Source of the DNA: a phage
NCBI GenBank assembly: GCA_033664045.1
Contig: GCA_033664045.1_3674.1
Direction: 5' to 3' (one strand)
DNA: 64,000 nucleotides
Part shown: piece by piece, positions 1 through 64,000 of the stretch
Layout: each line of letters starts with the position of its first letter
Position numbering within the stretch: the first letter of the stretch is position 1
The notes under the pieces: generated by a model
What the model saw: the letters and a program-made list of their open reading frames with translations, nothing else
What the model was told of the DNA's origin: nothing
The model's database searches: none
Translations under genes and position numbers: made by a program

Positions 1-35
1 ACCTTGTCTGGATTCGGACTGCATTCTAGCAGGCG

Positions 36-338
36 GTGGCAAGGATGCCACTTAAAAGAGTAATGAACATGTTATACCAGAAACACGAACTTTGTGCAGA
101 AAAAGAGTTAAATTTTGACAAAGTTATCCACAGATATTGTTATGGAAAAACCGGAAGACAACTAAGAAGATGCACTCCAGCATTCTTTCACCCCAGCAGG
201 CGGCTAAGTCCTGAAGAGGCGACAGCAGAAAGGGTTGCATACAACTGGGAAGTTGTGTACGATATTGACAGATCCGATGTGACATCTGTTTTGGAAAACT
301 TTGAAAACACTTACACACAAGTAGAGGACTTTTACTAA
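36..338 (+). CDS. hypothetical protein
   Basis: ORF co-directional with downstream operon; stop overlaps next start (TAATG). Confidence 0.4.
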   Translation: MARMPLKRVMNMLYQKHELCAEKELNFDKVIHRYCYGKTGRQLRRCTPAFFHPSRRLSPEEATAERVAYNWEVVYDIDRSDVTSVLENFENTYTQVEDFY

Positions 339-1522
339 TGTCAAGAAACGTATTTGAAAGTGGTCAAATCACTGTCCGTGAGTTGCCAGCTATCATTCAG
401 TTCGCCCAGCGTCATAACCGATCTGTCCTGATTTTAGGACCAATGGGCGTGGGTAAGAGCCAGGTGATGAAGCAGATTGCAGATAATATGTTCGGTGAGC
501 GAGATGACAACCTGGTTGACGTGCGACTGTCAGATAAAGATCCTGCTGACTTATCTGGGCTACCTATCCCTGTAGAAGCGGATGGAACTACACGTACAGT
601 GTTTGCAATTCCAGAATTTTGGCCTGCAGATCCGGACTGGAGCGGAATTATCTTTCTAGATGAGCTTACCCATGCAGATAATTACCTGCAGAAGGTTGCA
701 ATGCAAATTATGCTCGACCACAAGTGCGGCACTTATGCATTCCCTAAGGGCTCTGTTTTTGTAGCTGCAGGTAACCGTTCTACAGATGGTGCTGTTCTTT
801 CAGCGCTTGAAGCACCTCTGGCTAACCGCTTTATCATTGTAGAGGTTACAAGCAATGCAGAGGTGTTTATTGAGGACTATGCATTCCTCAACGGGGTGCA
901 CTCCTCTGTAATTGGGTATTTGAAAAGAGTTCCATCAGCTATCGATAATTATGAGGCTATGGCTGAGATTAATTGTCCATCTTTTGCCACACCGCGATCT
1001 TGGGTTGCTGCATCTGATATCTTGCACGATTTTGACAGCGGTATTATTTCTGACGCTATGGCCCGTGTTCTTCTGCAAGGTGCTATTGGTCACACTGCAG
1101 CGGTAGAGATCTGGACTTACCACACCAAAAAACGCAACTTACCGGAAATCGGTCGGATTATGGCAGGAGGTTGCAAAGAATACGTAGGTCCTAAACAGCC
1201 AGACATCTTGTGGATTCTTGGATCTGAAGGTTGTATCGCTATTCGTAATATGATGGAAAATGCAAGTATCTCCGACGAAGATCTTGTTAGCTGTGTGGCA
1301 AACTTCCTCGATTTCCTTTGGGAAAATTTCAAGGACGAGAACCGAGATTTTGTATTCTCAGTCTTTATGGCGATGATGAAACCTAATGCCTTAGGAAATG
1401 CCTTGCTTATCGGTAAAGGGCGTGACAAGATTGTTGCTCAGCTGATCAAAGCATACCCAAACCTGATGAAGATTGTAAAAGAGTTTGGTGAAGAGTTTAG
1501 CGCCATTTTGGCTAAAGCTTGA
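338..1522 (+). CDS. AAA+ ATPase (AAA_5 / MoxR-like)
   Basis: Walker A LILGPMGVGKSQ, Walker B IIFLDELTHA, downstream VFVAAGNRS sensor-like segment. Confidence 0.75.
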   Translation: MSRNVFESGQITVRELPAIIQFAQRHNRSVLILGPMGVGKSQVMKQIADNMFGERDDNLVDVRLSDKDPADLSGLPIPVEADGTTRTVFAIPEFWPADPDWSGIIFLDELTHADNYLQKVAMQIMLDHKCGTYAFPKGSVFVAAGNRSTDGAVLSALEAPLANRFIIVEVTSNAEVFIEDYAFLNGVHSSVIGYLKRVPSAIDNYEAMAEINCPSFATPRSWVAASDILHDFDSGIISDAMARVLLQGAIGHTAAVEIWTYHTKKRNLPEIGRIMAGGCKEYVGPKQPDILWILGSEGCIAIRNMMENASISDEDLVSCVANFLDFLWENFKDENRDFVFSVFMAMMKPNALGNALLIGKGRDKIVAQLIKAYPNLMKIVKEFGEEFSAILAKA

Positions 1523-1531
1523 GGAGGTTGT

Positions 1532-1912
1532 ATGGCTAAAGTAGGTAAGCGGGGAAACTACTTGGTAGTATTGACCGAGGAGCCGGAGAAGGAGTACGAA
1601 TGCAGCTCCACTTGCGTGATCGATATCCGAGAAAAAGATGTAGATGAAATCTGGTTTGAAATATTAGATGCTTGCGACAGCAGTGATTATTTCTTCATCT
1701 ATGTCAACGATAAAGCTGGGTTCTTCCATGACGACGGAGAGTTGCCGTATGAAATCTATGAACTTGTAGAGGCTTGCCATCGTGGAGATGCGGAGTTGTT
1801 TGGCTTACGGCTGAAAAGCGGTAAATTCTTCTATCAAGATGAGTGCATGAATCTTCATAACTTTGTAGAGGGAACTTGCAACGATGGAGAGATTTTGGCA
1901 CACTACGATTAA
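1532..1912 (+). CDS. hypothetical protein
   Basis: ORF with RBS GAGGAGG upstream of ATG; acidic, Cys-containing. Confidence 0.5.
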   Translation: MAKVGKRGNYLVVLTEEPEKEYECSSTCVIDIREKDVDEIWFEILDACDSSDYFFIYVNDKAGFFHDDGELPYEIYELVEACHRGDAELFGLRLKSGKFFYQDECMNLHNFVEGTCNDGEILAHYD

Positions 1913-1960
1913 TTTCTAAGACCACCCCGCTTCGGCGGGGATTTTCTATTTGGAGTTATT

Positions 1961-2461
1961 GTGAAAATTAAGATCTTTGCTATTATTTTGAGCGCATTTT
2001 TATCGCTGCCTGTTGTTGCAGCACCAAAACAAAAAGTATACCATACTTGCAAGCCATCAGATACTAAGGAAAACATTCTAGCATGCAATATCTACAGGGA
2101 AGCTAGAGGGGATGGCACGATGGGTATGCTGGCATCTGGGTTTGCCACATTAAACAGGAAATCTCACCCTAAATACCCAGACACTATAAGAAAGATTGTC
2201 TACCAGCCTAACCAGTTTTCGTGGACAAACCACGGCAAAACTTTTAAGGTGACAGAAAAAGATTCATGGGATCACGCTAAAAGTCTTGCAAAGATGCTTC
2301 TAAAGGTCTACAATAACAACCATGTTGCATACATGGCTATGGACATAACAGGTGGAGCAACACACTACCATACAACCAAAGTACGACCGAAATGGGCAAA
2401 AAAGATGCAGAGGACAGCTCAATTCGGGAGTCATATCTACTACAAGGAGCGCAATAAATGA
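1961..2461 (+). CDS. SleB/CwlJ-like cell wall hydrolase with N-terminal signal peptide
   Basis: GTG start after GGAG; hydrophobic leader MKIKIFAIILSAFLSLPVVAAP; motif IYREARGDG...ATLNR...IRKIVYQPNQFSW typical of SleB/CwlJ hydrolase domain. Confidence 0.7.
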   Translation: MKIKIFAIILSAFLSLPVVAAPKQKVYHTCKPSDTKENILACNIYREARGDGTMGMLASGFATLNRKSHPKYPDTIRKIVYQPNQFSWTNHGKTFKVTEKDSWDHAKSLAKMLLKVYNNNHVAYMAMDITGGATHYHTTKVRPKWAKKMQRTAQFGSHIYYKERNK

Positions 2462-4440
2462 TTGTAAACAGTAATGAAACTAAAGCAGTACTAACCGGAA
2501 ATATGGAGGTCACCAGGGGCTCAATTTCTCTGAACAAAGAGACTTTTGGGCTAATCATTAAAGGGATTTACGAAGATAAGGTGCTGGCAAGCTGCCGTGA
2601 ACCAATCTTCAATGCTGTGGACTCTCATGTTGAGTCTGGACGGAGTGATGTACCGATCATCATTCACTCTCCTACAGACCTTGAACCATACTTCTTTGTG
2701 CAGGACGTTGGATTGGGCATGTCAGAAGAGATGGTCCGCAACACGTTCATGAACCTTGGAGAGTCAACCAAACGCAACAGCAACGCCCTGGTAGGTAATA
2801 AAGGTGTTGGCTCAAAGGCTCCGTTCAGCATGGTGGACACTTTCGATGTTATCAGTGTGCACAATGGTGTTGAAAGCACATATCTATTGTTCTTGGATCA
2901 GGGTATCCCAAACGTTACCAAGATCCGAGAGCGGAAGACTGAAGAGCACAACGGGGTAAAAGTTCAGTTCCATGTTAAGAAAGAGCATGTCCTGAAATAT
3001 CGCACCGCTATTGCATCATGCCTACGCTATGCAAAATTCCCGTTCACCGTCACTGATCCGATGACGAGCAAGATGCTAGAGGGTGACAAGGTAGAGGCGC
3101 AATACTATTACGAAAAAGATGGTTGGAAGATGACCATCTTGAAGGGCTATACCAGCTCTGACGAGAGTCGTGTGGTAATGGGCCACCAACCTTACCGCTC
3201 TAAGTTCCTGGAGACATTGACCGATTACCCTGCAATCTGCGTGGAAATTCCTATTGGGGATTGCAATATTAACCCTGGGCGTGAATGGACCATAGAGGGC
3301 CATGACGACGGTGGATTCCAGGATCGCCTGGAGGCCTTTGTCAAAGAAGGTATACGTCTTCGCGGGGCAGAAGTTGTTGCAGAACTGGAGACGGCAAAAA
3401 CCTCCGCAGAAGCACGTGAGATGATGAAGAACAGTGGAGTGTTCGGGCACATCTTCGGTAAGAATTTTATGTGGGACCGATGGGAAGAGACAGGACTAGG
3501 AAGTTTGGGAGATTGTGAGATCTTCGCTGGAGGCTTAAATAAAGGCCGCATAGGTTACGCTTGTTACGGAAAGGTAGAATTCTTACGGGGAGTCTATTTA
3601 GTATTTAACGACGGAGACGGCAAATATAACCGAAATAAGTGTAACTACTTAAGCGAGATCACCGGACGCAACGTTTTCTATTGCCGTAACACGGATCTGG
3701 TGAAAGAGTTTAAAGAGGCGGCACACCATCCGTTCTTTGCAGATACGGTAAAATTGTTATCAGAGCTACCTCGCCGACCTGCGAAGAAAGGTGAAACAAA
3801 AACTCATTATGAGCCAGGTTATTGGGTTAAAAAACTTGAGAAGGATGGTTACTTCCGTCGTGAGCGTATTACTAAGGCAGAGTTCAAGAAGATTAAGCAC
3901 TGCATTCCTTATGAGGGTGATATCCAACGTGGAAGTTGTTGGCTGGGACAGCTGAGTAACATCTACCAGCAAAATTATGATCGTGTGCGTGCGGCACTCC
4001 AGATTCCTGAAGGGGAAGATCTGTACCTGGTATCAGAATCCCGTCTGCTTTGGACTGATCCTGATTGCCAGTATGTTACAGAGAAAAATGTGGAACATTT
4101 GTTGAAAGAGGACGCCTGGAAATTCTTACTGACTCGCGCAGCAAATGAAACTTCATATGACAGCCTGTATAGACAATTAGGGAAAATTATCCCCATGCAA
4201 GATTTTGGAAATTATCGGCCACATTTCCACAAGTGGGAAGGTAACACCGCGTGGAAGCACAGTGAGCTAAATCATCGTGCCAAAATCTTAATCGCCAACC
4301 GAGTCAAGTGCGGGAAGGCCTATATTGCAAGATTGGAAAAGAAATACCCACTTTTGAAGCATGTAGGCTTGAAATATTGGGACACTCCTGCTATGATTGA
4401 ATACCGTGAACTGATCGATACAAAGAATAACATCAAATAA
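2458..4440 (+). CDS. GHKL-type ATPase (Hsp90/HtpG-like N-terminal motifs)
   Basis: Bergerat-fold motifs in order: EPIFNAVDS (ExxxNxxD), QDVGLGMSEEM (DxGxGM), NLGESTKRNS, GNKGVGSKAPFS (GxxGxG). Confidence 0.6.
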   Translation: MIVNSNETKAVLTGNMEVTRGSISLNKETFGLIIKGIYEDKVLASCREPIFNAVDSHVESGRSDVPIIIHSPTDLEPYFFVQDVGLGMSEEMVRNTFMNLGESTKRNSNALVGNKGVGSKAPFSMVDTFDVISVHNGVESTYLLFLDQGIPNVTKIRERKTEEHNGVKVQFHVKKEHVLKYRTAIASCLRYAKFPFTVTDPMTSKMLEGDKVEAQYYYEKDGWKMTILKGYTSSDESRVVMGHQPYRSKFLETLTDYPAICVEIPIGDCNINPGREWTIEGHDDGGFQDRLEAFVKEGIRLRGAEVVAELETAKTSAEAREMMKNSGVFGHIFGKNFMWDRWEETGLGSLGDCEIFAGGLNKGRIGYACYGKVEFLRGVYLVFNDGDGKYNRNKCNYLSEITGRNVFYCRNTDLVKEFKEAAHHPFFADTVKLLSELPRRPAKKGETKTHYEPGYWVKKLEKDGYFRRERITKAEFKKIKHCIPYEGDIQRGSCWLGQLSNIYQQNYDRVRAALQIPEGEDLYLVSESRLLWTDPDCQYVTEKNVEHLLKEDAWKFLLTRAANETSYDSLYRQLGKIIPMQDFGNYRPHFHKWEGNTAWKHSELNHRAKILIANRVKCGKAYIARLEKKYPLLKHVGLKYWDTPAMIEYRELIDTKNNIK

Positions 4441-4450
4441 GGAGACCAAG

Positions 4451-5656
4451 ATGATTTTCATCTACGAACATTTCAAAACCCGTAAAGAAGCACGAGACCG
4501 CCGTGCAGAACTGGAGAAAAAGGGTTTCACATGTGCCATTGAGAAAGGCGACACAACCTGGACACTGGCAGTGGGTGCCCCAGAGTTGTTCGATCCTGAC
4601 CGTGACAGCGTCTGCTACACCCGTGAGGATTTTGAAACCCGCGAAGAGGCCCGTTTATTTCGATATGGTCTGGAAGATAACGGCAAGTACGCTATGATCT
4701 TAGATTTAGGCGAAGGTTCCGTTAAACGTTGGGGCGTGGTATATCCCCTGTGTGTTGTTCACGGTGTGGGGTTCACTGGGGTGGCAATCAAGTCAGAAGA
4801 ACCTTTAGTAGAAGTCAAAGATCCGGTGCTGGAGGTGGTGAGCAGTGTGTCTCAGCAACAGACTCGAAGCATCGAGCCTTTGGTAGTTATTTGTGGGGAA
4901 CTCCTCCAGATCACCTGCAACGAAGGTATTTTTGAAATTCGCCGCAGTGAAAGTGAGGAAGTTTACCAGAAAGTCTTCGACCATATCTCTGTTCAGGAAT
5001 ATGATGAGGCAATTGGTGAAATCCTTGTCTGGCTGGAACGCAAGAATGAGTTCACCACACTTGCAGACAACCTGATCATGAAAGATGGTAAGCTCTACTA
5101 CTACGGTGTAGAGATGCGATCCACCATTGCAAAGAAAATTGAGAAAGACTATGCAGACGGAACACTGGATGACCGCTATGTGAAATTCCTCGTTCGCCTG
5201 CTACGCAATCCTTCTGCAAAATCTGTAAACATGCTCTACGATTTTATGCAGGCCAACGATATCCAGATTGCAGAAGATGGTCGAATCGTTTGCTACAAAG
5301 GTGTTCAGTTTAACGGCAGCAAGTGGGTGGATTGGCACAGTGGTAAAGTTCCACAATACCAGGGTGCTTTTGTATCCATGCCTCGTAACTTTGTAGAGGA
5401 TGATCCGGAAGCTGCGTGCTCCTATGGCTTACACTGCGCCAGCAAAGAGTATGCAAAAAGCTACGGCACTGTAATGACTGTTATGGTTGACCCTGCAGAT
5501 GTGGTTAGTGTGCCATACCAACACAATAGCGCCAAGTGCCGTGCATGCCGCTATGAGATTGTGGTAGCTCCGGAAGCACGCAAGGACGGAGACCCGATTG
5601 AATACGTGGTTGACAGAGATGGTAACACTATCGACATTCTTTACGAGGAGGTGTAA
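4451..5656 (+). CDS. hypothetical protein
   Basis: 401-aa ORF with RBS AGGAGA; no motif recognised; stop overlaps next start. Confidence 0.55.
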   Translation: MIFIYEHFKTRKEARDRRAELEKKGFTCAIEKGDTTWTLAVGAPELFDPDRDSVCYTREDFETREEARLFRYGLEDNGKYAMILDLGEGSVKRWGVVYPLCVVHGVGFTGVAIKSEEPLVEVKDPVLEVVSSVSQQQTRSIEPLVVICGELLQITCNEGIFEIRRSESEEVYQKVFDHISVQEYDEAIGEILVWLERKNEFTTLADNLIMKDGKLYYYGVEMRSTIAKKIEKDYADGTLDDRYVKFLVRLLRNPSAKSVNMLYDFMQANDIQIAEDGRIVCYKGVQFNGSKWVDWHSGKVPQYQGAFVSMPRNFVEDDPEAACSYGLHCASKEYAKSYGTVMTVMVDPADVVSVPYQHNSAKCRACRYEIVVAPEARKDGDPIEYVVDRDGNTIDILYEEV

Positions 5657-7026
5657 TGGAAAAAGGGCAGTATGATGTAGGCACAGATGCTGCCCTCGTT
5701 GCAATCATGAGCGGTGAGAATGTCTTCGTTTCAGGACCCGCAGGTTGTGGGAAGACGTACCTCATCAACATGATCCAGTCAATGTATGGAGACTCTTGCA
5801 TAACGGTTGCCCCGACAGGGGTAGCCGCTTTAAACGTTAATGGAGCAACAGCACACCGAACCTTCGATCTTGCAGCAGGTGTGAGCATGGAGTCAGACTG
5901 GACCGCAATAAGGGCAAAAACAGCAAAGCCTTTGAAAAGCAAGGCATTTACCATCCTAATTATCGATGAAATCTCTATGATCCGTGCTGATAAGTTTATA
6001 GAGATGGATAGGAAACTTCGCTTCCTTCGAAAAAATGACAAACCTTTCGGAGGCATACAGGTCATATTGTTTGGCGACTTTTACCAGGCACCTCCTGTTG
6101 TCTCTTCTATGGAGAAGGAAGCCTACTTCAACTTCTACCATACGGACCTGTGTTGCTATACCGAATCTTGGAAAGAGCTTGACCTCCACAACATAGCCCT
6201 AGTAGATCAGTTCCGACAGGAGTCTATTCGATTTGCCACAATGCTCAACTGTGTTCGTGAGGGTCGTCGCATAAAAGAGGTTGTAGCAGAGCTTAATGCT
6301 CGCTGTTACAAAGGCGGTGTACCAACAGACGCTCTCACAATTTGCGCCACCAACAAACAAGCAGAGGAAGTGAACAGAAGGTTCTATGATGCCATCAACG
6401 CCCCAGAGAAGGTATACACTGGTGAAATGAAGGGTAAGTTTCCCTCCACCCTACCAGTTGAGCAGGAGATGAAGTTGAAAATTGGCATGAAAGTTATGAT
6501 AACCGCCAACGATGTTGACCCAACGCACAAAGTACCTTATTATGTTAACGGAACACGTGCCACAATTGTTAAATTTAAGAACAAGGCAGTGGTGGTAGAG
6601 CTTGAAGATGGAACACAGGTTGACATAGAGCAGATGTTGTGGGAGAATAACGAATATAAGCCATCTCAGAGATACAACATTGCAGAAAGGAAGATGGAGA
6701 AGTTTATAGAGAGGGTAGTGATCGGGTCATATAAGCAACTCCCTCTGAAATCTGGGTACGCCGTAACATCTCATAAAAGTCAAGGACTTACACTAGATTG
6801 TTACAACCTAGACCTTGGAAAGAACGGAGCTTTCTCTCCTGGGATGACGTATGTCGCTTTGAGTAGAGTTAAGACAATACAAGGAATAAACTTGTTGCGT
6901 CCACTAAGAGAGGTTGACATTATTGTTGACCCGCGAGTCGTAGAGTTTTACAATACAACATTCCCTGACTTAGACAAAATTGTCAGGAAAGATTTTGAAA
7001 CCAGAGCCGAAGAGGGGGACGTATGA
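5656..7026 (+). CDS. SF1 DNA helicase, Dda/RecD-like
   Basis: Walker A GPAGCGKTY, Walker B ILIIDEISM, C-terminal VTSHKSQGLTLD helicase motif. Confidence 0.8.
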   Translation: MEKGQYDVGTDAALVAIMSGENVFVSGPAGCGKTYLINMIQSMYGDSCITVAPTGVAALNVNGATAHRTFDLAAGVSMESDWTAIRAKTAKPLKSKAFTILIIDEISMIRADKFIEMDRKLRFLRKNDKPFGGIQVILFGDFYQAPPVVSSMEKEAYFNFYHTDLCCYTESWKELDLHNIALVDQFRQESIRFATMLNCVREGRRIKEVVAELNARCYKGGVPTDALTICATNKQAEEVNRRFYDAINAPEKVYTGEMKGKFPSTLPVEQEMKLKIGMKVMITANDVDPTHKVPYYVNGTRATIVKFKNKAVVVELEDGTQVDIEQMLWENNEYKPSQRYNIAERKMEKFIERVVIGSYKQLPLKSGYAVTSHKSQGLTLDCYNLDLGKNGAFSPGMTYVALSRVKTIQGINLLRPLREVDIIVDPRVVEFYNTTFPDLDKIVRKDFETRAEEGDV

Positions 7027-7364
7027 GTTTGTGGAGAAATATAGTTAACTACGTGTGCGGCAATCCAACTCCTGAAGAGAAGGATGTTGTGATTCACGAT
7101 TTTACTAAAAGATCTCGTGAAAAAGATCTACTGCTAACAAAGGTGACTGATAAAGATCCTGCAGTAGGGGACTGGGCAGGTTTTGCGTTTACATCGGACA
7201 AATACACCTTTAACAAAGGTGACTACCTTGTTGTAGATTTTAACGAAGACATCGAGGGTGCTGAACCTTACTATCAGACCCTTATTGTTGCAGGGTGTGT
7301 TGATCTCTCTGCAGGCATGCACAGTTTGATTCTTTTTGAGCTTGACTCTGAAGACCTTGAGTAG
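7023..7364 (+). CDS. hypothetical protein
   Basis: ORF overlapping upstream stop by 4 nt, co-directional. Confidence 0.5.
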   Translation: MSLWRNIVNYVCGNPTPEEKDVVIHDFTKRSREKDLLLTKVTDKDPAVGDWAGFAFTSDKYTFNKGDYLVVDFNEDIEGAEPYYQTLIVAGCVDLSAGMHSLILFELDSEDLE

Positions 7365-7424
7365 TAAGATGTGAGTATAAAGGGGAGGCACTCCTCCCCA
7401 CAAAAACTAAGGAAGCACTAAACG

Positions 7425-7727
7425 ATGAAACGTTATAAACCATACACTTTTGAAATCGATTTCGAACTTGACGATATGTTTACTGTAGAAGCTCAGGCAG
7501 TTGTCCAGTTGCCAGACCCGGAGTGCCGTGATTCTGATGTTGACTATTACGGATTTAGACAAATTACCGATGTGCATGTTTACCACAACGGTGAAGAGGT
7601 GGACTTCCACCAACTGCCAAACGATTTGCGACACTCAATTTACAAACGTGCAGCCCGTGAACTAGAGTCCTATCTGGATGCAGCGACGACAGCAGCTGCA
7701 TTTGCTGAAGAAGTGGGAGGTTTCTGA
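7425..7727 (+). CDS. hypothetical protein
   Basis: ORF preceded by GC hairpin ggggaggcactcctcccc and RBS AGGAAG. Confidence 0.5.
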   Translation: MKRYKPYTFEIDFELDDMFTVEAQAVVQLPDPECRDSDVDYYGFRQITDVHVYHNGEEVDFHQLPNDLRHSIYKRAARELESYLDAATTAAAFAEEVGGF

Positions 7728-8125
7728 TGATTACAGGTGTGAAGATTATCCAATACCACTTAACCAAATTGGAAGATGCTGAAAAAGAGCTTGCAGAAGT
7801 TCTGAATAGTGGATATACTTTACTATCATGCGCCTGCTCAGACACCTACGTTGTGTGGACACTTATCCGGAAGGAAGAGCCTGCGGGGATCTTGGTGCCA
7901 AACCCTAAGATCCTTAGTGAGGTGGATGACTACGCTCAGGACGGCCTGCCAGAAGGCTGGGAAGTATGGGAAGGTGGTGAAAACCCTGCACCAGGTAAGT
8001 GGGTAAAATACAAACTACGTAGCGGTGCGCAGTACGCTGACTACTCTGATGACCTAGACTGGAGTCATTCTTCACCAGGATCGTCTGCAAGTTCATATGA
8101 TATCGTTGCTTTTCAGGAAGAATAA
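7727..8125 (+). CDS. hypothetical protein
   Basis: ATGA overlap with upstream gene. Confidence 0.5.
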   Translation: MITGVKIIQYHLTKLEDAEKELAEVLNSGYTLLSCACSDTYVVWTLIRKEEPAGILVPNPKILSEVDDYAQDGLPEGWEVWEGGENPAPGKWVKYKLRSGAQYADYSDDLDWSHSSPGSSASSYDIVAFQEE

Positions 8126-8137
8126 GGAGATAGTGTT

Positions 8138-8620
8138 ATGTCAGATTTTATGTGGAAAGTAGGTTACGCAGCTCCTGAAATGTGTGAGGCTTGCTTTGTG
8201 AAAATAGGCCGCGAGGATATCGACAAAGTGATCCTTAAGTTTCGTGATGTAGCTGTGATCGGCAACCGAGTGCTTAAGCACTTAAAGAATCTGAAGCTCA
8301 CCAAAAAGAAGTTCTTCGGACTTTTCGAAGAGAAAGTTGATGCTTGGACCCATTGCATTCAGGAAGCTAAATCTCACTACAGTGCTATCGTTACCCCAGA
8401 ACGGGTAGCCAAGATGGAAGGACTCATCAACAGCACAGAGTTTGAGTGCCTAAAGGCTGCCCTTGATAGTTATCCGAAATGCCTCAAGCACTTGGACAAG
8501 TATGTGGAAAAGGATGGGGAAATGTATCTCACCCTGGACGCATATTATGAGATGCAAGAAATTTTAAATTTAGATTTGACATTGGTATCCACCGAGTATA
8601 CAATAGGTATCCGGGTTTAA
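8138..8620 (+). CDS. hypothetical protein
   Basis: RBS AAGGAGA upstream; followed by intrinsic terminator. Confidence 0.5.
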   Translation: MSDFMWKVGYAAPEMCEACFVKIGREDIDKVILKFRDVAVIGNRVLKHLKNLKLTKKKFFGLFEEKVDAWTHCIQEAKSHYSAIVTPERVAKMEGLINSTEFECLKAALDSYPKCLKHLDKYVEKDGEMYLTLDAYYEMQEILNLDLTLVSTEYTIGIRV

Positions 8621-8626
8621 CACTAG

Positions 8627-8654
8627 GCCCTGCCCGAAAGGGTGGGGCTTTTTG
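8627..8654 (+). terminator. rho-independent terminator
   Basis: hairpin gccctgcccgaaagggtggggc followed by TTTTTG. Confidence 0.6.
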
Positions 8655-8671
8655 CATTAGGAGACAGCAAA

Positions 8672-9433
8672 TTGAAATTTATCTACAAAGAACACTACCA
8701 CAAAGGTGTTGTGTGGAGTCTATTTGACGGGTCTGGTGGTGCAGTCATTGACTGGGCAAAAGCTGGATATCTGTGCCTGTGCTTTAATGCAGAAGGTGCT
8801 GATCACGGCAGCTATGCAGAGGTGATAACCGATCATCCCAACATTCACTACGTGGATTATTGGATTGACCCATGGTTCCCTCAGGAAACTTTTTGCATGT
8901 ACCCAGCTCCAGACTTTATTCTTGCATTTCCTCCGTGCACGCATTTAGCGGTATCAGGTGCCGCACATTTTAAGAAAAAGCTGGCTAAGGACCCCATGAT
9001 CCAAATTAATGCTGTAAAGGATGCTCGGGTTGCGGAAGAACTGGGAGAGATTTACGATTGCCCGTGGCATGTAGAGAATCCTGTTGGTGTTATGTCCACA
9101 CTGTGGCGCAAACCTGATTACCGTTTTCATCCTTCTGACTATGGCGGGTATTTACCGGAGGATGATGTAAACCCCTGGTTTCCTGAATTTATAGCTCCAC
9201 GTGATGCCTATCCAAAAATAACTTGCGGCTGGATAGGTAATGGATTTATAATCCCGGCCACAAAACCTGTCCCGCAAATAGTTGACGCGGTTAGCGGGTA
9301 TTCCATGCAACACGCCAAGCTGGGTGGAAAGAGTGCAAGAACGAAGATGATCCGAAGCCTTACACCACGTGGCTGGGCAAAAGCCGTATTCTTAGCAAAC
9401 GAGCCTGTAGTAAGGAGAAGGGCCAATGGTTGA
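8672..9433 (+). CDS. DNA (cytosine-5)-methyltransferase-like protein
   Basis: TTG start after AGGAG; C5-MTase-like motifs LFDGSGG (motif I), FPPCTHLAVSG (motif IV-like, PCT not PCQ), VENPVG (motif VI-like); short, no obvious TRD. Confidence 0.45.
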   Translation: MKFIYKEHYHKGVVWSLFDGSGGAVIDWAKAGYLCLCFNAEGADHGSYAEVITDHPNIHYVDYWIDPWFPQETFCMYPAPDFILAFPPCTHLAVSGAAHFKKKLAKDPMIQINAVKDARVAEELGEIYDCPWHVENPVGVMSTLWRKPDYRFHPSDYGGYLPEDDVNPWFPEFIAPRDAYPKITCGWIGNGFIIPATKPVPQIVDAVSGYSMQHAKLGGKSARTKMIRSLTPRGWAKAVFLANEPVVRRRANG

Positions 9434-10097
9434 CTGGAGCAAGTATTTCACCTACAGTGACGGCAAACTGTTCTGGGCGTACACTGCAAAAGCCGGAAGG
9501 GGCAGGGTTATACATTACGCAGGTGAGGAGGCCACAGGTACAGATAAAAATGGCTATAGAGTGATATATGTGTCAGGTGTTGGGAGTGTTCGTAGGCATA
9601 GAATAGTTTGGGAGATGCATTACGGGGAGATACCCGAAGGACTTGTTGTGCGGCACAAGAACGACATAGCAGGCGATGATAGGGTAGAGAACTTAGTCCT
9701 AGGTACACAGGGCGATAATGCACGAGACATGATCTACAGTGACAAACTGAGCATTAACAATACCTCAGGGTGTCGAGGTGTACGCTACCATAAAGGCATA
9801 AAAAGATGGATTGCATCTGTTGGAGACATATACTTAGGATGTTTTAAGACAAAAGAGGATGCAATTGCATGCAGAAAGTTATGGGAGAAGGGAAAATTCG
9901 TCCCGCAAGAGTTGGATGTTAGAAACACTAGCGGTGTAACAGGAGTGTTCTATGTGCCGAGCTCTGGAAGGTGGAGAGTAAGAGTGCAAAGCGGCAAAAA
10001 GAGAAAGAGCTATGGCACTTACAATACTTTAGAAGAAGCAAAAGCTGTAAGAGATAGAGTGATGAAAGAGATTGAGGAGTTTAAAGATGGGGAATAA
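9426..10097 (+). CDS. HNH homing endonuclease with AP2 DNA-binding repeats
   Basis: HNH core RRHRIVWEMHYGEIPEGLVVRHKNDIAGDDRVENL; two AP2-like repeats SGCRGVRYHKGIKRWIASV and SGVTGVFYVPSSGRWRVRV. Confidence 0.75.
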   Translation: MVDWSKYFTYSDGKLFWAYTAKAGRGRVIHYAGEEATGTDKNGYRVIYVSGVGSVRRHRIVWEMHYGEIPEGLVVRHKNDIAGDDRVENLVLGTQGDNARDMIYSDKLSINNTSGCRGVRYHKGIKRWIASVGDIYLGCFKTKEDAIACRKLWEKGKFVPQELDVRNTSGVTGVFYVPSSGRWRVRVQSGKKRKSYGTYNTLEEAKAVRDRVMKEIEEFKDGE

Positions 10098-12165
10098 GTT
10101 TATATCCTCTGCATATAGCCGCTATGGAGAACCCAACCCGGTTGCAACAAGATACAAAAGTGGGGGCAGTATGAAACGAGACTATCGTGATGAAAAAGAG
10201 GTTGAAACTGTAGAGACTGTTTTAGAAAATACTAAAATTGTCCCTGTTCCACAACAGAATATAGGGCTAATGGCTGCTCAATATTTTGGTGTGCGATCAG
10301 CATTATCCCAAGAAGATGGTGTGACAGTCACTGCAACATATTTTCCATATTATGACCGCTACGGAAATCTGTCTGGTTTCAAAAAACGTGATTGGTCTAA
10401 GCCGAAAGAGCAGAAAGGACACTGGTCTGTAGTAGGCATCGTAAAGGCTAACTCCCAGATGTTTGGTCAAAAGCTGTGTGCATCTTCCAACAACCGTAAG
10501 CAGATTAACGTTTGTGAGGGGGAAGGTGATGTTATTGCAGCATGGCAGGCTGCATATCAGATACAAGTAAAAGGGATTCTCACCAACGCTAAAGCCCCGG
10601 CAAAGGTGAAGCAGTGGGCTAAAGAGGTCCAAGACGGGATCGACGCAGTTATCAACGGTGGTGATCTGGCAGGAAAACCCTGCCTGCCTTTTGTTGGAAT
10701 TAACTGTGGATGTGCAAACGCAGTAGATACTTTTGCAAACAATGAGAAGTTTATCCGTAGCTATGGAACAGTTGTGCTGGCAATGGATAACGATGCAGCT
10801 AACGAGGTAGAGAAGCAAAAACACGTCATCAAAGGTGTTGAGGCCACGCACAATATCGCAGCATTTTTGATGGCTGATAACGTTTACCACGTAGAATACC
10901 CCGGTGAAGTAAACGACCCTGATGGTGTAAAAGATATCCGAGACATGCTGAAGGCTAAAAAGCTGGAAGATATTGTCAACATGTTCCGGCATCCTGTTAA
11001 ATATGTACCTGATGCTGTGTCGGATTTAGAAGACTTCTCTATCGAGTCTTTGCGGAAAAAGACTTCCAACGGGGTAGATATCAGTGCAGAGTTCCCAAAA
11101 CTGCAAAAAATGCTAAAAGGCTTGCACAAAGGGACACTCGTAATGCTTACAGGTCCATCAGGCGGCGGTAAAACAACCGTGGCTAAAAAACTGGAACACT
11201 GTATTGCAAGATACCTAATGGACCCGACATGCCCGAAGGCCGATGACTATGAAGAGGATGATCGTCTATGTATGATCCATCTTGAGGAGGATCCAGAGGA
11301 AGCAATTAACTCCTTGTATGCAAACCAGTTAGGGTTTGATGTTAAAGAGTTTGTTGAAGATCCTAGCCAGTTTTTAACTGATCAAGAACACGCAGAGATT
11401 CACCAATCATGGGCAAAAGCTGGAAAAATCAAAGTGTTCAAACATTTCGGGTCTATTCCGGTGGACGAGTTGATTACCAAGCTTAAGCAAATGGTTTGCC
11501 TGTACCATTGTCGTTATATTGTGCTGGATCACCTGTCCATGGTAATTTCAGGGCTTAATGTTAAGGATGAGCGAAAAGAACTGGACATGGCTATGACCCA
11601 ACTGGCTGCGTTTTGTAAGCAGTTTAACGTGTTTATCTTGGTGATCGCTCACCTCAAACGTACAGAGATTGTGCCTCCTAAAGACAAGGATGGTAACCCG
11701 TTACCTTTCTGGTATCCTGTGCGAAAAGAGAATTTGCGAGGATCGGCTGGGCTTGAACAGTTGAGTTGGGTAGTCATAGGTGTCGAGGCCGAAGAAATGG
11801 TGGATCGTTCTCGTGGGCGTGTCCGTTTAGTAGGTCTTAAAAACCGTCCAGCAAAAACATTGGGTATTGCAGACACTTTGGTTATGGACCCACATACAGG
11901 TAAGTTCCATGATGCCAGTAATTGGTACTGGGACAAAGAAATGCAAATGTTTACAGATGGAGAAGGTGGGGAGGTTGTTTGGAGACCTCAGGCTATGTTT
12001 GAGGATCAGGAGCATGCAGTTGTAGAAACACCTATGGGCAAGGTTGTGGCTGATAAGGTTGTAACTCCTACTGTTAAGCCTGTTGACACGCAGGAAGACC
12101 TCCAGTACGATGATCCGTCCTCTGACCATGTTCCTGGTTTTGAGGATGATGAAACACCTTTTTAA
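10087..12165 (+). CDS. primase-helicase (T7 gp4-like; Toprim + DnaB-family helicase)
   Basis: ATG at 10087 after GAGGAG (track start 10072 is TTG); Toprim EGEGD / AMDNDAANE; Walker A LTGPSGGGKTT; acidic C-terminus ending DDETPF. Confidence 0.85.
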   Translation: MGNKFISSAYSRYGEPNPVATRYKSGGSMKRDYRDEKEVETVETVLENTKIVPVPQQNIGLMAAQYFGVRSALSQEDGVTVTATYFPYYDRYGNLSGFKKRDWSKPKEQKGHWSVVGIVKANSQMFGQKLCASSNNRKQINVCEGEGDVIAAWQAAYQIQVKGILTNAKAPAKVKQWAKEVQDGIDAVINGGDLAGKPCLPFVGINCGCANAVDTFANNEKFIRSYGTVVLAMDNDAANEVEKQKHVIKGVEATHNIAAFLMADNVYHVEYPGEVNDPDGVKDIRDMLKAKKLEDIVNMFRHPVKYVPDAVSDLEDFSIESLRKKTSNGVDISAEFPKLQKMLKGLHKGTLVMLTGPSGGGKTTVAKKLEHCIARYLMDPTCPKADDYEEDDRLCMIHLEEDPEEAINSLYANQLGFDVKEFVEDPSQFLTDQEHAEIHQSWAKAGKIKVFKHFGSIPVDELITKLKQMVCLYHCRYIVLDHLSMVISGLNVKDERKELDMAMTQLAAFCKQFNVFILVIAHLKRTEIVPPKDKDGNPLPFWYPVRKENLRGSAGLEQLSWVVIGVEAEEMVDRSRGRVRLVGLKNRPAKTLGIADTLVMDPHTGKFHDASNWYWDKEMQMFTDGEGGEVVWRPQAMFEDQEHAVVETPMGKVVADKVVTPTVKPVDTQEDLQYDDPSSDHVPGFEDDETPF

Positions 12166-12223
12166 TGTTTAACAAAGAGTGGGAGGGGTAGTACAACCGC
12201 CTCCCCTTTAAGGAGAACACTTT

Positions 12224-15001
12224 ATGAGTATGTATAGCTTCGATTTTGAGGCCTCTGGGCTTTTGGAAGATCCAGACCTTTATTATCACTGCGGCCTGTT
12301 TAAAGCGTTGAATAAGAACCGTTTTATGCTGTTCCTTCCTCTGAATGACCGCACACACTACTCCGAGGAGGATATAGAGAAGGCTAAGAACTTTATTCTG
12401 GCAAAGAAAACTCTTTATAAGGATTTTGAAGTTCGCATAGCAGATTTTTCGGAGTTGGAAGGGTGGCTTACAGGAAATTCTGACTGGTCACCCACAGCTT
12501 TGAACTGCCACAACTGCTACAGCTACGACTTTATGCTGATGGAGAGATTGTCCGGTATTCATTTTGATATGTTCCGTGATCCTAAGTGTATGGGGACTAT
12601 CAACGACCACCAGGTTAATCTGTTTGATACATTGGCTATGAGCCGAATTTTGTGGCCTGACCGACCTTTGCCAAAAGGTTGTCCAGACGCTGTATTCAAC
12701 CCGGTTACTAAGAAAATGCAGCCTGTTGGTCCTCACGGCCTTATGGCATGGGGCTACGCTCTTGGTAACCAGAAAGTTCAAATTGATGACTGGCGCGATC
12801 TTCCGTTGTGGAAGTATGTGGATCGTGTATTCGAGGACGTTATCATCCAGGAGCTGCTCTGGAAAGAGCTGGTAGCGGAATCAAAAGGTGTATTCTACGG
12901 CAAATCTGACATGCAGAACTTTATGTACGATCCTGCCAAAGAGAAGCCGAAAGGATTCAAGAAGATCACCTGGAAGAACGCATTACGTCGAGGCATGCTG
13001 CAGCACTTCCTGATGGAGCTGCAGGCCCGTCAGGGCGTATACTTCGACATAGATGGAGCTATTGCTTTACGTGACCGTTGCGATGCGTGGATGAAAGAAA
13101 TCGCTGATCGTGTTGAACCACAACTGCCTTTAAAAGAGCTGTCAATGTCTCAGCGGCCCAAGTTCCCTGAAAAGCCGTTTAACCAAGACGGGACAATCTC
13201 CAATAATGGTTGGAAATGGTTAAAAGATAAGCTTGGCTATCCTGTAGACATGAGCGCTTTAGAGTTCAAAGCCCCGCCTAAGAGAGCATTTACCTCTACA
13301 GGAGATGTCAGCAAGATGGGGATAAAATGGTGTGAAGAGATGGGATGCAAAGACCCCGATAAGATGGCTGATTTCTTGAGAGGCTATATTAAGGGCACTT
13401 CCACACCACACCCTTTGCCTAAAGAGCTGATGGATCAGGCAATAAGTGATCTACAGCAGAAGCGAATGCCGGACTGCAAGATACCTATGAAAATCAGCAA
13501 CCAGGACGACATTAAGCGATACCTGATCAGTGCTGGCTGGCTTCCGACAATGTGGAGAACTAAGGATGTAACTAAAGACAGCAAGAAGAAAGCTTTACCT
13601 GATGCAGATGTTGATGCACGAGTATATGCATATATGGACGAGCTTTTGGAGTCAGAGTATTGTGACCTAATTATCAACTTCTGGAACAAAACTGATGCTA
13701 AGTTCCAGACAACCGTGCACAAGTTCCGAAGCTTTCCTAACTCCGAAAGGATTAAAAAGGAAGTATTCGGGAAAATACGTAGAAAAGCTAGGGCACTTAT
13801 TACTTCTCCGCAACTGAAAGATACGTTTGGACACCTATGCCCAAATCTTGAAAAATTGAACGGAGAGATGGCTAAAGATATCGTCTTGTGGTTATCATTG
13901 CGAAACCGCAGATCGGTCCTTGATCCAATCAAGGAGGATAAGGTTGATACTGGTCTTCTTAATCACCCACGCTTGAAGATTGACCATAAGCTTCCTGCTA
14001 AAAGTTCTGGATTAACAAACACTTCCCGACAGAAACACAGTATTTGTGCAAACATGCCTAAACCATCTCCTAAAGTGGTTATGGGTAAAGAGATGCGTAG
14101 TCTGTGGGGTGTTCCTCCAGGATACTTTGAGATCGGTATTGACGGGTCCAACTTAGAGCAGCTTATCGGGGCTTGGGGTGCCTTTGAGTTCGACAACGGC
14201 TTGTATTATGATGTTGTAAGTAACGGGGACGCACACCAAAACAATGCTGAGGCATATACAAAAGTAGCAGGCAGAGAGGTGTCTCGTAACGACGGTAAAC
14301 CTATCACGTATGGGGTTATGTACGGGGCACAAAAAGATAAAGTTGCAGACATGCTGGATATCTCTCCAGAGTTGGGGCAAAGGGTAATCGATGCGCTTTG
14401 GGATGCCAACCCAGGTCTTAAGGGGCGTAAAGAGGATCTGGAGAAATTCTGGGAAGCAACTGGTAAGAAGTTTATCTACTCTTTTGATGGTCATGCCATC
14501 TGGACCCGATCTAAACACTCTTTACTTAATGCATACCAACAAAATGGCGGTGCATCGTTGTGTGATTTAGTTGGGATACTCATGCACCACCAAATGGTGA
14601 GGCGTGGGTGGTACGATGAAGGTGTTCGTCGTATTATCTATTACCATGACGAATATCAGCTTCAAGTACCTGACACACCGAAGTATAAGACTGTGTACAC
14701 CTTCGACACAATTGAAGAATTGGAAGCATTTAAGGCAGAGCAGGAGGCCAAACTTCATGTGTTCGACGGTCATAAGTACAAAAAGGCACGCAAGGATGAA
14801 AACGGAAACGAAGTGGTTGACAGAGACGGAAACACGGTGTACGATCCTATCTTGAACGATGACGGAAAGCTTGAACTTATCTGGAGTCCTGTGGGCGAAA
14901 TGGTGGTACATTGCTTCTGGCAAGCTTCTAAAATGATGGGAGTCCCGTTCCAGATCACAGGTGAATACTTGTGTGGTCGTAATTGGGGTGATTGTCACTA
15001 A
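12224..15001 (+). CDS. DNA polymerase, family A, with 3'-5' exonuclease domain
   Basis: Exo I FDFEASG; motif A IDGSNLEQL; motif B RNDGKPITYGVMYGAQ; motif C YYHDEYQLQV. Confidence 0.9.
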   Translation: MSMYSFDFEASGLLEDPDLYYHCGLFKALNKNRFMLFLPLNDRTHYSEEDIEKAKNFILAKKTLYKDFEVRIADFSELEGWLTGNSDWSPTALNCHNCYSYDFMLMERLSGIHFDMFRDPKCMGTINDHQVNLFDTLAMSRILWPDRPLPKGCPDAVFNPVTKKMQPVGPHGLMAWGYALGNQKVQIDDWRDLPLWKYVDRVFEDVIIQELLWKELVAESKGVFYGKSDMQNFMYDPAKEKPKGFKKITWKNALRRGMLQHFLMELQARQGVYFDIDGAIALRDRCDAWMKEIADRVEPQLPLKELSMSQRPKFPEKPFNQDGTISNNGWKWLKDKLGYPVDMSALEFKAPPKRAFTSTGDVSKMGIKWCEEMGCKDPDKMADFLRGYIKGTSTPHPLPKELMDQAISDLQQKRMPDCKIPMKISNQDDIKRYLISAGWLPTMWRTKDVTKDSKKKALPDADVDARVYAYMDELLESEYCDLIINFWNKTDAKFQTTVHKFRSFPNSERIKKEVFGKIRRKARALITSPQLKDTFGHLCPNLEKLNGEMAKDIVLWLSLRNRRSVLDPIKEDKVDTGLLNHPRLKIDHKLPAKSSGLTNTSRQKHSICANMPKPSPKVVMGKEMRSLWGVPPGYFEIGIDGSNLEQLIGAWGAFEFDNGLYYDVVSNGDAHQNNAEAYTKVAGREVSRNDGKPITYGVMYGAQKDKVADMLDISPELGQRVIDALWDANPGLKGRKEDLEKFWEATGKKFIYSFDGHAIWTRSKHSLLNAYQQNGGASLCDLVGILMHHQMVRRGWYDEGVRRIIYYHDEYQLQVPDTPKYKTVYTFDTIEELEAFKAEQEAKLHVFDGHKYKKARKDENGNEVVDRDGNTVYDPILNDDGKLELIWSPVGEMVVHCFWQASKMMGVPFQITGEYLCGRNWGDCH

Positions 15002-15050
15002 TGTAAACTATCAACACATGGAAGTGTTGTTGAGCAAAGAGGAGACTTTT

Positions 15051-15335
15051 ATGGTAGTAGAGCCAACAAAAACATTTACATCCATGACCATTCCTGTTAT
15101 TATGCAGGTGGAGTGTGTTCAGGTATCTCAAGTGTGGCCTGGCACCAAAATCCCAACAGGGCCTGATTTCTTTCAGGTTGGGAAAGTGTACAATGTCTGG
15201 AAGGCACCAGATTGTTACCCTTTCATTAAAGATGACCGTGGGATGCTGTGGTATCTTGGAAATGACTTGACACTGCACCTTGGGAATGCTATTATTGCAG
15301 TATTCAGACTTAACAAGAAGGAGACCGATCAATGA
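15051..15335 (+). CDS. hypothetical protein
   Basis: ATG at 15051 with RBS GAGGAG (track start 14961 overlaps polymerase); KDDRGMLWYL motif shared with next two ORFs. Confidence 0.45.
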   Translation: MVVEPTKTFTSMTIPVIMQVECVQVSQVWPGTKIPTGPDFFQVGKVYNVWKAPDCYPFIKDDRGMLWYLGNDLTLHLGNAIIAVFRLNKKETDQ

Positions 15336-15559
15336 CGACTTTGGTTAAAGCTACCTTTGTAGAAGAAAAGATGACAGACCTGTCATTCTTTAAAGAAGGA
15401 AAGACCTACGAGGTTTATTACGATAAAAATCGTGCAAACAAGATGATTAAAGACGAGGAAGGGATTGCCTGGTTTATCTCCCATCTGGCAAACGGTGAGT
15501 ATCATATCTACGGAACCACCCTGCTTGCCAAGTTTGTAGCTGTTGAAGAGGGCCTATGA
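15332..15559 (+). CDS. hypothetical protein (small paralog)
   Basis: ATGA overlap; KDEEGIAWFI motif. Confidence 0.5.
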   Translation: MTTLVKATFVEEKMTDLSFFKEGKTYEVYYDKNRANKMIKDEEGIAWFISHLANGEYHIYGTTLLAKFVAVEEGL

Positions 15560-15750
15560 AAGTAAAGTATCTGGCTGAGGGTATGAGTAGGTATTTCACC
15601 CTTGGTGAAGAATATTGGCCCTTTACAAGCAACGGCGATGTCTACGTGAAAGATAATTCCGGCACGCCGTGGTTTCTGCACTTTAATGGGCTGGGATACT
15701 CCATTTACTGCGGTGCAGTGAACAACACAACACTTGCAGAGTTTGTATAG
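15556..15750 (+). CDS. hypothetical protein (small paralog)
   Basis: ATGA overlap; KDNSGTPWFL motif. Confidence 0.5.
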   Translation: MKVKYLAEGMSRYFTLGEEYWPFTSNGDVYVKDNSGTPWFLHFNGLGYSIYCGAVNNTTLAEFV

Positions 15751-15760
15751 GGGAGGCAGG

Positions 15761-16132
15761 ATGTTAGTAAAAGGTACTCACACAGTCAAACAGCGTATTG
15801 AAGTTGAGATTGATGATTGTGAGCTGAAGCATATTCTACGGTCATGTTCTAACGTTTTGCTCCTTAGCATTCTTCAGGAGCGAGCAGAGAACGAGTTCTT
15901 AAATGCACTGGCAGGCCGTCCTGGTGACTTCTGTGTGCGTAAGCGTGGTGACAACAAGTCATGGCTGTGGGAAATCGATGCCGACTGGGATTACCACAAA
16001 AATGAGGGTATAGATGAGCCTATTCGTGAATTGACAGACAAAGAGGTTCAGATGTACAATGAAGTTTGTCATTGGGCAACACGCCAACAAATTTACCTCG
16101 ACCCTGTGTGGCTGATTGAAAATAGTCATTGA
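15761..16132 (+). CDS. hypothetical protein
   Basis: ATG at 15761 after GGGGAGG RBS. Confidence 0.5.
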   Translation: MLVKGTHTVKQRIEVEIDDCELKHILRSCSNVLLLSILQERAENEFLNALAGRPGDFCVRKRGDNKSWLWEIDADWDYHKNEGIDEPIRELTDKEVQMYNEVCHWATRQQIYLDPVWLIENSH

Positions 16133-16208
16133 CAAGAAGTAAGATTAGATATAAGATGTTTCACACAAACAGAGCGTTGATTTTTAAATAACTAAGGAGA
16201 CTGCCAAG

Positions 16209-16463
16209 ATGAAAATTACTTTGAAGCCAGAATGCGTTGAAAATGACCGAGCTTTTAAAGATTGCACAGTCGGTGCAATTTATGAAGCAGAGTTTTGTGA
16301 GAACCCTCTGGTAAAAGCCCTTCTGGAAGAAGGGGCCCCTTTATCACAAGAAGAGATCGATGAGCTGGAAAACTCAGCACAGTGCCTTACCTTTAAAGAT
16401 GATGAAGGAGACTCTGTCTGGTGCACTGTTAATGAAGTAGTTTTTGTAAAACCTGAACATTAA
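16209..16463 (+). CDS. hypothetical protein (tandem paralog 1)
   Basis: RBS AAGGAGA; KPECVENDRAFKDCT...DDEGDSVWCT similar to next ORF. Confidence 0.55.
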   Translation: MKITLKPECVENDRAFKDCTVGAIYEAEFCENPLVKALLEEGAPLSQEEIDELENSAQCLTFKDDEGDSVWCTVNEVVFVKPEH

Positions 16464-16466
16464 TAC

Positions 16467-16495
16467 TTGACAACAGTGATAGGGCCTAATATAAT
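16467..16495 (+). promoter_or_regulatory. sigma70-like promoter, TTGACA-N17-TATAAT, -10 inside a palindrome
   Basis: cTTGACAacagtgatagggcctaaTATAATggccctatc; palindrome gatagggcc/ggccctatc flanks the -10. Confidence 0.6.
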
Positions 16496-16526
16496 GGCCC
16501 TATCAAAACGAAAGGGGACCACAGCA

Positions 16527-16799
16527 ATGACCAAACAATATCAACGAATTAAAGCCAAGGTTAAGCCAGACTATCTGGAGAAGGACTCTGCTTTTCGGGA
16601 CTGCACAGCTGACAAAGTTTACACAGGTGCCGTCCTGTTGAACGATGAACTTGAAGTAGATATTCTGGGTAAAGAGGCCACTATTAAGGACGACCAAGGC
16701 GATTATGTTTGCTGCACCACACGTGAGCTAGAAATCTTAGAATACTTCGGTGAAATCTTCACCTCTCTTGATGATTACTTAGACGACGAGGAAGCGTAA
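16527..16799 (+). CDS. hypothetical protein (tandem paralog 2)
   Basis: ATG at 16527; KPDYLEKDSAFRDCT...DDQGDYVCCT. Confidence 0.55.
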   Translation: MTKQYQRIKAKVKPDYLEKDSAFRDCTADKVYTGAVLLNDELEVDILGKEATIKDDQGDYVCCTTRELEILEYFGEIFTSLDDYLDDEEA

Positions 16800-17188
16800 T
16801 GAAAAATATTTGGGATATTGATATCTTTGAAGCCTCTAAGCTTGACGGTGCTGATGGAGTGATTATGGTGTCTGATGGCAAGGCAACACTAACTTCCGGA
16901 GATATCATCTATGCCTTGGACGAGCTGGCGCTTCTGAAGTCTACCGGTAACACTCTAGAGGAGCGTCTTCAAGGCTTCGCCTTCAAAGAAGGCACAAATA
17001 CCGCCATGATGTGCACCACACGGACAGTTCAGGTGGGTAACGGTGTCTATATGATTATTGCTGTGTGTCCTAAATTCAGCAACGTCAACAAAGATGATGC
17101 TGACGCGGTAAACGATGTGGTTGTTCTCTTCGTGGGTGACGCTATGGCAGATCTGATGAATGCAGGAGAAGCAGCAAATGAAGACTGA
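16799..17188 (+). CDS. hypothetical protein
   Basis: overlapping stop/start, co-directional. Confidence 0.5.
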   Translation: MKNIWDIDIFEASKLDGADGVIMVSDGKATLTSGDIIYALDELALLKSTGNTLEERLQGFAFKEGTNTAMMCTTRTVQVGNGVYMIIAVCPKFSNVNKDDADAVNDVVVLFVGDAMADLMNAGEAANED

Positions 17189-17480
17189 AAACATCACCCC
17201 AGCAGGGTTCTTAAAAGTATACCGTGAACTGCTATATACTACAGAGGACAGTGTTCTGGAGTATCCAGAATATCTTTTGCTGTATAAGTATCTACAGGAG
17301 GCTGGTGAAAATCTGCCAGTTAATGCAGAAGGCGGTCCGAACTGGGTATACAGCGCATGGAGAAAGGTTGACATTCTCCCAGATCCAGGTAAAGATATGG
17401 TAGTTTGGCAGCTTATCAACAACATCGGGATTCCAATCTTCGATGAGGCTGTTAAAATCTATTTTGAACTTGACGATTAA
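17178..17480 (+). CDS. hypothetical protein
   Basis: ATG at 17178 with AGGAG RBS (track start 17160). Confidence 0.5.
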   Translation: MKTENITPAGFLKVYRELLYTTEDSVLEYPEYLLLYKYLQEAGENLPVNAEGGPNWVYSAWRKVDILPDPGKDMVVWQLINNIGIPIFDEAVKIYFELDD

Positions 17481-17497
17481 TATCAGGAGACCTTAAG

Positions 17498-17743
17498 ATG
17501 ACTGAAGTAGTTGCTCGCGCAGGACAGAAAGTACGTTGTGTTGAAGTAGGTTTTGGTGGCAAAGGGTGTCAAAACTTGACTCAAGGTAAGGAATACGCTG
17601 TTATCTCTGGTGGTGGCGACGAAAGTATTGTGTTCGAGGGCCACATCCTGGATGCTGAAAACTTTGAAATCTTTGACGACGATGGGGATCCGATCACCTG
17701 CCTGCTGGACGGGAATTGGGGAACTTTCGAAGTGATTGGCTAA
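17498..17743 (+). CDS. hypothetical protein
   Basis: RBS CAGGAGA; small acidic protein. Confidence 0.5.
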   Translation: MTEVVARAGQKVRCVEVGFGGKGCQNLTQGKEYAVISGGGDESIVFEGHILDAENFEIFDDDGDPITCLLDGNWGTFEVIG

Positions 17744-17826
17744 CAAATACCTATTGTAATTTACAGAAGGGGATGCTAAAATAGTGTCTCCTTCTATGTT
17801 GTTCAAATAAAATCGGAGATTCCATA

Positions 17827-18192
17827 ATGGAACAAATGAACGATCAAGCGTCGGTTGCGATGAACGAGCAAGAACAACCTCAAGAATTTTTCTTAGGGTT
17901 AAGTAAAGATCAAGTGTCTCTTCTGCTAGTGCTTTCTTCTTTCATGGGAAGACTTCAGGAGCTCACACAACAGCCAGAGGCTGAACAATTATTCCAAGCT
18001 TTGCGTGAAGAAGAAAAATATCGTCGTTTGGACTATGCCTTAGGTTGGGTAGCTCAACAACGAGATATGCTAATGGCCCTCTCTGGGACTACAAGTTTTG
18101 CAATGGGCCTGTTGGCTCAAGTTCAGGACAAATTAATTCAAGCAGGGTTTGCACACACGGCAAACACTAACGAAGAACAAGGAGATAAATAA
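17827..18192 (+). CDS. hypothetical protein
   Basis: ORF with upstream AATCGGAGA RBS. Confidence 0.5.
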   Translation: MEQMNDQASVAMNEQEQPQEFFLGLSKDQVSLLLVLSSFMGRLQELTQQPEAEQLFQALREEEKYRRLDYALGWVAQQRDMLMALSGTTSFAMGLLAQVQDKLIQAGFAHTANTNEEQGDK

Positions 18193-19418
18193 TGAGCGTT
18201 ATTCAACAATTCGCTAACCCAATGAATCCGCGTGAAACTGTTTTACTGGCTCACGGCATGATTAAACGTGTTAGCATCAAGCCTATCAAAGGTGCTGATC
18301 CTACAACAGGTATTAAAACCACTGTGTGGCAAGGTAAGAAAATTGAATCCAGCCACACCATCTCTTTACTGATTTCTGAACTGGATTCCTCTGATAACCT
18401 GCTTCAAGGTGGTGAAGAAGTCTGGATCAGCATGGGTGATAAGCTGCTTAAACCAGGTCATCAAGACTCTGTCTCTGTTAAGATTGATGACAAGTGGGAA
18501 ACCGTAACGCCAGGATGGATCGTAAATATCCCTTTGAAGGCAAACGAGCATAACGGTAAGACCTATTACAAGGGCTCACTGGCTAAGATGGTTAAGCTGG
18601 GTGCAGGAGAGGCTCCAGCAGCGACTCAGCAGCAAAAACAGCAACAAGGTGCACAATCACAAGGCCAGAAGCAGAAACCTCAGCAGAATGCCAATCAGGA
18701 CGTTTTACGCATCTATGGTGATGTGACTCAGATTGTTGGCAACGTGGTTACTGTTAATGACCACAAGATTGGCGAAGGTGCTATGGTTGTAACTGATGAG
18801 CAGCTTAAAGACCTGGTGGTAGGTGGTCGTGTTGCAGCCATTGTTGACAAAGACACCGGAAACATTATCAGTGGTTTCAAGGCCTATCCCCCTAAGGCAG
18901 AGAACGGCACTCAAGGCTCTGGTGGCAAGCGTAAATCCTCTTACGACCCTATCGGTGTGGAAACGGGGCATAGCATCAATGCGTTGCAGATCATCCTGGA
19001 TCGCGGGTTTAAGGTAGACGACCCGCTGGGCGTGGCTAAAACACTGCACGTAGTCACCATTGAGCTTAAGAAAGAGTATGCTCAAGCCACCAACCGAACT
19101 GAAGATGAAGTAGGTGCCAGTGTCGGTAATGCGGTGTTGAACGCTTGTCGCCGTATTGACAAGAAAACGAAAGTTGATGATTTTGCAGCGGCAATTACTG
19201 CAGAAGCAAAAGATGTCTTGACTAATCTGGCTGAACCGTTGTACGATTGGATCAAGAACGGTGCTGGGTCAACCGACCATCAAGAACCTCAGGCTGCCAA
19301 ACAGGAAGCAGCTCCACAGCAAAACACTGTAGACGCTCCTCCTGTAAATGATGAGGAAGATGACCCAATGGATCAGAATCCAGCACAGTACGCCTTTGAT
19401 GATGACATCCCTTTTTAA
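18192..19418 (+). CDS. putative ssDNA-binding protein (SSB-like acidic C-terminal tail)
   Basis: Q-rich linker and C-terminal DDDIPF, identical to the E. coli SSB tail; N-terminal OB fold not verified. Confidence 0.5.
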   Translation: MSVIQQFANPMNPRETVLLAHGMIKRVSIKPIKGADPTTGIKTTVWQGKKIESSHTISLLISELDSSDNLLQGGEEVWISMGDKLLKPGHQDSVSVKIDDKWETVTPGWIVNIPLKANEHNGKTYYKGSLAKMVKLGAGEAPAATQQQKQQQGAQSQGQKQKPQQNANQDVLRIYGDVTQIVGNVVTVNDHKIGEGAMVVTDEQLKDLVVGGRVAAIVDKDTGNIISGFKAYPPKAENGTQGSGGKRKSSYDPIGVETGHSINALQIILDRGFKVDDPLGVAKTLHVVTIELKKEYAQATNRTEDEVGASVGNAVLNACRRIDKKTKVDDFAAAITAEAKDVLTNLAEPLYDWIKNGAGSTDHQEPQAAKQEAAPQQNTVDAPPVNDEEDDPMDQNPAQYAFDDDIPF

Positions 19419-19433
19419 CAATTAGTTAACATA

Positions 19434-19462
19434 GCCCTGCCCGAAAGGGTGGGGCATTTTTG
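19434..19462 (+). terminator. rho-independent terminator (same hairpin as at 8627)
   Basis: gccctgcccgaaagggtggggc + ATTTTTG. Confidence 0.6.
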
Positions 19463-19480
19463 TATAAGGAGATCTGAAAA

Positions 19481-19897
19481 ATGACATTAGAAGATATCAT
19501 TGTTAAACCTGAGAACTATGACCAATACAACCTGTCAACTCAATCTGTAGACCTCGGATGCGCCACAGTCAGTGCATGGCTGGTTAACGGAAAAGAGCTT
19601 GACGAGTGCCTGGAAGCACACATGTCGGTGAATAAATTTCTTGATGAAAATACCCACTGGCTAGAGGGTGCAGGAGTATATGCTTCATGGTTGGAGAGTA
19701 TGGGATTCGACTACCAATCTGAAGAGGGGTGGTGGAGCTATTTAGCTATCTGCCCAGAGACGCTGCAATGCTTCATGAAATATTCTGAAGATTTGGAGTA
19801 CCGGGCGGTGGTTGATAGTGCCATTGCCCGTTATAGCCGTAAACCTTTTTCCCACGACATTAAAACTGTGGAAGAATTTGTTGAAGTTTTCTGTTGA
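19481..19897 (+). CDS. hypothetical protein
   Basis: RBS AAGGAGA. Confidence 0.5.
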   Translation: MTLEDIIVKPENYDQYNLSTQSVDLGCATVSAWLVNGKELDECLEAHMSVNKFLDENTHWLEGAGVYASWLESMGFDYQSEEGWWSYLAICPETLQCFMKYSEDLEYRAVVDSAIARYSRKPFSHDIKTVEEFVEVFC

Positions 19898-19993
19898 CAC
19901 AGGTTGAAAGGTGTGCAATTATAACTTCATATAACGGGAGGACGCGATGAACGAAGAAAACTGGGATGTATAACTAACAGGAGGCCACTGCCC

Positions 19994-20191
19994 ATGATTT
20001 ATCGAATCCGTGTAAGAGAAGATGCACCAGGCTGTTACTTTGACTGGCGTGGGTGGTGGTTTCTCCACCCAATGGATGGACTCACAGATAGAATGCTGGA
20101 TGCTGCCCTTTATACAGATATCGACATAGAATATAATCTCTATCTGAAGGACGGTATAGATAACGGCCTGTTTGAAGCAATTCCTGTATAA
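19994..20191 (+). CDS. hypothetical protein
   Basis: RBS CAGGAGG; preceded by TTGACA promoter-like site near 19903. Confidence 0.4.
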   Translation: MIYRIRVREDAPGCYFDWRGWWFLHPMDGLTDRMLDAALYTDIDIEYNLYLKDGIDNGLFEAIPV

Positions 20192-20259
20192 GAGACTGTG
20201 ATAGCCATGTTTTATGATCTCCCTGTAGCACCACCCCCTGTTGAACCCGGAGAACTAAG

Positions 20260-20685
20260 ATGATCTATGAAATGCCAAAACTGATTCGCGACGATGCCCA
20301 AAACGCTCACACCATTATTATGGGCAAGCGCATGGATATTATTTGTCATAAAGATTTCTGGGAAGGGAGTTACTTCACAGAATATTTTGGTAAACTGGAT
20401 AATGGTCTGCTGATCCAGTTCTACACCGATGCGGAAAACAACATTCACTGGGAGTTCGAAACTGAAGATATCCATAAACTTTTCACCTTCCTAGGTATTA
20501 AGGTTGAGGCCAAGTTCGAAGAAGGTGAGTGCGACGATTGTGGATTCTACGAGGTAACAGATTTCTATCTCCCAAGTGGTGAGAACCTTTACTATGAAAG
20601 CCACTTCGGCAACTCAAATATGCCACAAGGTTGGGATGAGTTTTTTGAAATTGCGGAAGAGGAGCTGGCATACCGTGATTATTGA
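20260..20685 (+). CDS. hypothetical protein
   Basis: ORF with GGAG RBS. Confidence 0.5.
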   Translation: MIYEMPKLIRDDAQNAHTIIMGKRMDIICHKDFWEGSYFTEYFGKLDNGLLIQFYTDAENNIHWEFETEDIHKLFTFLGIKVEAKFEEGECDDCGFYEVTDFYLPSGENLYYESHFGNSNMPQGWDEFFEIAEEELAYRDY

Positions 20686-21133
20686 TACTGTAGAGGGAGA
20701 TCTAATCTCCATTTTCAAGAAAGGGTCAGGCCACATGATCCACGGTTGTAACTGCTTTCACACAATGGGTGCAGGTATAGCGAAAGATATTGCCCGTGAG
20801 TTCCCTCAAGCACTGGCAGCCGACAAAGAGACTGCCTATGGTAATCTAGACAAGCTGGGTATGTTTTCTTGTTGGGAGCATTTTGCCAAGAACAGGGTTG
20901 TATATGGGATCAACCTGTATACCCAGTTCTACCCAGGGCCCAATGCTGAATACTTCTCAATCATGAAAGGTTTTGAGCGAGTCAACGAGGTATTCAAAGG
21001 TGTGTCATTGCCGTTCTACATCCCTAAGATCGGGTGCGGCATAGGCGGTTTGAAGTGGGAGCACGTGGAAGATGTCATTAATCTTGCAACCACGGATATT
21101 GATGTGGTTGTAGTAGAGTACAAAAAGTGTTGA
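20675..21133 (+). CDS. macro-domain-like protein (putative ADP-ribose binding/processing)
   Basis: GTG at 20675 in frame with track ORF 20576; Gly-rich loops HGCNCFHTMGAGIAKDI and IPKIGCGIGGLKW resemble macro-domain diphosphate-binding loops. Confidence 0.45.
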   Translation: MIIDTVEGDLISIFKKGSGHMIHGCNCFHTMGAGIAKDIAREFPQALAADKETAYGNLDKLGMFSCWEHFAKNRVVYGINLYTQFYPGPNAEYFSIMKGFERVNEVFKGVSLPFYIPKIGCGIGGLKWEHVEDVINLATTDIDVVVVEYKKC

Positions 21134-21384
21134 CGACCATCTTCTGAGGTGATATATTCTCCACAACGACTAAGAGAGGAGAGCGCTGTGGAGACTAAAA
21201 TCTTAATTCTTGCTGTGGTAGATACAACCGAAGGAGCTATATTCGAATCTGCAGGAGGGTATTTCTATCTACCATACGGAAAAAGAACTTCCGAGCCAAG
21301 TAAAGATTCAATCCTCAAAGTGTTCCCGTGTGCTTTCTGGCTGGAGATTTTGGTATAAGATTGCATAGGATTTGAGAGAGAATT

Positions 21385-21579
21385 ATGAGAAACAAGAGAG
21401 AGCTTTACTCTGGAGAGTGGATAAACGATCAACAGGTTGGAGAGGTAACCTGCTTCCGGTGTTTTACTCGGTACAATCTTAAAACTGCACCAAAAAGTGT
21501 TCCAAAGACTGATGGTTATTACATAAAAGAACCTCATTGCCCAAAATGTAAATGCCGATTATACTGGAGTAACCTGTAA
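21385..21579 (+). CDS. hypothetical zinc-ribbon protein
   Basis: CFRCF ... CPKCKC cysteine pairs. Confidence 0.45.
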   Translation: MRNKRELYSGEWINDQQVGEVTCFRCFTRYNLKTAPKSVPKTDGYYIKEPHCPKCKCRLYWSNL

Positions 21580-21583
21580 AAGA

Positions 21584-21611
21584 TTGACATCTTAAAACTA
21601 CAGTGTATAAT
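21584..21611 (+). promoter_or_regulatory. sigma70-like promoter TTGACA-N16-TATAAT
   Basis: aTTGACAtcttaaaactacagtgTATAATat upstream of ORF 21643. Confidence 0.55.
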
Positions 21612-21642
21612 ATACGCACAGACTAACAGAGAGCGACGTATT

Positions 21643-21834
21643 ATGGTAATTTTTAACCGGGATGGCATCATAGTTAGACAGCACCCCTTCCTTGAATACT
21701 ATCAAATTGAGCAATGGTGCTACGGAGATTGCAGTCACTCCTATGGGCAAAGTTGGGGATATCGCACAGTTTTTGAATCAACAGACCTTGACAAAGTAAG
21801 ACAGAAAGTTTTAGAACTTATTAACAACAAGTGA
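21643..21834 (+). CDS. hypothetical protein
   Basis: ORF downstream of consensus promoter. Confidence 0.45.
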   Translation: MVIFNRDGIIVRQHPFLEYYQIEQWCYGDCSHSYGQSWGYRTVFESTDLDKVRQKVLELINNK

Positions 21835-21843
21835 GTATGACAT

Positions 21844-22176
21844 ATGGTAACATTAGAAAGACGTAAAGCTATCGCCGCAACACTGGCAGACATCTTTTGG
21901 GATTGCAACTTAAAAGATACCCGAAATTGTGGCGCATCTGTAGATGTATTATTCCCACGGCCCACCATTGTTGCAATGGGAAACCTGTTAAACGTAGTGT
22001 ACGGAGCATGGGACAAAGAAGGTGGATTCTATATCTGGCAACCTGACTACGGAGCCTGGAAAGAGGTAAGGGGTGCGGATGACTTTGGGCCTACAGTTGC
22101 TAAGATGGACGGCTGGGAAATTTATGTTGGAAACGACATGAAGCTGAAAGGCGAGATTGTTTACTGGCTACCTTAA
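21844..22176 (+). CDS. hypothetical protein
   Basis: co-directional ORF. Confidence 0.5.
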   Translation: MVTLERRKAIAATLADIFWDCNLKDTRNCGASVDVLFPRPTIVAMGNLLNVVYGAWDKEGGFYIWQPDYGAWKEVRGADDFGPTVAKMDGWEIYVGNDMKLKGEIVYWLP

Positions 22177-22185
22177 GGGTAAAGT

Positions 22186-22431
22186 ATGAACACAGAGTGG
22201 ACATCTGTAGACGGCGTTAAAAACATGCCTCTTGGAAAGTATATCGTAGCCATGGCTGATGAGGATGGCAATGTAGATTTCGGAGCTTGCGAGGTTATTC
22301 TTGCAGGATCTGGTAACTATGTAGACAAAACCGGGATAATTAACGGTCAGTTCTACTTTGATCACAACCCTGTTGTAGCGTATATGGCTATGCCAGAGTT
22401 TAAGTTCCCAAAGGAGGGTGCTGATGTTTAA
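22186..22431 (+). CDS. hypothetical protein
   Basis: RBS upstream; stop overlaps next ORF. Confidence 0.5.
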   Translation: MNTEWTSVDGVKNMPLGKYIVAMADEDGNVDFGACEVILAGSGNYVDKTGIINGQFYFDHNPVVAYMAMPEFKFPKEGADV

Positions 22432-22621
22432 GCTTAAATCCGCATGGAACATTGCTGTAGGTGACGAGATCCGTATCCCCGGTGGGAAGACCATTATGAA
22501 GATATCTCGTATTGAGTACGAAGGTGACCGTGTATTCCACATCTTCGCAGAAGATGGTCGAGAAATTTATATACAGGCAGGTTCTCACATTTATATCCGT
22601 AAGAAAGGGGACGACAAATGA
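22418..22621 (+). CDS. hypothetical protein
   Basis: RBS AAGGAGGG upstream. Confidence 0.5.
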   Translation: MLMFKLKSAWNIAVGDEIRIPGGKTIMKISRIEYEGDRVFHIFAEDGREIYIQAGSHIYIRKKGDDK

Positions 22622-22947
22622 CAGAGATCATCATTTCAACTGCAGGGTATGTGTTCCTGACAATCATTGCACTGACTATTTTGGTGACAGTGTATGGGTT
22701 TGTTATCCTTCCTATCCTTGAGACATTTAGTTTGTGTCGGTGTTGGAGAAAAGCTTACGGTCCACAACCATGGAAGGACTGGCCCCACCTGGTGCGCTTA
22801 GCGTTCTCTTATGCTTACGATCACTCCAGTAGTGCATGCATAACCGGATACCACGCCCACAACTGGAGCTGGGAAGGGTTGAGGAAATGGAATGTTACAA
22901 AGACCATACCTCTGCGCATGTACAAACCTAAAAACAAAGACAGCTGA
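22618..22947 (+). CDS. hypothetical membrane protein
   Basis: N-terminal hydrophobic helix IISTAGYVFLTIIALTILVTVYGFVILPIL. Confidence 0.5.
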   Translation: MTEIIISTAGYVFLTIIALTILVTVYGFVILPILETFSLCRCWRKAYGPQPWKDWPHLVRLAFSYAYDHSSSACITGYHAHNWSWEGLRKWNVTKTIPLRMYKPKNKDS

Positions 22948-22984
22948 TACTTGAAAATTCCTGGCATATCAAGTATAAGGGGGA

Positions 22985-23440
22985 TTTCTAAAATGGATTT
23001 CCTCCTTTTGATATTTCACCGGGCTGGATATTTTAAAATTCTTAGAAAATCAGAAAATGGATCGAAAACTAAAATGGATTTTTCAGAGTAGGCGCGACAA
23101 GCTGAATAACTCATCCTATCGTTTGCACCATATTCCAGGCCACAATTACAGATTTCCAGCACATGCTCCCACCCTTCTACTAGAACTTCCTCCACTTACC
23201 CTTTACCTTCTATGGTAACAATCTAACCACTATCTTGAAGTTGCGGTGCAGCTTTCCAGGTACTCGATCTACTTTTCATTTCAGGGCTTGGATTTTCTGA
23301 AAATTTTTCTCGATAAATTTCTCAGTACTCGATCTGTTTTTCGTTTTCTGAATCGGATTTTCTGGAAATCGTTCCGGATCTCGACCTGAAATTTTTGGGG
23401 ACGAAATCGATTTTTCGTTTTCAGAAATGGATTTTTAAAA
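22985..23440. repeat. non-coding tract with short direct repeats
   Basis: AAAATGGATTT x4, TACTCGATCT x2, GGATTTTCTG x2, TTTTTCGTTTTC x2. Confidence 0.5.
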
Positions 23441-23579
23441 TTTGTATATGGAAATATTTTAGGAGGTATTATTTTATATAGAATTGTCACGGTAGGTAAT
23501 TAGCATGCTAACTAAATTTATGAAATGCGAAAAGTTCTCATTTAGAATTTTGAATGATAATCATTCTCGTTTGCAGAAT

Positions 23580-23605
23580 AACGGGCACCCCCGGTGATTG
23601 TCTCC
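23580..23605. repeat. 26-bp repeat, left arm of perfect inverted repeat
   Basis: aacgggcacccccggtgattgtctcc; exact reverse complement at 32392-32417. Confidence 0.6.
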
Positions 23606-23712
23606 CGGCCCCTACTGCCCCGGCTTGTTATTATAGTAACACACAGGACAAAGAAAGCAAGAAGTTTTTTGCATAAATTTTTAGACGATAATGATAATCG
23701 TTCTCATTTTAT

Positions 23713-23741
23713 GCAGCGCCCATCCCCGGTGGTTGTCTCCC
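23713..23741. repeat. degenerate direct copy of the 23580 repeat
   Basis: gcagcgcccatccccggtggttgtctccc, preceded by gataatcgttctcatttt as the first copy is by gataatcattctcgttt. Confidence 0.4.
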
Positions 23742-23963
23742 TGTCACCGGTGCCTGCCGTCCTTTCGATATGTATATTGTGCCACCTGGCGGGGCCGCTG
23801 TCAACACTTTTCAAAAAATTTTTCTAACCTGATGCGCTAACCGCTGCAACCTGGCGGGGCCAGCCTGGCAGGACCTAACTGACCAGGTAGGAGAGAATGA
23901 AGGCTTGCAAACCTGGTGGGCCTATGCTATAGGATAGGTAACAATTGAAGAGGAGGTACAAAA

Positions 23964-24140
23964 ATGAAAGGTAATATAATCCCCCTGGAAAATGTAGCTA
24001 TTAATGACGCTGAGGCTATCGCCCTGGTTGAAAAGGCTATGGCGGGAGCGTTGGAACATAAAGAAGAGTACGAAAAAATGATGGTTAACCTGGCAGGGGC
24101 GGCGGCTGGAGAATTCTACCCAAAAAATAATTTTAACTGA
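23964..24140 (+). CDS. hypothetical small protein (58 aa)
   Basis: not in track (<60 aa); strong RBS AGGAGGT 7 nt before ATG; clean 59-codon frame. Confidence 0.5.
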   Translation: MKGNIIPLENVAINDAEAIALVEKAMAGALEHKEEYEKMMVNLAGAAAGEFYPKNNFN

Positions 24141-24224
24141 TGGTTGACAGCTCGTACAGTTATTGTTATTCTTATCCTCGCAAGGTGAACAACACCACAC
24201 CAATTAACAGAGAGGATAAAAATC

Positions 24225-24422
24225 ATGAACGCCTACGGAATCAAAGTACGTCGCAACACTCGCCAGGTGGTCACCGATCAAATGGTTTGCCGGGTGGATG
24301 TAACCATCAACAACGGGCAAGGCCTTTATAAATTCCGTCGCGGTCAGAGCTATACCCGGCAGCAGCTTAATCGTTGCGCCCTGACAAAAGGTCAGATAAA
24401 CCACTGGTTTAATAAAAAATAA
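24225..24422 (+). CDS. hypothetical protein
   Basis: RBS GAGAGGA; basic small protein. Confidence 0.5.
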   Translation: MNAYGIKVRRNTRQVVTDQMVCRVDVTINNGQGLYKFRRGQSYTRQQLNRCALTKGQINHWFNKK

Positions 24423-24486
24423 GTATTGACATATAGTCCGACACCAAATACACTAAAAGCACAAAAGACACTAAGAGGATAAAATC

Positions 24487-24885
24487 ATGAAAACCACTAC
24501 CTTTAATTTTGATAATGCGGACTTTTCTTTTTCTGATGTCAAGAACTGCCGCCGTGATCGTGGATTTTACAAGGCCTATAATCTGGTGGGCCTGGACGAT
24601 GACAATAATTTGCACGAAGTAGCTGAGATCCGGTATTATGCCGCCGCCAGCGGGAACACTCACTACTGCGTTTTTTGGATACACGACAACAAGAACAATA
24701 AGTACGGCTATACTGGAGGCAAGGCGAGCGGTCACGGTTATGATAAAGCCAACGCAGCACTTCAGAGCGCATTAAATGCTATGGGGATCACTGCCGACGG
24801 CTGGATCTACGAAGAAGAGTTTTTGTCGGCACTTGCTGACCGCCTGGGCTATAAAAAGCACATTGTAACATGCGCCCACGAATAA
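24487..24885 (+). CDS. hypothetical protein
   Basis: promoter TTGACA-N17-TACACT near 24426; RBS AAGAGGA. Confidence 0.55.
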   Translation: MKTTTFNFDNADFSFSDVKNCRRDRGFYKAYNLVGLDDDNNLHEVAEIRYYAAASGNTHYCVFWIHDNKNNKYGYTGGKASGHGYDKANAALQSALNAMGITADGWIYEEEFLSALADRLGYKKHIVTCAHE

Positions 24886-24967
24886 AAATTGTTGACACGC
24901 TGCAAAATTCAAGTAAACTGGGCACAAAAGGCGGGAATGTTTCCCGCCAACATAAAGGAAAAAGATC

Positions 24968-25372
24968 ATGAATAAGAACGTACGCCGCATCATGAACGAA
25001 CTGGCAAACGATGAAAAAATTATTGATATGCATTTGGTCAACATTTGCCGCCGTTGTGTAACATACAACAACCGCGCCGCAAAAGCGCGTGAGATGAACG
25101 CAAAAGGCACCTTAAAGCCATTCCAGGTGGTGGTAAAGGCCATTAAAGATGTAACTAATACGGCAAACCAGGTACAGGGGAACACCAACGAGAGTACCAA
25201 TATTGATCCGTCTTACGTAATGAAACGGATCCGGACTTGCAAGAATAAAGAGCAGGTGTATAACGTCATAGATTGGCTGGACTCCCTGGGCGATGTGGTT
25301 TACAATAGGTTTTCTGCAGCTATTGAGATTCAGTTAGACAGGTTGGACGGGAAAGTACTAAAAACTTACTGA
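24968..25372 (+). CDS. hypothetical protein
   Basis: promoter TTGACA-N16-TAAACT near 24893; leader hairpin ggcgggaatgtttcccgcc; RBS AAAGGAA. Confidence 0.55.
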   Translation: MNKNVRRIMNELANDEKIIDMHLVNICRRCVTYNNRAAKAREMNAKGTLKPFQVVVKAIKDVTNTANQVQGNTNESTNIDPSYVMKRIRTCKNKEQVYNVIDWLDSLGDVVYNRFSAAIEIQLDRLDGKVLKTY

Positions 25373-25373
25373 G

Positions 25374-25420
25374 TTTATTTTTAGATGGCCTTGACTTCAG
25401 GGCCATCAATAAAGTAAACT
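25374..25420 (+). repeat. 47-nt repeated hairpin element, copy 1
   Basis: tttatttttagatggccTTGACTtcagggccatcaataaagtaaact; stem tggcc/ggcca with TTGACT in loop. Confidence 0.5.
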
Positions 25421-25452
25421 AGTCTCAACTAAGCGAAAAAGGGGGCTTTAAG

Positions 25453-25572
25453 ATGAGCACTACACGCCAATACACAAAGGTAACTATTATCGTTTGCGTT
25501 GTCGGTTACATCCTGGCGCAAATGTTAATGAGTAGCGCCAACAGTTTTGCAAAATTTTTCTTAAATTTTTAA
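25453..25572 (+). CDS. hypothetical small hydrophobic protein (39 aa)
   Basis: not in track; RBS AAGGGGG before ATG; VTIIVCVVGYILAQMLM hydrophobic core. Confidence 0.4.
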   Translation: MSTTRQYTKVTIIVCVVGYILAQMLMSSANSFAKFFLNF

Positions 25573-25651
25573 TTGACAAGCTAACCCAAATCGGTATACT
25601 TAAACACGTAAACGGGAAAACTTCCCAGAACACACAAAAGGAGAAAACACC

Positions 25652-25993
25652 ATGACTACTATGACCGCCACAGAAAAAGCTATGCAGATCGCCGCGCTGA
25701 AAAAACAGATCGCAGACCTTGAGAACAAGATCGATAACTTTGAAATCGACGAGGACAAGTACGACGAAAACTATGACGAATGGTTAGACGAGATCTACGG
25801 CGAAATTATGATCGGAAACATTTCTTTTCTTCCGTCGCGTATCCTCAAGGAGCTGGATCCTATCGCTTACCGCTGCGGATTTAGCGACTACATCGACAGC
25901 TTGGATATTGAGGACGATGAAGAGTACCAAGAATTACAGACAGAGCTCGAAGAAGTGAAAGAAGAGCTTGCAGAACTGGAAGAAAACGAGTAA
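25652..25993 (+). CDS. hypothetical highly acidic protein
   Basis: promoter TTGACA-N16-TATACT; RBS AAGGAGA; roughly 30 percent D+E with coiled-coil-like C-terminus. Confidence 0.55.
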   Translation: MTTMTATEKAMQIAALKKQIADLENKIDNFEIDEDKYDENYDEWLDEIYGEIMIGNISFLPSRILKELDPIAYRCGFSDYIDSLDIEDDEEYQELQTELEEVKEELAELEENE

Positions 25994-25995
25994 AA

Positions 25996-26042
25996 TTTAT
26001 TTTTAGATGGCCTTGACTCCAGGGCCATCAATAAAGTAAACT
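25996..26042 (+). repeat. 47-nt repeated hairpin element, copy 2
   Basis: tttatttttagatggccTTGACTccagggccatcaataaagtaaact. Confidence 0.5.
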
Positions 26043-26083
26043 TTATACTGTTAACACTGAACTAATGCATAGGAGTTAAAACC

Positions 26084-26329
26084 ATGGCAGCACTAATCAC
26101 CAAATATTATGCCCCTACCAACACCAAAAGCGCCCGTATCATGGTAAAAGGCTTCGGACGTAAAAAGGTTTACACCTGGGATTATGCCTTAGACACAGAA
26201 GACAACTACACCAACGCGATGACCGATTTTATTAATGATCTGAACACGCGGATCTTGACAAATTATCAAATTACCGATATTGCCTATATAGGGGAAGGCG
26301 GGATCTGTTTTGTCGGTATCGTCAAATAG
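26084..26329 (+). CDS. hypothetical protein
   Basis: RBS AGGAG. Confidence 0.55.
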   Translation: MAALITKYYAPTNTKSARIMVKGFGRKKVYTWDYALDTEDNYTNAMTDFINDLNTRILTNYQITDIAYIGEGGICFVGIVK

Positions 26330-26406
26330 GCTGTTTTTTCGGTGGTCCTGGTAGCAGGGCCATCTATAAAGATAGTTTATCAACACAATGAAAGGAGAAA
26401 GTACAC

Positions 26407-26760
26407 ATGATCAGCGGGGCTAGTTTTATTATTGGCGCTATTGCTACGGCTTTAATTGTAAACAAGATCCAGGATAAAAAAGAAAGAGGAAGTACCGCCC
26501 TTGCAGAATATCCATTTTGGACATTCAACGATAACGAAGATTATATTATAAAGTATAAAAATAAAGAAGGCGACCAAGTAACACCGCGACCGATCCCGGC
26601 TTACAAAATGCAGGAAACACTATACCGCCTGGAGGCGGGGGGCGCAAAAATTGTGGACTTTTGGGGATACGACCACACAGATCAGGAAGTTATAAAGCGC
26701 CGTATCCGGGCTATTCAGGCCAATATTGAAGTTAGCAAGGGTGGAATATATGAAAATTAA
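26407..26760 (+). CDS. hypothetical protein
   Basis: RBS AAAGGAGA. Confidence 0.55.
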   Translation: MISGASFIIGAIATALIVNKIQDKKERGSTALAEYPFWTFNDNEDYIIKYKNKEGDQVTPRPIPAYKMQETLYRLEAGGAKIVDFWGYDHTDQEVIKRRIRAIQANIEVSKGGIYEN

Positions 26761-26947
26761 TTTCGAGAAAATTGTAAAGCGCCCTCATGATTCCGAAGAG
26801 CTGCCAGAACGCCGACAGCGTAACAATAAACTGAATAAGCCAAAAAGATTTGGGAAGATCTGGCGGAATCATTATGATCGTAAATTGCCCGGCCTACTTT
26901 TGGAACGTGAACGACAGGCAGAACGATACCGCCATAAAGACAAATAA
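26750..26947 (+). CDS. hypothetical basic protein
   Basis: ATG at 26750 after AAGGGTGGA; overlaps upstream stop. Confidence 0.5.
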   Translation: MKINFEKIVKRPHDSEELPERRQRNNKLNKPKRFGKIWRNHYDRKLPGLLLERERQAERYRHKDK

Positions 26948-26955
26948 CAACCAAC

Positions 26956-26984
26956 GCCCCGCCATTGTGCGGGGCTTTTTATTT
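26956..26984 (+). terminator. rho-independent terminator
   Basis: gccccgccattgtgcggggc + TTTTTATTT. Confidence 0.6.
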
Positions 26985-27166
26985 CTATCCTACGAATAGC
27001 GCCCCTGGTTGGCCCTGTAAGCGCCAAAAAGGCCCCCACCTATGCAATCGCCCCCCTTTAACCTGAAAACATCGCCCAGGGCCGTTTTATGGCGTTAAAA
27101 ATATCATTGACATCGTCAACAGGTTAGCTATACTAACCACATCAAAGAGAGAAAGGAGTAAACGCC

Positions 27167-27427
27167 ATGCGTAAATTAAAAAATTTTGATAAAGTTGATG
27201 TTATCCTGAATAATTTTTACTACTGCAACAATAAGGCTATTTGGTGGCGTGATAGTTCCACCGATAAAGTCAAGGCGCGCTTTCTTCAGGGGCACTGGCA
27301 AGGCCGCCCAGTGATTAAAATCATGGGGCAATTGGTAGCGTTTAAAAATTGCCGCCGTGTTGATGACGTTGAGGAGATTTTAAACATTTTGCGCCACAAT
27401 AATTTAAAAAATAGTGTTGACAAGTAA
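27167..27427 (+). CDS. hypothetical protein
   Basis: promoter TTGACA-N16-TATACT near 27104; RBS AAAGGAG. Confidence 0.55.
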   Translation: MRKLKNFDKVDVILNNFYYCNNKAIWWRDSSTDKVKARFLQGHWQGRPVIKIMGQLVAFKNCRRVDDVEEILNILRHNNLKNSVDK

Positions 27428-27444
27428 ATCTCAATAAGTATAAT
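27417..27444 (+). promoter_or_regulatory. sigma70-like promoter TTGACA-N16-TATAAT followed by leader hairpin
   Basis: gTTGACAagtaaatctcaataagTATAATtaaacacacaGGCGGGaaaacttCCCGCC. Confidence 0.55.
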
Positions 27445-27501
27445 TAAACACACAGGCGGGAAAACTTCCCGCCACTAACAAAGAAAACAGGAGAAAATAT
27501 C

Positions 27502-28125
27502 ATGACCACCGTTAACATTACCACAGGTTACAATTTATCTTTCGACGTGCTGACCGATGAACAAAAAGAAAAAGCTATTGAAATGGTCCGCGAAAGAGAA
27601 GAACACAGCGGGGATAACTTTTTTGCAGAAAGTGTAATTGAAGACTATAAAGAACATATCTTTCCAGAGTATGGCCTTGAAGATACCAAGGTACATTGGT
27701 CCGGATTTTGGTGCCAGGGCGACGGCGCATCAATCAGTGCGGAAAACGTGGATTTAGAAAAATTCTTGCGTAAAGTAAAGGCCCTTACCAAGTTCCGATC
27801 AATTCGTCACTTGTTCGGCACAATGCACGATGGCGAACTATCCGCAAGCGTTGAGCGTGATCCATATAGCCGCTATAGTCACGAAAACACTGTAAGCGGG
27901 TACATCGATACTACATGGCTAGACCTGACCGCCAAACAAGAAAATAAAGTGGAAGATCTGGAAGAGCTGATCACCGAGACGGTACGGGAGCTATCCCGCA
28001 AGGTTTACGTAGACCTGGAGCAAGCTTATCTTGAACAATTTACTACCGAAAACCTGATCGGCCTTATCGAGGCCAATGATTGGCGGTTTGATGTGGATGA
28101 ATATGGCGAGATGACTTTTTCATAA
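27502..28125 (+). CDS. hypothetical acidic protein
   Basis: RBS CAGGAGA; 207 aa. Confidence 0.55.
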   Translation: MTTVNITTGYNLSFDVLTDEQKEKAIEMVREREEHSGDNFFAESVIEDYKEHIFPEYGLEDTKVHWSGFWCQGDGASISAENVDLEKFLRKVKALTKFRSIRHLFGTMHDGELSASVERDPYSRYSHENTVSGYIDTTWLDLTAKQENKVEDLEELITETVRELSRKVYVDLEQAYLEQFTTENLIGLIEANDWRFDVDEYGEMTFS

Positions 28126-28214
28126 ATAAAGTGTTGCAATAACCTAAAAACCTGCTATATTAAAACTCAAGGGGCAAGACGTTTGCCCCCACACAAAACA
28201 AAGAGGAAAACATC

Positions 28215-28595
28215 ATGAAAAACACCACTAAAGCTATTGACACCGTTATGTTTAACCTGGTTACCTTTCGCGAGGATATGAAAGATCTTCCGCGTGAAAC
28301 AGTGTGCGACCATATCGAAAACTATCGCAAACTAATCAAAGAGTTGCCTTTAAAACGTGATCAGTATGCGGCTAACGCCATGCTTAATGCCATGATCAAA
28401 AAGATGATCCAGTGTGATTTAACTCTGGCCTATGACTATGCGGGTGGTCGTTTTGCAGTATACAATCAGCCCGTGCCTGGTATGAGCACCACCGAAGAAT
28501 TGCACGCGCTCAATCTAAAACAAGACGTGTGGGATAGTATGCCTCGCGTGGTGGTATGGGTAGAAAGCGGAAAGATTTACGGCGATAATTTTTAA
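28215..28595 (+). CDS. hypothetical protein
   Basis: promoter TTGCAA-N16-TATATT; leader hairpin ggggcaagacgtttgcccc; RBS AAAGAGGA. Confidence 0.55.
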   Translation: MKNTTKAIDTVMFNLVTFREDMKDLPRETVCDHIENYRKLIKELPLKRDQYAANAMLNAMIKKMIQCDLTLAYDYAGGRFAVYNQPVPGMSTTEELHALNLKQDVWDSMPRVVVWVESGKIYGDNF

Positions 28596-28659
28596 TCAGG
28601 TAACAGGCGGCATATTTGCCGCCTTATTGTTAATCAGAACTGTAAAAGAGGTACATAGA

Positions 28660-29031
28660 ATGGAATTTATTATTTTGGCTGTACTGGTTGCCTTGTTTAA
28701 CGCCTGGATCGCTGGCAAGATGGGAAGATCCGCCTTTTTATGGTTTATTATATCTATTTTCCTGGGGGTGGTTGCAACTATTGTATTGGTTATCCTTGCA
28801 ATTGTTGACAAGGGGAATAATAGAAAGGGTAAAGTATTTTCAGACCTGTACGACGCTCAAACGTTTGTCAACGCCTATTATAGTGATCTCCCAGTCTCCC
28901 TACGTTGCAGCCTTGCACAACAGGTTTTCGATGAAGCTAAAACCAGAGATCACGCCCATGAGATTTGTTTAACTGAGGCGGATCGCTTATTTGAGAGGAA
29001 TAGAAAATATGTGGGCCAGCCGTTTAAATAA
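28660..29031 (+). CDS. hypothetical membrane protein
   Basis: ATG at 28660 after AAAAGAGG; two hydrophobic helices. Confidence 0.5.
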   Translation: MEFIILAVLVALFNAWIAGKMGRSAFLWFIISIFLGVVATIVLVILAIVDKGNNRKGKVFSDLYDAQTFVNAYYSDLPVSLRCSLAQQVFDEAKTRDHAHEICLTEADRLFERNRKYVGQPFK

Positions 29032-29250
29032 TACCACGTTAATTAATCCGCTTAGTGAAGATTTGAGGCCAGCCGCCTGGCGGGATGGATTCAATAATGA
29101 AAGCTTTATTTTCAGGCCTGATCTTAAGGAATTTTATAACAATGGATCGGACAACGACAGAGATAATTTTTCTTGTAATGTGCGTGGTGATAATACTCCT
29201 GGGGGCCATTGCAAACCACGTAACTGCTAACAGGGGGAAGGGGGGAGACG

Positions 29251-29370
29251 ATGACAACCAAGGATAAGCCCCGCACCGATAAGGCGCGCCGTGCTATGGT
29301 ATGGCTTGAGATCATCGCCCTTGAAATATTGTTAGGTGTAGGGATGTATTTTATCGCTGTAAGTAACTGA
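29251..29370 (+). CDS. hypothetical small membrane-anchored protein (39 aa)
   Basis: not in track; G-rich RBS before ATG; basic N-terminus then hydrophobic helix; terminator follows. Confidence 0.35.
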   Translation: MTTKDKPRTDKARRAMVWLEIIALEILLGVGMYFIAVSN

Positions 29371-29374
29371 TAAC

Positions 29375-29415
29375 GGCCCCCGATCCCTGGGGGCCTAACT
29401 TTTTAAAATTTTTTT
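29375..29415 (+). terminator. rho-independent terminator
   Basis: ggcccccgatccctgggggcc followed by long T-tract. Confidence 0.55.
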
Positions 29416-29513
29416 CTCCTTGGGTGTTGCAATCCGATCCAGAATATGGATAATAACAATCAACGGGGAGACACTCCCCACCACACAGACAAAATTCCAA
29501 AAGGAGAAACAAA

Positions 29514-29714
29514 ATGAGCAACAATATCCGCGTTATTAACTTCAAAAAAGAAGAAAAAATTGCTGTGCTGGTTGATGGTCAAGAAATCTTCAAGGGCGAC
29601 TATGAAGATCATCAAACGGCGATTAGTATCACTCGCGTGATCGGTTACCATAATTTCTACCCCCAAGGCGCTGAGGCAGCAGTTAAACGAATCAAAGAGA
29701 TTGTAGGCCTGTAA
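29514..29714 (+). CDS. hypothetical protein
   Basis: promoter TTGCAA-N17-ATAATA; leader hairpin ggggagacactcccc; RBS AAAGGAGA. Confidence 0.5.
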   Translation: MSNNIRVINFKKEEKIAVLVDGQEIFKGDYEDHQTAISITRVIGYHNFYPQGAEAAVKRIKEIVGL

Positions 29715-29716
29715 AA

Positions 29717-29762
29717 TTTATTTTTAGATGGCCTTTACTTCAGGGCCATCAATAAAGTAAAT
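29717..29762 (+). repeat. 47-nt repeated hairpin element, copy 3
   Basis: tttatttttagatggcctttacttcagggccatcaataaagtaaat. Confidence 0.5.
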
Positions 29763-29805
29763 TTAAACCCTGTTAAAATAATCAGTGCAAAAAGGAGTAA
29801 TGATC

Positions 29806-30105
29806 ATGTTTATACCCGCCAATAATCTTTATTTCTTTGATGGTCAGATCGTAGACGGTGTGGAAGTGGAGATCACTGGGTGCCCTGGTGGTCAGGCTAT
29901 GACTTTTCGGAATAATGCCTTTGATGATTCTCATATCGTTATGAGAATGGAAGTTACAAAGCTGGACGACAAGAAAACGCTTATTGACTATTCCGTGAAA
30001 GATCATCCAGACTACCACATGATCTATGGTGATTTGTGTATTGTTGACCGTGACAAGGTGGGCGGCATTGTGATCGCTATTGTGAACGATGTTTTCTCTG
30101 AATAA
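29806..30105 (+). CDS. hypothetical protein
   Basis: ATG at 29806 with AAGGAG RBS (track start 29785). Confidence 0.5.
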   Translation: MFIPANNLYFFDGQIVDGVEVEITGCPGGQAMTFRNNAFDDSHIVMRMEVTKLDDKKTLIDYSVKDHPDYHMIYGDLCIVDRDKVGGIVIAIVNDVFSE

Positions 30106-30329
30106 TTCCGGCAAATGATGCAAAATAAGGCCCCTAGCAGGGCCTGCAGCGATATAATCACATAAAGGCTATGCGGTTGCATGGCCTTTATTATTTTAGC
30201 GTTACAGCGGCCCCCAAGGCGCTTAAAAAATTTTTAAAGAAGTACTTGCATCAAGCCCTACAATATGGATAATAGGACGTGTCAGGGGGGCGGCCCCAAT
30301 CATTAACCGGATAGATAGGAGTTAAAACC

Positions 30330-30614
30330 ATGGCTATTGTTACTGCTGGCGATGTAGTAGAAATGGAAGCAAAATACTTAAAAGCGGGTATGCATATCCT
30401 ACGGAATGATCAAGAGTTATTATTAACGATGGTCGACTATAATCCCGGCCAGGATTATCCAAGCATCGACTACTTTTTTGAGTATGTTGATGAAGAATTA
30501 AAAGAGGATGAGGCCTATTGCGGTGAGTTCTGCAATTTCTTTTGTCCTGATGAGGTTGTAAAGGTTATCTATCAACCTGGCGTAGCTTTCCCTCTGCACG
30601 CTATCAATAAATAA
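30330..30614 (+). CDS. hypothetical protein
   Basis: promoter TTGCAT-N17-ATAATA; RBS TAGGAG. Confidence 0.55.
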   Translation: MAIVTAGDVVEMEAKYLKAGMHILRNDQELLLTMVDYNPGQDYPSIDYFFEYVDEELKEDEAYCGEFCNFFCPDEVVKVIYQPGVAFPLHAINK

Positions 30615-30679
30615 ACCTGGCGGGGCCGAAAAGGCCCCTACAGCATAAAATCATAAAAAATAAAGAGAGGCAAATCATC

Positions 30680-30913
30680 ATGATGGAACAAATTAAACGC
30701 GCTGAGGCTATTAATGGCAATGTGATCTATTTTGTCAGCAAAAACGAAAAAGGCGTACCATATGCGGCGGTAATAGTACAGCCTGACGGAGATTATTGGT
30801 TTACTGTATACGGATCTTATTCTTTTGGGCGTCCAGTGCATGATAAAATTTTGAAAGTAGCGAACCCCACCGGGAAGAATATCACGGCAGAAAAATTTTT
30901 TGAAAAGTGTTGA
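30680..30913 (+). CDS. hypothetical protein
   Basis: RBS AAAGAGAGG. Confidence 0.5.
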   Translation: MMEQIKRAEAINGNVIYFVSKNEKGVPYAAVIVQPDGDYWFTVYGSYSFGRPVHDKILKVANPTGKNITAEKFFEKC

Positions 30914-30988
30914 CATGACCATATAAAACTGTAGTATATAAATCAAAGGGGGCAACAAGCCCCACCAACCACAAAGAGGATAAAAATC

Positions 30989-31168
30989 ATGGCTATTATT
31001 GCAAAAACTGAGATCGTAGGCTTAGATTCTATTCTCCTCGCATATGAGGAAGCTATAGAAATGTATGTGGTTTCCTATGGTGAGTATATCCGTGAATATA
31101 AATCTATTGATCTGGCTTTTGAATGTTATATTCGCCAGGTAAATAAAGCATATGATGATTATCGTTAA
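30989..31168 (+). CDS. hypothetical small protein (59 aa)
   Basis: not in track; promoter TTGACA near 30910, leader hairpin gggggcaacaagcccc, RBS AAAGAGGA. Confidence 0.45.
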   Translation: MAIIAKTEIVGLDSILLAYEEAIEMYVVSYGEYIREYKSIDLAFECYIRQVNKAYDDYR

Positions 31169-31264
31169 AATAGTTTGACAACAAACAACCATCTAACAAA
31201 GCATAATACATAAGGTGGTAGAATGATCTGATCCGCCACCTGGAACAAAGAAGAGGTAAACACC

Positions 31265-31369
31265 ATGAAACAGAAATTAATTGATGCAGTGATCTTGGTT
31301 ATTGCCCTAGGTATTGGCCTGATTGCAACCATGGCTAATGTGATCTTGTCTTCCAACGGTATCGGGTGA
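31265..31369 (+). CDS. hypothetical hydrophobic peptide (34 aa)
   Basis: not in track; RBS AAGAAGAGG; single predicted TM helix. Confidence 0.35.
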   Translation: MKQKLIDAVILVIALGIGLIATMANVILSSNGIG

Positions 31370-31378
31370 GGTTGACAA

Positions 31379-31594
31379 ATGATCACTAACAAAACAGGCA
31401 AAACGGAATTTTTACGCAACTTGCAGATCGGCAAGCCTGAGATCTGGTATTGCACTAAAACACCACGTGACGAAATGAAAGACTTCACCGCCACGCTGCA
31501 ACGGGTAAAGATATCTATCACGCAGAAAAAGGCCTTACTAGTGGTGGAAGGGGAGATCCCCCAAACCGTTGTTATAGTTGAGCGTACAGCATAG
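31379..31594 (+). CDS. hypothetical protein
   Basis: ORF close after the 34-aa peptide. Confidence 0.5.
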   Translation: MITNKTGKTEFLRNLQIGKPEIWYCTKTPRDEMKDFTATLQRVKISITQKKALLVVEGEIPQTVVIVERTA

Positions 31595-31683
31595 TTTAAT
31601 CTATACCGTACGCCCCATTAACTAACAAAGCATAAACAGGCGGCGGTAACCGCCTTAAACGCAGCAGAAAGAGGATAGACAAC

Positions 31684-31968
31684 ATGAAAAAGATGATCGC
31701 AGTGGTTGCCCTGGTTATTGGACTTAATGCGCCTGTAATGGCTAAAGAGCTGGCAAAAGAGGTAGATCTAACTGATATCCATGCCGTCAATCAAATCGGT
31801 GTTACTTATCGGTTATGCCTTGCCGCAAAAACTTTCCAGGATGGCACAACAGAGTACTACGGATTCGAAGGCATCCGGTGCGGTGAGCTTGCTCGCGACC
31901 TTAAAGAAGATCCAGACCTGGAGGATCTGCCGATAACCGTAAACGGGAAAACTTACGTGAACCGTTAA
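31684..31968 (+). CDS. hypothetical secreted protein
   Basis: signal-peptide-like MKKMIAVVALVIGLNAPVMA; RBS AAAGAGGA. Confidence 0.5.
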   Translation: MKKMIAVVALVIGLNAPVMAKELAKEVDLTDIHAVNQIGVTYRLCLAAKTFQDGTTEYYGFEGIRCGELARDLKEDPDLEDLPITVNGKTYVNR

Positions 31969-31970
31969 CC

Positions 31971-32105
31971 ATGAGAAAGATAATTATCACCATGGGGATC
32001 GTGGCGGGATCGCTGGCGCTCTTTCTCCTTATGGTTAGGTATGTGCTGATCAGTATTGTCCTGACAGTCAGTGATCTATTGGAAACGGTTGGCACCTTGT
32101 TTTAA
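31971..32105 (+). CDS. hypothetical hydrophobic peptide (44 aa)
   Basis: not in track; starts 2 nt after upstream stop; weak RBS. Confidence 0.3.
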   Translation: MRKIIITMGIVAGSLALFLLMVRYVLISIVLTVSDLLETVGTLF

Positions 32106-32118
32106 AGAGCGATAGAAA

Positions 32119-32310
32119 ATGAATATCGAACAAGTTAGAAAGGTATTAACGGTACTGCGTTATCATAATCATAGAAAGGTCATAGACGATCCTGATTATG
32201 TTGATTCAAGCCTGGAAGGGGATACACTGCAAGCCATAAGCAACATGCAAGAATTGCTCAAGCGCATGACAGAGAAAAACCGACCGGACTACATAGGCGA
32301 AAAAATATAA
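32119..32310 (+). CDS. hypothetical protein
   Basis: ORF followed by terminator-like hairpin and T-tract near 32322-32350. Confidence 0.5.
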   Translation: MNIEQVRKVLTVLRYHNHRKVIDDPDYVDSSLEGDTLQAISNMQELLKRMTEKNRPDYIGEKI

Positions 32311-32391
32311 TCCTTATAAACTACAAAACAGGGCTTGCAATGGTCCTGTTTTTTGTTATACTTGTTTCACGGGTGGCACCTGGCGACGGGG

Positions 32392-32417
32392 GGAGACAAT
32401 CACCGGGGGTGCCCGTT
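32392..32417. repeat. 26-bp repeat, right arm of perfect inverted repeat
   Basis: ggagacaatcaccgggggtgcccgtt is the exact reverse complement of 23580-23605. Confidence 0.6.
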
Positions 32418-32522
32418 ATATAAAAAACTATAAAAACCGTTGACATCTGCCGGGTGGTGGGGTAGCATTTACCTTGAAGGGGCAAAAGTGCCCACACAAC
32501 AACCAGAAGAGAGGAAAACACT

Positions 32523-32795
32523 GTGTCAAGCTGGATTAATCAAGAAGTAGAATCACGTTTTAATGCTATTTGGGATCTCATCGAAAAAGAGGACGGAACA
32601 TCAAGCCCCTACCTCAACAATTTGGAATTCCATTTTGTGGAAGCGATGAACGCAGAACATGATCACGAAGGTGGCGCGGATGATTTCGCTAAAGGTTATG
32701 GCTTTAACAATGCCAACGAAATGATCGAGTCGGTCGTACTCCAGGCTGAGGAAGATTATCAATTAAAAACGCTTGAATTCTGCCGCCATAAGTAA
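32523..32795 (+). CDS. hypothetical protein
   Basis: GTG start; promoter TTGACA-N17-TAGCAT near 32443; RBS GAGAGGA. Confidence 0.5.
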   Translation: MSSWINQEVESRFNAIWDLIEKEDGTSSPYLNNLEFHFVEAMNAEHDHEGGADDFAKGYGFNNANEMIESVVLQAEEDYQLKTLEFCRHK

Positions 32796-32856
32796 TAAGA
32801 TAATGACACGGGCCAAAAGGCCCACCAATCAGAACCGCACAAAGAGGAAAAACATC

Positions 32857-33120
32857 ATGAAACGTCTTGACCAGCTCAAATTAGTTCAATATATGGCTTA
32901 TCGTGTTCTTGAAGTCCAAAAAGGTAGCAAAAAAGAGGTTTGCGAGAAAGCATATAAGATCTTTACCCGTAAAAAAGATGATTGGATGTTACGCCAGACC
33001 AAAAAGGCTGACATCTTGGGGTACCTGGAAGAAGAGATCCGGCTTGAAGAACAAGAAGAGATCCGCCGCAGTGAGGCAGATTATCAGGCAGCTTGGGAAA
33101 ACTGGATGAGCAACAAATAA
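32857..33120 (+). CDS. hypothetical protein
   Basis: ATG at 32857 after AAAGAGGAAA; leader hairpin gggccaaaaggccc. Confidence 0.5.
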   Translation: MKRLDQLKLVQYMAYRVLEVQKGSKKEVCEKAYKIFTRKKDDWMLRQTKKADILGYLEEEIRLEEQEEIRRSEADYQAAWENWMSNK

Positions 33121-33265
33121 TACAACAAGTTACATGGTCAGGGGGCAATAAAGCCCCTTTATCGCATAAAAATTATGCTATCCTTGGTTGACAGGGATCG
33201 GCAGTTTTGCTATATTCTTTTTTGAAGGGAAGTTGTAAGAAAATTAACTAAGAGGTAAAAACACC

Positions 33266-33685
33266 ATGAACATTAAATCTAATAATCCGGCATATAGCTT
33301 TGATAACGCTTTTTGTCACGGTCCGGCGGCGAAAGGATTCGAAATCGATGGTAAACTAATTATTGTCAATGTTGACGGGGAAGAGGTTGCAGTATATCCG
33401 GTGGCAGACGTTAAAAGCCGTTTGCAATGCCGCATGGATGTTACCGCCTATCAGCTTGATCCGGTCCGCATAGTTGCCCTGGTCCTGGAAGAAGAAATTA
33501 AAGCCATGCACCATAGCAACAGGTTTATTGGTGACGCACAGGATAATATGAAGGTATGCCGCCATAAAGTTAATGAAGTGCTTAAAGAATATGGCTTTAA
33601 AGATCTGATGATCAAACGTGAGGAAAAATTCCGTTATCGTAACGACCTGGCAAATCGGATTTTTGAAATATACGAATCATTATAA
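33266..33685 (+). CDS. hypothetical protein
   Basis: promoter TTGACA-N17-TATATT near 33186; RBS TAAGAGG; last gene of plus-strand block. Confidence 0.55.
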   Translation: MNIKSNNPAYSFDNAFCHGPAAKGFEIDGKLIIVNVDGEEVAVYPVADVKSRLQCRMDVTAYQLDPVRIVALVLEEEIKAMHHSNRFIGDAQDNMKVCRHKVNEVLKEYGFKDLMIKREEKFRYRNDLANRIFEIYESL

Positions 33686-33703
33686 TTTATTAACTGAATT
33701 ATC

Positions 33704-33730
33704 AAGGGGCTTAAGGCCCCTTTCTTTTTG
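33704..33730 (+). terminator. rho-independent terminator closing the plus-strand block
   Basis: aaggggcttaaggcccc + TTTCTTTTTG. Confidence 0.6.
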
Positions 33731-34179
33731 TTTGCTCTTTTCCTACCACAAACGGCCCAGCCTGGCAAGTGGAATAATTGACTAGCCATCAATCCCGCAC
33801 ACTGTACAAATATACATATAAAATAGATATTGCATAACCTTTCATTGTGTGGTAGCAGGGCCATTTTTACACGTTTTTCCTTCCAAAATTGCACGTAATG
33901 CAGCTATTGCACAAAATTTAACCTGATGCACATCTTCAGTATACTGTCAACAATTAAAAACCCTTATAAGTCATACACTTACACAAACCAAAAAGCGTGT
34001 CCTACGTGAAAAATCGGGTGTAACTATAGCCGACAGATCTCAGAATCCACGTACGATCACCATTCTATAGCCTGCAAAGTATTTATTCCAACCACAGAAT
34101 AACGGAATAGTCAATACCTGTATAAAATAATTATTCGTATAAACTGCATAACATAAACCCGCCCAGGTGTCAACATTTT

Positions 34180-35040
34180 TCGTAAACAGTCCGAAATTGT
34201 CACGGTGAGTTATCATAAATAGAGAAATATTTAGTCGTCTAATGTTTACTGTACATTACTATACTGACTGGAATCATTAGATGACTAAGAGAAAGATAAG
34301 AAATAATTAACAATGTAAGTATTTTACCTGCAACAATAAGGCAACTATGCAAACGAATGTCATGGCGCGACGGAGTCGCGACATAATATAAAAGCAGTAA
34401 CCATCACCCCCGTGATAGTTTGTCTGCAAACTATTAATCAGATCATAGTTGCCTTGTATTTAGTTAATCATGACATAACAAGCAAGGCAACTATAGATCT
34501 TCTAATAGTTGCCCTGCTTTTATATTATGTCATCTATTGTAAATCAGTTAATTGTTTTCATGCAAACGAATGTCATGGCTTATCATTTTTGAGTAAATAG
34601 TTTGTTTGTAAACAATCTATACGTAAACAGTTAACTATGTAAACTATTAGATATGTAAACTATTGGTTATGTAGACTATCAGGAATGTAAACAGTAAAGC
34701 GAGTGAATAGTGAGAGCGTAAACAGTCAGGCATGTCAATTATGTTTAATGTGCCCAGTATGTCACTATTGTGTCTAAAGTGTCATAGTATGTCACAGTAT
34801 GTCAGACAAGTTTTTCTCCTCTTTGTCAAGTGCTGCATGAAAAATTTACAAACTGGTATGGTAGCATTTTTGCGGCCCTGTTTACATTCAGTAATGTATG
34901 TATAATCCTTGTTGTGTGGGCGTTTGGACGTCTAGACGGTTGGAAGTCTGCAGGTCAATATCTAATCTATTGGCTGCTAACTATATCCCACACAAATAGT
35001 AAGAAATATGATTGTTATATGCGTAAACAGTAACTCATGT
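34180..35040. repeat. iteron-rich non-coding region
   Basis: at least 8 copies of GTAAAC(A/T)(G/A)T; 5 copies of (A)GTATGTCA at about 10-11 bp spacing (34757-34805); inverted ATAGTTGCC/GGCAACTAT pairs; palindrome cgcgacggagtcgcg. Confidence 0.55.
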
Positions 35041-36222
35041 TATCAATCCCTGTATGTATCGCCAGTGGTGCGCATAATGGGTATTATGTTAAATTGCCCG
35101 TAATGATAACTATTCTCACAATGATAGGTATTCTCATTCACCCCCACAAGATAGGTTGCAAATGTTGTGCCACTGTGTGAACGGCCTCACCTATTAATTT
35201 GCCTCACTGCCTCGATATTTGAGAATTGTTATAAGAATGAGAAGTATTCCCATTCCGTCCGCCTGGCAGCACTCCAGTCGCTACGGCTCATAACAGGGCA
35301 GAACTGGGTCCATTCAGATATTTCTGGCTGGCTCTTCAGGTCTGTGTGGGAAAAGCCAACCTCTCCTGCGGCGGGGAGGGGGTCAATTAAAAAATTTACG
35401 TGGTATATGTAGCGCTGTTCAGGTAAGGCATGTATTATGGGATGAAATCCTCTTCAGGCAATGATATTTGTGGGTGTGATATTTGCTGGAAAGCCAGATA
35501 TGACGGGACTCCCGGCGGGGCAGGGGTGGTACAGACAGGGAAAATATGGAGGATGTGGTTGGGTGAATTGATCAGACAGGTAGAGTATGGAATATGTTAC
35601 AAGTATGTTAAATATGAAGGGTGAATATCTGTAGGATTTGTGTGTAAAATCAAAGACTTAAGTAGTGTTGTGGTATTTTCTATAAATAATTCAAGTTTAA
35701 TAGGTAATATTTGTCTCTATCCACTTTGTGTGGTAAACAAATTCAGATGAGATTGGTTTACAAGTGTATACATAATATACAAATTAAAGATACAAGAAAC
35801 CCCCCTCCCCCTTCGGCTACCATTCACCTTTTCCTCTGACTGGTACTTAAACACTTATTCAGACTCTTCAGGTTATCACCCATATATCATATGGCAGTGA
35901 CTGGTGTCCTCCGGCCCCTCTTTCGTCACCCGTCCGCTTCGCCATGCTAATGCCATAGCCAAATGTTCGGTTGTTCACCCTGTTCACTCAGGTGTATCTC
36001 CATACCCCTTCAAACCGAAGAGAACAGAAAACCCGAATTACTCGGTAAAAGAAAAGAGAAGAACTTAATTTTATCAAGATAGGCAAGAATGTCAAGGCAT
36101 GACTGCTCACTAAACAAGCAAACAGTCATGTGCGGTAGGTAAGTGATTGTGGTTGTAGGAAATTTAATTGAAAGATGTGTTATAGGTGCTTCCAGCACTT
36201 TAGCCTGGCAGCTAATTGTGTG

Positions 36223-36438
36223 TCAGTCCAGCGGTTCATCCTCTACTTCACTGAAATCAATGTTCATGGTCTCTTCCCAACCATCGATCTCAGCACAAGA
36301 GTGGAGTTCTTTAGGGTTTACTCCCAAAGCCTCAGCAACAGAGTCTATATTTAACACCTCTGGCAGGTATGATTCATCGAATTCAAGGTAAATCAGGCCA
36401 CGAGTGTTGTCAGCTCCACCAAATATTTCTATCTTCAT
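36223..36438 (-). CDS. hypothetical small acidic protein
   Basis: last ORF of minus-strand block; MKIEIF N-terminus shared with family. Confidence 0.5.
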   Translation of the reverse strand: MKIEIFGGADNTRGLIYLEFDESYLPEVLNIDSVAEALGVNPKELHSCAEIDGWEETMNIDFSEVEDEPLD

Positions 36439-36559
36439 GAAATCTCCTCTGGAAATGAGAGTGTGAACAGGGTTTCATACGTTCCAGTGCACAGGAATTA
36501 TGCACGTTTGCCTCTTCAGGCCATGCTTTAGCATGAGAAACCTGTGTGGGCTCGGTGCT

Positions 36560-36865
36560 TCATAGTCTACCACCTCTGAACTCCTCGTGCTCAGGCATAA
36601 TAGAGAACCAGATATCTACGATGTCTTCCCACGTTAAGTCATCAGCCTCAGGATCTACCTGGAGCGAAGATGGAGAATCTTCAGAATCGAAGTTTTCCTC
36701 TTTAACTGGCTCATCCAAGGGACATATAGTCACTCCTTTGGATGTCTCTTCAGATGCATGTGTGTTGATCATGTTCCACCAGTGAGTATTCCTGCAACAG
36801 CCGCTATGGACGTAATGATCATCAGGATCACCACTAAAACTTCGGACAATGTTTTCATTGTGCAC
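36560..36865 (-). CDS. hypothetical protein
   Basis: co-directional minus-strand ORF. Confidence 0.45.
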   Translation of the reverse strand: MHNENIVRSFSGDPDDHYVHSGCCRNTHWWNMINTHASEETSKGVTICPLDEPVKEENFDSEDSPSSLQVDPEADDLTWEDIVDIWFSIMPEHEEFRGGRL

Positions 36866-37069
36866 TCCATATTCTCCAGACTATGTGTGGATACTATCAC
36901 GAGAGTAGCAATGTGTCAACAGAAACGCCGCGAGGGTTTGGTTAAAATCCGAGCGTATGGTGATTTGGGTCAAAACGGACGTGCGTTCTCGCTACGCTCG
37001 AAATATGGAGTTGTTTGTAGAAAGCTCTTAAACGCTCTATAATGAGATTATCTGTCCAAGGTATGCAAT

Positions 37070-37108
37070 CGTGCACTAGATAAAGAAAAGGACGCCACAG
37101 AGCGTCCT
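37070..37108 (-). terminator. rho-independent terminator (minus strand)
   Basis: hairpin aggacgc...gcgtcct followed on minus strand by CUUUUCUUUAUC. Confidence 0.5.
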
Positions 37109-37132
37109 AGGTGTCTTAAATTTGATATTTTG

Positions 37133-37444
37133 CTATACCCATGAGGGCTTATCAAGGTTGGAGTAGCTGAAAGGTGTCAAAAGGTGATTGTCAAAATCTC
37201 TCAAACTATCCAGATCTTTTTCCTCGTCCTGACACCATCTGTGCCTACATTTATTGTTGTAGTGCATAGAATGCATAGCGTTCTGCAACTTAACAGGCAC
37301 AAGTGATTCGGGAGTAGATAGTATTGTTGGGTATGCCAGAACCACCTCAAACAGTGGAAACACATCGAAACTAAAGTCTACCTCTGCAGAGGTTGATGGC
37401 ATGTAGGAGTATTTAGCCGCCTTTGTAGACATAATCCACCTCAC
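37133..37444 (-). CDS. hypothetical protein
   Basis: co-directional ORF, ATGA-type junction with upstream gene. Confidence 0.5.
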   Translation of the reverse strand: MRWIMSTKAAKYSYMPSTSAEVDFSFDVFPLFEVVLAYPTILSTPESLVPVKLQNAMHSMHYNNKCRHRWCQDEEKDLDSLRDFDNHLLTPFSYSNLDKPSWV

Positions 37445-37767
37445 ACAGGTTTGATAATACCTTCACCGAATAGCTCTTCGTATCTAATCTTGTCAGGATC
37501 CCACTCCTGGATAATTTCGAAGACAATATCCAACCCTGGGATAATCACTTCTCCAGTGTCAAGTTTAGCAAGAACAAAACCAGAAGGCTGAATGGTTTCC
37601 CAGTTGCGACGATTGGAATAGAAGACCTCGAAAATATCACCGACCTTGATCTGTTGATCAAGATGTTCAAGATTCTCTTTCATGTAGACGCAGCGTATTT
37701 TTCGTGCAGGCCATAGACCACCTGCATCACGTTCATTTAATTCTTTTACAGTGATCGGTATACCCAT
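37441..37767 (-). CDS. hypothetical protein
   Basis: co-directional ORF. Confidence 0.5.
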   Translation of the reverse strand: MGIPITVKELNERDAGGLWPARKIRCVYMKENLEHLDQQIKVGDIFEVFYSNRRNWETIQPSGFVLAKLDTGEVIIPGLDIVFEIIQEWDPDKIRYEELFGEGIIKPV

Positions 37768-37821
37768 CTCAAATCTCCTTCATAGATAGTAAAAGAGGGG
37801 CCCAAGCCCCTCTCTTTGTCA

Positions 37822-38127
37822 TTATTCCACAGAGCGTTTGAACAGAATGTCTGCCTCGGACATGTGCTCAACCTCTTCTTCGATTTTAGCTCGACGTTTT
37901 TCAGCCTCATATCGAATATCGAACTCGGTAGCCACCAGAGATTTGATGAATTTAGGAGAATACAGATGATCCTGCTTCTCAACGAGAATGATATCCTTGA
38001 TGGCATCTTTCAGATCTTTAATCTGAAGTTGGAGTTCCACCAGTTCTTCGATTGTTTTGCGAAGGCGATCACGTTCTGCAGTGTCAGAAGGAAGAGAGGT
38101 GAACAGTTCAACTTTAGATTTAGCCAT
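37822..38127 (-). CDS. hypothetical coiled-coil protein
   Basis: heptad-like charged repeats; minus-strand terminator hairpin agaggggc...gcccctct downstream. Confidence 0.5.
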   Translation of the reverse strand: MAKSKVELFTSLPSDTAERDRLRKTIEELVELQLQIKDLKDAIKDIILVEKQDHLYSPKFIKSLVATEFDIRYEAEKRRAKIEEEVEHMSEADILFKRSVE

Positions 38128-38155
38128 AGTAAGAGTCTCCTTATGTTGTTTTAAA

Positions 38156-38407
38156 TTAACGTTCTACAAAAATACCGTTCAGTTCAATAACCAGGAATTT
38201 CTGATCTTCACTATCGTCTCGTGCCAGCACCTCACATACGTATCGGTCATCCCCATCATCATCGCAGTCAAATACAAGACTGAGAACTTTATCATGGTAA
38301 ACCTTCGCCACTACCGCCTCGTAAGTATTGCCGATTGTGAATCCAAGATAATCTCCGATGCATTTGACAACAACATGGTCTCCAGCATTTAAGTCAATCT
38401 TCGTCAT
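38156..38407 (-). CDS. hypothetical protein
   Basis: ATG at 38407 with AAGGAG RBS preferred over track TTG start at 38473. Confidence 0.45.
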   Translation of the reverse strand: MTKIDLNAGDHVVVKCIGDYLGFTIGNTYEAVVAKVYHDKVLSLVFDCDDDGDDRYVCEVLARDDSEDQKFLVIELNGIFVER

Positions 38408-38534
38408 TACTGCGCTCCTTGGGTAATAATACTGTATGTAAAACTTTAACCAGAGATGTGAATAACGCCCCAAAACACACCGATAGCGCTAAAACAGACA
38501 AGGCCATCATTAAAGCTTCAGTAAAATCAGTCAT
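38394..38534 (-). CDS. hypothetical small membrane protein (46 aa)
   Basis: not in track; RBS AAGAGGTGAGGA before ATG; hydrophobic core; overlaps next start. Confidence 0.4.
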   Translation of the reverse strand: MTDFTEALMMALSVLALSVCFGALFTSLVKVLHTVLLPKERSNDED

Positions 38535-38562
38535 TCCTCACCTCTTGTTAGTCACTATACTA

Positions 38563-38826
38563 TCATTTATCCTCGCCGTCAAGAACTTTTTTAAATCTTT
38601 CAGGTATATCACCCGTTCTTAGATAGTTCATGACCTCACAAGGTTCCCACTTGAATTTCTTACAGAGCAGGGCGGCTGAGATTGTTTCATTGCGAAAAGA
38701 AAGGATATTAATATCCCACTCTGAGAACCCCAACTTCCGAAGGGTAGCTACAGAAATCCTCACCGCAACCCAGCAGCAAAAACATGCAACAAAAGCCACT
38801 GCTACAACCCACATCAGGATGTTCAT
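38563..38826 (-). CDS. hypothetical membrane protein
   Basis: N-terminal TM helix MNILMWVVAVAFVACFCCWVAV. Confidence 0.5.
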   Translation of the reverse strand: MNILMWVVAVAFVACFCCWVAVRISVATLRKLGFSEWDINILSFRNETISAALLCKKFKWEPCEVMNYLRTGDIPERFKKVLDGEDK

Positions 38827-38915
38827 ATAAGCACCTTACTGAAATACAAGACATAGGGTTAAGGTTACTGACCAGCAAATAATTAACAGTGCCGTTGCAA
38901 CCTTGGCAAGATTTA

Positions 38916-39203
38916 TCATAGTGCCTCTAAGATTTCATATCCTTCGGGTCGGAATACAAGCCACTCCGTGGCTCCGTTTGGTCGATACGCTTTATACAGA
39001 ACAACCTGATCTCGGCACATGCACATAGCTACATAGTTTTCATCCACACCTGCAGCCTGCATTGCAGCTTCTTCTCCGGCAACTGCTTTGCTTACAACCT
39101 CTTTGGTAGGCAGGTGTGCGATCAGCTCGTCACCATCATTAATTCCAAAATGGCTGAGTTCTCCATTGGTATCTTTAATCTTAATCTTAACCAGATCTTT
39201 CAT
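38916..39203 (-). CDS. hypothetical protein
   Basis: co-directional ORF. Confidence 0.5.
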   Translation of the reverse strand: MKDLVKIKIKDTNGELSHFGINDGDELIAHLPTKEVVSKAVAGEEAAMQAAGVDENYVAMCMCRDQVVLYKAYRPNGATEWLVFRPEGYEILEAL

Positions 39204-39532
39204 TAGTCTTCCTCCAGGTTCAAAGGTCCTAAGATTTCATATGCCAGATTAGAAGTTACCAGAGGATCTTCTGCATCTTTAGTATTATACCACCCGTGAA
39301 TAACCAGAGTCCCACTCTGTTTCATATCTAACTGGAACTGTTCTGCAGTTTCCTCATCCATCTCTAAGATCTCCATAAGGTATTTGATGTTAGGGAGGTA
39401 TGCAGCTGTTACAGTCCCCTCTACCAGACCTTCAGGCCAACCTACATCTGGATGACAAGTAGGAACCAGGTTGGTCAGCTTAATGGTGTACGCTTTTTCT
39501 GCACGAGCCTTCAGTAACGGGTCAATCTTCAT
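39203..39532 (-). CDS. hypothetical protein
   Basis: abutting start/stop with neighbours. Confidence 0.5.
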   Translation of the reverse strand: MKIDPLLKARAEKAYTIKLTNLVPTCHPDVGWPEGLVEGTVTAAYLPNIKYLMEILEMDEETAEQFQLDMKQSGTLVIHGWYNTKDAEDPLVTSNLAYEILGPLNLEED

Positions 39533-39882
39533 TATTCGTCCTCCTCTTCGGTGCCTGCTTCCAGTAATAAGTTAAGAATATCTTCTGCACAAGGCTCATA
39601 GAACTCTTGGCCTTCATTATCGATGATTTTGTAGTCATCTCCACGAATAATCAGTGGATCACTCTCAAAATTATCGAGACCTTTAACAACGACAACACGA
39701 TCGATTGCCATCATTGTAAGAACTTTATCGACATTTTCCTCTGCTACACCATACTGCAGCAGAATGTCTTTGGTAGGAGGAACAGCATCCACAACAACAC
39801 CGTTACCAAAACCTTCCGGAAGTTTAGCTAAAATATCTTCCGGAACCGCATTCACATCAAAACCGGTAATTTCTACTTTCAT
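39532..39882 (-). CDS. hypothetical small acidic protein (family C)
   Basis: MKVEITG N-terminus, acidic C-terminus EEEDE. Confidence 0.5.
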   Translation of the reverse strand: MKVEITGFDVNAVPEDILAKLPEGFGNGVVVDAVPPTKDILLQYGVAEENVDKVLTMMAIDRVVVVKGLDNFESDPLIIRGDDYKIIDNEGQEFYEPCAEDILNLLLEAGTEEEDE

Positions 39883-40143
39883 TTACAGCACCTCTTCGTC
39901 AACTACTTCATAAAAATGGCTTGGGATTGCAATAGCGTTCTCACCTTCACCTACAAACACAGTTCCGTCAAGAATCAACATCATAAGAATTTCTGGAATA
40001 TCCTCTTCCGGAACGTTGCCAAAACCTTTAATCAGCTTGTAGGTTGGAAGATTTACCTCTAAGATGTCACCATCTTTAGAGCGGAAATCAACACCATCCT
40101 GAATCTCTGCCATTTCAAGGTTTTTCAGTTTAATCTTCATCAA
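39883..40143 (-). CDS. hypothetical small acidic protein (family C)
   Basis: MKIKLK N-terminus; C-terminal FYEVVDEEVL. Confidence 0.5.
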   Translation of the reverse strand: MMKIKLKNLEMAEIQDGVDFRSKDGDILEVNLPTYKLIKGFGNVPEEDIPEILMMLILDGTVFVGEGENAIAIPSHFYEVVDEEVL

Positions 40144-40219
40144 TCAGTCTCCCGTCTTGTTAAGATGAAGGTATTATTTCACACAGGGTTGGCGTTGTCA
40201 ACACCTGTGTGCAAGAAAA

Positions 40220-40615
40220 TTACTGAAACAGTGCGGATAAATTACCTTCTGGTGGGAACTTATCTGCCAAAAACGGTGTTAGCACAGTAGCCTTCTGAAG
40301 ATCTGGGGTCCACTCGTTGTTCAGAACATCCCAGTAGTACGCAATGTTGCTGTGTGGGTGCCGCATTACGAACTTTTTCCCTTCGTAGTCATCTGAAACC
40401 TCTACAGAAGAAATAACAACAGAATCTTCAAGGGTTTCTTCATAGAAAGATCCACCTTCAAATTTCCAACGAGATGCAAGAGCCCCTGCCTTGAACGCTG
40501 CAGATAACGGACTGTCGGCAAGAACATACATTTCTTGCACTCTGTCGCTGCGATCTTTGCTTCTTACGTTGTATACAGTATCTGAGCTATACTCAACACG
40601 GTATAGGCTTACCAT
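40220..40615 (-). CDS. hypothetical protein (family B paralog)
   Basis: FVMRHPHSNIAYYWDVLNNEWTP matches 42425 ORF FVIVHPDSRVKHYWNARTKTWTP. Confidence 0.55.
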   Translation of the reverse strand: MVSLYRVEYSSDTVYNVRSKDRSDRVQEMYVLADSPLSAAFKAGALASRWKFEGGSFYEETLEDSVVISSVEVSDDYEGKKFVMRHPHSNIAYYWDVLNNEWTPDLQKATVLTPFLADKFPPEGNLSALFQ

Positions 40616-40974
40616 TACCGCACCTCCTCAATAACTTCCACATCTGAACCTACCACAAATGCAAAAGGACAGGTTTCATGAAAGATATCCGGATCGCCGC
40701 CAAGCTTGCTAACAATTTCTCCACCACTAATAAACACAAGCTCACCGATATTCATCAGATTGCTGAAATAGTACCCATAATGATTAAAGAATGCAGCAGG
40801 GTCAGGTAGACTAGTGGCCTCAAGCACTACATCGGTTGAGGTTACTTTCTTATCATAACCTCTCGCCTTTTGAGATGCAAGATCTGCAGAATCCTCAGGA
40901 GACCGGAGATGCACAGGAATTGTTTCACCAATAAAGCGTACTTTCATATTATCACCCAACAACCATAGCTTCAA
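40615..40974 (-). CDS. hypothetical small acidic protein (family C)
   Basis: C-terminal VEVIEEVR; internal MKVRFIG may be true start. Confidence 0.45.
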   Translation of the reverse strand: MKLWLLGDNMKVRFIGETIPVHLRSPEDSADLASQKARGYDKKVTSTDVVLEATSLPDPAAFFNHYGYYFSNLMNIGELVFISGGEIVSKLGGDPDIFHETCPFAFVVGSDVEVIEEVR

Positions 40975-41215
40975 AAGGAGTCATGAACGAATAAACGGCA
41001 TCATCATCTGCTTCAGGGAATGCTCCCAAAGACTTCATGTCTGAGCCCTTGACAAATACAAGGTTTTGATCAAAAGCTTCTTGGGGGTCAATCCGATACA
41101 TATTTCGTAGAATATCGCTTACCTCCTCATCAAGAGGTGAGTATGCTGTGCACGTTTTTCCGATCAAGCTTTGAGAATCAGGGTAGCCACCTGAAGTTTT
41201 AAAATAAACAATCAT
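40952..41215 (-). CDS. hypothetical protein
   Basis: co-directional ORF. Confidence 0.45.
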   Translation of the reverse strand: MIVYFKTSGGYPDSQSLIGKTCTAYSPLDEEVSDILRNMYRIDPQEAFDQNLVFVKGSDMKSLGAFPEADDDAVYSFMTPFEAMVVG

Positions 41216-41309
41216 ATAGTATCACCTCTGGTAAGAGATTGGGATTCCTTTCCCATAAATAATTACAAATCTTCCTTAGCGAGGAAGTAGTATGCTAATC
41301 CAAGCAGGA

Positions 41310-41579
41310 TTATTCCTCTACAATCTCATACACATCAGGAGTTACAATCAACTCTTCTCCGTTACCCGGTGCAACAAACACCACCATTCCTTCAGGTGTG
41401 TGCTTTTTAGCCATCTCGATAACATCTTCTCGCAGAGCTGGCTCCATCAGATCAAAACCTTCACCCAGGGCATCACGAACCACCTTCATATAGTCAACTG
41501 GTTGTGCTTCGACAATCATGCCTTCAACCAGTCCACAGTTTTTGTCTGCCAGCTCAGTTTTGAATAATTTAATTTTCAT
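41310..41579 (-). CDS. hypothetical small acidic protein (family C)
   Basis: MKIKLFK N-terminus; C-terminal VYEIVEE. Confidence 0.5.
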   Translation of the reverse strand: MKIKLFKTELADKNCGLVEGMIVEAQPVDYMKVVRDALGEGFDLMEPALREDVIEMAKKHTPEGMVVFVAPGNGEELIVTPDVYEIVEE

Positions 41580-41716
41580 TTAGAGGTCTCCTCAATTATT
41601 TGATATTAATAGCCGTAACCTAACACATTAACTACAACTGCGATTGCAAACATAATTTCAAAGCATGCAATCTCTACATTTGGGACTAATTTCTTAATCA
41701 CGCCCATTGTAGCACC

Positions 41717-42034
41717 TCATTCTCCAAAGTCAATCTTTACTTTGCCTTTCCTCTTACCTTTCTTTCCACCACATTTAGCCAGCTGACGTGCTGCAACATC
41801 TACCATACGGTCAGTTGCCTCGTAAGCATCACCTCCTTTAGCCTTGGCAATAACTTCTTTTCCAGAATTGTCAAAAATGAACGCCATAACTTCCTGGCGA
41901 TCATTTTCAACTTTTACACTCACACGTGCATGATTTACAGAAGGATGTAGACGCTCCAGTTTTGACATTTTTTGGGAAATGAAAGACACCATGCCTTCGG
42001 TGATTTCTACGTTGCCAGTGATCTCAATTTGCAT
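41717..42034 (-). CDS. hpf: ribosome hibernation promoting factor (HPF/RaiA family)
   Basis: collinear with E. coli HPF: MQIEITGNVEIT...KLERL...VSVKVE...GKEVIAKAKGGDAYEATDRMVDVAARQLAK vs MQLNITGNNVEIT...KLEQY...VVLKVE...GGEIHASAEGQDMYAAIDGLIDKLARQLTK. Confidence 0.8.
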   Translation of the reverse strand: MQIEITGNVEITEGMVSFISQKMSKLERLHPSVNHARVSVKVENDRQEVMAFIFDNSGKEVIAKAKGGDAYEATDRMVDVAARQLAKCGGKKGKRKGKVKIDFGE

Positions 42035-42116
42035 AACGTGTTCCTTTTAAAGAAGAGGGAACCAAACCCTCTTTGAAAACAATGATACTAAATCTGAAGC
42101 GTTGTGTCAACAGTTT

Positions 42117-42407
42117 TTACAGCTTGTTGTCGATAGTATCCAAAATATCTACAGCAAGATCTGCCATTTTTCGAACATACTCTGCAAACTCAACAGGGTC
42201 CTTGATTAAAGAATTCACAGGGTCGTACCCTAGAGCGTTCAAAATGGCTGCAGCATCTACAACCTTCTCATCATTTGCAAAGATCTCTCCGTCAAACTTA
42301 TAGGTCCCTTTTGAGTCAATCTTGGCAGGGCATGGTTGGTCCATGCTTATTACACCATCTTTTTTAAACGATTCGGTGTTATCAGTATCCAAAACTAAAT
42401 CCATCAT
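42117..42407 (-). CDS. hypothetical protein
   Basis: co-directional ORF; minus-strand terminator hairpin near 42043-42065 downstream. Confidence 0.5.
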   Translation of the reverse strand: MMDLVLDTDNTESFKKDGVISMDQPCPAKIDSKGTYKFDGEIFANDEKVVDAAAILNALGYDPVNSLIKDPVEFAEYVRKMADLAVDILDTIDNKL

Positions 42408-42424
42408 GTAAGTACCCCACTGTT

Positions 42425-42823
42425 TCAGCTTATTTTTTCTTCAACAACCCCGTAGCTCGGGGCAGAGTCAAGAGCTTTCTGGTTTAAAAGTGGTGTAGCA
42501 GAATCTGCAAACGGTGTCCAGGTTTTTGTTCTGGCATTCCAGTAATGCTTCACTCTGGAATCAGGATGCACTATAACAAAAACTTTTTCACTTGTCAACA
42601 CATTAATTTCTTCCACACCCCTGCTGATAATTTCTCCGTCATATCCCCCGGTCTGGTATCCTTCGTACCAGGTTCTTGCATAGGCATAGCCAGCCTGCCA
42701 GCATGCAGCCTCCTCCGAGGTGGAGACTACGTAGAAGTCTTTCTCAAATTCTGGGATACGCCCTTGCTTTACGCTCCAAGCTCCGCGAATTTTCATTGTA
42801 ACTTTGAACAGTTTATTTTTCAC
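42425..42823 (-). CDS. hypothetical protein (family B paralog)
   Basis: paralog of 40220 ORF. Confidence 0.55.
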   Translation of the reverse strand: MKNKLFKVTMKIRGAWSVKQGRIPEFEKDFYVVSTSEEAACWQAGYAYARTWYEGYQTGGYDGEIISRGVEEINVLTSEKVFVIVHPDSRVKHYWNARTKTWTPFADSATPLLNQKALDSAPSYGVVEEKIS

Positions 42824-42835
42824 AACGGTTACCCA

Positions 42836-43090
42836 TCACAGCTCTACAATATCTGCATCTGACCCTGCCCCAAAGGCATAATATGACTCTTCCCCGAAAT
42901 AATATTCCGGTGCACCAGCCGCGATCAGGTCTGATCCCAAGATGAACACCACATTGTGGCCTACATAGCTGTGATTTTGCCGCACAGGATCATCCCACGG
43001 CAACCCTTCGAAGTATACAGCAGGTACGATCTTTCCCTTCAGGAATGATTGCCCCAAGTAGACGTTAGAGTCAAGAATTTTAACCTTCAT
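42836..43090 (-). CDS. hypothetical small protein (family A paralog)
   Basis: MKVKILDSNVYLGQ...GSDLIAAGA shared with 43080 and 46712. Confidence 0.55.
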   Translation of the reverse strand: MKVKILDSNVYLGQSFLKGKIVPAVYFEGLPWDDPVRQNHSYVGHNVVFILGSDLIAAGAPEYYFGEESYYAFGAGSDADIVEL

Positions 43091-43304
43091 GATCGTCCTC
43101 CACTACCTCTACATCCTCGCCTAGGGCAAAGTTGTAATTCCACTGACTGTCAAAGCATTCCTGAGATGCGCCAGCGGCAATAAGATCTGACCCTTTTATT
43201 TTTAAAAGGTCAGGGTAATCTTCATTAGGAACAGCGGTAAACACTTTTCCAACCAAAGGCTCTTGACCAATATAGAAGTTTGAATCTAAAACTTTAACTT
43301 TCAT
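43080..43304 (-). CDS. hypothetical small protein (family A paralog)
   Basis: MKVKVLDSNFYIGQ...GSDLIAAGA...VEVVEDD. Confidence 0.55.
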   Translation of the reverse strand: MKVKVLDSNFYIGQEPLVGKVFTAVPNEDYPDLLKIKGSDLIAAGASQECFDSQWNYNFALGEDVEVVEDDHEG

Positions 43305-43588
43305 CAGCGGTCTCCATCGGGCGGCTGTGGAACGTAAACACTGTTACGAATCTCGTCAGCAGTGTAGTAACAAGTTTTCCCCTCTCTGTCTCTGGCAGCA
43401 ATGTATTCAGCTATACCAATAAGTGCCATAGACTTGGTGGCGTATCTTTTAAGCTCGTTAGCTCCCCAGCAAAATCTCTGCCAAAACGGTATGAAACCGA
43501 ATAGGTACACCTTCTGTTTCACTATCCAATAAGTTCCTTTACAGATCACTTTAAACTCTGCAGCACTGTTACTGACACCATTGCTCAT
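43304..43588 (-). CDS. hypothetical protein
   Basis: co-directional ORF. Confidence 0.5.
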   Translation of the reverse strand: MSNGVSNSAAEFKVICKGTYWIVKQKVYLFGFIPFWQRFCWGANELKRYATKSMALIGIAEYIAARDREGKTCYYTADEIRNSVYVPQPPDGDR

Positions 43589-43600
43589 TATCTTCTCCTT

Positions 43601-43885
43601 TTATTTTTCTAGGTTTGGCAGATATTGCACATTGGCAGGAGGAACACCGGATAGCTCCCAAACAACCATAGTGCTATACCCTGGCACACTTCTAACATTT
43701 AAAAGAGTAGGAGCACCAACACATTTAAACTTCCTTTTCCCAAATCCGTTCTCCATCATAACCCAGTATCCGGTATCCTGATCACCTGGAATTTGTGTTC
43801 CATCATCGTCCACCCAGCGGACGGTCCATTTCGATACAGCAACTGATCGGTATTTAAACTTTTTAAACCACTCAAACAGTTTCAT
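43601..43885 (-). CDS. hypothetical protein
   Basis: co-directional ORF. Confidence 0.5.
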   Translation of the reverse strand: MKLFEWFKKFKYRSVAVSKWTVRWVDDDGTQIPGDQDTGYWVMMENGFGKRKFKCVGAPTLLNVRSVPGYSTMVVWELSGVPPANVQYLPNLEK

Positions 43886-43980
43886 AATTCAGCCTCGCAT
43901 AGCCATAATAACTATAAACAGACAAATAATGAATCCGAATGCCACGCCACCCATAAACGTTAATATTGATGCGACCATAA

Positions 43981-44166
43981 TCAATCATCCTCGTTTGGCA
44001 GCTCTTCCATTTTGACATACCGAAAAGTGTTGCCGTAATAGTTGATCCATGACATCAGCTCGCTTTCTTGCTCTTCCTCTGGAATTGACTCTCGGATACT
44101 GACAAGTTTTAAGAAAATCCAATCACAATCCACACCCATCCTACCAGACAGGCAATAGTGCTTCAT
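43981..44166 (-). CDS. hypothetical protein
   Basis: small ORF. Confidence 0.4.
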   Translation of the reverse strand: MKHYCLSGRMGVDCDWIFLKLVSIRESIPEEEQESELMSWINYYGNTFRYVKMEELPNEDD

Positions 44167-44184
44167 AGAACCCTCCCGCCTGGT

Positions 44185-44379
44185 TTAGAATATTGCTTCT
44201 TCCATTACGCCTGAGAGCAATAAAGAGGTAATATGACTAACATTCATCTCAGACTCTACTTCCTCTCCTTTGAAAGGTTCGCGGCAGAATAGGACTGTTT
44301 CAGGACTTTTACTTCGAACAATATAATACAAATCATTCAAAGTGTTGTAGTAATAAGTGTTAAAACGTAAGTTTTTCAT
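44185..44379 (-). CDS. hypothetical protein
   Basis: small ORF; stop overlaps upstream gene. Confidence 0.4.
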   Translation of the reverse strand: MKNLRFNTYYYNTLNDLYYIVRSKSPETVLFCREPFKGEEVESEMNVSHITSLLLSGVMEEAIF

Positions 44380-44663
44380 TTTCTAGTCCCCTTCTTAGAT
44401 TTTTGTGCAGAAACGCTTTCTGCAATACGAGACAGGCGTTCTTCTGAAGCTTTACCTACCCCAGGTTTCTTGAGCGGGTTATCTTTATGACCGCAATCCA
44501 ATTGGATGCTAGATACCTCCCCAACCTTGTAAGTCAATTCTAACAAAAGGTTGTCGTCCTTGTCAAATGTTTTTACGATAAATTTTTTATCGTCCTCCTG
44601 AACTTCGTACCTAGTACCTGCAGTATACAGCATGGTGCCATCAGCATAGGATATCCAGATCAT
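44376..44663 (-). CDS. hypothetical protein
   Basis: overlapping junctions both sides. Confidence 0.5.
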   Translation of the reverse strand: MIWISYADGTMLYTAGTRYEVQEDDKKFIVKTFDKDDNLLLELTYKVGEVSSIQLDCGHKDNPLKKPGVGKASEERLSRIAESVSAQKSKKGTRK

Positions 44664-45025
44664 TGAGCCTCCTTCTGCTGCAACAGCATTAACTCTTTGT
44701 TAGAGATCTTTACTGCTGTTTTTATTGTTCCATCTTTGCGGAACCACGACCAGAACTCTACAGTGTCCCCATTATCAAGCAAAGCATACCCGTGGTAGAA
44801 GTCTTTGTCCTTAGACAGTTTCTCATCTATGTCTGCATCGACACATTCGTGATCCATAGCATTTTGCCTGAATGCATCGGTTATGCCAATGCACGCCTTG
44901 CTCTCAAGACTGGTATATCCAGTATCTTTTAATTCGGTTTCCCAAACCCAGTATCCTACAAAAGCTACGACGGTTACCAGCCCCATAGCAGCTACCCACA
45001 TTAATATCGACTTAATATTTGGCAT
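44660..45025 (-). CDS. hypothetical membrane-anchored protein
   Basis: N-terminal TM helix ILMWVAAMGLVTVVAFVGYWVW. Confidence 0.5.
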   Translation of the reverse strand: MPNIKSILMWVAAMGLVTVVAFVGYWVWETELKDTGYTSLESKACIGITDAFRQNAMDHECVDADIDEKLSKDKDFYHGYALLDNGDTVEFWSWFRKDGTIKTAVKISNKELMLLQQKEAQ

Positions 45026-45085
45026 TCTCTCTACCTCTTTCTTAGTTTAATTAATCATGGCACATCCTTTGTGCCTTGTTGTACA

Positions 45086-45547
45086 CTACTTAAACAACAG
45101 TTCAAGATAGTGCAAAATTAACAGAAGTTGAATTACGCCTAGCACAACGGCGAGTATGTTAATCTTAGAATCAAAAAACTTCTTAACTTTTACCCTAAAA
45201 GGCTCTTTAATGTCCTTTACGATCCTATTTATAGATGATTTCATATCCCTGATTACCATCCTAAACATTAGAGACGGATCCTCCTTCTCTGTAACAGAAT
45301 CGAAAACATACTCTCTTCGGTCATAAGGCCCTCCAGATCTGCGTATTAACCTCTCCACAGAGACCTCGTACGACACACCTGTAACGTAATCATCTATGAC
45401 AAGTAGTGACGGGTCTTTATCATCCAAGGGTATTAAAGTTATCTTTCCAGATTTTGTTAAAATTTCTCCTTTTTCAAGCAAGGTGTACCAATGCTCTCTA
45501 CCAAGATTGTTGAGGCACGTTTTTACATATTTAACAAACATCGTCAC
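45086..45547 (-). CDS. hypothetical protein
   Basis: C-terminal hydrophobic helix. Confidence 0.5.
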   Translation of the reverse strand: MTMFVKYVKTCLNNLGREHWYTLLEKGEILTKSGKITLIPLDDKDPSLLVIDDYVTGVSYEVSVERLIRRSGGPYDRREYVFDSVTEKEDPSLMFRMVIRDMKSSINRIVKDIKEPFRVKVKKFFDSKINILAVVLGVIQLLLILHYLELLFK

Positions 45548-45747
45548 CCCTCATCGCACGTCTGATATAACCATTCTATGAAATCTTGATACCACTCTCC
45601 CTCTGAGCGCTCCGTAGGCCAATAATCTTCCCCCTCTCTTGCATTAAAATCTGAGTATTCAACTTTCCACTCCTTTACCAGCTCGTGGAGAAGGTTTTCG
45701 GCCTGTTCTAAGGATTTATTTTTTGTCATTACTGTCCCCTTTTTCAA
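45544..45747 (-). CDS. hypothetical protein
   Basis: ATGA-type overlap. Confidence 0.45.
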   Translation of the reverse strand: MKKGTVMTKNKSLEQAENLLHELVKEWKVEYSDFNAREGEDYWPTERSEGEWYQDFIEWLYQTCDEG

Positions 45748-45949
45748 GATAATTATACATCAGTGCCGCGCCACCCAAAATGGCTACTAGCAGTAATACT
45801 CCAGAGAGCATTTCAATAAACATGGCTTGAAACATTAGAAGGCCCCCTCTAATTTTACGCACCATTTTAAATACACACTCTTTTCCCATGAAGATGCTGA
45901 ACTAAGGTCTGTATGGAATGCAATCTCCCTAAGAATAGTGTAAACAGTT

Positions 45950-46186
45950 TCAGGCACTGTTACCATCCTTATCTGCCTCCTTCATTTTCCTGACGGTTTT
46001 ACAGTGATCTACCAAGCACATAACAACAATGAAGAGAACGACAGGCCAAAAAGGTGCGGCAGTGATTATAGTTATAAAGTCGTCAAACTTAATTTTTCTA
46101 CAAGATATGATGCAAAGAGTTGCTAAAACAACCATTGTCAGAAAGGTCAATGCGCAATACCAAACCAACACAGTATCTATGGCCAT
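45950..46186 (-). CDS. hypothetical membrane protein
   Basis: two hydrophobic helices. Confidence 0.45.
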   Translation of the reverse strand: MAIDTVLVWYCALTFLTMVVLATLCIISCRKIKFDDFITIITAAPFWPVVLFIVVMCLVDHCKTVRKMKEADKDGNSA

Positions 46187-46187
46187 A

Positions 46188-46715
46188 TCACATCTCCTGG
46201 TTCAAACTGTTAAGAAAGGATACTCTGTCTTCGCTATTTTTCTCTGTGATATACCCTCCAAACATGGAAAGAATCACATGCTTCAAGTAATCTTTTTCTG
46301 GGTCGCTTAGATGATTGCGTGGCTTTATTTCCACATCATGGTAGTCATACAATCCACAATCATGATACCCCCAGTATCGACACACCTCAATACTGATCGG
46401 GAGTTTTTTGTCACACGAAACTTTCCAACGGGTTACGTTGTTACCAGGGGATAAATCCTCGCCCACCTTCACGAATGACAAATCGTAATTCATAAACTTT
46501 TCGTACAGTTTAAGTACAAAACCCTCGACCTGTGGAGAAACACCAGCCACTAGCTGGGCGTATCTATATTTACTTTCAATAATTTTTCGGCGCTTTGCTG
46601 TAAGGTTTATTGCAGCAATTTGACTCTCTGAGTATCTCCAAGGCTTGTATATAAATGCTTTCGGGTCTTTATCGCCATAAAAATCTTTCCAATCAACTAG
46701 CAGCATACCTGTCAC
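46188..46715 (-). CDS. hypothetical protein
   Basis: co-directional ORF. Confidence 0.5.
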   Translation of the reverse strand: MTGMLLVDWKDFYGDKDPKAFIYKPWRYSESQIAAINLTAKRRKIIESKYRYAQLVAGVSPQVEGFVLKLYEKFMNYDLSFVKVGEDLSPGNNVTRWKVSCDKKLPISIEVCRYWGYHDCGLYDYHDVEIKPRNHLSDPEKDYLKHVILSMFGGYITEKNSEDRVSFLNSLNQEM

Positions 46716-46945
46716 TCCTCCACAACTTCAAGGCCTTTTCCGCCTCGTTCTGGTAGATTACTTAAAGACAGGTAATACGTATAGTCAGGAGAGATCCTGC
46801 CAGACTCTGCACCTGCAGATAGTAAATCTTTTCCCTTAACCATGACAACATTATCGTTTGCAGATAGTCGTTTTGCTTCCACAATTTTACCAACGCAGTC
46901 AACCAAGGAAGGGTACCCTAAATCTGTAAGAAATTTAACTTTCAT
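46712..46945 (-). CDS. hypothetical small protein (family A paralog)
   Basis: MKVKFLTDLGY...GKDLLSAGA...LEVVEE. Confidence 0.55.
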   Translation of the reverse strand: MKVKFLTDLGYPSLVDCVGKIVEAKRLSANDNVVMVKGKDLLSAGAESGRISPDYTYYLSLSNLPERGGKGLEVVEE

Positions 46946-46984
46946 GCTACCTCCTACTTCTACCGTCCCTGGTAAGATAAATTA

Positions 46985-47383
46985 TTACTGAACAGAGCGC
47001 GGAGCTGGGAAGGATAACTCTTCTAAAGAGAAGATTTCATTCCCCACAATCCATGTTGCAGGATCATCTGGGTTTACTGGATAGATAATCATCACCTCGT
47101 CAGTGTTACATACCCGCTTTTTACCTGTGGAGTCATCAGCAACCAGCATGCGCGGTTCTTCAGAAATGCACAGGTAGCCTCCTCGGCCCACTGTTCCTTC
47201 CACAGGATCTTGTCCTTTGATCACGATGATTATCTTCTCTCCTGAGGCGATATTACCTTGCACACTCACCGTTTGACCAACCTTGGATGTGCCAATCTTA
47301 GTGACTTCGAACATTACATCCCGAATTACTGTTGCATAATCGCCAGACACTTTCTTACCTTCTTTAGTGATCTCAATCTTCAT
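46985..47383 (-). CDS. hypothetical protein
   Basis: MKIEITK N-terminus. Confidence 0.5.
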   Translation of the reverse strand: MKIEITKEGKKVSGDYATVIRDVMFEVTKIGTSKVGQTVSVQGNIASGEKIIIVIKGQDPVEGTVGRGGYLCISEEPRMLVADDSTGKKRVCNTDEVMIIYPVNPDDPATWIVGNEIFSLEELSFPAPRSVQ

Positions 47384-47646
47384 ACACTGGGCTCCTTAAA
47401 TGAATCTATGTAATCAATTAAATCCCAAGCATCCCTATGACCTGTCAGAGGGTATACTTCTCCAAGAGGGATCATAGCAATAAGTCTATCAAAAACCCAA
47501 TCTGGACGCAACATTTTATGGTGATATTCCCACTCACCTTCTACAGATTTTTTCTGAGTAATCAGGATCTCTGTGTAGTGTTTCGCCTGTCTTGAGTAAA
47601 TTGAAAATGACTTGTACATAAATGACCCCCTTGTTGAGAACAACAA
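47380..47646 (-). CDS. hypothetical protein
   Basis: overlapping junction. Confidence 0.45.
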   Translation of the reverse strand: MLFSTRGSFMYKSFSIYSRQAKHYTEILITQKKSVEGEWEYHHKMLRPDWVFDRLIAMIPLGEVYPLTGHRDAWDLIDYIDSFKEPSV

Positions 47647-47653
47647 TACACAA

Positions 47654-47968
47654 CTACCAAGTTACTGTCAAGTAGGCAACAGTGTTATTTTTCTCTGGAG
47701 AGATGCCAACAACATCTACCTGCAGACCTCCTGCCCTCAAATCCCCAACAATATGCGGGAAGTAATCTGAGAGATGCGAGGGTAGATTTATCGAAAATCC
47801 GCATCCCAGAAAGCCTGCTAACGCTTTATTTTGTATCTCCCCTACAATCGCATCATAAATGGAGTTAAGCTCGTCAGGGAGCGTTACAGGACGTTTTAGC
47901 GCTAACTGGTGTAATTTGTCCTTAGCACTCATTTTCATTTCAGGTCTACCTCTGGGGGTGCCAACCAC
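47654..47968 (-). CDS. hypothetical protein
   Basis: co-directional ORF. Confidence 0.45.
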   Translation of the reverse strand: MVGTPRGRPEMKMSAKDKLHQLALKRPVTLPDELNSIYDAIVGEIQNKALAGFLGCGFSINLPSHLSDYFPHIVGDLRAGGLQVDVVGISPEKNNTVAYLTVTW

Positions 47969-48468
47969 ATAAACGGCGGCAAGTCTAAACGGTTTTTCTT
48001 ATCCCACACAAAATATGCATATGCTTGCCCGTCAGTTCTGCCATTTGATTGAAATGATGGACGCTTAGATATTGTGATCACAGTGGTAGGTGCATTATCA
48101 AGCCACCATTCAAATCTGGCTTTGCTTTCCAGAAAATTAAGACGCAAAAGCATAATAACTACGTCAGCATCTTTCAACGCCTTGTCTACGAACTCACGAG
48201 CCAGACTGTACGGTGGGTTGGTGATAATACAGTCAACATGGTTGTATTCTGTATTCAGATAGTCAACACCTTCTTGGATTTCTCCCCATGCAGATCCTAA
48301 CGGCATACGGGAGTAGAACACACCTGAGGCACTATTCCTGCAAGGCTCTAAGTAGGTCCAGTCCTCTGGGAACGGAATAAGGTCATACAGCCCTTCTGCA
48401 CACCACTCCGGTGTCACATACTCATCGTATGCGTTACGTTGTTCATCAGGTTTTCTAGCACAAGTCAT
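47935..48468 (-). CDS. DNA N6-adenine methyltransferase (small phage Dam-like)
   Basis: catalytic motif IITNPPYSLA (NPPY) in a 177-aa protein. Confidence 0.65.
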   Translation of the reverse strand: MTCARKPDEQRNAYDEYVTPEWCAEGLYDLIPFPEDWTYLEPCRNSASGVFYSRMPLGSAWGEIQEGVDYLNTEYNHVDCIITNPPYSLAREFVDKALKDADVVIMLLRLNFLESKARFEWWLDNAPTTVITISKRPSFQSNGRTDGQAYAYFVWDKKNRLDLPPFMWLAPPEVDLK

Positions 48469-48519
48469 GCAAATCTCCAGATCATAAAAGCCCTCCGAAG
48501 AGGGCTTTAGAATTAATGT

Positions 48520-49569
48520 TTAAGCTTCTTCGACAATTCCTGCACCCAGGATTTTTTCATTGAGCTCTTTTGCTGTTTTAATGATATTGTCCATCAGACG
48601 CTTGCGGGTCTTATCTTTCACCTTAATCTCTTCACCGCCGTTCAGAGTAGTCTTCAATTGAGACAGAATATCCTGAAGTTCGACGACAGAGAATCGCTGC
48701 AGATCTTCTGAAGTAATTTCACCCAAGGCGATCCGGACGGTCTCGCCACTTTCCATCTGCAGATTCAGGAACACAGTGTGAACATCGCCTTTCGTACCAT
48801 TTGCTTTTGCAGACTCAACAGCATGAACCAGCTCGTCCAGAGATGTGCATTGGTGAATCTCTGGCAGGCCTGCTTCGCCTAGCACACCTTCTTCATCACT
48901 TTTTGCCAAAAGCTTTTTCGGTTTCTGTCCATTCTGAATGCGCTGAATGTTTTCATCGTCCAGAATGATAGCACCAGTTCTAGATGCCAGCTCTTCTCCA
49001 TCTAACCACACTTCACCGCCAGCTGTAATGGATGCGATCTCATCTTCTGTTAGCACCCCACCGTAGTATTTTTCAATCAGGCGTTCAAAACGTTTCTTCC
49101 AGTAGTTGATCTGAGTATTCATGTTCACACCGTTACCATAGGTGCCACCTTGATAGTAGTGGAACATAAACTCTGTGTCCGGAGCCACAGTGCGTTCTTT
49201 GCAACCCAGCCATAGGATTGTTCCAGCAGAGCAGCACATACCTTCAGCATGTGCAACAACGCTTGCCTGAGACTCGCGGAATGCCTGCAGATAAGCCATT
49301 GCAATGTGCACGCAACCACCAGGACTATTGATGATCACCCGAATGCTTTCTTCAGGCTGAGCCATACGGATCGTCTGCAGACGAGACATATGATCTTGTA
49401 AGTCTTCCAGATCGTCGATATAAAGAACGTGGTCAACAACAGGTGTTGGGTAGCTGTATGTCTCCATAATACCACCCGGCATACCAAACATTTTATTACT
49501 CATAGGTTCAAAACCGTTCTGTTTTTCTTTCATACCGTGTACCATGGTGCTGCGAGGTGTTAAATTCAT
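48520..49569 (-). CDS. ClpP-family (S14) serine peptidase-like protein with C-terminal extension
   Basis: INSPGGCVHIAMAYLQAF...AEGMCCSAGTILWLG...FMFHYYQGG collinear with ClpP NSPGG / GxAASMG / HQP segments; about 150 extra C-terminal residues. Confidence 0.7.
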   Translation of the reverse strand: MNLTPRSTMVHGMKEKQNGFEPMSNKMFGMPGGIMETYSYPTPVVDHVLYIDDLEDLQDHMSRLQTIRMAQPEESIRVIINSPGGCVHIAMAYLQAFRESQASVVAHAEGMCCSAGTILWLGCKERTVAPDTEFMFHYYQGGTYGNGVNMNTQINYWKKRFERLIEKYYGGVLTEDEIASITAGGEVWLDGEELASRTGAIILDDENIQRIQNGQKPKKLLAKSDEEGVLGEAGLPEIHQCTSLDELVHAVESAKANGTKGDVHTVFLNLQMESGETVRIALGEITSEDLQRFSVVELQDILSQLKTTLNGGEEIKVKDKTRKRLMDNIIKTAKELNEKILGAGIVEEA

Positions 49570-49628
49570 GAGAAATCCTTAATATTGGAAGTTGAAAGCT
49601 ATTTATTAAACCTGATTCACATTTACCT

Positions 49629-49940
49629 TTATTTAGCAATCACTATAGAATACTTACGATTGTCAGAAGCATCACAGCTCAAGGATTGCCAGTCTACCAC
49701 ATACCACGTATCATTGTCAACAATTACTTTATCGCCTGTTCTGTAGCAGGTGCTGCTTTCAATAATCCGAGACTCGATAAAGAATCTGTGTCGGCGCTCA
49801 CGTAGCAACGCTAAGTTGATTATATTACCACCACTGTCCTTGATCCACACATTCTTGGATCCTTTATTTGCCAAAATTGTCTCTCCGTTATAGACAAACA
49901 GGCAGTATATTTTATTCAGTCTCTCTTGTATTGTAGCCAT
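49629..49940 (-). CDS. hypothetical protein
   Basis: ORF downstream of minus-strand promoter. Confidence 0.5.
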   Translation of the reverse strand: MATIQERLNKIYCLFVYNGETILANKGSKNVWIKDSGGNIINLALLRERRHRFFIESRIIESSTCYRTGDKVIVDNDTWYVVDWQSLSCDASDNRKYSIVIAK

Positions 49941-49970
49941 ACTATCTCCTTCTACTTGTCTTGTCCGATA

Positions 49971-49999
49971 ATAATATCTAAAGCTTACCTGTTTGTCAA
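49971..49999 (-). promoter_or_regulatory. sigma70-like promoter (minus strand) TTGACA-N17-TATTAT
   Basis: minus-strand reading: TTGACAaacaggtaagctttagaTATTAT. Confidence 0.5.
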
Positions 50000-50043
50000 C
50001 AACTGTTTTAGATATTTAAGGGTGGAATAACCACCCTTCTGTA

Positions 50044-50832
50044 TTACTCGGAAACAGGGGTCCAAATATGATTTGCACGATCCTCGATAAGATTGAGTGC
50101 AATCTGACGACCCAACCCGGAACGAACGACATCATCTGGACTATCAAAGCTGATCATTCCAACCTCAGGATCTGGATGGCGAGTAAAGAAATCCGTCACC
50201 CATGCAAGGCCAGATTTACCAGGGATGTCACGTTGGCTATTATCGCCCATAATTACAAGGGTGGCCTGATCAGAGATCCTTGTGATAATTGACAACATTT
50301 CTTCAGGGTTAGTTTGCTGTGCCTCGTCAATCAGGACAAAGCATCGCTCATCGAAACTACGACCACGAATGCTTTCAACTTCACAAATCTCGATACGGCT
50401 GTTCTGACCGTCTCCCAGCATTGCGGCAAAAGCACCTTTGCCAACACGACGACAAATAGTGTCCATCATACTACGAAGGTAAGGCCAAAGCTTCTGCATT
50501 GACGTTCCCGGTTTGTATCCGCTTGATTTTCCGGTCTGTACATAAGGACGTGCAACAATGATCTTATCAATCTCGTTCTTACGCAGAAGATCACCTGCAT
50601 ATGCAGATGCCATGAACGTCTTACCAGACCCAAACACACCGTTTACAATAATAATCTTACGTGACCCTAGATAATCAAGATACTTTTGCTGCTTCTTATT
50701 CATTGGTCGGAGAGCTGGAGCGGTGTGCTCTCGTTCGTCAGCAAATTTCTCAGCAGCCTTGCGCAAGCGATCAGATTTGCGAGCCTCTCTAGCTTCATCA
50801 CGCATGCGTTTTGTTTCTTTAGCTCGACCCAT
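50044..50832 (-). CDS. phoH: PhoH-like ATPase
   Basis: Walker A GVFGSGKTF, Walker B FVLIDEAQ, PhoH signature IMGDNSQRD. Confidence 0.85.
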   Translation of the reverse strand: MGRAKETKRMRDEAREARKSDRLRKAAEKFADEREHTAPALRPMNKKQQKYLDYLGSRKIIIVNGVFGSGKTFMASAYAGDLLRKNEIDKIIVARPYVQTGKSSGYKPGTSMQKLWPYLRSMMDTICRRVGKGAFAAMLGDGQNSRIEICEVESIRGRSFDERCFVLIDEAQQTNPEEMLSIITRISDQATLVIMGDNSQRDIPGKSGLAWVTDFFTRHPDPEVGMISFDSPDDVVRSGLGRQIALNLIEDRANHIWTPVSE

Positions 50833-50870
50833 GTTGGGACTCCTTTCAGATTGAGATGTGCCAAGTACTT

Positions 50871-51221
50871 TTACTGCAACAGTTTTTCAATAGCCGCTTC
50901 CATGCTGCTTGCAACAGCCTGAACTCGGATATTCATCTCTTCTTGGTGGATCAGCTCCTTAAGCTCTTTAATGGTAAATTCTTTAGAGAAACCTTCCACC
51001 ATAATCTTGTGTAAGGCTTCTTGCGTATCTACTTGCAAGAACTTTTCCAGTTTGTCGGCAGAGGCTTCTAAATCAGCCCGAATACGAGGGTCATCTGTGC
51101 GATTCAGCATTAGACGTAAGCCATCAAGATTAGTAGAAATAGCGTCTGCATGTTGAGTAACTAACCGTGGCAAAATGAGATCTACAAACTTATTAGCCAA
51201 ATCGATACGTTCTTGTGTCAC
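50871..51221 (-). CDS. hypothetical protein
   Basis: GTG start overlapping upstream stop (GTGA). Confidence 0.5.
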   Translation of the reverse strand: MTQERIDLANKFVDLILPRLVTQHADAISTNLDGLRLMLNRTDDPRIRADLEASADKLEKFLQVDTQEALHKIMVEGFSKEFTIKELKELIHQEEMNIRVQAVASSMEAAIEKLLQ

Positions 51222-51331
51222 TGCTGCACCCCCTCTTCATCCTCATGATGTTTCTTTTCACGCTTGTGTTTTTTCTTAAGCTCAAGCGCAATCTCTTTTT
51301 TGTACGCCTTCTTCAAGGCTTTTTTAGCCAT
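51218..51331 (-). CDS. hypothetical small lysine-rich protein (37 aa)
   Basis: not in track; RBS GGAGGTG; minus-strand promoter TTGACA-N18-TATAAT near 51363-51392. Confidence 0.4.
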   Translation of the reverse strand: MAKKALKKAYKKEIALELKKKHKREKKHHEDEEGVQQ

Positions 51332-51395
51332 TTGGCACCTCCTCTGCTTTCATTTTACGATAATTATACCTATCTAAACAAAGCTTTGTCAACAA

Positions 51396-51869
51396 CTAGT
51401 CTACCTGGACCCAACCGCCTGCTACTTTTTTAAACATTCTTTGGTTATCGCTACCTCGGAACGGTTTCTTGGTTGGTAAGTCTTTTACATACTTACCGTC
51501 AATGATGATATCAGCCAGTTTAAGAACATCACTAGAGATATGGTCAAATGTGAACCCAGTATATACAAGAATAGTTTTCTTGTCACCAAATTTTTCCTTA
51601 ATTTTCTCCATCAGACTAATAATATCTGGCTCATTATAGTATGCTAAGGGTTCTCCACCCAGCAGAGAGATACCGCACACAGACGGGTTATCTAAATCTG
51701 ACAAGATTTTTTGCAAGTCTTCTTCAGTAAACTCTCTCCCCTTATCTTTTGACCAAAATGCCTGATTAAAGCAACCAGGGCAAGCGTGTGGGCACCCAGA
51801 TACCCATAAGGCAGTTCTAATACCTGGCCCTTCGGTGTAAGATATTTCTGTGTATCCGGCAATGTTCAT
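51396..51869 (-). CDS. nrdG: anaerobic ribonucleotide reductase activating protein
   Basis: radical-SAM CX3CX2C motif GCPHACPGCFN; adjacent to nrdD. Confidence 0.85.
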   Translation of the reverse strand: MNIAGYTEISYTEGPGIRTALWVSGCPHACPGCFNQAFWSKDKGREFTEEDLQKILSDLDNPSVCGISLLGGEPLAYYNEPDIISLMEKIKEKFGDKKTILVYTGFTFDHISSDVLKLADIIIDGKYVKDLPTKKPFRGSDNQRMFKKVAGGWVQVD

Positions 51870-51982
51870 AGATACTCCGCATCACATTTAGGGCAATGCC
51901 AAATAAAATCGTCCAGTGCCTTGCACCAACGAAGATTACAATGACAACCGCACTTGCAGATTTTATAGATACCCGATGACAT
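51866..51982 (-). CDS. hypothetical Cys-rich zinc-ribbon micro-protein (38 aa)
   Basis: not in track; RBS AGGAGGT; CKCGCHC...WHCPKC; stop overlaps nrdG start (ATGA). Confidence 0.45.
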   Translation of the reverse strand: MSSGIYKICKCGCHCNLRWCKALDDFIWHCPKCDAEYL

Positions 51983-52034
51983 ACTGCACCTCCTTAGTTA
52001 ATAGCATATTTAAGATATGCATATCTTTCTACGA

Positions 52035-52967
52035 TCATTTACCACAAATCTTCTTGTATACCTCTTCTACCGTGTCAAACACTTCAGGCCTGTAGTAGAA
52101 AAACTCAGTGCTACCGTCAAATTTTACAGGAAAGTTTATTTTATACTTGCTGAAGGCCTTATGCACAGATTTTTCTAAATCTACCATGTTTTGAGTTGAT
52201 CCGCTCCATGTTTTTACTACGTGAAGAGTGTGGACACCTGCGCCAGATTTACGAGCACTGTTAAGCACCTCATTTTTCCTCCTGTGCATTTTAACGCATA
52301 CACCGATTTTCATAAGTGTTGGCACTTCTAAGTCATCAACCATAATGTAGAGTTTACCGTACTCATGAGATAAGAATCCATTTTGTGCGCATTTACAGCA
52401 GCCACGACCACTTTTTAGGTTATTAGGTTTAGCAGACCACTTATACCCACAAATTTTGCACCTACATTGCACTTTTGTGTTATCATTGGCAATTTCCTCT
52501 AATATTTCTATATCTGGGTTGGCTTTGTGGATAATTGCAGCATGCTCCTTATGGGTTAACGCTTGACTTTGCCCACGTCTTAAGTCATAGCACTCTGGGC
52601 AGCCGTTTCTTTGGTATAAGTGGTTTTCAGGGTATTGTTCAAACACACCGTGTTCAGGGCAAACAATTTTTACAGGCGTTCTCATGTTCACATATTTGAC
52701 TAATGAGTAATCGTACTTGTCCCCATGAACAGCCATAGCCTCTTTTATGAACTCTTCAGTGTTCTTTTTCGCTGACCCACCACACCTTGGACAACCATGC
52801 TTCTTGAAAGCATGTGCCACAGGGGTTTGCCAGAACTCACCGTGCTCAGGACAAATTATGCACACAGGTGTCTTGTTGTTTTTATACTCCACTTTGAAGT
52901 AATCATATTTGTCACCATGTATAGTCTGAGCTTTTTCTATAAACTCTTCGGTTGTTAGTCTCCTCAT
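52035..52967 (-). CDS. putative homing endonuclease (T5orf172 / GIY-YIG-like C-terminal domain)
   Basis: three repeated modules HGDKYDY...V.I.CPEHG.F.Q.P..H...GCP.C, then KLYIMVDD...LMKIGVC...RRKNEV. Confidence 0.55.
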   Translation of the reverse strand: MRRLTTEEFIEKAQTIHGDKYDYFKVEYKNNKTPVCIICPEHGEFWQTPVAHAFKKHGCPRCGGSAKKNTEEFIKEAMAVHGDKYDYSLVKYVNMRTPVKIVCPEHGVFEQYPENHLYQRNGCPECYDLRRGQSQALTHKEHAAIIHKANPDIEILEEIANDNTKVQCRCKICGYKWSAKPNNLKSGRGCCKCAQNGFLSHEYGKLYIMVDDLEVPTLMKIGVCVKMHRRKNEVLNSARKSGAGVHTLHVVKTWSGSTQNMVDLEKSVHKAFSKYKINFPVKFDGSTEFFYYRPEVFDTVEEVYKKICGK

Positions 52968-53076
52968 TACCAGACCAGACCCTTCCGCTATTCACTTTAT
53001 ATTGCATACTATAGAAAAGAGGAATAGAAGTCAATAAAAACAAAAATGAGAGCATCCTTGCTCTCAATCTCTTTCC

Positions 53077-54366
53077 TTATTTACTCAACGGACAACAGTC
53101 TACATTCCCAACATGTTTAACACGTTCGATAACCTCTGCTTGTTTACCTGTGTTATACGGTCTACTGTTCGGGCTGGAGAGATAGCCAGACACTCTTCGG
53201 ATCACTGAGATATATTGTTCATCGTGGCATCCACACGCAGGGCAGCAGAACCCTTTAGCTGTTGCACTGAACTCACCAGAGAAACCACACTTAAGACATT
53301 TATCCACAGGTTGGTTAATACCAAAATACATAATGTGTTTATACCCGAAATCGACAAGGGCTTCCAAAGCATCCAAGTTGTTTTTCAGGTTAGGTGTTTC
53401 TATGTATCCAATGTTGCCGCCAGAAGAGATCATAGCAAAACCTTCCTCATACTTCCACTTATCAAAAGGCGAGCTGTTGATCCATACTGGCTGATGGAAA
53501 CTGTTGGTGAGGTATTCATGCTCGTGCTTCAACACTTCTGGGTATTCACGATCCAGACAGGTTGCAGCTTTATAGCATAAACTCTCAGAAGGTGTGCCGT
53601 ACAAGCTAAATGCTAGTCCACTTTCCTTCTTATATCGATCACAAGCATCTTTCATATGCTGAAGGATTCCAAGAGCTAAAGCCTTGTCACCCTCTCTGCC
53701 CAAAATTTGGCAGGTTTCATACACACCAATATACCCAATACTGATGGAAGCGTACCCGTCATAGAAGAGTTTATCGATACTCTCTTCAGGATCCAGGCGA
53801 GCAAGAGCTCCTTCACACCACATGATAGGGTTCTGCCCAGCCTTGGTGCCTTTCAAACGATTAACTCTTACAAGGTGAGCCTCATATGCCAAATCCAAGT
53901 ATTCGTCAAGAACGGCAAAGAAATCAACACCTTCCGTCTTAGCTTTTGCCGCAATCATTGGCAGGTTAAGACTAACAACCCCCAAGTTGAATCTGCCGAG
54001 GTATTTCTCCTCACCTGTTTCCAAGTCATTGTATTTGCTAAGAAAACTCCGGCAACCCATGCTCGTTACTTTGCCATCTGTAGAGCCTGTCACTTTACGA
54101 TTTAGTGGAACAGAAACAAAGTCAGGATAAATCCGCTCTGCAGAGCATTCCAGAGCTAATCGTTTCAAATCATAGTTAGGATCTCCAGGGTTCATGTTGA
54201 CACCTTCTTCTAGGAAGAACAGCACTTTAGGGAACACAGGTGTGATACGTTCTTCACCAAGACCCATTTTGTGGACTTTCAAGTAGTTTTTGGTAATCAT
54301 TCTACCAAATACTGAGGTGTCCAGACCTAAACTTAATGTGATGAATGGAGTCTGCTGTCTCCTCCC
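53077..54366 (-). CDS. nrdD: anaerobic ribonucleoside-triphosphate reductase, 3' exon (glycyl-radical half)
   Basis: QQTPFITLSLGLDTS...GDPNYDL collinear with E. coli NrdD QVPFSSINYGT...GDPNYDL; Zn ribbon CLKCG...CPACGC; glycyl-radical motif RRVSGY. Confidence 0.85.
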   Translation of the reverse strand, partial: GRRQQTPFITLSLGLDTSVFGRMITKNYLKVHKMGLGEERITPVFPKVLFFLEEGVNMNPGDPNYDLKRLALECSAERIYPDFVSVPLNRKVTGSTDGKVTSMGCRSFLSKYNDLETGEEKYLGRFNLGVVSLNLPMIAAKAKTEGVDFFAVLDEYLDLAYEAHLVRVNRLKGTKAGQNPIMWCEGALARLDPEESIDKLFYDGYASISIGYIGVYETCQILGREGDKALALGILQHMKDACDRYKKESGLAFSLYGTPSESLCYKAATCLDREYPEVLKHEHEYLTNSFHQPVWINSSPFDKWKYEEGFAMISSGGNIGYIETPNLKNNLDALEALVDFGYKHIMYFGINQPVDKCLKCGFSGEFSATAKGFCCPACGCHDEQYISVIRRVSGYLSSPNSRPYNTGKQAEVIERVKHVGNVDCCPLSK

Positions 54367-55161
54367 CTGTGTTTCCACAGGGCCAGACTATCTCTTACTC
54401 TACTTCAATAAGATAATAACCCTTTATTGTGAGATGCTTACCTTCGGCATTTCCTTCGATAGCCCTATGAACGTTACCTACGTTCAAATTTAAGGCTTTT
54501 GCACAGGCATAGAGTGAAGGATATTCACCCACCAAGGTTTTCCCTTTGTATGCCTGCACTTTCCTATAGCACTTGCCTGGGCAAAGCCCTGTTCGGAAAG
54601 CATGTCTCTTATTATCTTCCGGCAAAACCCACTCTAGGTTAGACGGATGATCATTCAATGTATTGCCGTCTTTATGATTCACTTCCCAGTTTTCAGGGTC
54701 TTCTGGGACATCTGGCAAACAATACAAGGCAACAATCCTTGAGGTTTGGATTCGAATCTTTTTACCTTTGTGGTTGAAAGAGTACATATAACGGCGTTTA
54801 ACATGCTTGTTACCTTTTCCATAACCTCCCCACAATATTGGGTGTAGCATTCCACGTTTTCCGTATACGTTTCCAACCTCATCAATCACATAGTTTGATT
54901 CTTCACCATTAAGAATGATCTTTTTCATAGAGCCTCTCCATTTCGAAGTTAGTATTTCAACTAACCCCTACACTACTTGGTTCAGAAATGTTTGTCAAGC
55001 ATCTCTGCCTTTCGTTAGTCGTTACAACCGTTCCAACTCCTGTAAGAACTAGTCACGGGATTGGCATAGCTTTCGCCTTAGCGTTCCCCGTTAGCCGGAT
55101 TTACCGACCCCTCTTATGAGGTTAGGAGAGTTTTACAACGGCCAGTTTGTTAACCGTTGAC
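54367..55161 (-). mobile_element. putative group I self-splicing intron interrupting nrdD
   Basis: splits a collinear NrdD reading frame; 5' exon ends in U, proposed intron ends in G; P7-like GACUA ... UAGUC segments; carries HNH ORF. Confidence 0.6.
54395..54928 (-). CDS. HNH homing endonuclease (intron-encoded)
   Basis: HNH core EVNHKDGNTLNDHPSNLEWVLPEDNKRHA. Confidence 0.8.
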   Translation of the reverse strand: MKKIILNGEESNYVIDEVGNVYGKRGMLHPILWGGYGKGNKHVKRRYMYSFNHKGKKIRIQTSRIVALYCLPDVPEDPENWEVNHKDGNTLNDHPSNLEWVLPEDNKRHAFRTGLCPGKCYRKVQAYKGKTLVGEYPSLYACAKALNLNVGNVHRAIEGNAEGKHLTIKGYYLIEVE

Positions 55162-56013
55162 AGAAGTTAACGTATTGATTTGATAAAGCAACGTCTGCAT
55201 GCTGTCAAACACGTCTTTATCTGTCATTTGCATTGCAACAGTCTCAGCATCTGGCAACCAATGTTCCTGGCAAAACTTAAGGTTCTTCTCATAGGTTGCT
55301 TCAGCATATTGTGCCAGATAATGATCAATATGGCTCATAGTCTGACCACCATATTGAGCACTAGCTACCGCACTAGAGATTTGGCTAAGGATTGTTGTTG
55401 CAACCCCTATTGACTTCGGCTTACTGACATGGGCGTTGCCAATGTTGAATCCGTTTTCCAACATATCTGGATAATTTACCAAACAACAGTTTGTTAACGG
55501 ACTGATCAAGTAGTCAAGATCATGCACATGGATGAAGCCTCTATTGTGCTCTTCTGAGACACGGTCTGGCAGGATTTGTGTTGATGCAAGGTGTTTGCTA
55601 AGGATGCCTGCAAGCAGGTCACGATGAGTGTGTACATGATTGGTAGGCTTATTTGCGTTTTCTTTTGTAAATTCATCACAAGTGCGATCCAAGAAGCCAC
55701 TAATATCTGCAAGCAGTTTTCCACCTGCCTCTCTGTTATTATCTCTTGTCTGCCTATACTGGATGTATTCTCTGGCTGCACATTTTAAACCCATATCCAT
55801 AAAAGCGTCTTCAACAAGGGTATGGATATTTTTTACAGAGATCGTGCACTGGTCGGTTGGTAGATTGTTAGCAACAACTTCATTAACCGCGCAGGCGATC
55901 CGGTAAGCTTCTTCTTCAGTATGCCCAGACTCAAGTAAGGCGGACTCTGCCGCCTTGATCACCTTAATTCCGTTATAGACCTCTTCTCTACCGTCCCGTT
56001 TTACAACTTTCAC
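55162..56013 (-). CDS. nrdD: anaerobic ribonucleoside-triphosphate reductase, 5' exon (ATP-cone half)
   Basis: ATP-cone MKVVKRDGREEVYNGIKVIKAAESA; HVHDLDY; ends ...YQINTLTS; track ORF 55150-56013 reads into intron. Confidence 0.8.
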
Positions 56014-56288
56014 TTTTTCTCTCCAAAACCATTCTTAACAAAAGAGATGAAATCGTCGGCACCGCCTATATGGACACTTTCAAGATTGCTTTCTAAGAAT
56101 ATCTGCGGCAACGTTCTGGGTACGATTGGACTGCACTTCTCAATAAGCTCTTCTTTTGTGTAACCCTCGCCAAGTGTCTTATATACAAAAGGCAGACCTT
56201 TACTGACTGCAAATTCTTTTGCTCTTACACAATGTGGGCAGTTATCTTTACCGTAAATGATAAAGAAAAAAGATTTTTCACAGCTCAT
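56010..56288 (-). CDS. glutaredoxin/NrdH-like redoxin
   Basis: CPHC active-site motif near N-terminus, about 90 aa, adjacent to nrdB. Confidence 0.7.
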   Translation of the reverse strand: MSCEKSFFFIIYGKDNCPHCVRAKEFAVSKGLPFVYKTLGEGYTKEELIEKCSPIVPRTLPQIFLESNLESVHIGGADDFISFVKNGFGEKK

Positions 56289-56291
56289 ATA

Positions 56292-57440
56292 TTAAAACTC
56301 CCAAATTTCTTCTTCAGCGTCGTTAACAGTTGTGTTGACGCGGTAGTCGGTGTTCGACATTTCCTGGTTCGCCGTCTGTTGCAATGAAGGTTTCATCCAC
56401 ACCTGCATAAACGGTAGAGGGTCCTTTGTTGGCGGCACAAAGTCTTTGTCGATGCCGTAGTAATCATAAATAGGTGAGCAGTTATAGTCAACCCATTCTT
56501 TAAGCAACGGTGAGTTAAGACCTATAATCGCTCTTCCTTCGCTGAAAATATAGTCACTCCAACCGTACTCTTTGGTTCGTACTTCATCAAGAATCTCTTT
56601 TAACTCCCCTTTTATCTCAAGGAAGCTTTTCTCCCATGCTGGATCATTAAGCAGGATATCAATGATGGCAAAATCACCTTTCGAGTGTAGCATTTCGTCA
56701 AGCATGATTTTTTGAACAAGCTGCGCCACCTGAACAAAAATACCCTGTTCAGCTACTGCGAAAGTGCATGCAAAACTTGCAATAAACTCAATACTCTCTA
56801 GGGCTAAAAGTGCAAAAAGCGCTCTAAGAATGCATTTCCGCACAATATCTTCTTCAACACTAGAAGGATCCAGTCGGTATTTTGCACCAATAACCTCAAG
56901 CTCTTGCATGTATTTGACAATAACGCCAGATCTGCTCAGAACGTTTTGGTTTTCCTGAATCTCTTCTATAATCTCACGGGCATTGGGGAGGCATTGTCTA
57001 ACAATCTCTGAGTAAGTTAGTGCGTGAAGAACTTCAATCTCTGACTGTTTCATCAATAGAGTGAAAAGCTCACTATTAGTGATGAATGGTGAAAAGAGGC
57101 AGATGATCGATCTTGCCGCAACGCTATCAGCCTCCCATTGCCACATCAAGGTCTGCACCATCACATCATAAGTTGACTTGGAGCATGTTACAAAATCTGA
57201 AATAGATTGCGACAAATCTACTTCATCCTCTGCCCAGTCTTGTTCTTTTTGTTTTTTGTACAGTTCGAACAGTTGTGGATATTTTTTGTTGATAGAGTCG
57301 TACATACCCATTTGCTGTCCCAGAAACAGCGGATAGTCACCAGTTTTATGAGCGGTGTTCTCAGCATTAAATACAGCCATTATTCTACCTCTAAAATGGG
57401 GCCGAAGCCCCTTTAAAATTATAGTGCACAGCTTTCGCAA
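56292..57440 (-). CDS. nrdB: ribonucleotide reductase class I small subunit
   Basis: 382-aa ORF directly downstream of and overlapping nrdA; size and position typical of R2. Confidence 0.8.
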   Translation of the reverse strand: MRKLCTIILKGLRPHFRGRIMAVFNAENTAHKTGDYPLFLGQQMGMYDSINKKYPQLFELYKKQKEQDWAEDEVDLSQSISDFVTCSKSTYDVMVQTLMWQWEADSVAARSIICLFSPFITNSELFTLLMKQSEIEVLHALTYSEIVRQCLPNAREIIEEIQENQNVLSRSGVIVKYMQELEVIGAKYRLDPSSVEEDIVRKCILRALFALLALESIEFIASFACTFAVAEQGIFVQVAQLVQKIMLDEMLHSKGDFAIIDILLNDPAWEKSFLEIKGELKEILDEVRTKEYGWSDYIFSEGRAIIGLNSPLLKEWVDYNCSPIYDYYGIDKDFVPPTKDPLPFMQVWMKPSLQQTANQEMSNTDYRVNTTVNDAEEEIWEF

Positions 57441-59734
57441 TACGGATCTTCAACTGAGCTATCTGCAATCAAAGGATAGTTCTTTCTGGTTTCATCTTCA
57501 GCCTGTTTCTTGGCATGAAGTTCCTCTGCCAAGGAGTCACCAGCACCAACCCTAGAGTTTAAATAATACCATGTCTTCATCCCGAATTTAGTGGCACGGA
57601 TAAGGTACCCTAGCTGCTCCTTCATTGAAATTTTACCATCTTTCAACTTGGTGTAGTCTATGTATAAATCCGCGCTGATTGCCTGACCTGTAAATTTTTG
57701 AATCACAGCATACATATCGATCATGTCGTTAGTATCAACGTCCCAAGCCGAGGTGTAATACTCTTTCAACTCATCATAGTCAGGAACGATAAACAGCACC
57801 TGCCCTTGTGGCGATTTTTTAAAGATAATGTGCTCACGGACAGGATAAACCCCATTAGTGGTGTTTGTTGCCAGCGAAGAGCTTTCATTAGGCATATATG
57901 CTTCAAGAACGCTATTACGTAGCCCACCATTTTCAATGATTTCTTTACGTAACCCTTCCCAATCCTGTTTAAGAGAAGGATCTTTCACCACGCTATCGAC
58001 CTCTTTGTTATAGGTGTCGACTGGTAACCAACCTTCTGGATACTTTGTTTTATGCATCCATTCGCAGACACCACGCTCTTTTGCCAACCGTAAACTTGCC
58101 TTATGCAAGCTGTAGCTGTGAAGTTCTGCAAGATCGTGAACAAGCTGCTTACTTTCAGGAGATCCGTAAGTAACCTTGTGGCTGGCAATAAAATGTGCAA
58201 CATTGGTAAGGCCAACCCCGATGGATCTGCGCTTTTTAACAGTGCTCTCCATATTTTCATACGGATATGTCATGATTTCCATAACATTGTCAATCATAAG
58301 CACCGTGTAGTATGCAACATCCTCATACTCCTCTGGGGTAACCCTTCCAGCTACAAGAGATGACAGGAAGCACAATGCAACCTCACCATCATCAACATCG
58401 TACTTGAAGATATTACGCATATCTGAATAGCCTTTTGTCGGGAGGGCTATTTCTGCACACAGGTTACTTGAATAGATCACATCTTTAAAAGGTGTATGTC
58501 TATTCATCTCATCTGTCCAGTATACGTACAGCCTTCCCACTTCGGTACGCTGCGTGATCAGCTCAACAGCAAGATCCCTAGCTCGGATCCATGTTTTAGG
58601 AATACTGTCATCTTTAGCGATACGATCAACCTCTGCATCAAACTCCTCCATAGACATGGTGAAGATACCTTCATGCAGTTGAGGCGCGTGCTTATAAGAA
58701 ACAAGCATCCAATCTAAATTCTTAGCCACACGGTTGATAAACGACCTATTAATACCTATAGAGTAGTCCATGGTGTTGATTCTTTTTGAAGCAACAGTCA
58801 TAGGGTTTCTCAAACGGATTAGCTCATCAATCTGTGGGTCTAGTGCAAGGAATGATACTGTTGCAGAACCGCCACGTGATTGTTGTCTGTTCTCCTTAAC
58901 CCCAGCATCGATACCTCGATAATATGGAATCTTACCCATGTGTTTAATAGTGTTACCACGAACACCATCGCCTGCAGATCTTGATGATAAATAGTAGCCG
59001 ATACCTGCTTGGTTAACCGTCATTGTGTACGCAACTTCACGTGCCACACCAATAGATTTTGCTGTATCATCCGCTTTTATTACACAGCAAGATGCATACC
59101 CTGTCTTACCTGTGCGCAGCCCGTTTAAGTACGGTGTCGGAGCATTGATCTTTAAGTCTGACAGATAAGTGTATAATTTTACAACATCGTTGATACGACG
59201 TTCTTTCGGCATATTCTTCATGACAGCCATTGCTATCCCCATAAACATCATCTGGGGAGATTCAAACAGGGTGTCTTTAAGAGTATCCTTGATCCCGTAT
59301 TTGTCGCGAAACTGTTTAAGTACTGCATAGCCGTAACCGAGATCTTTACTGTGGTCAATAACAGCGTCTAAAGTATTTAGCTCGGTAAAGCTATAACCCA
59401 TCTCCTCCCAATACCCTTTCTCAACCATGGTATTGTAAAACGATGGTAAGGAAGGGATCTTTGTAAACCCTCCAAAAGCCTCTTTATAAATCTGACCAAT
59501 AAGAACACGACCAGCCATACGGGAATGTGCTTCGTCTTTACGGCTAACACAGGAGTCTATGATAGCTTGGTTAACTTCTTTGGTTGTACATCCATCATAC
59601 AGTCGTTTGTATGCATCCAGTGCAATGTGTGACCAATTGCCGTTACCGTCGTCACCGAAAATAGCTGCCTTATTTAAACGTTCTGGATCGAATGCCACTT
59701 CACATCCGTTGCTTTTAATTACCTTGGTGATCAA
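57419..59734 (-). CDS. nrdA: ribonucleotide reductase class I large subunit
   Basis: N-terminal ATP-cone; active-site NLCAEIALPT; C-terminal cysteine pair YCESCAL. Confidence 0.95.
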   Translation of the reverse strand: MITKVIKSNGCEVAFDPERLNKAAIFGDDGNGNWSHIALDAYKRLYDGCTTKEVNQAIIDSCVSRKDEAHSRMAGRVLIGQIYKEAFGGFTKIPSLPSFYNTMVEKGYWEEMGYSFTELNTLDAVIDHSKDLGYGYAVLKQFRDKYGIKDTLKDTLFESPQMMFMGIAMAVMKNMPKERRINDVVKLYTYLSDLKINAPTPYLNGLRTGKTGYASCCVIKADDTAKSIGVAREVAYTMTVNQAGIGYYLSSRSAGDGVRGNTIKHMGKIPYYRGIDAGVKENRQQSRGGSATVSFLALDPQIDELIRLRNPMTVASKRINTMDYSIGINRSFINRVAKNLDWMLVSYKHAPQLHEGIFTMSMEEFDAEVDRIAKDDSIPKTWIRARDLAVELITQRTEVGRLYVYWTDEMNRHTPFKDVIYSSNLCAEIALPTKGYSDMRNIFKYDVDDGEVALCFLSSLVAGRVTPEEYEDVAYYTVLMIDNVMEIMTYPYENMESTVKKRRSIGVGLTNVAHFIASHKVTYGSPESKQLVHDLAELHSYSLHKASLRLAKERGVCEWMHKTKYPEGWLPVDTYNKEVDSVVKDPSLKQDWEGLRKEIIENGGLRNSVLEAYMPNESSSLATNTTNGVYPVREHIIFKKSPQGQVLFIVPDYDELKEYYTSAWDVDTNDMIDMYAVIQKFTGQAISADLYIDYTKLKDGKISMKEQLGYLIRATKFGMKTWYYLNSRVGAGDSLAEELHAKKQAEDETRKNYPLIADSSVEDPYCESCAL

Positions 59735-60039
59735 TTTGCTTCCTCCACTTCATTAACGTATTTATCAAGGCAGGTATCAGTATCTTGCTGGACAAAGGTA
59801 TCCTCTTCTACAGAGATATTTATAATTTTACCTGTATACTCGTCATAATAAACATCATCATACATTTTAATATCGTTTGTCAGGCCGTTGAACCAAAGCC
59901 AACCAACATATTCTGCCCGACTTGCAAAACCAAGATCCTTCCACTTGGAGTTATGACTCATCTTCACCACCTTAGCTTTCAATACCGAATAATTTTTCCA
60001 GGCGATGTAGATCTTCAAAATTGAAAGGTTCATCAACAA
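59731..60039 (-). CDS. hypothetical protein
   Basis: ATGA overlap with nrdA. Confidence 0.5.
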   Translation of the reverse strand: MLMNLSILKIYIAWKNYSVLKAKVVKMSHNSKWKDLGFASRAEYVGWLWFNGLTNDIKMYDDVYYDEYTGKIINISVEEDTFVQQDTDTCLDKYVNEVEEAN

Positions 60040-60472
60040 TATGAATATCTTCAGCCTTTTCAGATTGTTTTGTATACTTTCTTACATTAACACGATCCTC
60101 TACAGGGATATCATACGGGAGATCTTGAACAAGCATTGCCTCACCGGGTGCTTTATCTACATCTAAAATATCTACACCGTTATACATTTGCGGGTATCTA
60201 AAGTCTGCACGCATGACACCAGCAAATACATCTGCCTTTCGATAATGTGTTGGCTTATTTTTGCATCGAACGTTTTTTCCACGAAGAACATCAATACTTT
60301 TTAAATCAAACCCTACGGCAAAGAGTGCAGCTCGGAGACCGTTTCGTGTGCGAACGTTAAACCCGGGAACGGTAGATAGGAAATCCAAAGTAACTGAAAT
60401 AAATGTCTTTTTAGGAATCATAACATTACTCATATCTGTCTCCATTTCTGGCTCACTAACAAAGTGAGCCAT
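59972..60472 (-). CDS. hypothetical protein (weak dUTPase/dCTP-deaminase-like resemblance)
   Basis: 166-aa ORF in nucleotide-metabolism block; TRNGLRAALFAVGFDL only loosely resembles dUTPase motifs. Confidence 0.35.
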   Translation of the reverse strand: MAHFVSEPEMETDMSNVMIPKKTFISVTLDFLSTVPGFNVRTRNGLRAALFAVGFDLKSIDVLRGKNVRCKNKPTHYRKADVFAGVMRADFRYPQMYNGVDILDVDKAPGEAMLVQDLPYDIPVEDRVNVRKYTKQSEKAEDIHIVDEPFNFEDLHRLEKLFGIES

Positions 60473-60531
60473 TATTATAGATTATCTAATACTATTAGTC
60501 AACACAAAAGTTACCTATCGCTGTGATAGGA

Positions 60532-61515
60532 TTAACCTTTCACGAAGTGGTTATTAAGCAGTTGTCTGTGCTGAACCCACCCACAAAAGTTGGCAGACCA
60601 GAATTTACCATCACGGTCTTGATGGGTTACACCTTCCTGCCAAGTGCTAATGTCTTGTGTGATTTCACATGAAGACAGGTAGTAGTTTAAACGTTCCATT
60701 GCGTTATCATGATCCATAGGTGTTGCCTGGTGTTCGTAAGGGCTTGCATGAATACGATCCCCACCAATCAACTTTTTAGCCACACTGTCTGCCTTTTCAA
60801 ACGTACTGTCAATATTTCGATAAGATACTTGTGCACAGCAACTAGCACTAATAGACAGAGCTTCTTTAGTATCAAGAATGCAGAGCTTTCCTTCTGTGTC
60901 ACGTACAGCGTAGTTAAACTCTCCGTCCAAATAAACGTGCTCTACATATGGAGTGTGCCATTGACCTGGTTTAAGGATTTCAGGAGTGCTATTCACAAGA
61001 GCTTCCCACATACAATTAGCCAACATCTGAATCGTAGGATCCGCATCGTGCCAGCAACGGAGATGGAAAAAATTATTCCACTCTGTGCTTGTTACAACTG
61101 TTTTCATGCGCTGAAACGGCTCCACTAAGCGGTTGCATACTTGTTTATGGTAACCAGCAAGGGCGAACTTCTCTGCATGCCAAGCGGCGTTTTTTGCAGC
61201 TTCTTTCCAAAACTCTTCAGGGGTTAGCTCCATGTCAGTGTACTCTACACGGATCTTTTGATCGTGTTCCCCACCATCTTCCATCCCTCGCTTATTTACA
61301 CCGAAGCGAACTGGCATTGCCGGATTCTCCACAATCTGTTGCAGCATCTTGCCGACAGGCACTGCACGGGAAGACATGGCGTTTCGGCTGAACACTCGGT
61401 GCGTCATAAGCTCTGAGTGAATAATTCGAGGATACTCTAGTTCAAAAGTGGTGATACGCTTACCTTTCTCGGAAATGCTGTCAGCAATAATCTTTGCAGT
61501 GCACAGTTTTAGCAT
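60532..61515 (-). CDS. thyX: flavin-dependent thymidylate synthase
   Basis: ThyX-like signature MTHRVFSRNAMSSRAVP and N-terminal FELEYPRIIHSELMTH. Confidence 0.75.
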   Translation of the reverse strand: MLKLCTAKIIADSISEKGKRITTFELEYPRIIHSELMTHRVFSRNAMSSRAVPVGKMLQQIVENPAMPVRFGVNKRGMEDGGEHDQKIRVEYTDMELTPEEFWKEAAKNAAWHAEKFALAGYHKQVCNRLVEPFQRMKTVVTSTEWNNFFHLRCWHDADPTIQMLANCMWEALVNSTPEILKPGQWHTPYVEHVYLDGEFNYAVRDTEGKLCILDTKEALSISASCCAQVSYRNIDSTFEKADSVAKKLIGGDRIHASPYEHQATPMDHDNAMERLNYYLSSCEITQDISTWQEGVTHQDRDGKFWSANFCGWVQHRQLLNNHFVKG

Positions 61516-61715
61516 TATTTAGCTCTCCTTGTTTTAATTTTGGAAATTTCGTCTGGGTTTATGTTGGCCTTAAATGCAAGGTATCTGTTAAACATGTCAG
61601 AGCACATATCTTGGGTGATCCTGGAGGCATACACTAGCTTACCTCCCAGATCATACACCTCTAGCCAGTCACCGTATCTGACTACAGGATCGCCACCTTT
61701 AGAACATCTGCCCAT
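61515..61715 (-). CDS. hypothetical protein
   Basis: small ORF, overlapping junction. Confidence 0.45.
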   Translation of the reverse strand: MGRCSKGGDPVVRYGDWLEVYDLGGKLVYASRITQDMCSDMFNRYLAFKANINPDEISKIKTRRAK

Positions 61716-61716
61716 T

Positions 61717-62310
61717 TCAAATACCTTCTAAAAACTTTCCTATTTTATACCAGCTATCAGCGGTATAGTCAACACTGACCTTTAACTCCTCAAATTGCTC
61801 ATAAGGCGTATCTTTTAGAATTTTAATAACTTCAGGTCGTGAAGCGAATTGGTTCAGGTATTCATGCCTGTCGTCAATTATAACATCTACAGCCACATTT
61901 CCTTTAAAATGTGTGGCGTAGAATCCGTGGCCCTGGGTGTGATCGTCCAGATCCATAAACTCACTTGTCCAACGCTTTAAGAACCTTGATTTAGATGCAA
62001 GGTGACCTTTCTTGCATACCGAGATAAATGCAAGCTTGTGACCGCGAGCCACCAAATCTTTCATAACCTCAATAGCCCCCTCTTCAGGCTTAAGAAAGTC
62101 GTAGAGGAACGGATCACTCCAGAAATCAAAAGGTCCTATGATGTTTTCTTTGGGGCGATCAGGCCAATACTTTGACAGATCGTAATACATCAGCCCATTA
62201 GAAGGTTTAACGACTGTCTTACTGGCTGGACCATACAAACGCTCCAACCACTCCCACCATGCTGTTCCTGAATCTACCAGTGTCAAATCTACATCAATTC
62301 CGATTAACAT
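61717..62310 (-). CDS. HAD-superfamily nucleotidase-like protein
   Basis: HAD motif I GIDVDLTLVDS (DxDxT). Confidence 0.55.
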   Translation of the reverse strand: MLIGIDVDLTLVDSGTAWWEWLERLYGPASKTVVKPSNGLMYYDLSKYWPDRPKENIIGPFDFWSDPFLYDFLKPEEGAIEVMKDLVARGHKLAFISVCKKGHLASKSRFLKRWTSEFMDLDDHTQGHGFYATHFKGNVAVDVIIDDRHEYLNQFASRPEVIKILKDTPYEQFEELKVSVDYTADSWYKIGKFLEGI

Positions 62311-62921
62311 TCTTCTTGGGCCTCTTTAGCATCAATATACTTGCACACAATCTCCGATGCACATTCCCAAGGTGCACCTTCAGGATTTACAACATCGAAC
62401 TCAATCCCTTTTATTCCGTTCTTTTCCAGACTTAGATAGGTTCTGGAATCATTTCCCCAGTCATATCCGACACGGTGAATACGGAACAACAACAGATCTC
62501 CACCTGTGCTGTATGCGTACTCACTAAGGCATGCCAGCTCCTCTTTGAATCCACCATCGGAGTAAACAACAACCCCTTTACCTTTAGGGAAATCTTTCTT
62601 CAAGGATGTGACTGCGGCCTTACCGAAAGCATCTTCACCAAAGATAGGTTTAATCAGATTTTCACTACAATGGATCATCCACTCTCGCGGAGAAACATGC
62701 TTGCCGTCTATCATTAAGAAAGGGCAAGGCTCTTCTTTGTAGTGGCGGTCATAAAGTGCATTCCAAAGTTGAGGAGTTACACCAGCTGCCTTAATTGCCA
62801 CACTGAAGAGCATCTCCTTAACCTCACGGTGGTGTGATTTAGGAATAGCTTCCAACAAGAGATCTGCAATGTGGTCCTTACCACTGCTTGGTGGGGCGTT
62901 AAGAACAATAATATCCATCAA
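62304..62921 (-). CDS. deoxynucleoside monophosphate kinase-like P-loop kinase
   Basis: P-loop VLNAPPSSGKDHIADLL resembles T4 gp1 LSGVKRSGKDTTADF. Confidence 0.6.
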   Translation of the reverse strand: MMDIIVLNAPPSSGKDHIADLLLEAIPKSHHREVKEMLFSVAIKAAGVTPQLWNALYDRHYKEEPCPFLMIDGKHVSPREWMIHCSENLIKPIFGEDAFGKAAVTSLKKDFPKGKGVVVYSDGGFKEELACLSEYAYSTGGDLLLFRIHRVGYDWGNDSRTYLSLEKNGIKGIEFDVVNPEGAPWECASEIVCKYIDAKEAQEEC

Positions 62922-63121
62922 AAACCTCCGTGGTATTCTTCAACTGCATCAATAATACTTTTACACTTATCTACCAGCTCGTTAGCCACTACAGCATCGT
63001 CTTCCCAAACAGCCTCTTCAATCTGATCAAGCAATGATCGCATCTTATCCATCATTTCTGGGATAAAGTTTTCTGAAAAGCTGTCTGGAACTGTTAACTT
63101 TAGTGTCATTGCGGTCTCCAA
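62918..63121 (-). CDS. hypothetical protein
   Basis: small acidic ORF. Confidence 0.45.
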   Translation of the reverse strand: METAMTLKLTVPDSFSENFIPEMMDKMRSLLDQIEEAVWEDDAVVANELVDKCKSIIDAVEEYHGGF

Positions 63122-63136
63122 TCATACTATTCGTTA

Positions 63137-63595
63137 TTAGAAGTTTGTTTTTACACGTCCCTTTTCATCTACCTCATTGTTAGCTAAAAGCGTTACAAAG
63201 TCTGTGAAACGGACATGAAGAACTCTTTTCTTGTCAAGGTATCCTAAAGCCACCCCTGAAAAATTTAGCATCAAGGGGGCTAAAGAAGCTCTAGCACTGA
63301 AATGCTGTTGTTCTACTCTTCCTACACCCTTAGTGTAGGATGGGTTAAGATTGTAAGTTCTGAATCCCAGTTTTGTTGGAGCTTTAGAATTAAAAACAAC
63401 TTTATAGCGTTTCTTACTCAACTTATGCTCCAGGATAAGAATTCCCTTATCACCCTTGATAAGTTGAAAATCTGTAAAGTGCTCTTTTAAGACGAAAGGT
63501 AGTGCCAGTCCCATAGCCTGGCCTCTTTGTACCGCTGTCTCACCAAAAGCTTTTGCATCAGTAAGTTCTTTGGTCAAGTCTATGCTTTTGATCAT
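63137..63595 (-). CDS. hypothetical protein
   Basis: co-directional ORF. Confidence 0.5.
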   Translation of the reverse strand: MIKSIDLTKELTDAKAFGETAVQRGQAMGLALPFVLKEHFTDFQLIKGDKGILILEHKLSKKRYKVVFNSKAPTKLGFRTYNLNPSYTKGVGRVEQQHFSARASLAPLMLNFSGVALGYLDKKRVLHVRFTDFVTLLANNEVDEKGRVKTNF

Positions 63596-63986
63596 ATCGG
63601 GTCTCCAAAATGTATTGTAGTTCTTTCTTGCCTATACTCTTCATTCCAGCAGTCTTACCTGCTTCTTCTTGAAAAGAAGAATAGCATTCAGCAAACACTC
63701 TGTCAACACCGTCAACTAAAGATTTTATGAAATATGTAGATTCTTCAGATTTTGGATCACTATCACCCAATACTTTTCCAGCGTTATACCCAACACGTCT
63801 TACACAGAAGTCGTAGTCATCCGGTGTGCTAAAAGAAAATAACTTATTCTCTCCAATCTCTACAGGATCCCTATTGCACGCCTTTTTCTCCCAAATTTGG
63901 AAAACACATGGCACGTCATAAGGTTTGCCATTAAGTAAAAACGAGTTCTTAGGGCACCTTTCGCTATAGACAAGGTGCATAGACAT
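63558..63986 (-). CDS. hypothetical protein
   Basis: co-directional ORF near window edge. Confidence 0.45.
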   Translation of the reverse strand: MSMHLVYSERCPKNSFLLNGKPYDVPCVFQIWEKKACNRDPVEIGENKLFSFSTPDDYDFCVRRVGYNAGKVLGDSDPKSEESTYFIKSLVDGVDRVFAECYSSFQEEAGKTAGMKSIGKKELQYILETRYDQKHRLDQRTY

Positions 63987-64000
63987 GTCCAGTTTGTTTG

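What the first reader, a model, noticed from the sequence alone, without database searches (positions are those of the whole stretch)
8672..9433. Short C5-methyltransferase-like protein with a non-canonical PCT catalytic motif
The product has C5-MTase-like motif I (LFDGSGG), a motif IV-like segment FPPCTHLAVSG (Thr where Gln is expected) and ENV-like VENPVG, but is only about 250 aa with no obvious target-recognition domain. It could be a minimal cytosine methyltransferase, a base-hypermodification enzyme, or an inactive methyltransferase-like binder. The adjacent HNH endonuclease may be related to its mobility.
Basis: partly seen in the sequence, partly recalled or inferred. Interest (0 to 1): 0.55.

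Follow-up and report, generated by a model that had tools for sequence, protein, structure and literature searches.

The report
Compact phage DNA cytosine-C5 methyltransferase
This gene encodes an unusually small but ordinary, already annotated phage DNA cytosine methyltransferase of an rV5-like E. coli phage; a relative from another phage has been shown to make 5-methylcytosine, so the odd "PCT" motif is a family trait and not a sign of new chemistry.

Summary
Window 8672-9433 (+) is a 253-aa ORF with a TTG start and an AGGAGA ribosome-binding site, and it carries LFDGSGG, FPPCTHLAVSG and VENPVG. The window is a Vequintavirus (rV5-like) genome. The same gene (99.6% identical) is annotated in GenBank as "Dcm-like C5 cytosine methyltransferase".

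It belongs to a large, uniformly compact (about 200-260 aa) phage and prophage family, PHROG 757. That family has 2047 clusters at 50% identity and occurs in 1506 of 50,697 phage records. Cys89, Glu135 and Pro137 are invariant in it, and Thr after the Cys is at least 90% conserved.

The protein is 54% identical over its full length to the KarlJaspers Dcm. A close relative of that gene, in phage K42, was shown by LC-MS to put 5mC on retron Ec86 msDNA, dependent on a quadruple mutant that includes the aligned Cys and Glu.

The sequence specificity of the window enzyme is not established. CCWGG is only inferred.

The HNH gene is an independent homing endonuclease, present in 4 of 117 relatives.

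Verdict: real, functional, already known, low interest.

The parts
8672..9433 (+). CDS of the compact DNA cytosine-C5 methyltransferase (253 aa, TTG start)
   Evidence: PHROG 757 E=5.6e-87; 99.6% identical to EmilHeitz bas49_0074, 'Dcm-like C5 cytosine methyltransferase'; C5-MTase fold
8659..8664 (+). Ribosome-binding site AGGAGA, 7 nt before the TTG start
   Evidence: read directly from the sequence
8720..8740 (+). Motif I (LFDGSGG, residues 17-23), the SAM-binding glycine-rich loop
   Evidence: aligned to motif I of M.HaeIII and DNMT3B
8927..8959 (+). Motif IV (FPPCTHLAVSG, residues 86-96); catalytic Cys89 is codon 8936-8938
   Evidence: Cys invariant and Thr at least 90% conserved in 41 diverse relatives; aligned to PCN of DNMT3B and PCQ of E. 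coli Dcm; equivalent to C82 of the K42/KarlJaspers Dcm
9071..9088 (+). Motif VI (VENPVG, residues 134-139); Glu135 is codon 9074-9076
   Evidence: E135 and P137 invariant; equivalent to E128 of the K42 Dcm
9209..9226 (+). YPKITC (residues 180-185), the probable motif VIII equivalent; Lys182 is nearly invariant
   Evidence: K182 aligns with K175 of the K42 Dcm, one of four residues mutated together in the dead quadruple mutant, whereas K176 is Ile183 here. The assignment to motif VIII is an inference.
9353..9373 (+). RSLTPRG (residues 228-234), a conserved C-terminal block and probable motif IX/X region
   Evidence: R228, S229, T231, P232 and G234 are nearly invariant; the functional assignment is inferred
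8625..8650 (+). GC-rich hairpin followed by a T-run, probably the terminator of the upstream gene or a leader
8576..8604 (+). Sigma-70-like promoter match (TTGACA-17-TACAAT, 11 of 12) just upstream of the hairpin
   Evidence: a consensus match only, and its function is not shown
9426..10097 (+). Free-standing HNH-AP2 homing endonuclease gene. It is a separate mobile insertion and not part of the methyltransferase.
   Evidence: HNH_3 E=5e-17 and AP2 E=5.8e-11; present in 4 of 117 related phages; clean insertion relative to MaxBurger; the first 90 nt of the primase gene are 74% identical against about 97% further on

Best explanation
The gene encodes an active, SAM-dependent, orphan DNA cytosine-C5 methyltransferase. 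It belongs to a compact phage-specific family (PHROG 757) and is expressed with the replication genes of an rV5-like phage.

Proposed mechanism, by analogy with established C5-MTase chemistry:
- The flipped-out target cytosine is attacked at C6 by Cys89 of motif IV.
- Glu135 of motif VI contacts N3/N4.
- The methyl group of SAM, bound by motif I and the Asn39 position, is transferred to C5.
- Beta-elimination then releases the enzyme.

The enzyme has only about 38 residues between the motif VIII-like strand and the C-terminal block. DNA recognition must therefore rest on short conserved loops and possibly on oligomerisation.

The likely biological role is self-methylation of replicating phage DNA at a specific short site. 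That site is probably CCWGG, as proposed for the K42 homologue, which would protect against EcoRII-type restriction. The cost is that such enzymes can trigger retron Ec86/Eco1.

Shown here: the ORF, the motifs, the conservation, the fold, and homology to the characterised enzyme. Taken from the literature: 5mC formation by the homologue. Inferred: activity of this particular protein, its target site and its biological role.
For: - PHROG 757 matches at E=5.6e-87.
- The near-identical gene is annotated as a Dcm-like C5-MTase.
- The AF2 model has pLDDT 88.5 and pTM 0.88.
- Foldseek against the PDB gives DNMT3A/B at E about 1e-6.
- 17 of 28 relatives hit PF00145, and 3 of them pass the gathering score.
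- C89, E135 and P137 are invariant across 41 relatives that are 30-54% identical to the query.
- The protein is 54% identical over 235 aligned residues (nearly the whole protein), E=2e-86, to KarlJaspers bas06_0055, with C82, E128 and K175 aligned to C89, E135 and K182.
- The K42 orthologue of that gene gave high 5mC on msDNA by LC-MS, which was lost in the C82A/E128A/K175A/K176A mutant.
- Purifying selection: 29 nucleotide changes but only 2 amino-acid changes.
- CCWGG is not avoided in the window: 129 observed against 151 expected from a Markov model and 78 from base composition.
- The gene sits in a replication module between a helicase and the primase/polymerase.
- The prophage copy in E. 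coli has no adjacent restriction enzyme.
Against: - The protein itself has no Pfam or NCBIfam hit.
- Sequence similarity to solved C5-MTases is marginal, E 0.4-1.
- There is no QxRxR motif VIII and no recognisable GN(A/S)V motif X.
- The second Lys mutated in K42 (K176) is Ile here.
- No methylation data exist for this phage or genus in the literature I could search.
- Specificity for CCWGG is not demonstrated even for K42. It was assumed by analogy with host Dcm and supported only by msDNA site mutants.
- Those experiments were done in MG1655. From my own knowledge this strain is dcm+, and its own Dcm evidently did not trigger the retron. That hints at a different site, a different substrate form, or a difference in expression level.
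- hhalign against E. coli Dcm aligns only motif IV, with probability 0.4%.
Confidence: 0.85

Rival explanations
1. It is an active C5-MTase, but its target is not CCWGG. It might recognise another short site, or prefer hairpin or single-stranded DNA. 'Dcm-like' would then be a misnomer for its specificity.
For: There is no detectable similarity to E. coli Dcm outside motif IV. It is only 54% identical to the K42 enzyme, and the putative recognition region (residues 190-227) is the least conserved and lowest-pLDDT part. In the K42 study, host Dcm in MG1655 did not give high msDNA methylation or trigger the retron.
Against: Mutating either C of CCTGG in the msDNA abolished Ec86 defence against K42. 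CCWGG is abundant and not avoided in the window. The hosts of most carriers are enterobacteria, where, from my own knowledge, CCWGG-specific restriction-modification is common.
Confidence: 0.4
2. It is a cytosine-C5 transferase that uses another cofactor, for example carboxy-SAM as CmoX does. It would install a handle for hypermodification rather than a methyl group.
Confidence: 0.04
3. It is a catalytically inactive methyltransferase-like DNA binder or regulator.
For: It has no large recognition domain, a weak TTG start, and no Pfam hit.
Against: The catalytic Cys and Glu and the motif I loop are conserved across about 2000 clusters. The gene is under purifying selection. The homologue is active, and its activity depends on a quadruple mutant that includes the aligned residues.
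Confidence: 0.04
4. It is an RNA (tRNA) m5C methyltransferase of the DNMT2 type rather than a DNA enzyme.
Confidence: 0.03

Closest known systems
Dcm of phage K42 / KarlJaspers (Bas06 gene bas06_0055), the trigger of retron Ec86 (Eco1); bioRxiv 10.1101/2023.08.16.553469
   Same: They belong to the same family and have the same compact architecture (236 vs 253 aa). They are 54% identical end to end, E=2e-86. The catalytic Cys, the Glu and the first Lys align. The K42 enzyme is experimentally linked to 5mC formation on DNA.
   Different: The phage lineage differs: Drexlerviridae siphovirus versus Vequintavirus myovirus. The second mutated Lys (K176) is Ile183 here. The region 190-227 differs, and the window protein has 7 extra N-terminal and about 10 extra C-terminal residues. 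Nothing has been tested for the Vequintavirus protein, and whether it also triggers Ec86 is unknown.
DNMT3A/DNMT3B catalytic domains (eukaryotic de novo C5-MTases)
   Different: Identity is only 13-16%. The window protein has no regulatory domains. Whether the phage enzyme dimerises as DNMT3 does is unknown. The target is not CpG as far as anyone knows.
Canonical bacterial C5-MTases (Pfam PF00145: M.HhaI, M.HaeIII, E. coli Dcm)
   Different: This protein is below Pfam detection. It has Thr instead of Gln after Cys and ENP instead of ENV. It has no QxRxR and no large target-recognition domain: 253 aa against 324-472 aa for the bacterial enzymes (M.HaeIII chain length, M.HhaI, E. coli Dcm). There is no detectable similarity to E. 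coli Dcm beyond motif IV.
CmoX, the phage DNA cytosine C5-carboxymethyltransferase (PDB 8yf3; PMC12783734)
   Different: CmoX is 333 aa, has SPPC plus Arg350 for the carboxyl group, and is linked to CmoA and CmoY. None of these features was found here.

Membership tests
DNA cytosine-C5 methyltransferase superfamily (PF00145-type) | Class I SAM-MTase fold of the C5-MTase type | tested here: met
DNA cytosine-C5 methyltransferase superfamily (PF00145-type) | Motif I glycine-rich SAM loop (FxGxG) | tested here: met
   LFDGSGG at residues 17-23 aligns to M.HaeIII SLFSGAGG and DNMT3B SLFDGIATG. In distant relatives the loop is looser, D-x-T/S-G.
DNA cytosine-C5 methyltransferase superfamily (PF00145-type) | Motif IV Pro-Cys catalytic dipeptide | tested here: met
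   P88-C89. The Cys is invariant in 41 diverse relatives and aligns to the PC of DNMT3B and Dcm.
DNA cytosine-C5 methyltransferase superfamily (PF00145-type) | Gln after Pro-Cys (PCQ) | tested here: not met
   The residue is Thr90, at least 90% conserved in the family. This is not an essential feature, because active DNMT3B has Asn at the aligned position.
DNA cytosine-C5 methyltransferase superfamily (PF00145-type) | Motif VI Glu-Asn-Val | tested here: met
   E135-N136-P137. Glu and Pro are invariant and Asn is at least 90% conserved. Val is replaced by Pro.
DNA cytosine-C5 methyltransferase superfamily (PF00145-type) | Motif VIII Arg pair (QxRxR) contacting the target cytosine | tested here: inconclusive
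   There is no QxRxR. The nearly invariant Y180-x-K182-x-T184 precedes a beta strand. K182 aligns with K175 of the K42 enzyme, which its authors took to be substrate-binding. No residue-level structural superposition was available.
DNA cytosine-C5 methyltransferase superfamily (PF00145-type) | Sizeable target-recognition domain between motifs VIII and IX | tested here: not met
   Only about 38 residues (190-227) lie between the motif VIII-like strand and the RSLTPRG block. The whole family is 200-260 aa.
DNA cytosine-C5 methyltransferase superfamily (PF00145-type) | Score above the Pfam PF00145 gathering threshold | tested here: not met
   There is no PF00145 hit for this protein. 17 of 28 relatives hit it weakly. 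Three pass at 24.7-28.5 bits against a cut-off of 22, on profile positions 4-94 only.
DNA cytosine-C5 methyltransferase superfamily (PF00145-type) | SAM-dependent formation of 5-methylcytosine in DNA | not testable with these tools
   This was shown by LC-MS for the K42 homologue, not for this protein.
Compact phage Dcm-like methyltransferase family (PHROG 757) | Full-length match to the family profile | tested here: met
   E=5.6e-87 over residues 2-251.
Compact phage Dcm-like methyltransferase family (PHROG 757) | Single-domain protein of about 200-260 aa with the FPPCT / ENP / YxK.T.xW / RSxTPRG signature | tested here: met
   All the blocks are present. The length distribution of 150 representatives is.
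Compact phage Dcm-like methyltransferase family (PHROG 757) | Homology to the experimentally characterised member (K42/KarlJaspers Dcm) | tested here: met
   54% identity over 235 residues, E=2e-86. The gene is identified by its 711-bp length and its annotation.
E. coli Dcm / M.EcoRII-type CCWGG methyltransferases | Sequence similarity to Dcm, including its recognition domain | tested here: not met
   hhalign of the family profile against E. coli K-12 Dcm gives probability 0.4%, with only 25 columns around motif IV aligned.
E. coli Dcm / M.EcoRII-type CCWGG methyltransferases | Methylation of the inner C of CCWGG | not testable with these tools
   There is only indirect support, from K42 msDNA site mutants and from the lack of CCWGG avoidance in the window.
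CmoX carboxymethyltransferases | SPPC motif, Arg350 carboxyl contact, and linkage to CmoA/CmoY | tested here: not met
   Motif IV is FPPC. No CmoA or ligase is annotated within 6 kb in the near-identical phage. The criteria come from PMC12783734. The equivalent of Arg350 was not examined structurally.

The most novel reading that the evidence does not exclude
The PHROG 757 family may be the smallest natural DNA C5-methyltransferase architecture. It may recognise its site without a target-recognition domain, for example by DNMT3-like dimerisation or by reading hairpin or single-stranded DNA. Its specificity or substrate form may differ from host Dcm. That would explain why the phage enzyme, and not the host's own Dcm, activates retron Ec86 in a dcm+ host. 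The Vequintavirus branch (Lys-Ile instead of Lys-Lys, and a divergent 190-227 loop) could have yet another specificity.
Probability: 0.25. Interest if true: 0.5.

Novelty: already known. Interest (0 to 1): 0.2.

Why it matters
For genome annotation this matters little. The gene is already labelled a Dcm-like C5 cytosine methyltransferase in near-identical phages, and a family member has been characterised.

Its residual value has three parts.
- The family is very widespread, in about 3% of deposited phage genomes, yet its sequence specificity and mode of DNA recognition without a recognition domain have not been determined, as far as the searchable literature shows.
- A family member is a known activator of retron Ec86/Eco1. 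Its presence may therefore predict the sensitivity of rV5-like therapeutic phages to that defence.
- A C5-MTase of about 230 aa could be a useful minimal scaffold for engineering.

Tried and rejected
- Pfam, NCBIfam and a PDB sequence search with the single protein gave nothing significant. A family profile against the PDB was still marginal, E 0.4. Homology to C5-MTases had to be established through the fold and through relatives that hit PF00145.
- Profile comparison with E. coli Dcm showed no Dcm-specific similarity. I therefore do not file the protein as a Dcm/EcoRII-type enzyme.
- Literature searches for methylome or restriction-digest data on rV5-like phages found nothing specific. The peer-reviewed version of the Ec86 paper is cited by others but is not held in the library.
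- Oligonucleotide counts show no CCWGG avoidance. This is only weak, indirect evidence about specificity.
- I could not do a residue-level superposition on M.HhaI or DNMT3A, or a dimer prediction, with the tools available.

Full report
**What is in the sequence**

Window 8672-9433 (+) is an open reading frame of 253 codons. The mechanical ORF list starts it at GTG 8642. That codon lies inside a GC-rich hairpin with a T-run (8625-8650). The TTG at 8672 is preceded at 7 nt by AGGAGA (8659-8664), and GenBank annotators of near-identical phages chose the same 762-nt CDS.

- LFDGSGG, residues 17-23.
- FPPCTHLAVSG, residues 86-96, with Cys89 at nt 8936-8938.
- VENPVG, residues 134-139, with Glu135 at nt 9074-9076.

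**Where the window comes from**

The region is 95-97% identical at the DNA level to rV5-like E. coli myoviruses of the genus Vequintavirus, such as Phage 203/206, EmilHeitz (Bas49) and HeinrichReichert. In EmilHeitz the same gene (99.6% identical protein) is annotated 'Dcm-like C5 cytosine methyltransferase'. It lies in a replication module in this order: rIIA/B, helicase, small ORFs, methyltransferase, homing endonuclease, primase/helicase, DNA polymerase. Other records call it 'DNA methyltransferase', 'putative C-5 cytosine DNA methylase' or 'hypothetical protein'.

**Family**

The protein has no Pfam or NCBIfam hit of its own. It matches PHROG 757 'DNA methyltransferase' over its whole length at E=5.6e-87.

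The family is large:
- 3553 homologues in the 90% clustered protein collection.
- 2047 clusters at 50% identity with E<=1e-3, and 205 with E<=1e-30.
- tblastn matches in 1506 of 50,697 phage records. These cover Vequintavirinae, phi92-like phages, Drexlerviridae, Dhillonvirus, Klebsiella Webervirus-type siphoviruses, and Salmonella and Vibrio phages.

Almost all members are 200-260 aa, so compactness is a property of the family and not a truncation.

In E. coli chromosomes the gene sits in the nin region of a lambdoid prophage, next to Dam, NinG, RusA and the Q antiterminator, with no restriction enzyme beside it. That makes it an orphan methyltransferase.

**Conservation**

In 28 close relatives and 41 distant ones (30-54% identity to the query), Cys89, Gly96, Glu135, Pro137, Pro154, Tyr180, Trp187 and Pro195 are invariant. 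Phe86, Pro87, Thr90, Asn136, Lys182, Thr184 and the block R228-S-x-T-P-x-G234 are at least 90% conserved.

The 'non-canonical' Thr after Pro-Cys is thus the family signature (FPPCTD/H). Against phage MaxBurger the gene shows 29 nucleotide differences but only 2 amino-acid differences in its first 720 nt, which indicates purifying selection.

**Relation to C5-methyltransferases**

At the sequence level the link is thin but consistent.
- M.HaeIII motif I aligns at E=1.
- A family profile aligns motif I and motif IV to DNMT3B at E=0.4. There, PCT-DLA lines up with PCN-DLS of DNMT3B.
- 17 of 28 relatives hit PF00145, and three exceed its gathering score on profile positions 4-94.

At the fold level the link is clear.
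- The AlphaFold2 model built from the family alignment has pLDDT 88.5 and pTM 0.88.
- Foldseek gives DNMT3A/B at E about 1e-6.

Because DNMT3B is an active enzyme with Asn in place of Gln, the Thr is no argument against catalysis.

What is really unusual is the lack of a recognition domain. Only about 38 poorly conserved, lower-confidence residues (190-227) separate the motif VIII-like strand from the conserved C-terminal block. A QxRxR motif is absent. A nearly invariant Lys182 may substitute for it, but that is an inference.

**Experimental anchor from the literature**

A bioRxiv paper on retron Ec86 (10.1101/2023.08.16.553469) studied phage K42, a 95% relative of KarlJaspers/Bas06. It reports the following:
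- Escape mutants disrupted a 711-bp 'dcm' gene.
- Expression of that gene was toxic only in the presence of the retron.
- msDNA from cells expressing it carried high 5mC by LC-MS.
- A C82A/E128A/K175A/K176A mutant was inactive.
- Mutating the CCTGG site of the msDNA abolished defence.

I located the 711-bp gene in KarlJaspers (bas06_0055). Its product is 54% identical to the window protein over the full length, E=2e-86. C82, E128 and K175 align to C89, E135 and K182, and K176 aligns to Ile183. A later paper restates that Eco1 is activated by msDNA methylation by a phage cytosine methyltransferase.

The window protein is therefore a member of a family with a demonstrated 5mC-forming enzyme.

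**What remains uncertain**

The target sequence has not been determined. In the K42 work, CCWGG was assumed by analogy with host Dcm. The experiments were done in MG1655, which from my own knowledge is dcm+. The empty-vector control nevertheless showed low msDNA methylation.

The family profile has no similarity to E. coli Dcm beyond motif IV (hhalign probability 0.4%).

In the window, CCWGG is frequent: 129 sites against 151 expected from a Markov model and 78 from base composition. The site is therefore not avoided. That fits protection by methylation but proves nothing.

I found no methylome or digestion data for rV5-like phages.

**Alternatives**

- CmoX candidates are defined by SPPC plus Arg350 and by linkage to CmoA and an amide ligase, none of which is seen here.
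- The homologue's product was 5mC.
- Vequintavirinae are reported as 'exceptionally susceptible' to restriction-modification systems, which argues against global or bulky cytosine modification.

An inactive binder is unlikely, given the invariant catalytic residues and the purifying selection. An RNA m5C role is unlikely because DNA enzymes score higher than DNMT2 and the homologue acts on DNA.

**The HNH gene**

ORF 9426-10097 has HNH_3 (E=5e-17) and AP2 domains, as phage homing endonucleases typically do. Only 4 of 117 related records contain it. The other 113 align in two pieces covering about 70% of the query.

Alignment with MaxBurger shows a clean insertion between the methyltransferase stop and the primase start. 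It changes only the last few methyltransferase codons (RRRANG* against RSRINGK*). It is followed by a locally divergent stretch: the first 90 nt of the primase gene are 74% identical, against about 97% further downstream. That pattern is typical of a homing-endonuclease target or co-conversion tract.

The HNH gene is therefore an independent selfish element and not part of the methyltransferase's biology.

**Verdict**

The finding is real, and the 'minimal cytosine methyltransferase' reading is right. However, the gene is already annotated as such, its family has an experimentally characterised member, and the PCT motif is a family trait also seen in variant form in DNMT3. Novelty: already known. 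Interest: low (0.2). The only open and moderately interesting questions are how such a small enzyme recognises its site and what that site is in the Vequintavirus branch.

Noticed in passing
window 7364-7425 (compare L005:1084-2409 and L001:4375-5409): Related Vequintavirus phages (MaxBurger, EmilHeitz) carry a 1.0-1.3 kb 'putative N6 adenine methyltransferase' gene between the small ORF after the helicase and the next ORF. In the window this gene is cleanly absent. The same upstream hairpin and RBS are joined directly to the ATG of the following gene.
   Followed up: partly
window 47935-48468 (-): A second small putative DNA methyltransferase of 177 aa with an NPPY motif. It matches PHROG 799 'DNA methyltransferase' at E=8e-67, with weak hits to the Pfam Dam and EcoRI_methylase families. 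The phage probably also modifies adenine or N4-cytosine.
   Followed up: partly
window 10087-10176: The first about 90 nt of the primase/helicase gene, directly 3' of the HNH insertion, are only 74% identical to the HNH-less relative MaxBurger, against about 97% further downstream. Several amino-acid changes result. This looks like a homing-endonuclease recognition-site or co-conversion tract.
   Followed up: partly
window 8576-8650: A near-consensus sigma-70-like promoter (TTGACA-17-TACAAT, 11 of 12) lies inside the 3' end of the upstream ORF and immediately before a terminator-like hairpin that precedes the methyltransferase RBS. A promoter followed by a terminator-like leader and a TTG start might keep methyltransferase expression low. 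This was not tested.
   Followed up: no
window 8000-10200, database matches: 16 GenBank records named 'Campylobacter phage' (host C. jejuni, mostly unannotated, such as MG065644 and MG065690) are 96-97% identical to this E. coli rV5-like region. Their host assignment looks doubtful.
   Followed up: no
window 12224-15001 (compare L001:10222-13841): In EmilHeitz the DNA polymerase CDS is annotated as joined from two pieces, with a homing endonuclease gene inside. In the window the polymerase is one uninterrupted 925-aa ORF. Homing-endonuclease content therefore varies between these near-identical phages.
   Followed up: partly
BFVD matches A0A6J5SE15 and A0A6J5NPY6 (not in the window): Structural matches to the compact methyltransferase also occur as one domain of very large (1126-1397 aa) uncultured-phage proteins, one of them annotated with a helicase/UvrB N-terminal domain. 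This suggests that the module is sometimes fused to DNA-translocating proteins.
   Followed up: no

What the first reader, a model, noticed from the sequence alone, without database searches (positions are those of the whole stretch)
16467..16504. Consensus promoter with its -10 hexamer inside a perfect palindrome
TTGACA-N17-TATAAT is a perfect sigma70 consensus, and the -10 lies in the loop of the 9-bp palindrome gatagggcc / ggccctatc. This could be an operator for a dimeric repressor overlapping the -10, or a structure that modulates open-complex formation. It sits between the two tandem paralogs.
Basis: seen in the sequence. Interest (0 to 1): 0.45.

Follow-up and report, generated by a model that had tools for sequence, protein, structure and literature searches.

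The report
Phage early promoter inside a stem-loop
This is a real, conserved early promoter of an rV5-like E. coli phage whose -10 box sits in the loop of a hairpin; the design is already known from T4-type phages (PeSL cassettes), where it couples a promoter to a stem-loop that stops upstream transcripts, and here it appears in a different phage group.

Summary
TTGACA (16467-72), a 17-nt spacer and TATAAT (16490-95) lie inside a perfect 10-bp inverted repeat (16477-86 / 16496-505). This is the longest perfect hairpin in the window.

The window is an rV5-like phage (Vequintavirus). All 30 relatives examined keep the -35 box, the spacing, a TATAAT or TACAAT -10 box and the pairing potential. 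Two base pairs changed on both sides.

The architecture matches the promoter-early stem-loop (PeSL) cassettes of T4-type phages. RB49 cassettes also hold the -10 in a hairpin loop and share the leader ATCAAAACGAAA at the same spacing. The same arms, GATAGGRCY / RGYCCTATC, recur in early promoters of Acinetobacter phage Acj61, E. coli Mosigvirus phages and other large IMG/VR phage contigs. There they sit next to unrelated genes, and spacer and post-10 segments co-vary.

The dyad is single-copy in the Vequintavirus genome. Its arms vary asymmetrically, so a dimeric-repressor operator is unlikely.

Best reading: a sigma70 early promoter for the downstream paralog. Its hairpin acts in RNA read through from upstream, as an attenuator or 3' end, and the cassette is a recombination module. 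Promoter and hairpin activity are inferred, not measured. It is a new member of a known kind, of modest interest.

The parts
16129..16157 (+). Upstream sigma70-like promoter (TTGACA-N17-TAAGAT) of the first paralog. It is the likely source of transcripts that read into the hairpin.
   Evidence: 10 of 12 matches. Annotated as 'Sigma70-type promoter; P220' in the rV5 record.
16209..16463 (+). Upstream paralog (84 aa, rV5 ORF220 equivalent, function unknown). Its TAA stop at 16461-16463 lies 3 nt before the -35 box.
   Evidence: phrog_12544, unknown function.
16467..16472 (+). -35 hexamer TTGACA
   Evidence: Invariant in 21 distinct haplotypes.
16477..16486 (+). Left arm of the dyad, TGATAGGGCC, inside the promoter spacer.
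   Evidence: Variants GATAGGACC, GATGGGGCC and others occur in relatives.
16490..16495 (+). -10 hexamer TATAAT, lying wholly within the 9-nt loop 16487-16495.
   Evidence: It is TATAAT or TACAAT in all relatives.
16496..16505 (+). Right arm of the dyad, GGCCCTATCA. It covers the discriminator region and the first transcribed bases.
   Evidence: The same sequence class RGYCCTATC follows the -10 box in many T4-type early promoters.
16502..16513 (+). Predicted transcription start (A16502, 7 nt after the -10 box) and leader motif ATCAAAACGAAA.
   Evidence: Inferred from spacing. The identical 12-mer lies at the identical distance from the -10 box in an RB49 cassette (L244 7158-7181). It is unique in the window.
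16513..16518 (+). Shine-Dalgarno-like AGGGGA, 8 nt before the start codon.
   Evidence: An RBS is annotated here in phage Murica.
16527..16799 (+). Downstream paralog (90 aa, rV5 ORF219 equivalent, function unknown). Its true start is ATG 16527, not the ATG at 16494 inside the -10 box.
   Evidence: Phage CM1 has a stop codon and phage Alma a 1-nt deletion between 16494 and 16527. phrog_11936.
17765..17795 (+). Terminator-like hairpin, the probable end of the transcription unit started at this promoter.
   Evidence: A 'putative transcriptional terminator' is annotated at the equivalent place in HdK5.

Best explanation
The element is a composite 'promoter-early stem-loop' (PeSL-type) cassette that fills the 63-nt gap between two small genes of unknown function.

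1. On DNA, host sigma70 RNA polymerase uses TTGACA-N17-TATAAT. It starts transcription at about A16502 and produces a short leader (AUCAAAACGAAAGGGGA...) for the downstream paralog and the genes after it.
2. The start lies inside the right arm, so the hairpin cannot form in this promoter's own transcript. It forms only in RNA that arrives from upstream promoters such as the one at 16129. There a 10-bp stem of about -17 to -20 kcal/mol sits 14 nt after the stop codon of the upstream gene. It acts as an attenuator or terminator and as a protected 3' end, which uncouples neighbouring gene cassettes.
3. The conserved cassette also provides homology for recombination that shuffles the flanking small genes.

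Shown here: the anatomy, conservation, sequence similarity to T4-type cassettes, co-variation of the arms in T4-type promoters, and mosaicism around the cassette.

Inferred: promoter activity, start site, RNA-level role of the hairpin, and the recombination role.
For: Context: the window is a Vequintavirus, 98% identical to phages nimi, HdK5 and JES2013.

Conservation in 30 relatives:
- The -35 box, the 17-nt spacing, the -10 box (TATAAT or TACAAT), the SD and the ATG are conserved.
- 90% of stem cells pair. G:C changed to A:U in the rV5/HdK5 group, and A:U changed to G:C in CM1.
- CM1 has a different right flank yet keeps 6 + 3 pairs.

Published definition of PeSLs (PMC2839356 sections 14; PMC4122927):
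- One RB49 stem-loop reduced downstream lacZ as strongly as rrnB T1. One whole RB49 cassette, the only one recovered without promoter mutations, gave about 13,000 Miller units.

Direct comparison with RB49:
- RB49 intergenic cassettes at L244 7803-7874, 11032-11096, 11949-12006 and 13184-13239 hold the -10 box in a hairpin loop.
- The cassette at L244 7126-7206 has TATACT-N6-ATCAAAACGAAA, the same 12-mer and spacing as the window.

The same arms elsewhere:
- GATAGGRCY...RGYCCTATC(AA) flanks the -10 box in Mosigvirus SA79RD, where it is annotated as a rho-independent terminator.
- It occurs 7 times in Acinetobacter phage Acj61 and in several other large IMG/VR phage contigs that have T4-style GTTTAC -35 boxes.
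- The flanking proteins are unrelated to those of the window.

Co-variation: among 52 distinct T4-type promoters, each spacer segment pairs with its own post-10 segment better than with those of other promoters. The mean is 6.33 against 5.38 +/- 0.13 (0 of 2000 permutations). The result also holds for the 35 promoters with non-consensus right arms (0 of 5000).

Mosaicism around the cassette (identity to the window, left gene / cassette / right gene):
- HdK5: 99 / 92 / 98%.
- Murica: 98.8 / 96.8 / 86.8%.
- CM1: 96 / 75 / 98.5%.
Against: - There are no transcript data for any rV5-like phage. Promoter use, start site and hairpin function are all inferred.
- The hairpin is followed by AAAACGAAAGG, not a U-tract, so it is not a canonical intrinsic terminator (absent from the terminator list).
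- Within Vequintavirus the co-variation statistics are weak: score 0.184 against 0.160, with 38 of 500 shuffles as high, and the percentage of paired cells is no better than shuffled.
- One-sided changes split about 5-6 G:U-type to 3 A:C-type events, which is compatible with neutral transitions.
- The preference for G:U on the + strand in T4-type copies is mild, 12 against 7.
- This dyad type is single-copy in the Vequintavirus genome, whereas classical PeSLs are multi-copy.
- The profile-HMM E-value of 6e-6 is inflated. The T4-type copies were collected with a pattern derived from the window. The unbiased blastn hits were only E of about 2.
Confidence: 0.6

Rival explanations
1. Operator: a dimeric phage or host repressor binds the two half-sites on duplex DNA and blocks the -10 box. 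This would switch off the downstream paralog after the early phase.
For: - The element is a perfect palindrome centred on the -10 box.
- The arm sequence GATAGGRC / GYCCTATC is conserved across very different phages. That could reflect sequence-specific recognition.
Against: - There is only one copy in the 137-kb genome.
- 11 of 15 Vequintavirus haplotypes are asymmetric, including the commonest, GATGGGGCC / GGCCCTATC.
- Other T4-type promoters carry different but mutually complementary arms, for example CATGGAGCT / GGCTCCATC and TATGAGAGT / AGTCTCATA.
- Many T4-type promoters have the right arm without any matching left arm.
- The half-site centres are 19 bp apart, which is not a helical repeat.
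Confidence: 0.1
2. Inherited baggage: the cassette is a T4-type early promoter imported by recombination. The dyad came with it and has no function of its own in the rV5-like phage. It persists because spacer and discriminator positions tolerate change.
For: - The dyad is single-copy in the genome.
- The arms are the most variable part of the region, with 8-12 variable columns per 21 nt against 2-9 in the flanks.
- The co-variation signal within the genus is not significant.
Against: - Every one of 30 relatives still pairs at 7 or more of the 9 positions, counting G:U.
- Two pairs changed on both sides.
- CM1 rebuilt a stem despite a replaced right flank.
- Selection for pairing is clear in the T4-type copies.
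Confidence: 0.2
3. DNA-level switch: negative supercoiling extrudes a cruciform that hides the -10 box, or the GC-rich arms hinder melting. Either would make promoter strength depend on DNA topology.
For: The single-stranded DNA hairpin is stable for its size: -10.3 kcal/mol, z = -6.8. The arms abut the region melted by the polymerase.
Against: - From general knowledge, a 10-bp stem with a 9-nt loop is a poor candidate for cruciform extrusion.
- The frequent G:T arms in relatives would weaken a DNA cruciform further.
- No data bear on topology.
Confidence: 0.05

Closest known systems
PeSL (promoter-early stem-loop) cassettes of T4-type phages RB49/phi1, PST/T4 and nt-1/KVP40 (Arbiol et al. 2010, PMC2839356; Comeau et al. 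2014, PMC4122927)
   Same: - A near-perfect TTGACA-N17-TATAAT promoter.
- The stop codon of the upstream gene lies just 5' of the -35 box.
- A G-run/C-run stem-loop overlaps the -10 box.
- SD plus ATG lie at the 3' end.
- The cassette sits between small genes of unknown function, in a mosaic region.
- The leader 12-mer ATCAAAACGAAA is shared with an RB49 cassette at the same spacing.
   Different: - The host genome is a Vequintavirus, not a T4-type phage.
- This dyad type is single-copy in the genome.
- Terminator activity, promoter strength and mini-circle formation are untested here.
- No paper in the searchable library links PeSLs to rV5-like phages.
Early promoters of T4-type phages of Acinetobacter (Acj61 confirmed; a 167,922-bp contig that is Kimel by matching length only) and of E. 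coli Mosigvirus phages
   Same: - The same arms, GATAGGRCY ... RGYCCTATC, lie in the same register around the -10 box.
- The start region is the same, ATCAA.
- The cassette begins at the stop codon of the upstream gene.
   Different: - Those promoters have a T4-style -35 box (GTTTAC/TATACA) and a 10-nt loop.
- They are multi-copy in their genomes.
- The window has TTGACA, a 9-nt loop and C:G instead of U:A/U:G at the top of the stem.
Repressor operators that overlap the -10 box (classical dimeric repressors on palindromic sites)
   Same: A palindrome centred on the -10 hexamer.
   Different: - The arm sequence is not fixed.
- One-sided G:T changes are common.
- There is one site per genome.
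- The arms co-vary among paralogous promoters.
Intrinsic (rho-independent) terminators
   Same: A GC-rich hairpin directly after a stop codon. The Mosigvirus copy is annotated as a terminator by WebGeSTer.
   Different: No U-tract follows the stem on either strand.

Membership tests
PeSL cassette | Near-consensus sigma70 promoter (TTGACA-N17-TATAAT in the RB49/phi1 type) | tested here: met
   12 of 12 matches with a 17-nt spacer. Conserved in relatives.
PeSL cassette | The cassette starts at the stop codon of the upstream gene, in an AT-rich stretch 5' of the -35 box. | tested here: met
   TAA at 16461-16463, 3 nt before the -35 box. 12 of 17 bases in 16450-16466 are A or T.
PeSL cassette | Stable stem-loop with a G-run and a C-run, placed inside the promoter. 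[quoted passage not shown] | tested here: met
   10-bp stem ..GGGCC / GGCCC.. with the -10 box in the loop. -19.6 kcal/mol, z = -3.9.
PeSL cassette | Shine-Dalgarno sequence and start codon of the next gene at the 3' end. | tested here: met
   AGGGGA at 16513-16518 and ATG at 16527. The start is fixed by the CM1 stop codon and the Alma frameshift.
PeSL cassette | Lies between small orphan genes in a plastic, mosaic region. | tested here: met
   The flanking genes have unknown function. Left and right identities are incongruent among relatives.
PeSL cassette | Repeated many times in the same genome. | tested here: inconclusive
   This dyad type occurs once in the window and not at all in the rest of a 98%-identical genome. 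Other promoter plus stem-loop composites are present: four copies of a stem-loop around a -35-like box, hairpins just after the -10 box, and a second -10-overlapping stem at 27107.
PeSL cassette | The stem-loop attenuates or terminates transcription from upstream, and the promoter is strong in vivo. | not testable with these tools
   Shown only for RB49 cassettes in PMC2839356.
PeSL cassette | Mediates recombination between cassettes (indels, mini-circles). | tested here: inconclusive
   Mosaic patterns break at or near the cassette, and the HdK5 cassette was swapped between near-identical flanks. No breakpoint mapping or mini-circle test was done.
PeSL cassette | Described so far in T4-type myoviruses. 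| tested here: not met
   The window is a Vequintavirus. This is a host-range limit of the descriptions, not a mechanistic criterion.
Repressor operator | The half-site sequence is conserved and symmetric among close relatives. | tested here: not met
   7 of the 9 pairs vary and 11 of 15 haplotypes are asymmetric.
Repressor operator | Further copies of the site at other regulated promoters. | tested here: not met
Repressor operator | A cognate DNA-binding protein that binds the site. | not testable with these tools
   Needs a gel shift or footprint. A 'putative transcriptional regulator' is annotated in phage nimi but was not examined.
Intrinsic terminator | GC-rich hairpin followed directly by a U-tract. 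| tested here: not met
   The stem is followed by AAAACGAAAGG on the + strand and by CTGTTGTCAAG on the - strand. It is not listed.

The most novel reading that the evidence does not exclude
The GATAGG...CCTATC dyad with the -10 box in its loop may be a portable promoter module that moves between unrelated phage families: T4-type Straboviridae of Acinetobacter and E. coli, and Vequintavirinae. The dyad itself may be the recognition or crossover point for that movement, or a binding site for a shared factor, rather than just a terminator hairpin.
Probability: 0.15. Interest if true: 0.6.

Novelty: new member of a known kind. Interest (0 to 1): 0.35.

Why it matters
- It adds an unannotated early promoter to rV5-like phages, which are used for E. 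coli O157 biocontrol.
- It corrects the start codon of the downstream gene in many database records.
- It extends the promoter plus stem-loop cassette idea beyond T4-type phages. Nearly the same 35-nt core sits next to unrelated genes in phages of different families and hosts. This supports the view that such cassettes are units of horizontal exchange for small early genes.
- It gives a compact natural part, a strong promoter combined with an upstream insulator, that could be tested for synthetic biology.

Tried and rejected
- Rfam: no family matches the region.
- tblastn with the downstream paralog: homologs only within Vequintavirus, so no distant orthologous intergenic regions were available.
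- Protein-based locus search in IMG/VR: only 2 loci.
- A -35-anchored DNA pattern in IMG/VR and in metagenomes: about 200 hits, nearly all unrelated promoters.
- Half-site search in the window: no enrichment.
- Co-variation test on the Vequintavirus alignment: weak. The divergence is too shallow.
- Strand test by G:U against A:C counts: only a mild + strand bias.
- My first intergenic hairpin scan used even window lengths only and missed the 29-nt hairpin. It was redone.
- Profile HMM of T4-type copies against the window: significant but partly circular, so it is not used as the main evidence.
- ATG 16494 inside the -10 box as the gene start: rejected because of the CM1 stop codon and the Alma frameshift.
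- RNase III site: rejected from general knowledge, because 10 bp is too short.
- Minus-strand terminator: rejected, with no U-tract and no minus-strand genes.
- Supplementary files of the PeSL paper are not held, so I could not check whether the tested RB49 stem-loop has a U-tract.
- No transcriptome paper for a Vequintavirus was found.

Full report
**Observation.** The sequence is as described. TTGACA lies at 16467-16472, followed by a 17-nt spacer and TATAAT at 16490-16495. The arms GATAGGGCC (16478-16486) and GGCCCTATC (16496-16504) are perfectly complementary. With the flanking T and A the repeat is 10 bp, at 16477-16486 and 16496-16505. The 9-nt loop TAATATAAT contains the whole -10 hexamer.

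The feature is more than chance. Exact consensus promoters occur 4 times in the window against 0.07 expected. This is the only perfect hairpin of 10 bp or more with a short loop in 64 kb. By a simple uniform-base estimate of mine, a perfect 9-bp stem enclosing one of four given hexamers has a probability of about 7e-4. The 63-nt intergenic RNA folds at -19.6 kcal/mol with z = -3.9. The same hairpin as single-stranded DNA gives -10.3 kcal/mol.

**Context.** The window is an rV5-like phage of the genus Vequintavirus, 98% identical to phages nimi, HdK5 and JES2013. The element fills the gap between two small + strand genes of unknown function. These are true paralogs (E = 2e-11; PHROG families of unknown function; no Pfam family above its cut-off).

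Many database records start the downstream gene at the ATG at 16494 inside the -10 box, or at an ATG created by a mutation in the left arm. Phage CM1 has a stop codon between 16494 and 16527, and phage Alma has a 1-nt deletion there. The real start is therefore ATG 16527, preceded by AGGGGA. In the rV5 reference record the promoter upstream of the first paralog is annotated (P220, window 16129), but this one is not. The rV5 genome paper does not mention stem-loops in promoters.

**Conservation within the genus.** I collected the region from 27 phage records and several metagenome or IMG/VR contigs, which gave 21 distinct haplotypes.
- The -35 hexamer and the spacer length are invariant.
- The -10 box is TATAAT or TACAAT.
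- The SD and the ATG are conserved.
- The arms vary at 7 of the 9 pairs, yet 90% of stem cells still pair.
- G:C became A:U in the rV5, HdK5, EdH4, A135 and Wec189 group. A:U became G:C in CM1, through the G:U state seen in the commonest haplotype.
- CM1 has a different right flank and still forms 6 + 3 pairs.

The statistics are weak at this shallow divergence. The co-variation score is 0.184 against 0.160, with 38 of 500 shuffles as high. One-sided changes split about 5-6 G:U-type to 3 A:C-type events. On this evidence alone, selection for pairing would be only suggestive.

**Identification with a known kind.** Arbiol et al. 2010 (PMC2839356) and Comeau et al. 2014 (PMC4122927) describe PeSLs in T4-type phages. 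These are small intergenic cassettes that begin at the stop codon of the upstream gene in an AT-rich stretch. In RB49/phi1 they contain a near-perfect TTGACA-N17-TATAAT promoter. [quoted passage not shown] They flank orphan genes in plastic regions. One RB49 stem-loop reduced downstream lacZ as strongly as rrnB T1. One whole RB49 cassette, the only one recovered without promoter mutations, gave about 13,000 Miller units.

I fetched 18 kb of RB49 through a shared early gene and folded its intergenic regions. Cassettes at L244 7803-7874, 11032-11096, 11949-12006 and 13184-13239 have the -10 box in a hairpin loop, exactly like the window. The cassette at 7126-7206 has TATACT-N6-ATCAAAACGAAA. That is the same 12-mer at the same distance from the -10 box as window 16502-16513. 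The 12-mer is unique in the window.

**The same arms in other phage families.** An unbiased blastn of the 72-nt cassette gave weak hits (E about 2, 76% over 57 nt) in intergenic DNA of many T4-type phages. In Mosigvirus SA79RD the sequence reads TTTACA-acaaGATAGGGCTatgtTATAGTAGTCCTATCaaaacaaatggag..ATG. The stem is annotated there as a rho-independent terminator.

A pattern for the core found it in IMG/VR at 15 places in 7 contigs. My estimate of the chance expectation is well below 1. Seven of the places are in Acinetobacter phage Acj61. In every case the cassette starts at the stop codon of the upstream gene and ends at an SD and ATG. The flanking proteins are unrelated to those of the window. 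So nearly the same 35-nt core lies next to different genes in phages of different families and hosts.

A profile built from the T4-type copies finds only this site in the window (E = 6e-6). That value is inflated, because the copies were collected with a pattern derived from the window.

**Structure or sequence.** I listed 52 distinct T4-style promoters in the fetched T4-type loci without regard to pairing.
- The right-arm sequence RGYCYTATCAA is part of the general promoter consensus. It occurs even where no left arm matches.
- About 40% of the promoters have a complementary left arm.
- Several have different but mutually complementary arms: CATGGAGCT / GGCTCCATC, AATAAGGTA / TGCCTTATC, TATGAGAGT / AGTCTCATA.

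Each promoter's spacer pairs with its own post-10 segment better than with those of other promoters. The mean is 6.33 against 5.38 +/- 0.13 (0 of 2000 permutations). The result also holds for the 35 promoters with non-consensus right arms (0 of 5000). Some promoters in the set are orthologs from related phages, which inflates this somewhat. Even so, pairing itself is selected. That argues for a hairpin and against a fixed protein site. G:U pairs on the + strand outnumber A:C only mildly, 12 to 7, so the acting strand is not settled.

**Against an operator.** The dyad is unique in the window. It is absent from the remaining 74 kb of the 98%-identical phage nimi genome. Most haplotypes are asymmetric, and the half-site centres are 19 bp apart.

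**Against a canonical terminator.** No U-tract follows the stem on either strand.

**Recombination.** Identity to the window on the left gene, the cassette and the right gene is incongruent among relatives:

| Phage | Left gene | Cassette | Right gene |
|---|---|---|---|
| HdK5 | 99% | 92% | 98% |
| Murica | 98.8% | 96.8% | 86.8% |
| CM1 | 96% | 75% | 98.5% |
| naam | 98.8% | 98.4% | 87.2% |

The cassette has the highest density of variable sites in the region. This fits the published role of such cassettes as crossover points, but I did not map breakpoints.

**Other cassettes in the window.** The early region also holds other promoter plus stem-loop composites:
- A 4-copy repeat with a stem-loop around a -35-like TTGACT.
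- Several promoters followed at once by GC hairpins.
- A second, weaker stem that overlaps a -10 box at 27107-27146, with an ATCAAAG start region.

**Conclusion.** It is best explained as a PeSL-type early promoter and stem-loop cassette. The promoter serves the downstream paralog. The hairpin cannot be in that promoter's own RNA, because the predicted start (A16502) lies in the right arm. It therefore acts on transcripts coming from upstream, as an attenuator or a protected 3' end. The cassette also serves as a recombination module. Promoter activity, start site and hairpin function are inferred from comparison and from experiments on RB49 cassettes, not measured here. No paper in the searchable library reports such cassettes in rV5-like phages. 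This is therefore a new member of a known kind, of modest interest.

Noticed in passing
window 25368-25421, 25990-26043, 26325-26378, 29711-29764: A four-copy 54-nt intergenic repeat. It has a T-rich run, then the hairpin GATGGCCTTG-ACTT-CAGGGCCATC, which encloses a -35-like TTGACT, with TAAACT 18 nt later. The copy at 26325 has lost the TTGACT but keeps a 10-bp stem with two G:U pairs. This looks like a second class of promoter plus stem-loop cassette.
   Followed up: partly
window 24892-24948, 25573-25631, 27417-27473, 30910-30963, 32440-32484: Sigma70-like promoters followed within about 10 nt of the -10 box by GC-rich hairpins such as GGCGGGAAAACTTCCCGCC. These would sit at the 5' end of the transcripts. 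Some are related to each other (repeat families D6 and D8).
   Followed up: partly
window 27107-27167: A second promoter whose -10 box is overlapped by a stem-loop: TTGACA-N16-TATACT with stem GGTTAG / CTAACC. It is followed by ACATCAAAG, which resembles RB49 cassette start regions.
   Followed up: partly
window 23250-23435 (within the gene-free gap 23219-23690): Three tandem, diverged copies of a unit of about 65 nt, in a 472-nt stretch without ORFs. This may correspond to the 'non-coding' box on the rV5 genome map. It could be an origin-like or regulatory repeat array.
   Followed up: no
window 8627-8653 and 19434-19460: Two nearly identical (96%) terminator hairpins, GCCCTGCCCGAAAGGGTGGGGC followed by a T-run, lying 10.8 kb apart.
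   Followed up: no
window 16494 / 16527 and loci L001, L002, L014, L019: Database records disagree on the start of the downstream paralog. Choices are the ATG inside the -10 box, an ATG created in the left arm, or ATG 16527. The CM1 stop codon and the Alma frameshift support 16527.
   Followed up: yes
L017 (phage CM1) and L007 (241Ecol014PP) versus window 16129-16157: In these two phages the spacer of this promoter begins AGAAAGAT. In CM1 the loop reads AGATATAAT. Both resemble the neighbouring upstream promoter (TTGACAAGAAGTAAGATTAGATATAAGAT), as if adjacent cassettes had recombined.
   Followed up: no
window 12224-15001 versus L002 1899-4226: The DNA polymerase ORF is 925 aa in the window. 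The rV5 record annotates a 775-aa polymerase followed by several small ORFs. This is either a real difference or an annotation or sequencing difference.
   Followed up: no
phage records MG0656xx: Sixteen records named 'Campylobacter phage' (the one opened, A135, is marked UNVERIFIED) match at 90% or more, with listed examples 97-98% identical to E. coli Vequintavirus phages over this region. The host labels look doubtful.
   Followed up: no
L247 641-1451 (IMG/VR contig): In this contig, which has a T4-style promoter and was not otherwise identified, the same dyad cassette again lies between two tandem paralogous small genes (128 and 120 aa). These genes are unrelated to the paralogs of the window.
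   Followed up: partly

What the first reader, a model, noticed from the sequence alone, without database searches (positions are those of the whole stretch)
20675..21133. Macro-domain-like protein in the replication block
The ORF, most likely starting at GTG 20675 in frame with track ORF 20576, has two Gly-rich loops (HGCNCFHTMGAGIAKDI and IPKIGCGIGGLKW) whose spacing resembles the diphosphate-binding loops of macro domains (NAAN...GGGV and G.FG). The assignment is tentative because the canonical NAAN is not intact. If correct, it could reverse ADP-ribosylation-based host defence or signalling.
Basis: inference. Interest (0 to 1): 0.6.

Follow-up and report, generated by a model that had tools for sequence, protein, structure and literature searches.

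The report
Phage macrodomain of the Tk.4/AdfM family
The ORF is a real macro-domain (ADP-ribose-removing) enzyme of an rV5-like E. coli phage, but it is already annotated as such in near-identical phages and belongs to the T4 Tk.4/AdfM family recently shown to protect phage T4 from the DarTG2 DNA-ADP-ribosylating defence, so it is ordinary.

Summary
GTG 20675..21133 (+) encodes a 152-aa protein. It passes Pfam Macro (25.9 bits, cut-off 22) and matches PHROG 335 (E 1.7e-59). The AlphaFold model (pLDDT 94.3, pTM 0.90) matches only macrodomains, best those of the TARG1/DarG/Poa1p/SCO6735 class (TM 0.70-0.76).

The window is a Vequintavirus (rV5-like E. coli phage). Proteins 98-99% identical are already deposited as "macro domain protein" or "phosphatase". 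The protein is 39% identical over its full length to T4 Tk.4 (E 1e-43). It is 67.5% identical to the Krischvirus protein that occupies the tk.4 slot.

A 2025 preprint named T4 Tk.4 AdfM: deleting it sensitises T4 to DarTG2. The catalytic Lys of DarG/TARG1 is replaced by an invariant Gln (Q84), together with invariant N26. This is the arrangement of Streptomyces SCO6735, a proven thymidine-ADP-ribose DNA hydrolase.

The Bas54 orthologue tolerates transposon insertions at 31 of 31 TA sites, as expected for an accessory counter-defence gene.

Most likely function: it removes DarT2-added ADP-ribose from phage ssDNA. This is inferred and has not been tested for this phage. Interest is low.

The parts
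20675..21133 (+). CDS for a 152-aa single-domain macrodomain protein of the Tk.4/AdfM family (GTG start, TGA stop included)
   Evidence: sequence; Pfam Macro; PHROG 335; 39% identity to T4 Tk.4; macro fold
20660..20664 (+). Shine-Dalgarno-like AGGAG, 10 nt upstream of the GTG start
   Evidence: read directly from the sequence; relatives carry annotated ribosome-binding sites under the match
20741..20782 (+). Codons for residues 23-36 (HGCNCFHTMGAGIA): first ADP-ribose/diphosphate-binding loop, including the invariant catalytic-site Asn N26 (codon 20750-20752)
   Evidence: invariant columns; alignment to SCO6735 H24/V25/C26/N27, DarG and TARG1; SCO6735 N27S almost inactive; PhiKZ AdfM N23A has reduced activity
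20924..20926 (+). Codon CAG for Q84, at the position of the catalytic Lys of DarG (K80) and TARG1 (K84) and equal to SCO6735 Q85
   Evidence: alignments; the 20-residue tag offset of chain 5e3b was checked by hand; invariant in 63 homologues; SCO6735 Q85A and Q85E inactive on dT-ADPr DNA
21023..21049 (+). Codons for residues 117-125 (PKIGCGIGG): second diphosphate-binding loop; there is no equivalent of TARG1 D125
20260..20685 (+). Upstream gene (141 aa, phrog_8157, function unknown) whose end overlaps the macrodomain start by 11 nt. It is probably co-transcribed and translationally coupled. It is not a conserved partner of the family.
   Evidence: not homologous to T4 Vs; Tk.4 homologues in Straboviridae have different neighbours
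19434..19455 (+). Terminator-like hairpin followed by a T-run, after the 408-aa gene. It is the last such site upstream of the macrodomain gene on this strand, so it may mark the start of the transcription unit.
   Evidence: pattern match only; the number of sites in the region is not above the shuffled expectation

Best explanation
The gene encodes a free-standing, 152-aa macrodomain ADP-ribosyl glycohydrolase of the Tk.4/AdfM family. This family belongs to the TARG1/DarG/SCO6735 ('ALC1-like') class of macrodomains. The most likely role is counter-defence. When a host DarTG2 system is triggered, the DarT2 toxin ADP-ribosylates thymidines in single-stranded phage DNA and blocks replication. 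The phage enzyme binds the ADP-ribose through its two Gly-rich loops and hydrolyses the thymidine-ribose bond, restoring replicable DNA. In effect it is an orphan copy of the enzymatic half of the DarG2 antitoxin. Its active site is of the SCO6735 type: Gln84 replaces the DarG/TARG1 lysine and Asn26 positions it. Catalysis is therefore probably water-mediated and depends on substrate positioning, rather than proceeding through a lysine Schiff base. Shown here: the gene, the fold, family membership and the active-site residues. Taken from the literature: the anti-DarTG2 phenotype of T4 Tk.4, the dT-ADPr hydrolase activity of SCO6735 and PhiKZ AdfM, and the dispensability of the Bas54 orthologue. 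Inferred: that this Vequintavirus protein has the same substrate and role.
For: Fold and family. Pfam Macro is above its cut-off. PHROG 335 gives 1.7e-59. The DarG models of NCBIfam and PADLOC hit the macro half at 7e-12 and 1e-12. The AF2 model has pLDDT 94.3 and pTM 0.90. The best Foldseek hits are Poa1p, TARG1, DarG, BT1257 and SCO6735 at TM 0.70-0.76, and all 50 listed hits are macrodomains or proteins designed on that scaffold. A profile of 63 homologues hits BT1257, DarG, SCO6735 and TARG1 at 1e-13 to 1e-14.

Link to a tested protein. The protein is 39% identical over 152 aa to T4 Tk.4 (E 1e-43). It is 67.5% identical to the Krischvirus JK32 protein that sits in the vs-[tk.4]-tk slot. 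A T4 tk.4 knockout becomes sensitive to DarTG2, and the gene was the only hit in a transposon screen on a DarTG2 host (preprint 10.1101/2025.11.20.689424).

Chemistry. N26 and Q84 are invariant. They align with SCO6735 N27 and Q85, whose mutation abolishes hydrolysis of thymidine-linked ADP-ribose on DNA, and SCO6735 rescues cells from DarT (PMC9411070).

Accessory character. The Bas54 orthologue (98% identical) has insertions at 31 of 31 TA sites and is classed non-essential on E. coli K-12. The gene is nevertheless under purifying selection and is widespread in virulent phages of enterobacteria.
Against: This protein, and Vequintavirus proteins generally, have had no direct test. The Bas54 transposon library was never challenged with DarTG2. 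The T4 result is a preprint phenotype without biochemistry, and the two proteins share only 39% identity. The lysines that SCO6735 uses to hold DNA (K34, K89) are not conserved, and the protein is mildly acidic (pI 5.9), so DNA specificity is not evident from the sequence. SCO6735 also removes protein Glu/Asp-linked ADP-ribose, so the class is not substrate-exclusive. Residues equivalent to Poa1p H23 and S30 are present as H23 and T30.
Confidence: 0.7

Rival explanations
1. It is an active macrodomain hydrolase, but its relevant substrate is not DarT2-modified DNA. Instead it reverses ADP-ribosylation of proteins or RNA, installed by other host ADP-ribosyltransferase defences or toxins, or by a phage enzyme.
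For: The closest structural class includes TARG1 and SCO6735, both of which remove Glu/Asp-linked protein ADP-ribose. The DNA-contacting lysines of SCO6735 are not conserved and the protein is acidic.
Against: The only genetic phenotype known for a family member, T4 Tk.4, is specific sensitisation to DarTG2. No ADP-ribosyltransferase domain was found among the 24 other window proteins scanned against Pfam, which include the four nearest neighbours.
Confidence: 0.15
2. It is an ADP-ribose-1''-phosphate phosphatase (Poa1p-like). This is the meaning of the 'phosphatase' and 'A1pp' labels in RefSeq and PHROGs. It would process a nucleotide by-product rather than a macromolecular modification.
For: Poa1p is the top Foldseek hit (2e-9). 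Poa1p H23 and S30 align with H23 and T30 here. RefSeq and PHROG name the family 'phosphatase'.
Against: The label derives from a motif match, not from an assay. By established knowledge of macrodomains, weak Appr-1''-p phosphatase activity is a common in-vitro side activity of these proteins. Poa1p scores below BT1257, DarG, SCO6735 and TARG1 in the profile search. This role would not explain the DarTG2 phenotype of T4 Tk.4.
Confidence: 0.05
3. It acts mainly without catalysis: as a binder or sponge of ADP-ribose-derived molecules, or as a stoichiometric inhibitor that binds DarT directly.
For: Catalytically dead SCO6735 Q85A still inhibits DarT by interaction. The classical catalytic lysine is absent here.
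Against: Q84 and N26, which are catalytic-site residues in SCO6735, are invariant across 63 diverse homologues. A 17-kDa enzyme with these residues intact is more simply read as active. The DarT-binding C-terminal domain of DarG is absent.
Confidence: 0.07

Closest known systems
T4 Tk.4 = AdfM ('anti-DarT factor macrodomain'; HIDEN-SEQ preprint 10.1101/2025.11.20.689424) and its Straboviridae orthologues; PHROG 335
   Same: Same length and single-domain architecture. Alignable from residue 1 to the end at 39% identity (67.5% to the Krischvirus copy). Same HGCNCFHTMG.G and NLYTQF..GPN motifs, including N26 and Q84. Non-essential in the laboratory.
   Different: It sits in a different phage subfamily (Vequintavirinae) and a different neighbourhood: downstream of the DNA polymerase, overlapping a phrog_8157 gene, rather than between vs and tk. 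Its function has not been tested in this phage.
Streptomyces coelicolor SCO6735 (PDB 5E3B) and Bacteroides BT1257 (2FG1/2AFC): orphan Gln-type macrodomains
   Same: Orphan single-domain enzymes with Gln in place of the catalytic Lys, plus the H-x-C-N motif. SCO6735 hydrolyses thymidine-linked ADP-ribose on DNA and neutralises DarT. A bacterial homologue of the phage protein is likewise an orphan with no darT nearby.
   Different: Only about 23% identity. The longer mobile loop of SCO6735 and its lysines K34, K89 and K94 are not conserved. These are cellular proteins, not viral ones.
DarG2 antitoxin macrodomain (Thermus aquaticus and M. tuberculosis, PDB 5M31/5M3I)
   Same: Same fold and the same two binding loops. 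The profile E-value is 2e-14, and the DarG models of PADLOC and NCBIfam hit across the whole macro half.
   Different: The catalytic K80 is replaced by Q84. There is no C-terminal DarT-binding domain and no adjacent darT. The score is far below the NCBIfam DarG cut-off (45 against 250 bits).
Chimallivirus AdfM (PhiKZ gp104; PMC13309987)
   Same: A phage-encoded orphan macrodomain that removes DarT2-added ADP-ribose from DNA. The conserved Asn (N23) corresponds to N26 here.
   Different: Only 22% identity over 127 aa (E 9e-5). It is Lys-type (K78) and is imported into the phage nucleus. It shares the name but is a separate lineage of the class.
Human TARG1/OARD1 and yeast Poa1p
   Same: Best structural matches (TM 0.70-0.76). 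The MGAGIA and P.IGCG loops are near-identical to TARG1.
   Different: The TARG1 K84/D125 dyad is absent here (Q84; G124/G125). These are eukaryotic proteins acting on protein ADP-ribose or on Appr-1''-p.

Membership tests
Macro domain superfamily (Pfam PF01661) | Score at or above the Pfam gathering threshold | tested here: met
   25.9 bits against a cut-off of 22, E 1e-5. Most database homologues carry a precomputed PF01661 hit.
Macro domain superfamily (Pfam PF01661) | Three-layer alpha/beta/alpha macro fold | tested here: met
   The AF2 model has pLDDT 94.3 and pTM 0.90. Foldseek against the PDB gives 170 hits at E<=1e-3. All 50 listed hits are macrodomains or designs on that scaffold, with TM up to 0.76.
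Macro domain superfamily (Pfam PF01661) | Two Gly-rich loops that hold the ADP-ribose diphosphate | tested here: met
   M31-G32-A33-G34-I35-A36 and P117..G120-C121-G122 align with the same loops of TARG1, DarG and SCO6735 and are (near-)invariant.
Macro domain superfamily (Pfam PF01661) | Binds ADP-ribose | not testable with these tools
   Needs ITC, a thermal-shift assay or a co-crystal structure.
TARG1/DarG ('ALC1-like') Lys-type hydrolases | Catalytic lysine (TARG1 K84, DarG K80) | tested here: not met
   The aligned residue is Q84, invariant in 63 homologues.
TARG1/DarG ('ALC1-like') Lys-type hydrolases | TARG1 Asp125 partner of the lysine | tested here: not met
   The segment aligned to TARG1 GCGLDRLQW is GCGIGGLKW, which has no acidic residue.
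SCO6735/BT1257 Gln-type macrodomains | Gln at the lysine position and Asn in the H-x-C-N motif (SCO6735 Q85, N27) | tested here: met
   Q84 and N26 are invariant and H23 is at least 90% conserved. The alignment register was checked against the chain numbering of 5e3b. The functional role of these residues comes from PMC9411070.
SCO6735/BT1257 Gln-type macrodomains | Extended basic mobile loop for DNA binding (K89, K94) and K34 | tested here: not met
   The equivalents are A33 and a shorter F85-Y86-P87-G88 loop without lysines; pI is 5.9.
Phage Tk.4/AdfM family (PHROG 335) | Full-length sequence homology to T4 Tk.4 | tested here: met
   BLASTP gives 39% identity over 152 aa, E 1e-43. PHROG 335 gives E 1.7e-59. 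The positional tk.4 orthologue of Krischvirus JK32 is 67.5% identical.
Phage Tk.4/AdfM family (PHROG 335) | Dispensable without the defence system | tested here: met
   From the literature, for the 98%-identical Bas54 orthologue bas54_0092: 31 of 31 TA sites hit, classed 'Non-essential'; the one resampling row retrieved gives log2FC 0.42, adjusted p 1.0 (the table, K-12 against CFE303 or CFE311, was not identified).
Phage Tk.4/AdfM family (PHROG 335) | Required for growth on a DarTG2-expressing host | not testable with these tools
   Shown only for T4. The Bas54 library was not challenged with DarTG2.
DarG antitoxin (NCBIfam NF048014, PADLOC DarG) | Equivalog score cut-off and two-domain architecture (macro domain plus C-terminal DarT-binding domain) | tested here: not met
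   45.2 bits against a cut-off of 250. The match covers only profile positions 3-144 of 338, and the protein ends at residue 152.
DarG antitoxin (NCBIfam NF048014, PADLOC DarG) | Adjacent darT toxin gene | tested here: not met
   The neighbours are small phage ORFs with no Pfam domain above threshold and with PHROG families of unknown function.
Poa1p-type ADP-ribose-1''-phosphate phosphatase | Poa1p active-site residues H23 and S30 | tested here: inconclusive
   They align with H23 and T30, but these positions are shared by the whole class.

The most novel reading that the evidence does not exclude
The whole Tk.4/AdfM clade, present in more than 2,800 phage records, would be a Gln-type (SCO6735-like) enzyme rather than a simple copy of the Lys-type DarG2 macrodomain. 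It would use the water-mediated mechanism and would have a broader or different range than published for T4. For example, it might also erase protein- or RNA-linked ADP-ribose placed by other defences, or inhibit DarT by direct binding. It would then have been acquired from orphan cellular macrodomains rather than from DarTG2 operons.
Probability: 0.2. Interest if true: 0.4.

Novelty: already known. Interest (0 to 1): 0.2.

Why it matters
It adds little. It confirms that Vequintavirinae, broad-host-range phages used in therapy cocktails, carry the same kind of anti-DarTG2 macrodomain as T-even phages. This helps predict which E. coli defence systems they can evade. The one modest point the cited papers do not spell out concerns the active site. 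The Tk.4/AdfM clade has an invariant Gln where DarG and TARG1 have their catalytic Lys. That places it mechanistically with SCO6735, and apart from the unrelated, Lys-type PhiKZ protein that was given the same name.

Tried and rejected
1. The longer start at GTG 20576 was rejected. That extension lies inside the complete phrog_8157 gene, and all homologues start at the position of GTG 20675.
2. I asked whether the overlapping upstream gene is a conserved partner or a homologue of T4 Vs. It is not: BLASTP gives E 36, and Tk.4 homologues in JK32, LilPanda and T4 have other neighbours.
3. A bacterial homologue (Pelagimonas, P0059) was checked for an adjacent darT. None is present, and the context is housekeeping genes.
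4. I looked for an ADP-ribosyltransferase or NADAR domain in the window that might be a cognate writer or a second eraser. None was found among the 24 other ORFs scanned against Pfam. The scan was not exhaustive for small ORFs.
5. The promoter and terminator scan gave counts within the shuffled expectation, so it is of little use.
6. The tRNA and Rfam scans of the whole window found nothing.
7. Literature searches found no experiment on a Vequintavirus macrodomain or on DarTG2 sensitivity of Vequintavirinae.
8. ICP1 AdfB was considered as a relative. It was not pursued because its abstract describes it as an antitoxin mimic that probably acts by direct interaction with DarT; no sequence comparison was made.

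Full report
**What is there**

The + strand carries an ORF from GTG 20675 to the stop codon ending at 21133, 152 aa long. It lies in frame inside a longer mechanical ORF that starts at GTG 20576.

The GTG 20675 start is well supported by four observations:
- An AGGAG lies 10 nt upstream.
- The upstream ORF 20260..20685 matches its own family, phrog_8157, over its whole length, so the 20576 extension would run through another gene.
- T4 Tk.4 and 62 other homologues align from residue 1.
- Related GenBank records annotate the same 459-nt CDS with the same 11-nt overlap.

Against the orthologues of phages Bas54 and A51.2, the differing codons are 15 synonymous to 3 non-synonymous and 16 to 1. It is therefore a coding gene under purifying selection.

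**Where it comes from**

The region is 94-96% identical at the nucleotide level to about 120 rV5-like E. coli phages (Vequintavirus: Murica, A51.2, naam, FV3 and the BASEL phages). Upstream on the same strand lie, by position and length against the Bas54 annotation (not aligned individually), rIIA, rIIB, a helicase, two methyltransferases, a primase/helicase (10072..12165) and the DNA polymerase (12224..15001). A long run of small genes follows, most of which are dispensable in Bas54. "Replication block" is therefore only loosely right. The gene sits in the accessory-gene array downstream of the replication genes.

**It is a macrodomain**

- Pfam Macro scores 25.9 bits against a gathering score of 22.
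- PHROG 335 ("phosphatase", meaning the A1pp label) gives E 1.7e-59.
- The DarG models of NCBIfam and PADLOC match the macro half at 7e-12 and 1e-12.
- An AlphaFold2 model built on a 63-sequence alignment has mean pLDDT 94.3 and pTM 0.90.
- Foldseek against the PDB returns only macrodomains, or proteins designed on that scaffold, among the 50 listed hits. The best are Poa1p, TARG1, DarG, BT1257 and SCO6735, at TM 0.70-0.76.
- A profile of the 63 homologues hits BT1257, DarG, SCO6735 and TARG1 at 1e-13 to 1e-14.

The absent "NAAN" is normal for this class, which has h-x-C-N instead.

**Which macrodomain**

A tblastn search finds homologues in 2,832 of 50,697 phage records, mostly large virulent phages of enterobacteria, Pseudomonas, Vibrio and Acinetobacter. 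The T-even hits are the gene tk.4.

- T4 Tk.4 is 39% identical over the full length (E 1e-43).
- The Krischvirus JK32 protein that occupies the vs-[tk.4]-tk slot is 67.5% identical.
- The HIDEN-SEQ preprint (10.1101/2025.11.20.689424) reports that tk.4 was the single significant hit when a T4 transposon library was grown on a DarTG2 host. It also reports that a clean knockout sensitises T4 to DarTG2, and it names the gene adfM.
- Independently, a Cell Reports paper gave the same name to PhiKZ gp104. That paper showed in vitro that gp104 removes DarT2-added ADP-ribose from DNA (PMC13309987).
- PhiKZ gp104 is only 22% identical to the window protein (E 9e-5) and keeps the DarG-type lysine. It is a separate lineage of the same class.

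**Active site**

Across the 63 homologues the invariant residues are G24, N26, C27, M31, G34, A36, D50, N80, Y82, T83, Q84, P117, G120 and G122.

In the profile alignments the family's N-l-Y-T-Q aligns with DarG F-P-T-K(80), TARG1 L-I-T-K(84) and SCO6735 N-M-I-G-Q(85). I checked the register against the 20-residue tag offset of chain 5e3b. The classical catalytic lysine is thus replaced by an invariant glutamine, as in SCO6735 and BT1257. The TARG1 Asp125 is also absent.

For SCO6735 the following are published (PMC9411070):
- It efficiently hydrolyses thymidine-linked ADP-ribose on DNA.
- It rescues cells from DarT.
- Q85A and Q85E are inactive, and N27S is almost inactive.
- A water-mediated mechanism was proposed.

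The window protein has the equivalents N26 and Q84, and also H23. It lacks the DNA-contacting lysines K34 and K89 and the long mobile loop, and it is mildly acidic (pI 5.9).

**Accessory character**

The Bas54 orthologue bas54_0092 is 98% identical. It took transposon insertions at 31 of 31 TA sites and is classed non-essential on E. coli K-12. In the one retrieved resampling comparison of K-12 against a clinical strain (CFE303 or CFE311; which was not identified) it shows no depletion: log2FC 0.42, adjusted p 1.0. That library was never challenged with DarTG2, so the decisive experiment for this subfamily has not been done.

**Most likely mechanism (confidence about 0.7)**

The protein is an orphan antitoxin-like eraser. 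It binds the ADP-ribose that DarT2 attaches to thymidines in single-stranded phage DNA and hydrolyses it, which lifts the replication block.
- Shown here: the gene, the fold, family membership and the active-site residues.
- From the literature: the T4 phenotype, the SCO6735 and PhiKZ biochemistry, and the Bas54 dispensability.
- Inferred: transfer of the substrate and role to this protein.

**Rival explanations**

- A different macromolecular substrate, protein or RNA ADP-ribose (confidence 0.15). TARG1 and SCO6735 also act on proteins, and the basic DNA-binding residues are missing here. Against this, the only phenotype known in the family is specific to DarTG2, and no ADP-ribosyltransferase domain turned up among the 24 other window ORFs scanned.
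- An Appr-1''-p phosphatase, as the "phosphatase" label implies (0.05). Poa1p H23 and S30 align with H23 and T30, but the label comes from a motif, not from an assay.
- A non-catalytic binder or DarT inhibitor (0.07). Dead SCO6735 still inhibits DarT, but the invariance of N26 and Q84 argues for catalysis.

**Membership**

The protein is a member of the macro superfamily and of the Tk.4/AdfM family (PHROG 335). It is not a DarG antitoxin. It scores 45 bits against a cut-off of 250, lacks the C-terminal DarT-binding domain, and has no adjacent darT. It is not a Lys-type TARG1/DarG enzyme either. It shares the Gln/Asn catalytic signature of SCO6735 but not its DNA-clamping loop.

**Novelty and interest**

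This is already known. Proteins 98-99% identical are deposited as "macro domain protein", "putative macro domain-containing protein" or "phosphatase". The family's counter-defence role has been published for T4.

The only small addition is that the whole clade is Gln-type (SCO6735-like), and that the two proteins called AdfM are not the same lineage. Interest: 0.2.

Noticed in passing
window 53077-56013 (- strand): The anaerobic ribonucleotide reductase gene nrdD is split exactly in two. ORF 55150..56013 carries the ATP-cone and Pfam NRDD profile positions 1-154. ORF 53077..54378 carries NRDD positions 155-562 and the glycyl-radical domain. Between them lies a 177-aa ORF (54395..54928) with what looks by eye like an HNH-type motif (NHKDGNTLNDHPSNLEWV; not scanned against Pfam), i.e. 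probably a homing endonuclease. No group I intron was detected by Rfam at the gathering threshold, so this may be a gene split by a free-standing endonuclease rather than an intron.
   Followed up: partly
window 52035-52967 (- strand): A 309-aa protein combines zinc-finger-type domains (DUF723, CapR, DUF4379) with a T5orf172 (GIY-YIG-like) domain. It is probably another homing-endonuclease-like gene, next to the nrd cluster.
   Followed up: no
window 19418-19481, compared with L003 17015-17638 (Bas54): Bas54 has a 624-nt putative homing endonuclease gene (bas54_0088) directly after the gene corresponding to window ORF 18192..19418. The window has none there, only a terminator-like hairpin at 19434-19455. 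The 408-aa gene itself is essential in Bas54 (8 of 57 TA sites hit), has no Pfam domain, and lies in a region where one record (JLBYU08) annotates a putative ssDNA-binding protein.
   Followed up: partly
window 21584-21611 (+ strand): A perfect 12-of-12 sigma-70 consensus (TTGACA, 16 nt, TATAAT) lies about 450 nt downstream of the macrodomain gene, between small ORFs. It may be a strong early promoter.
   Followed up: no
window 19400-22200 against GenBank: Sixteen records named 'Campylobacter phage' (e.g. MG065654, MG065666; host given as Campylobacter jejuni) are about 95-96% identical to this E. coli rV5-like phage region. This suggests mis-assigned hosts or contaminating coliphages in those deposits.
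   Followed up: no
L007 3001-3456 (Shigella phage JK32, Krischvirus): The Krischvirus Tk.4 is much closer to the Vequintavirus protein (67.5% identity) than the Tequatrovirus Tk.4 is (39-42%). This points to horizontal exchange of the gene between Straboviridae and Vequintavirinae.
   Followed up: partly
literature: Two independent papers gave the name AdfM to two different macrodomain lineages: T4 Tk.4 (Gln-type) and PhiKZ gp104 (Lys-type). The window protein, a Tk.4-family member, is only 22% identical to PhiKZ gp104. This is a nomenclature collision worth flagging.
   Followed up: yes
window 1-64000: ARAGORN found no tRNA genes and Rfam found no matches at the gathering threshold anywhere in the 64-kb window.
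   Followed up: yes
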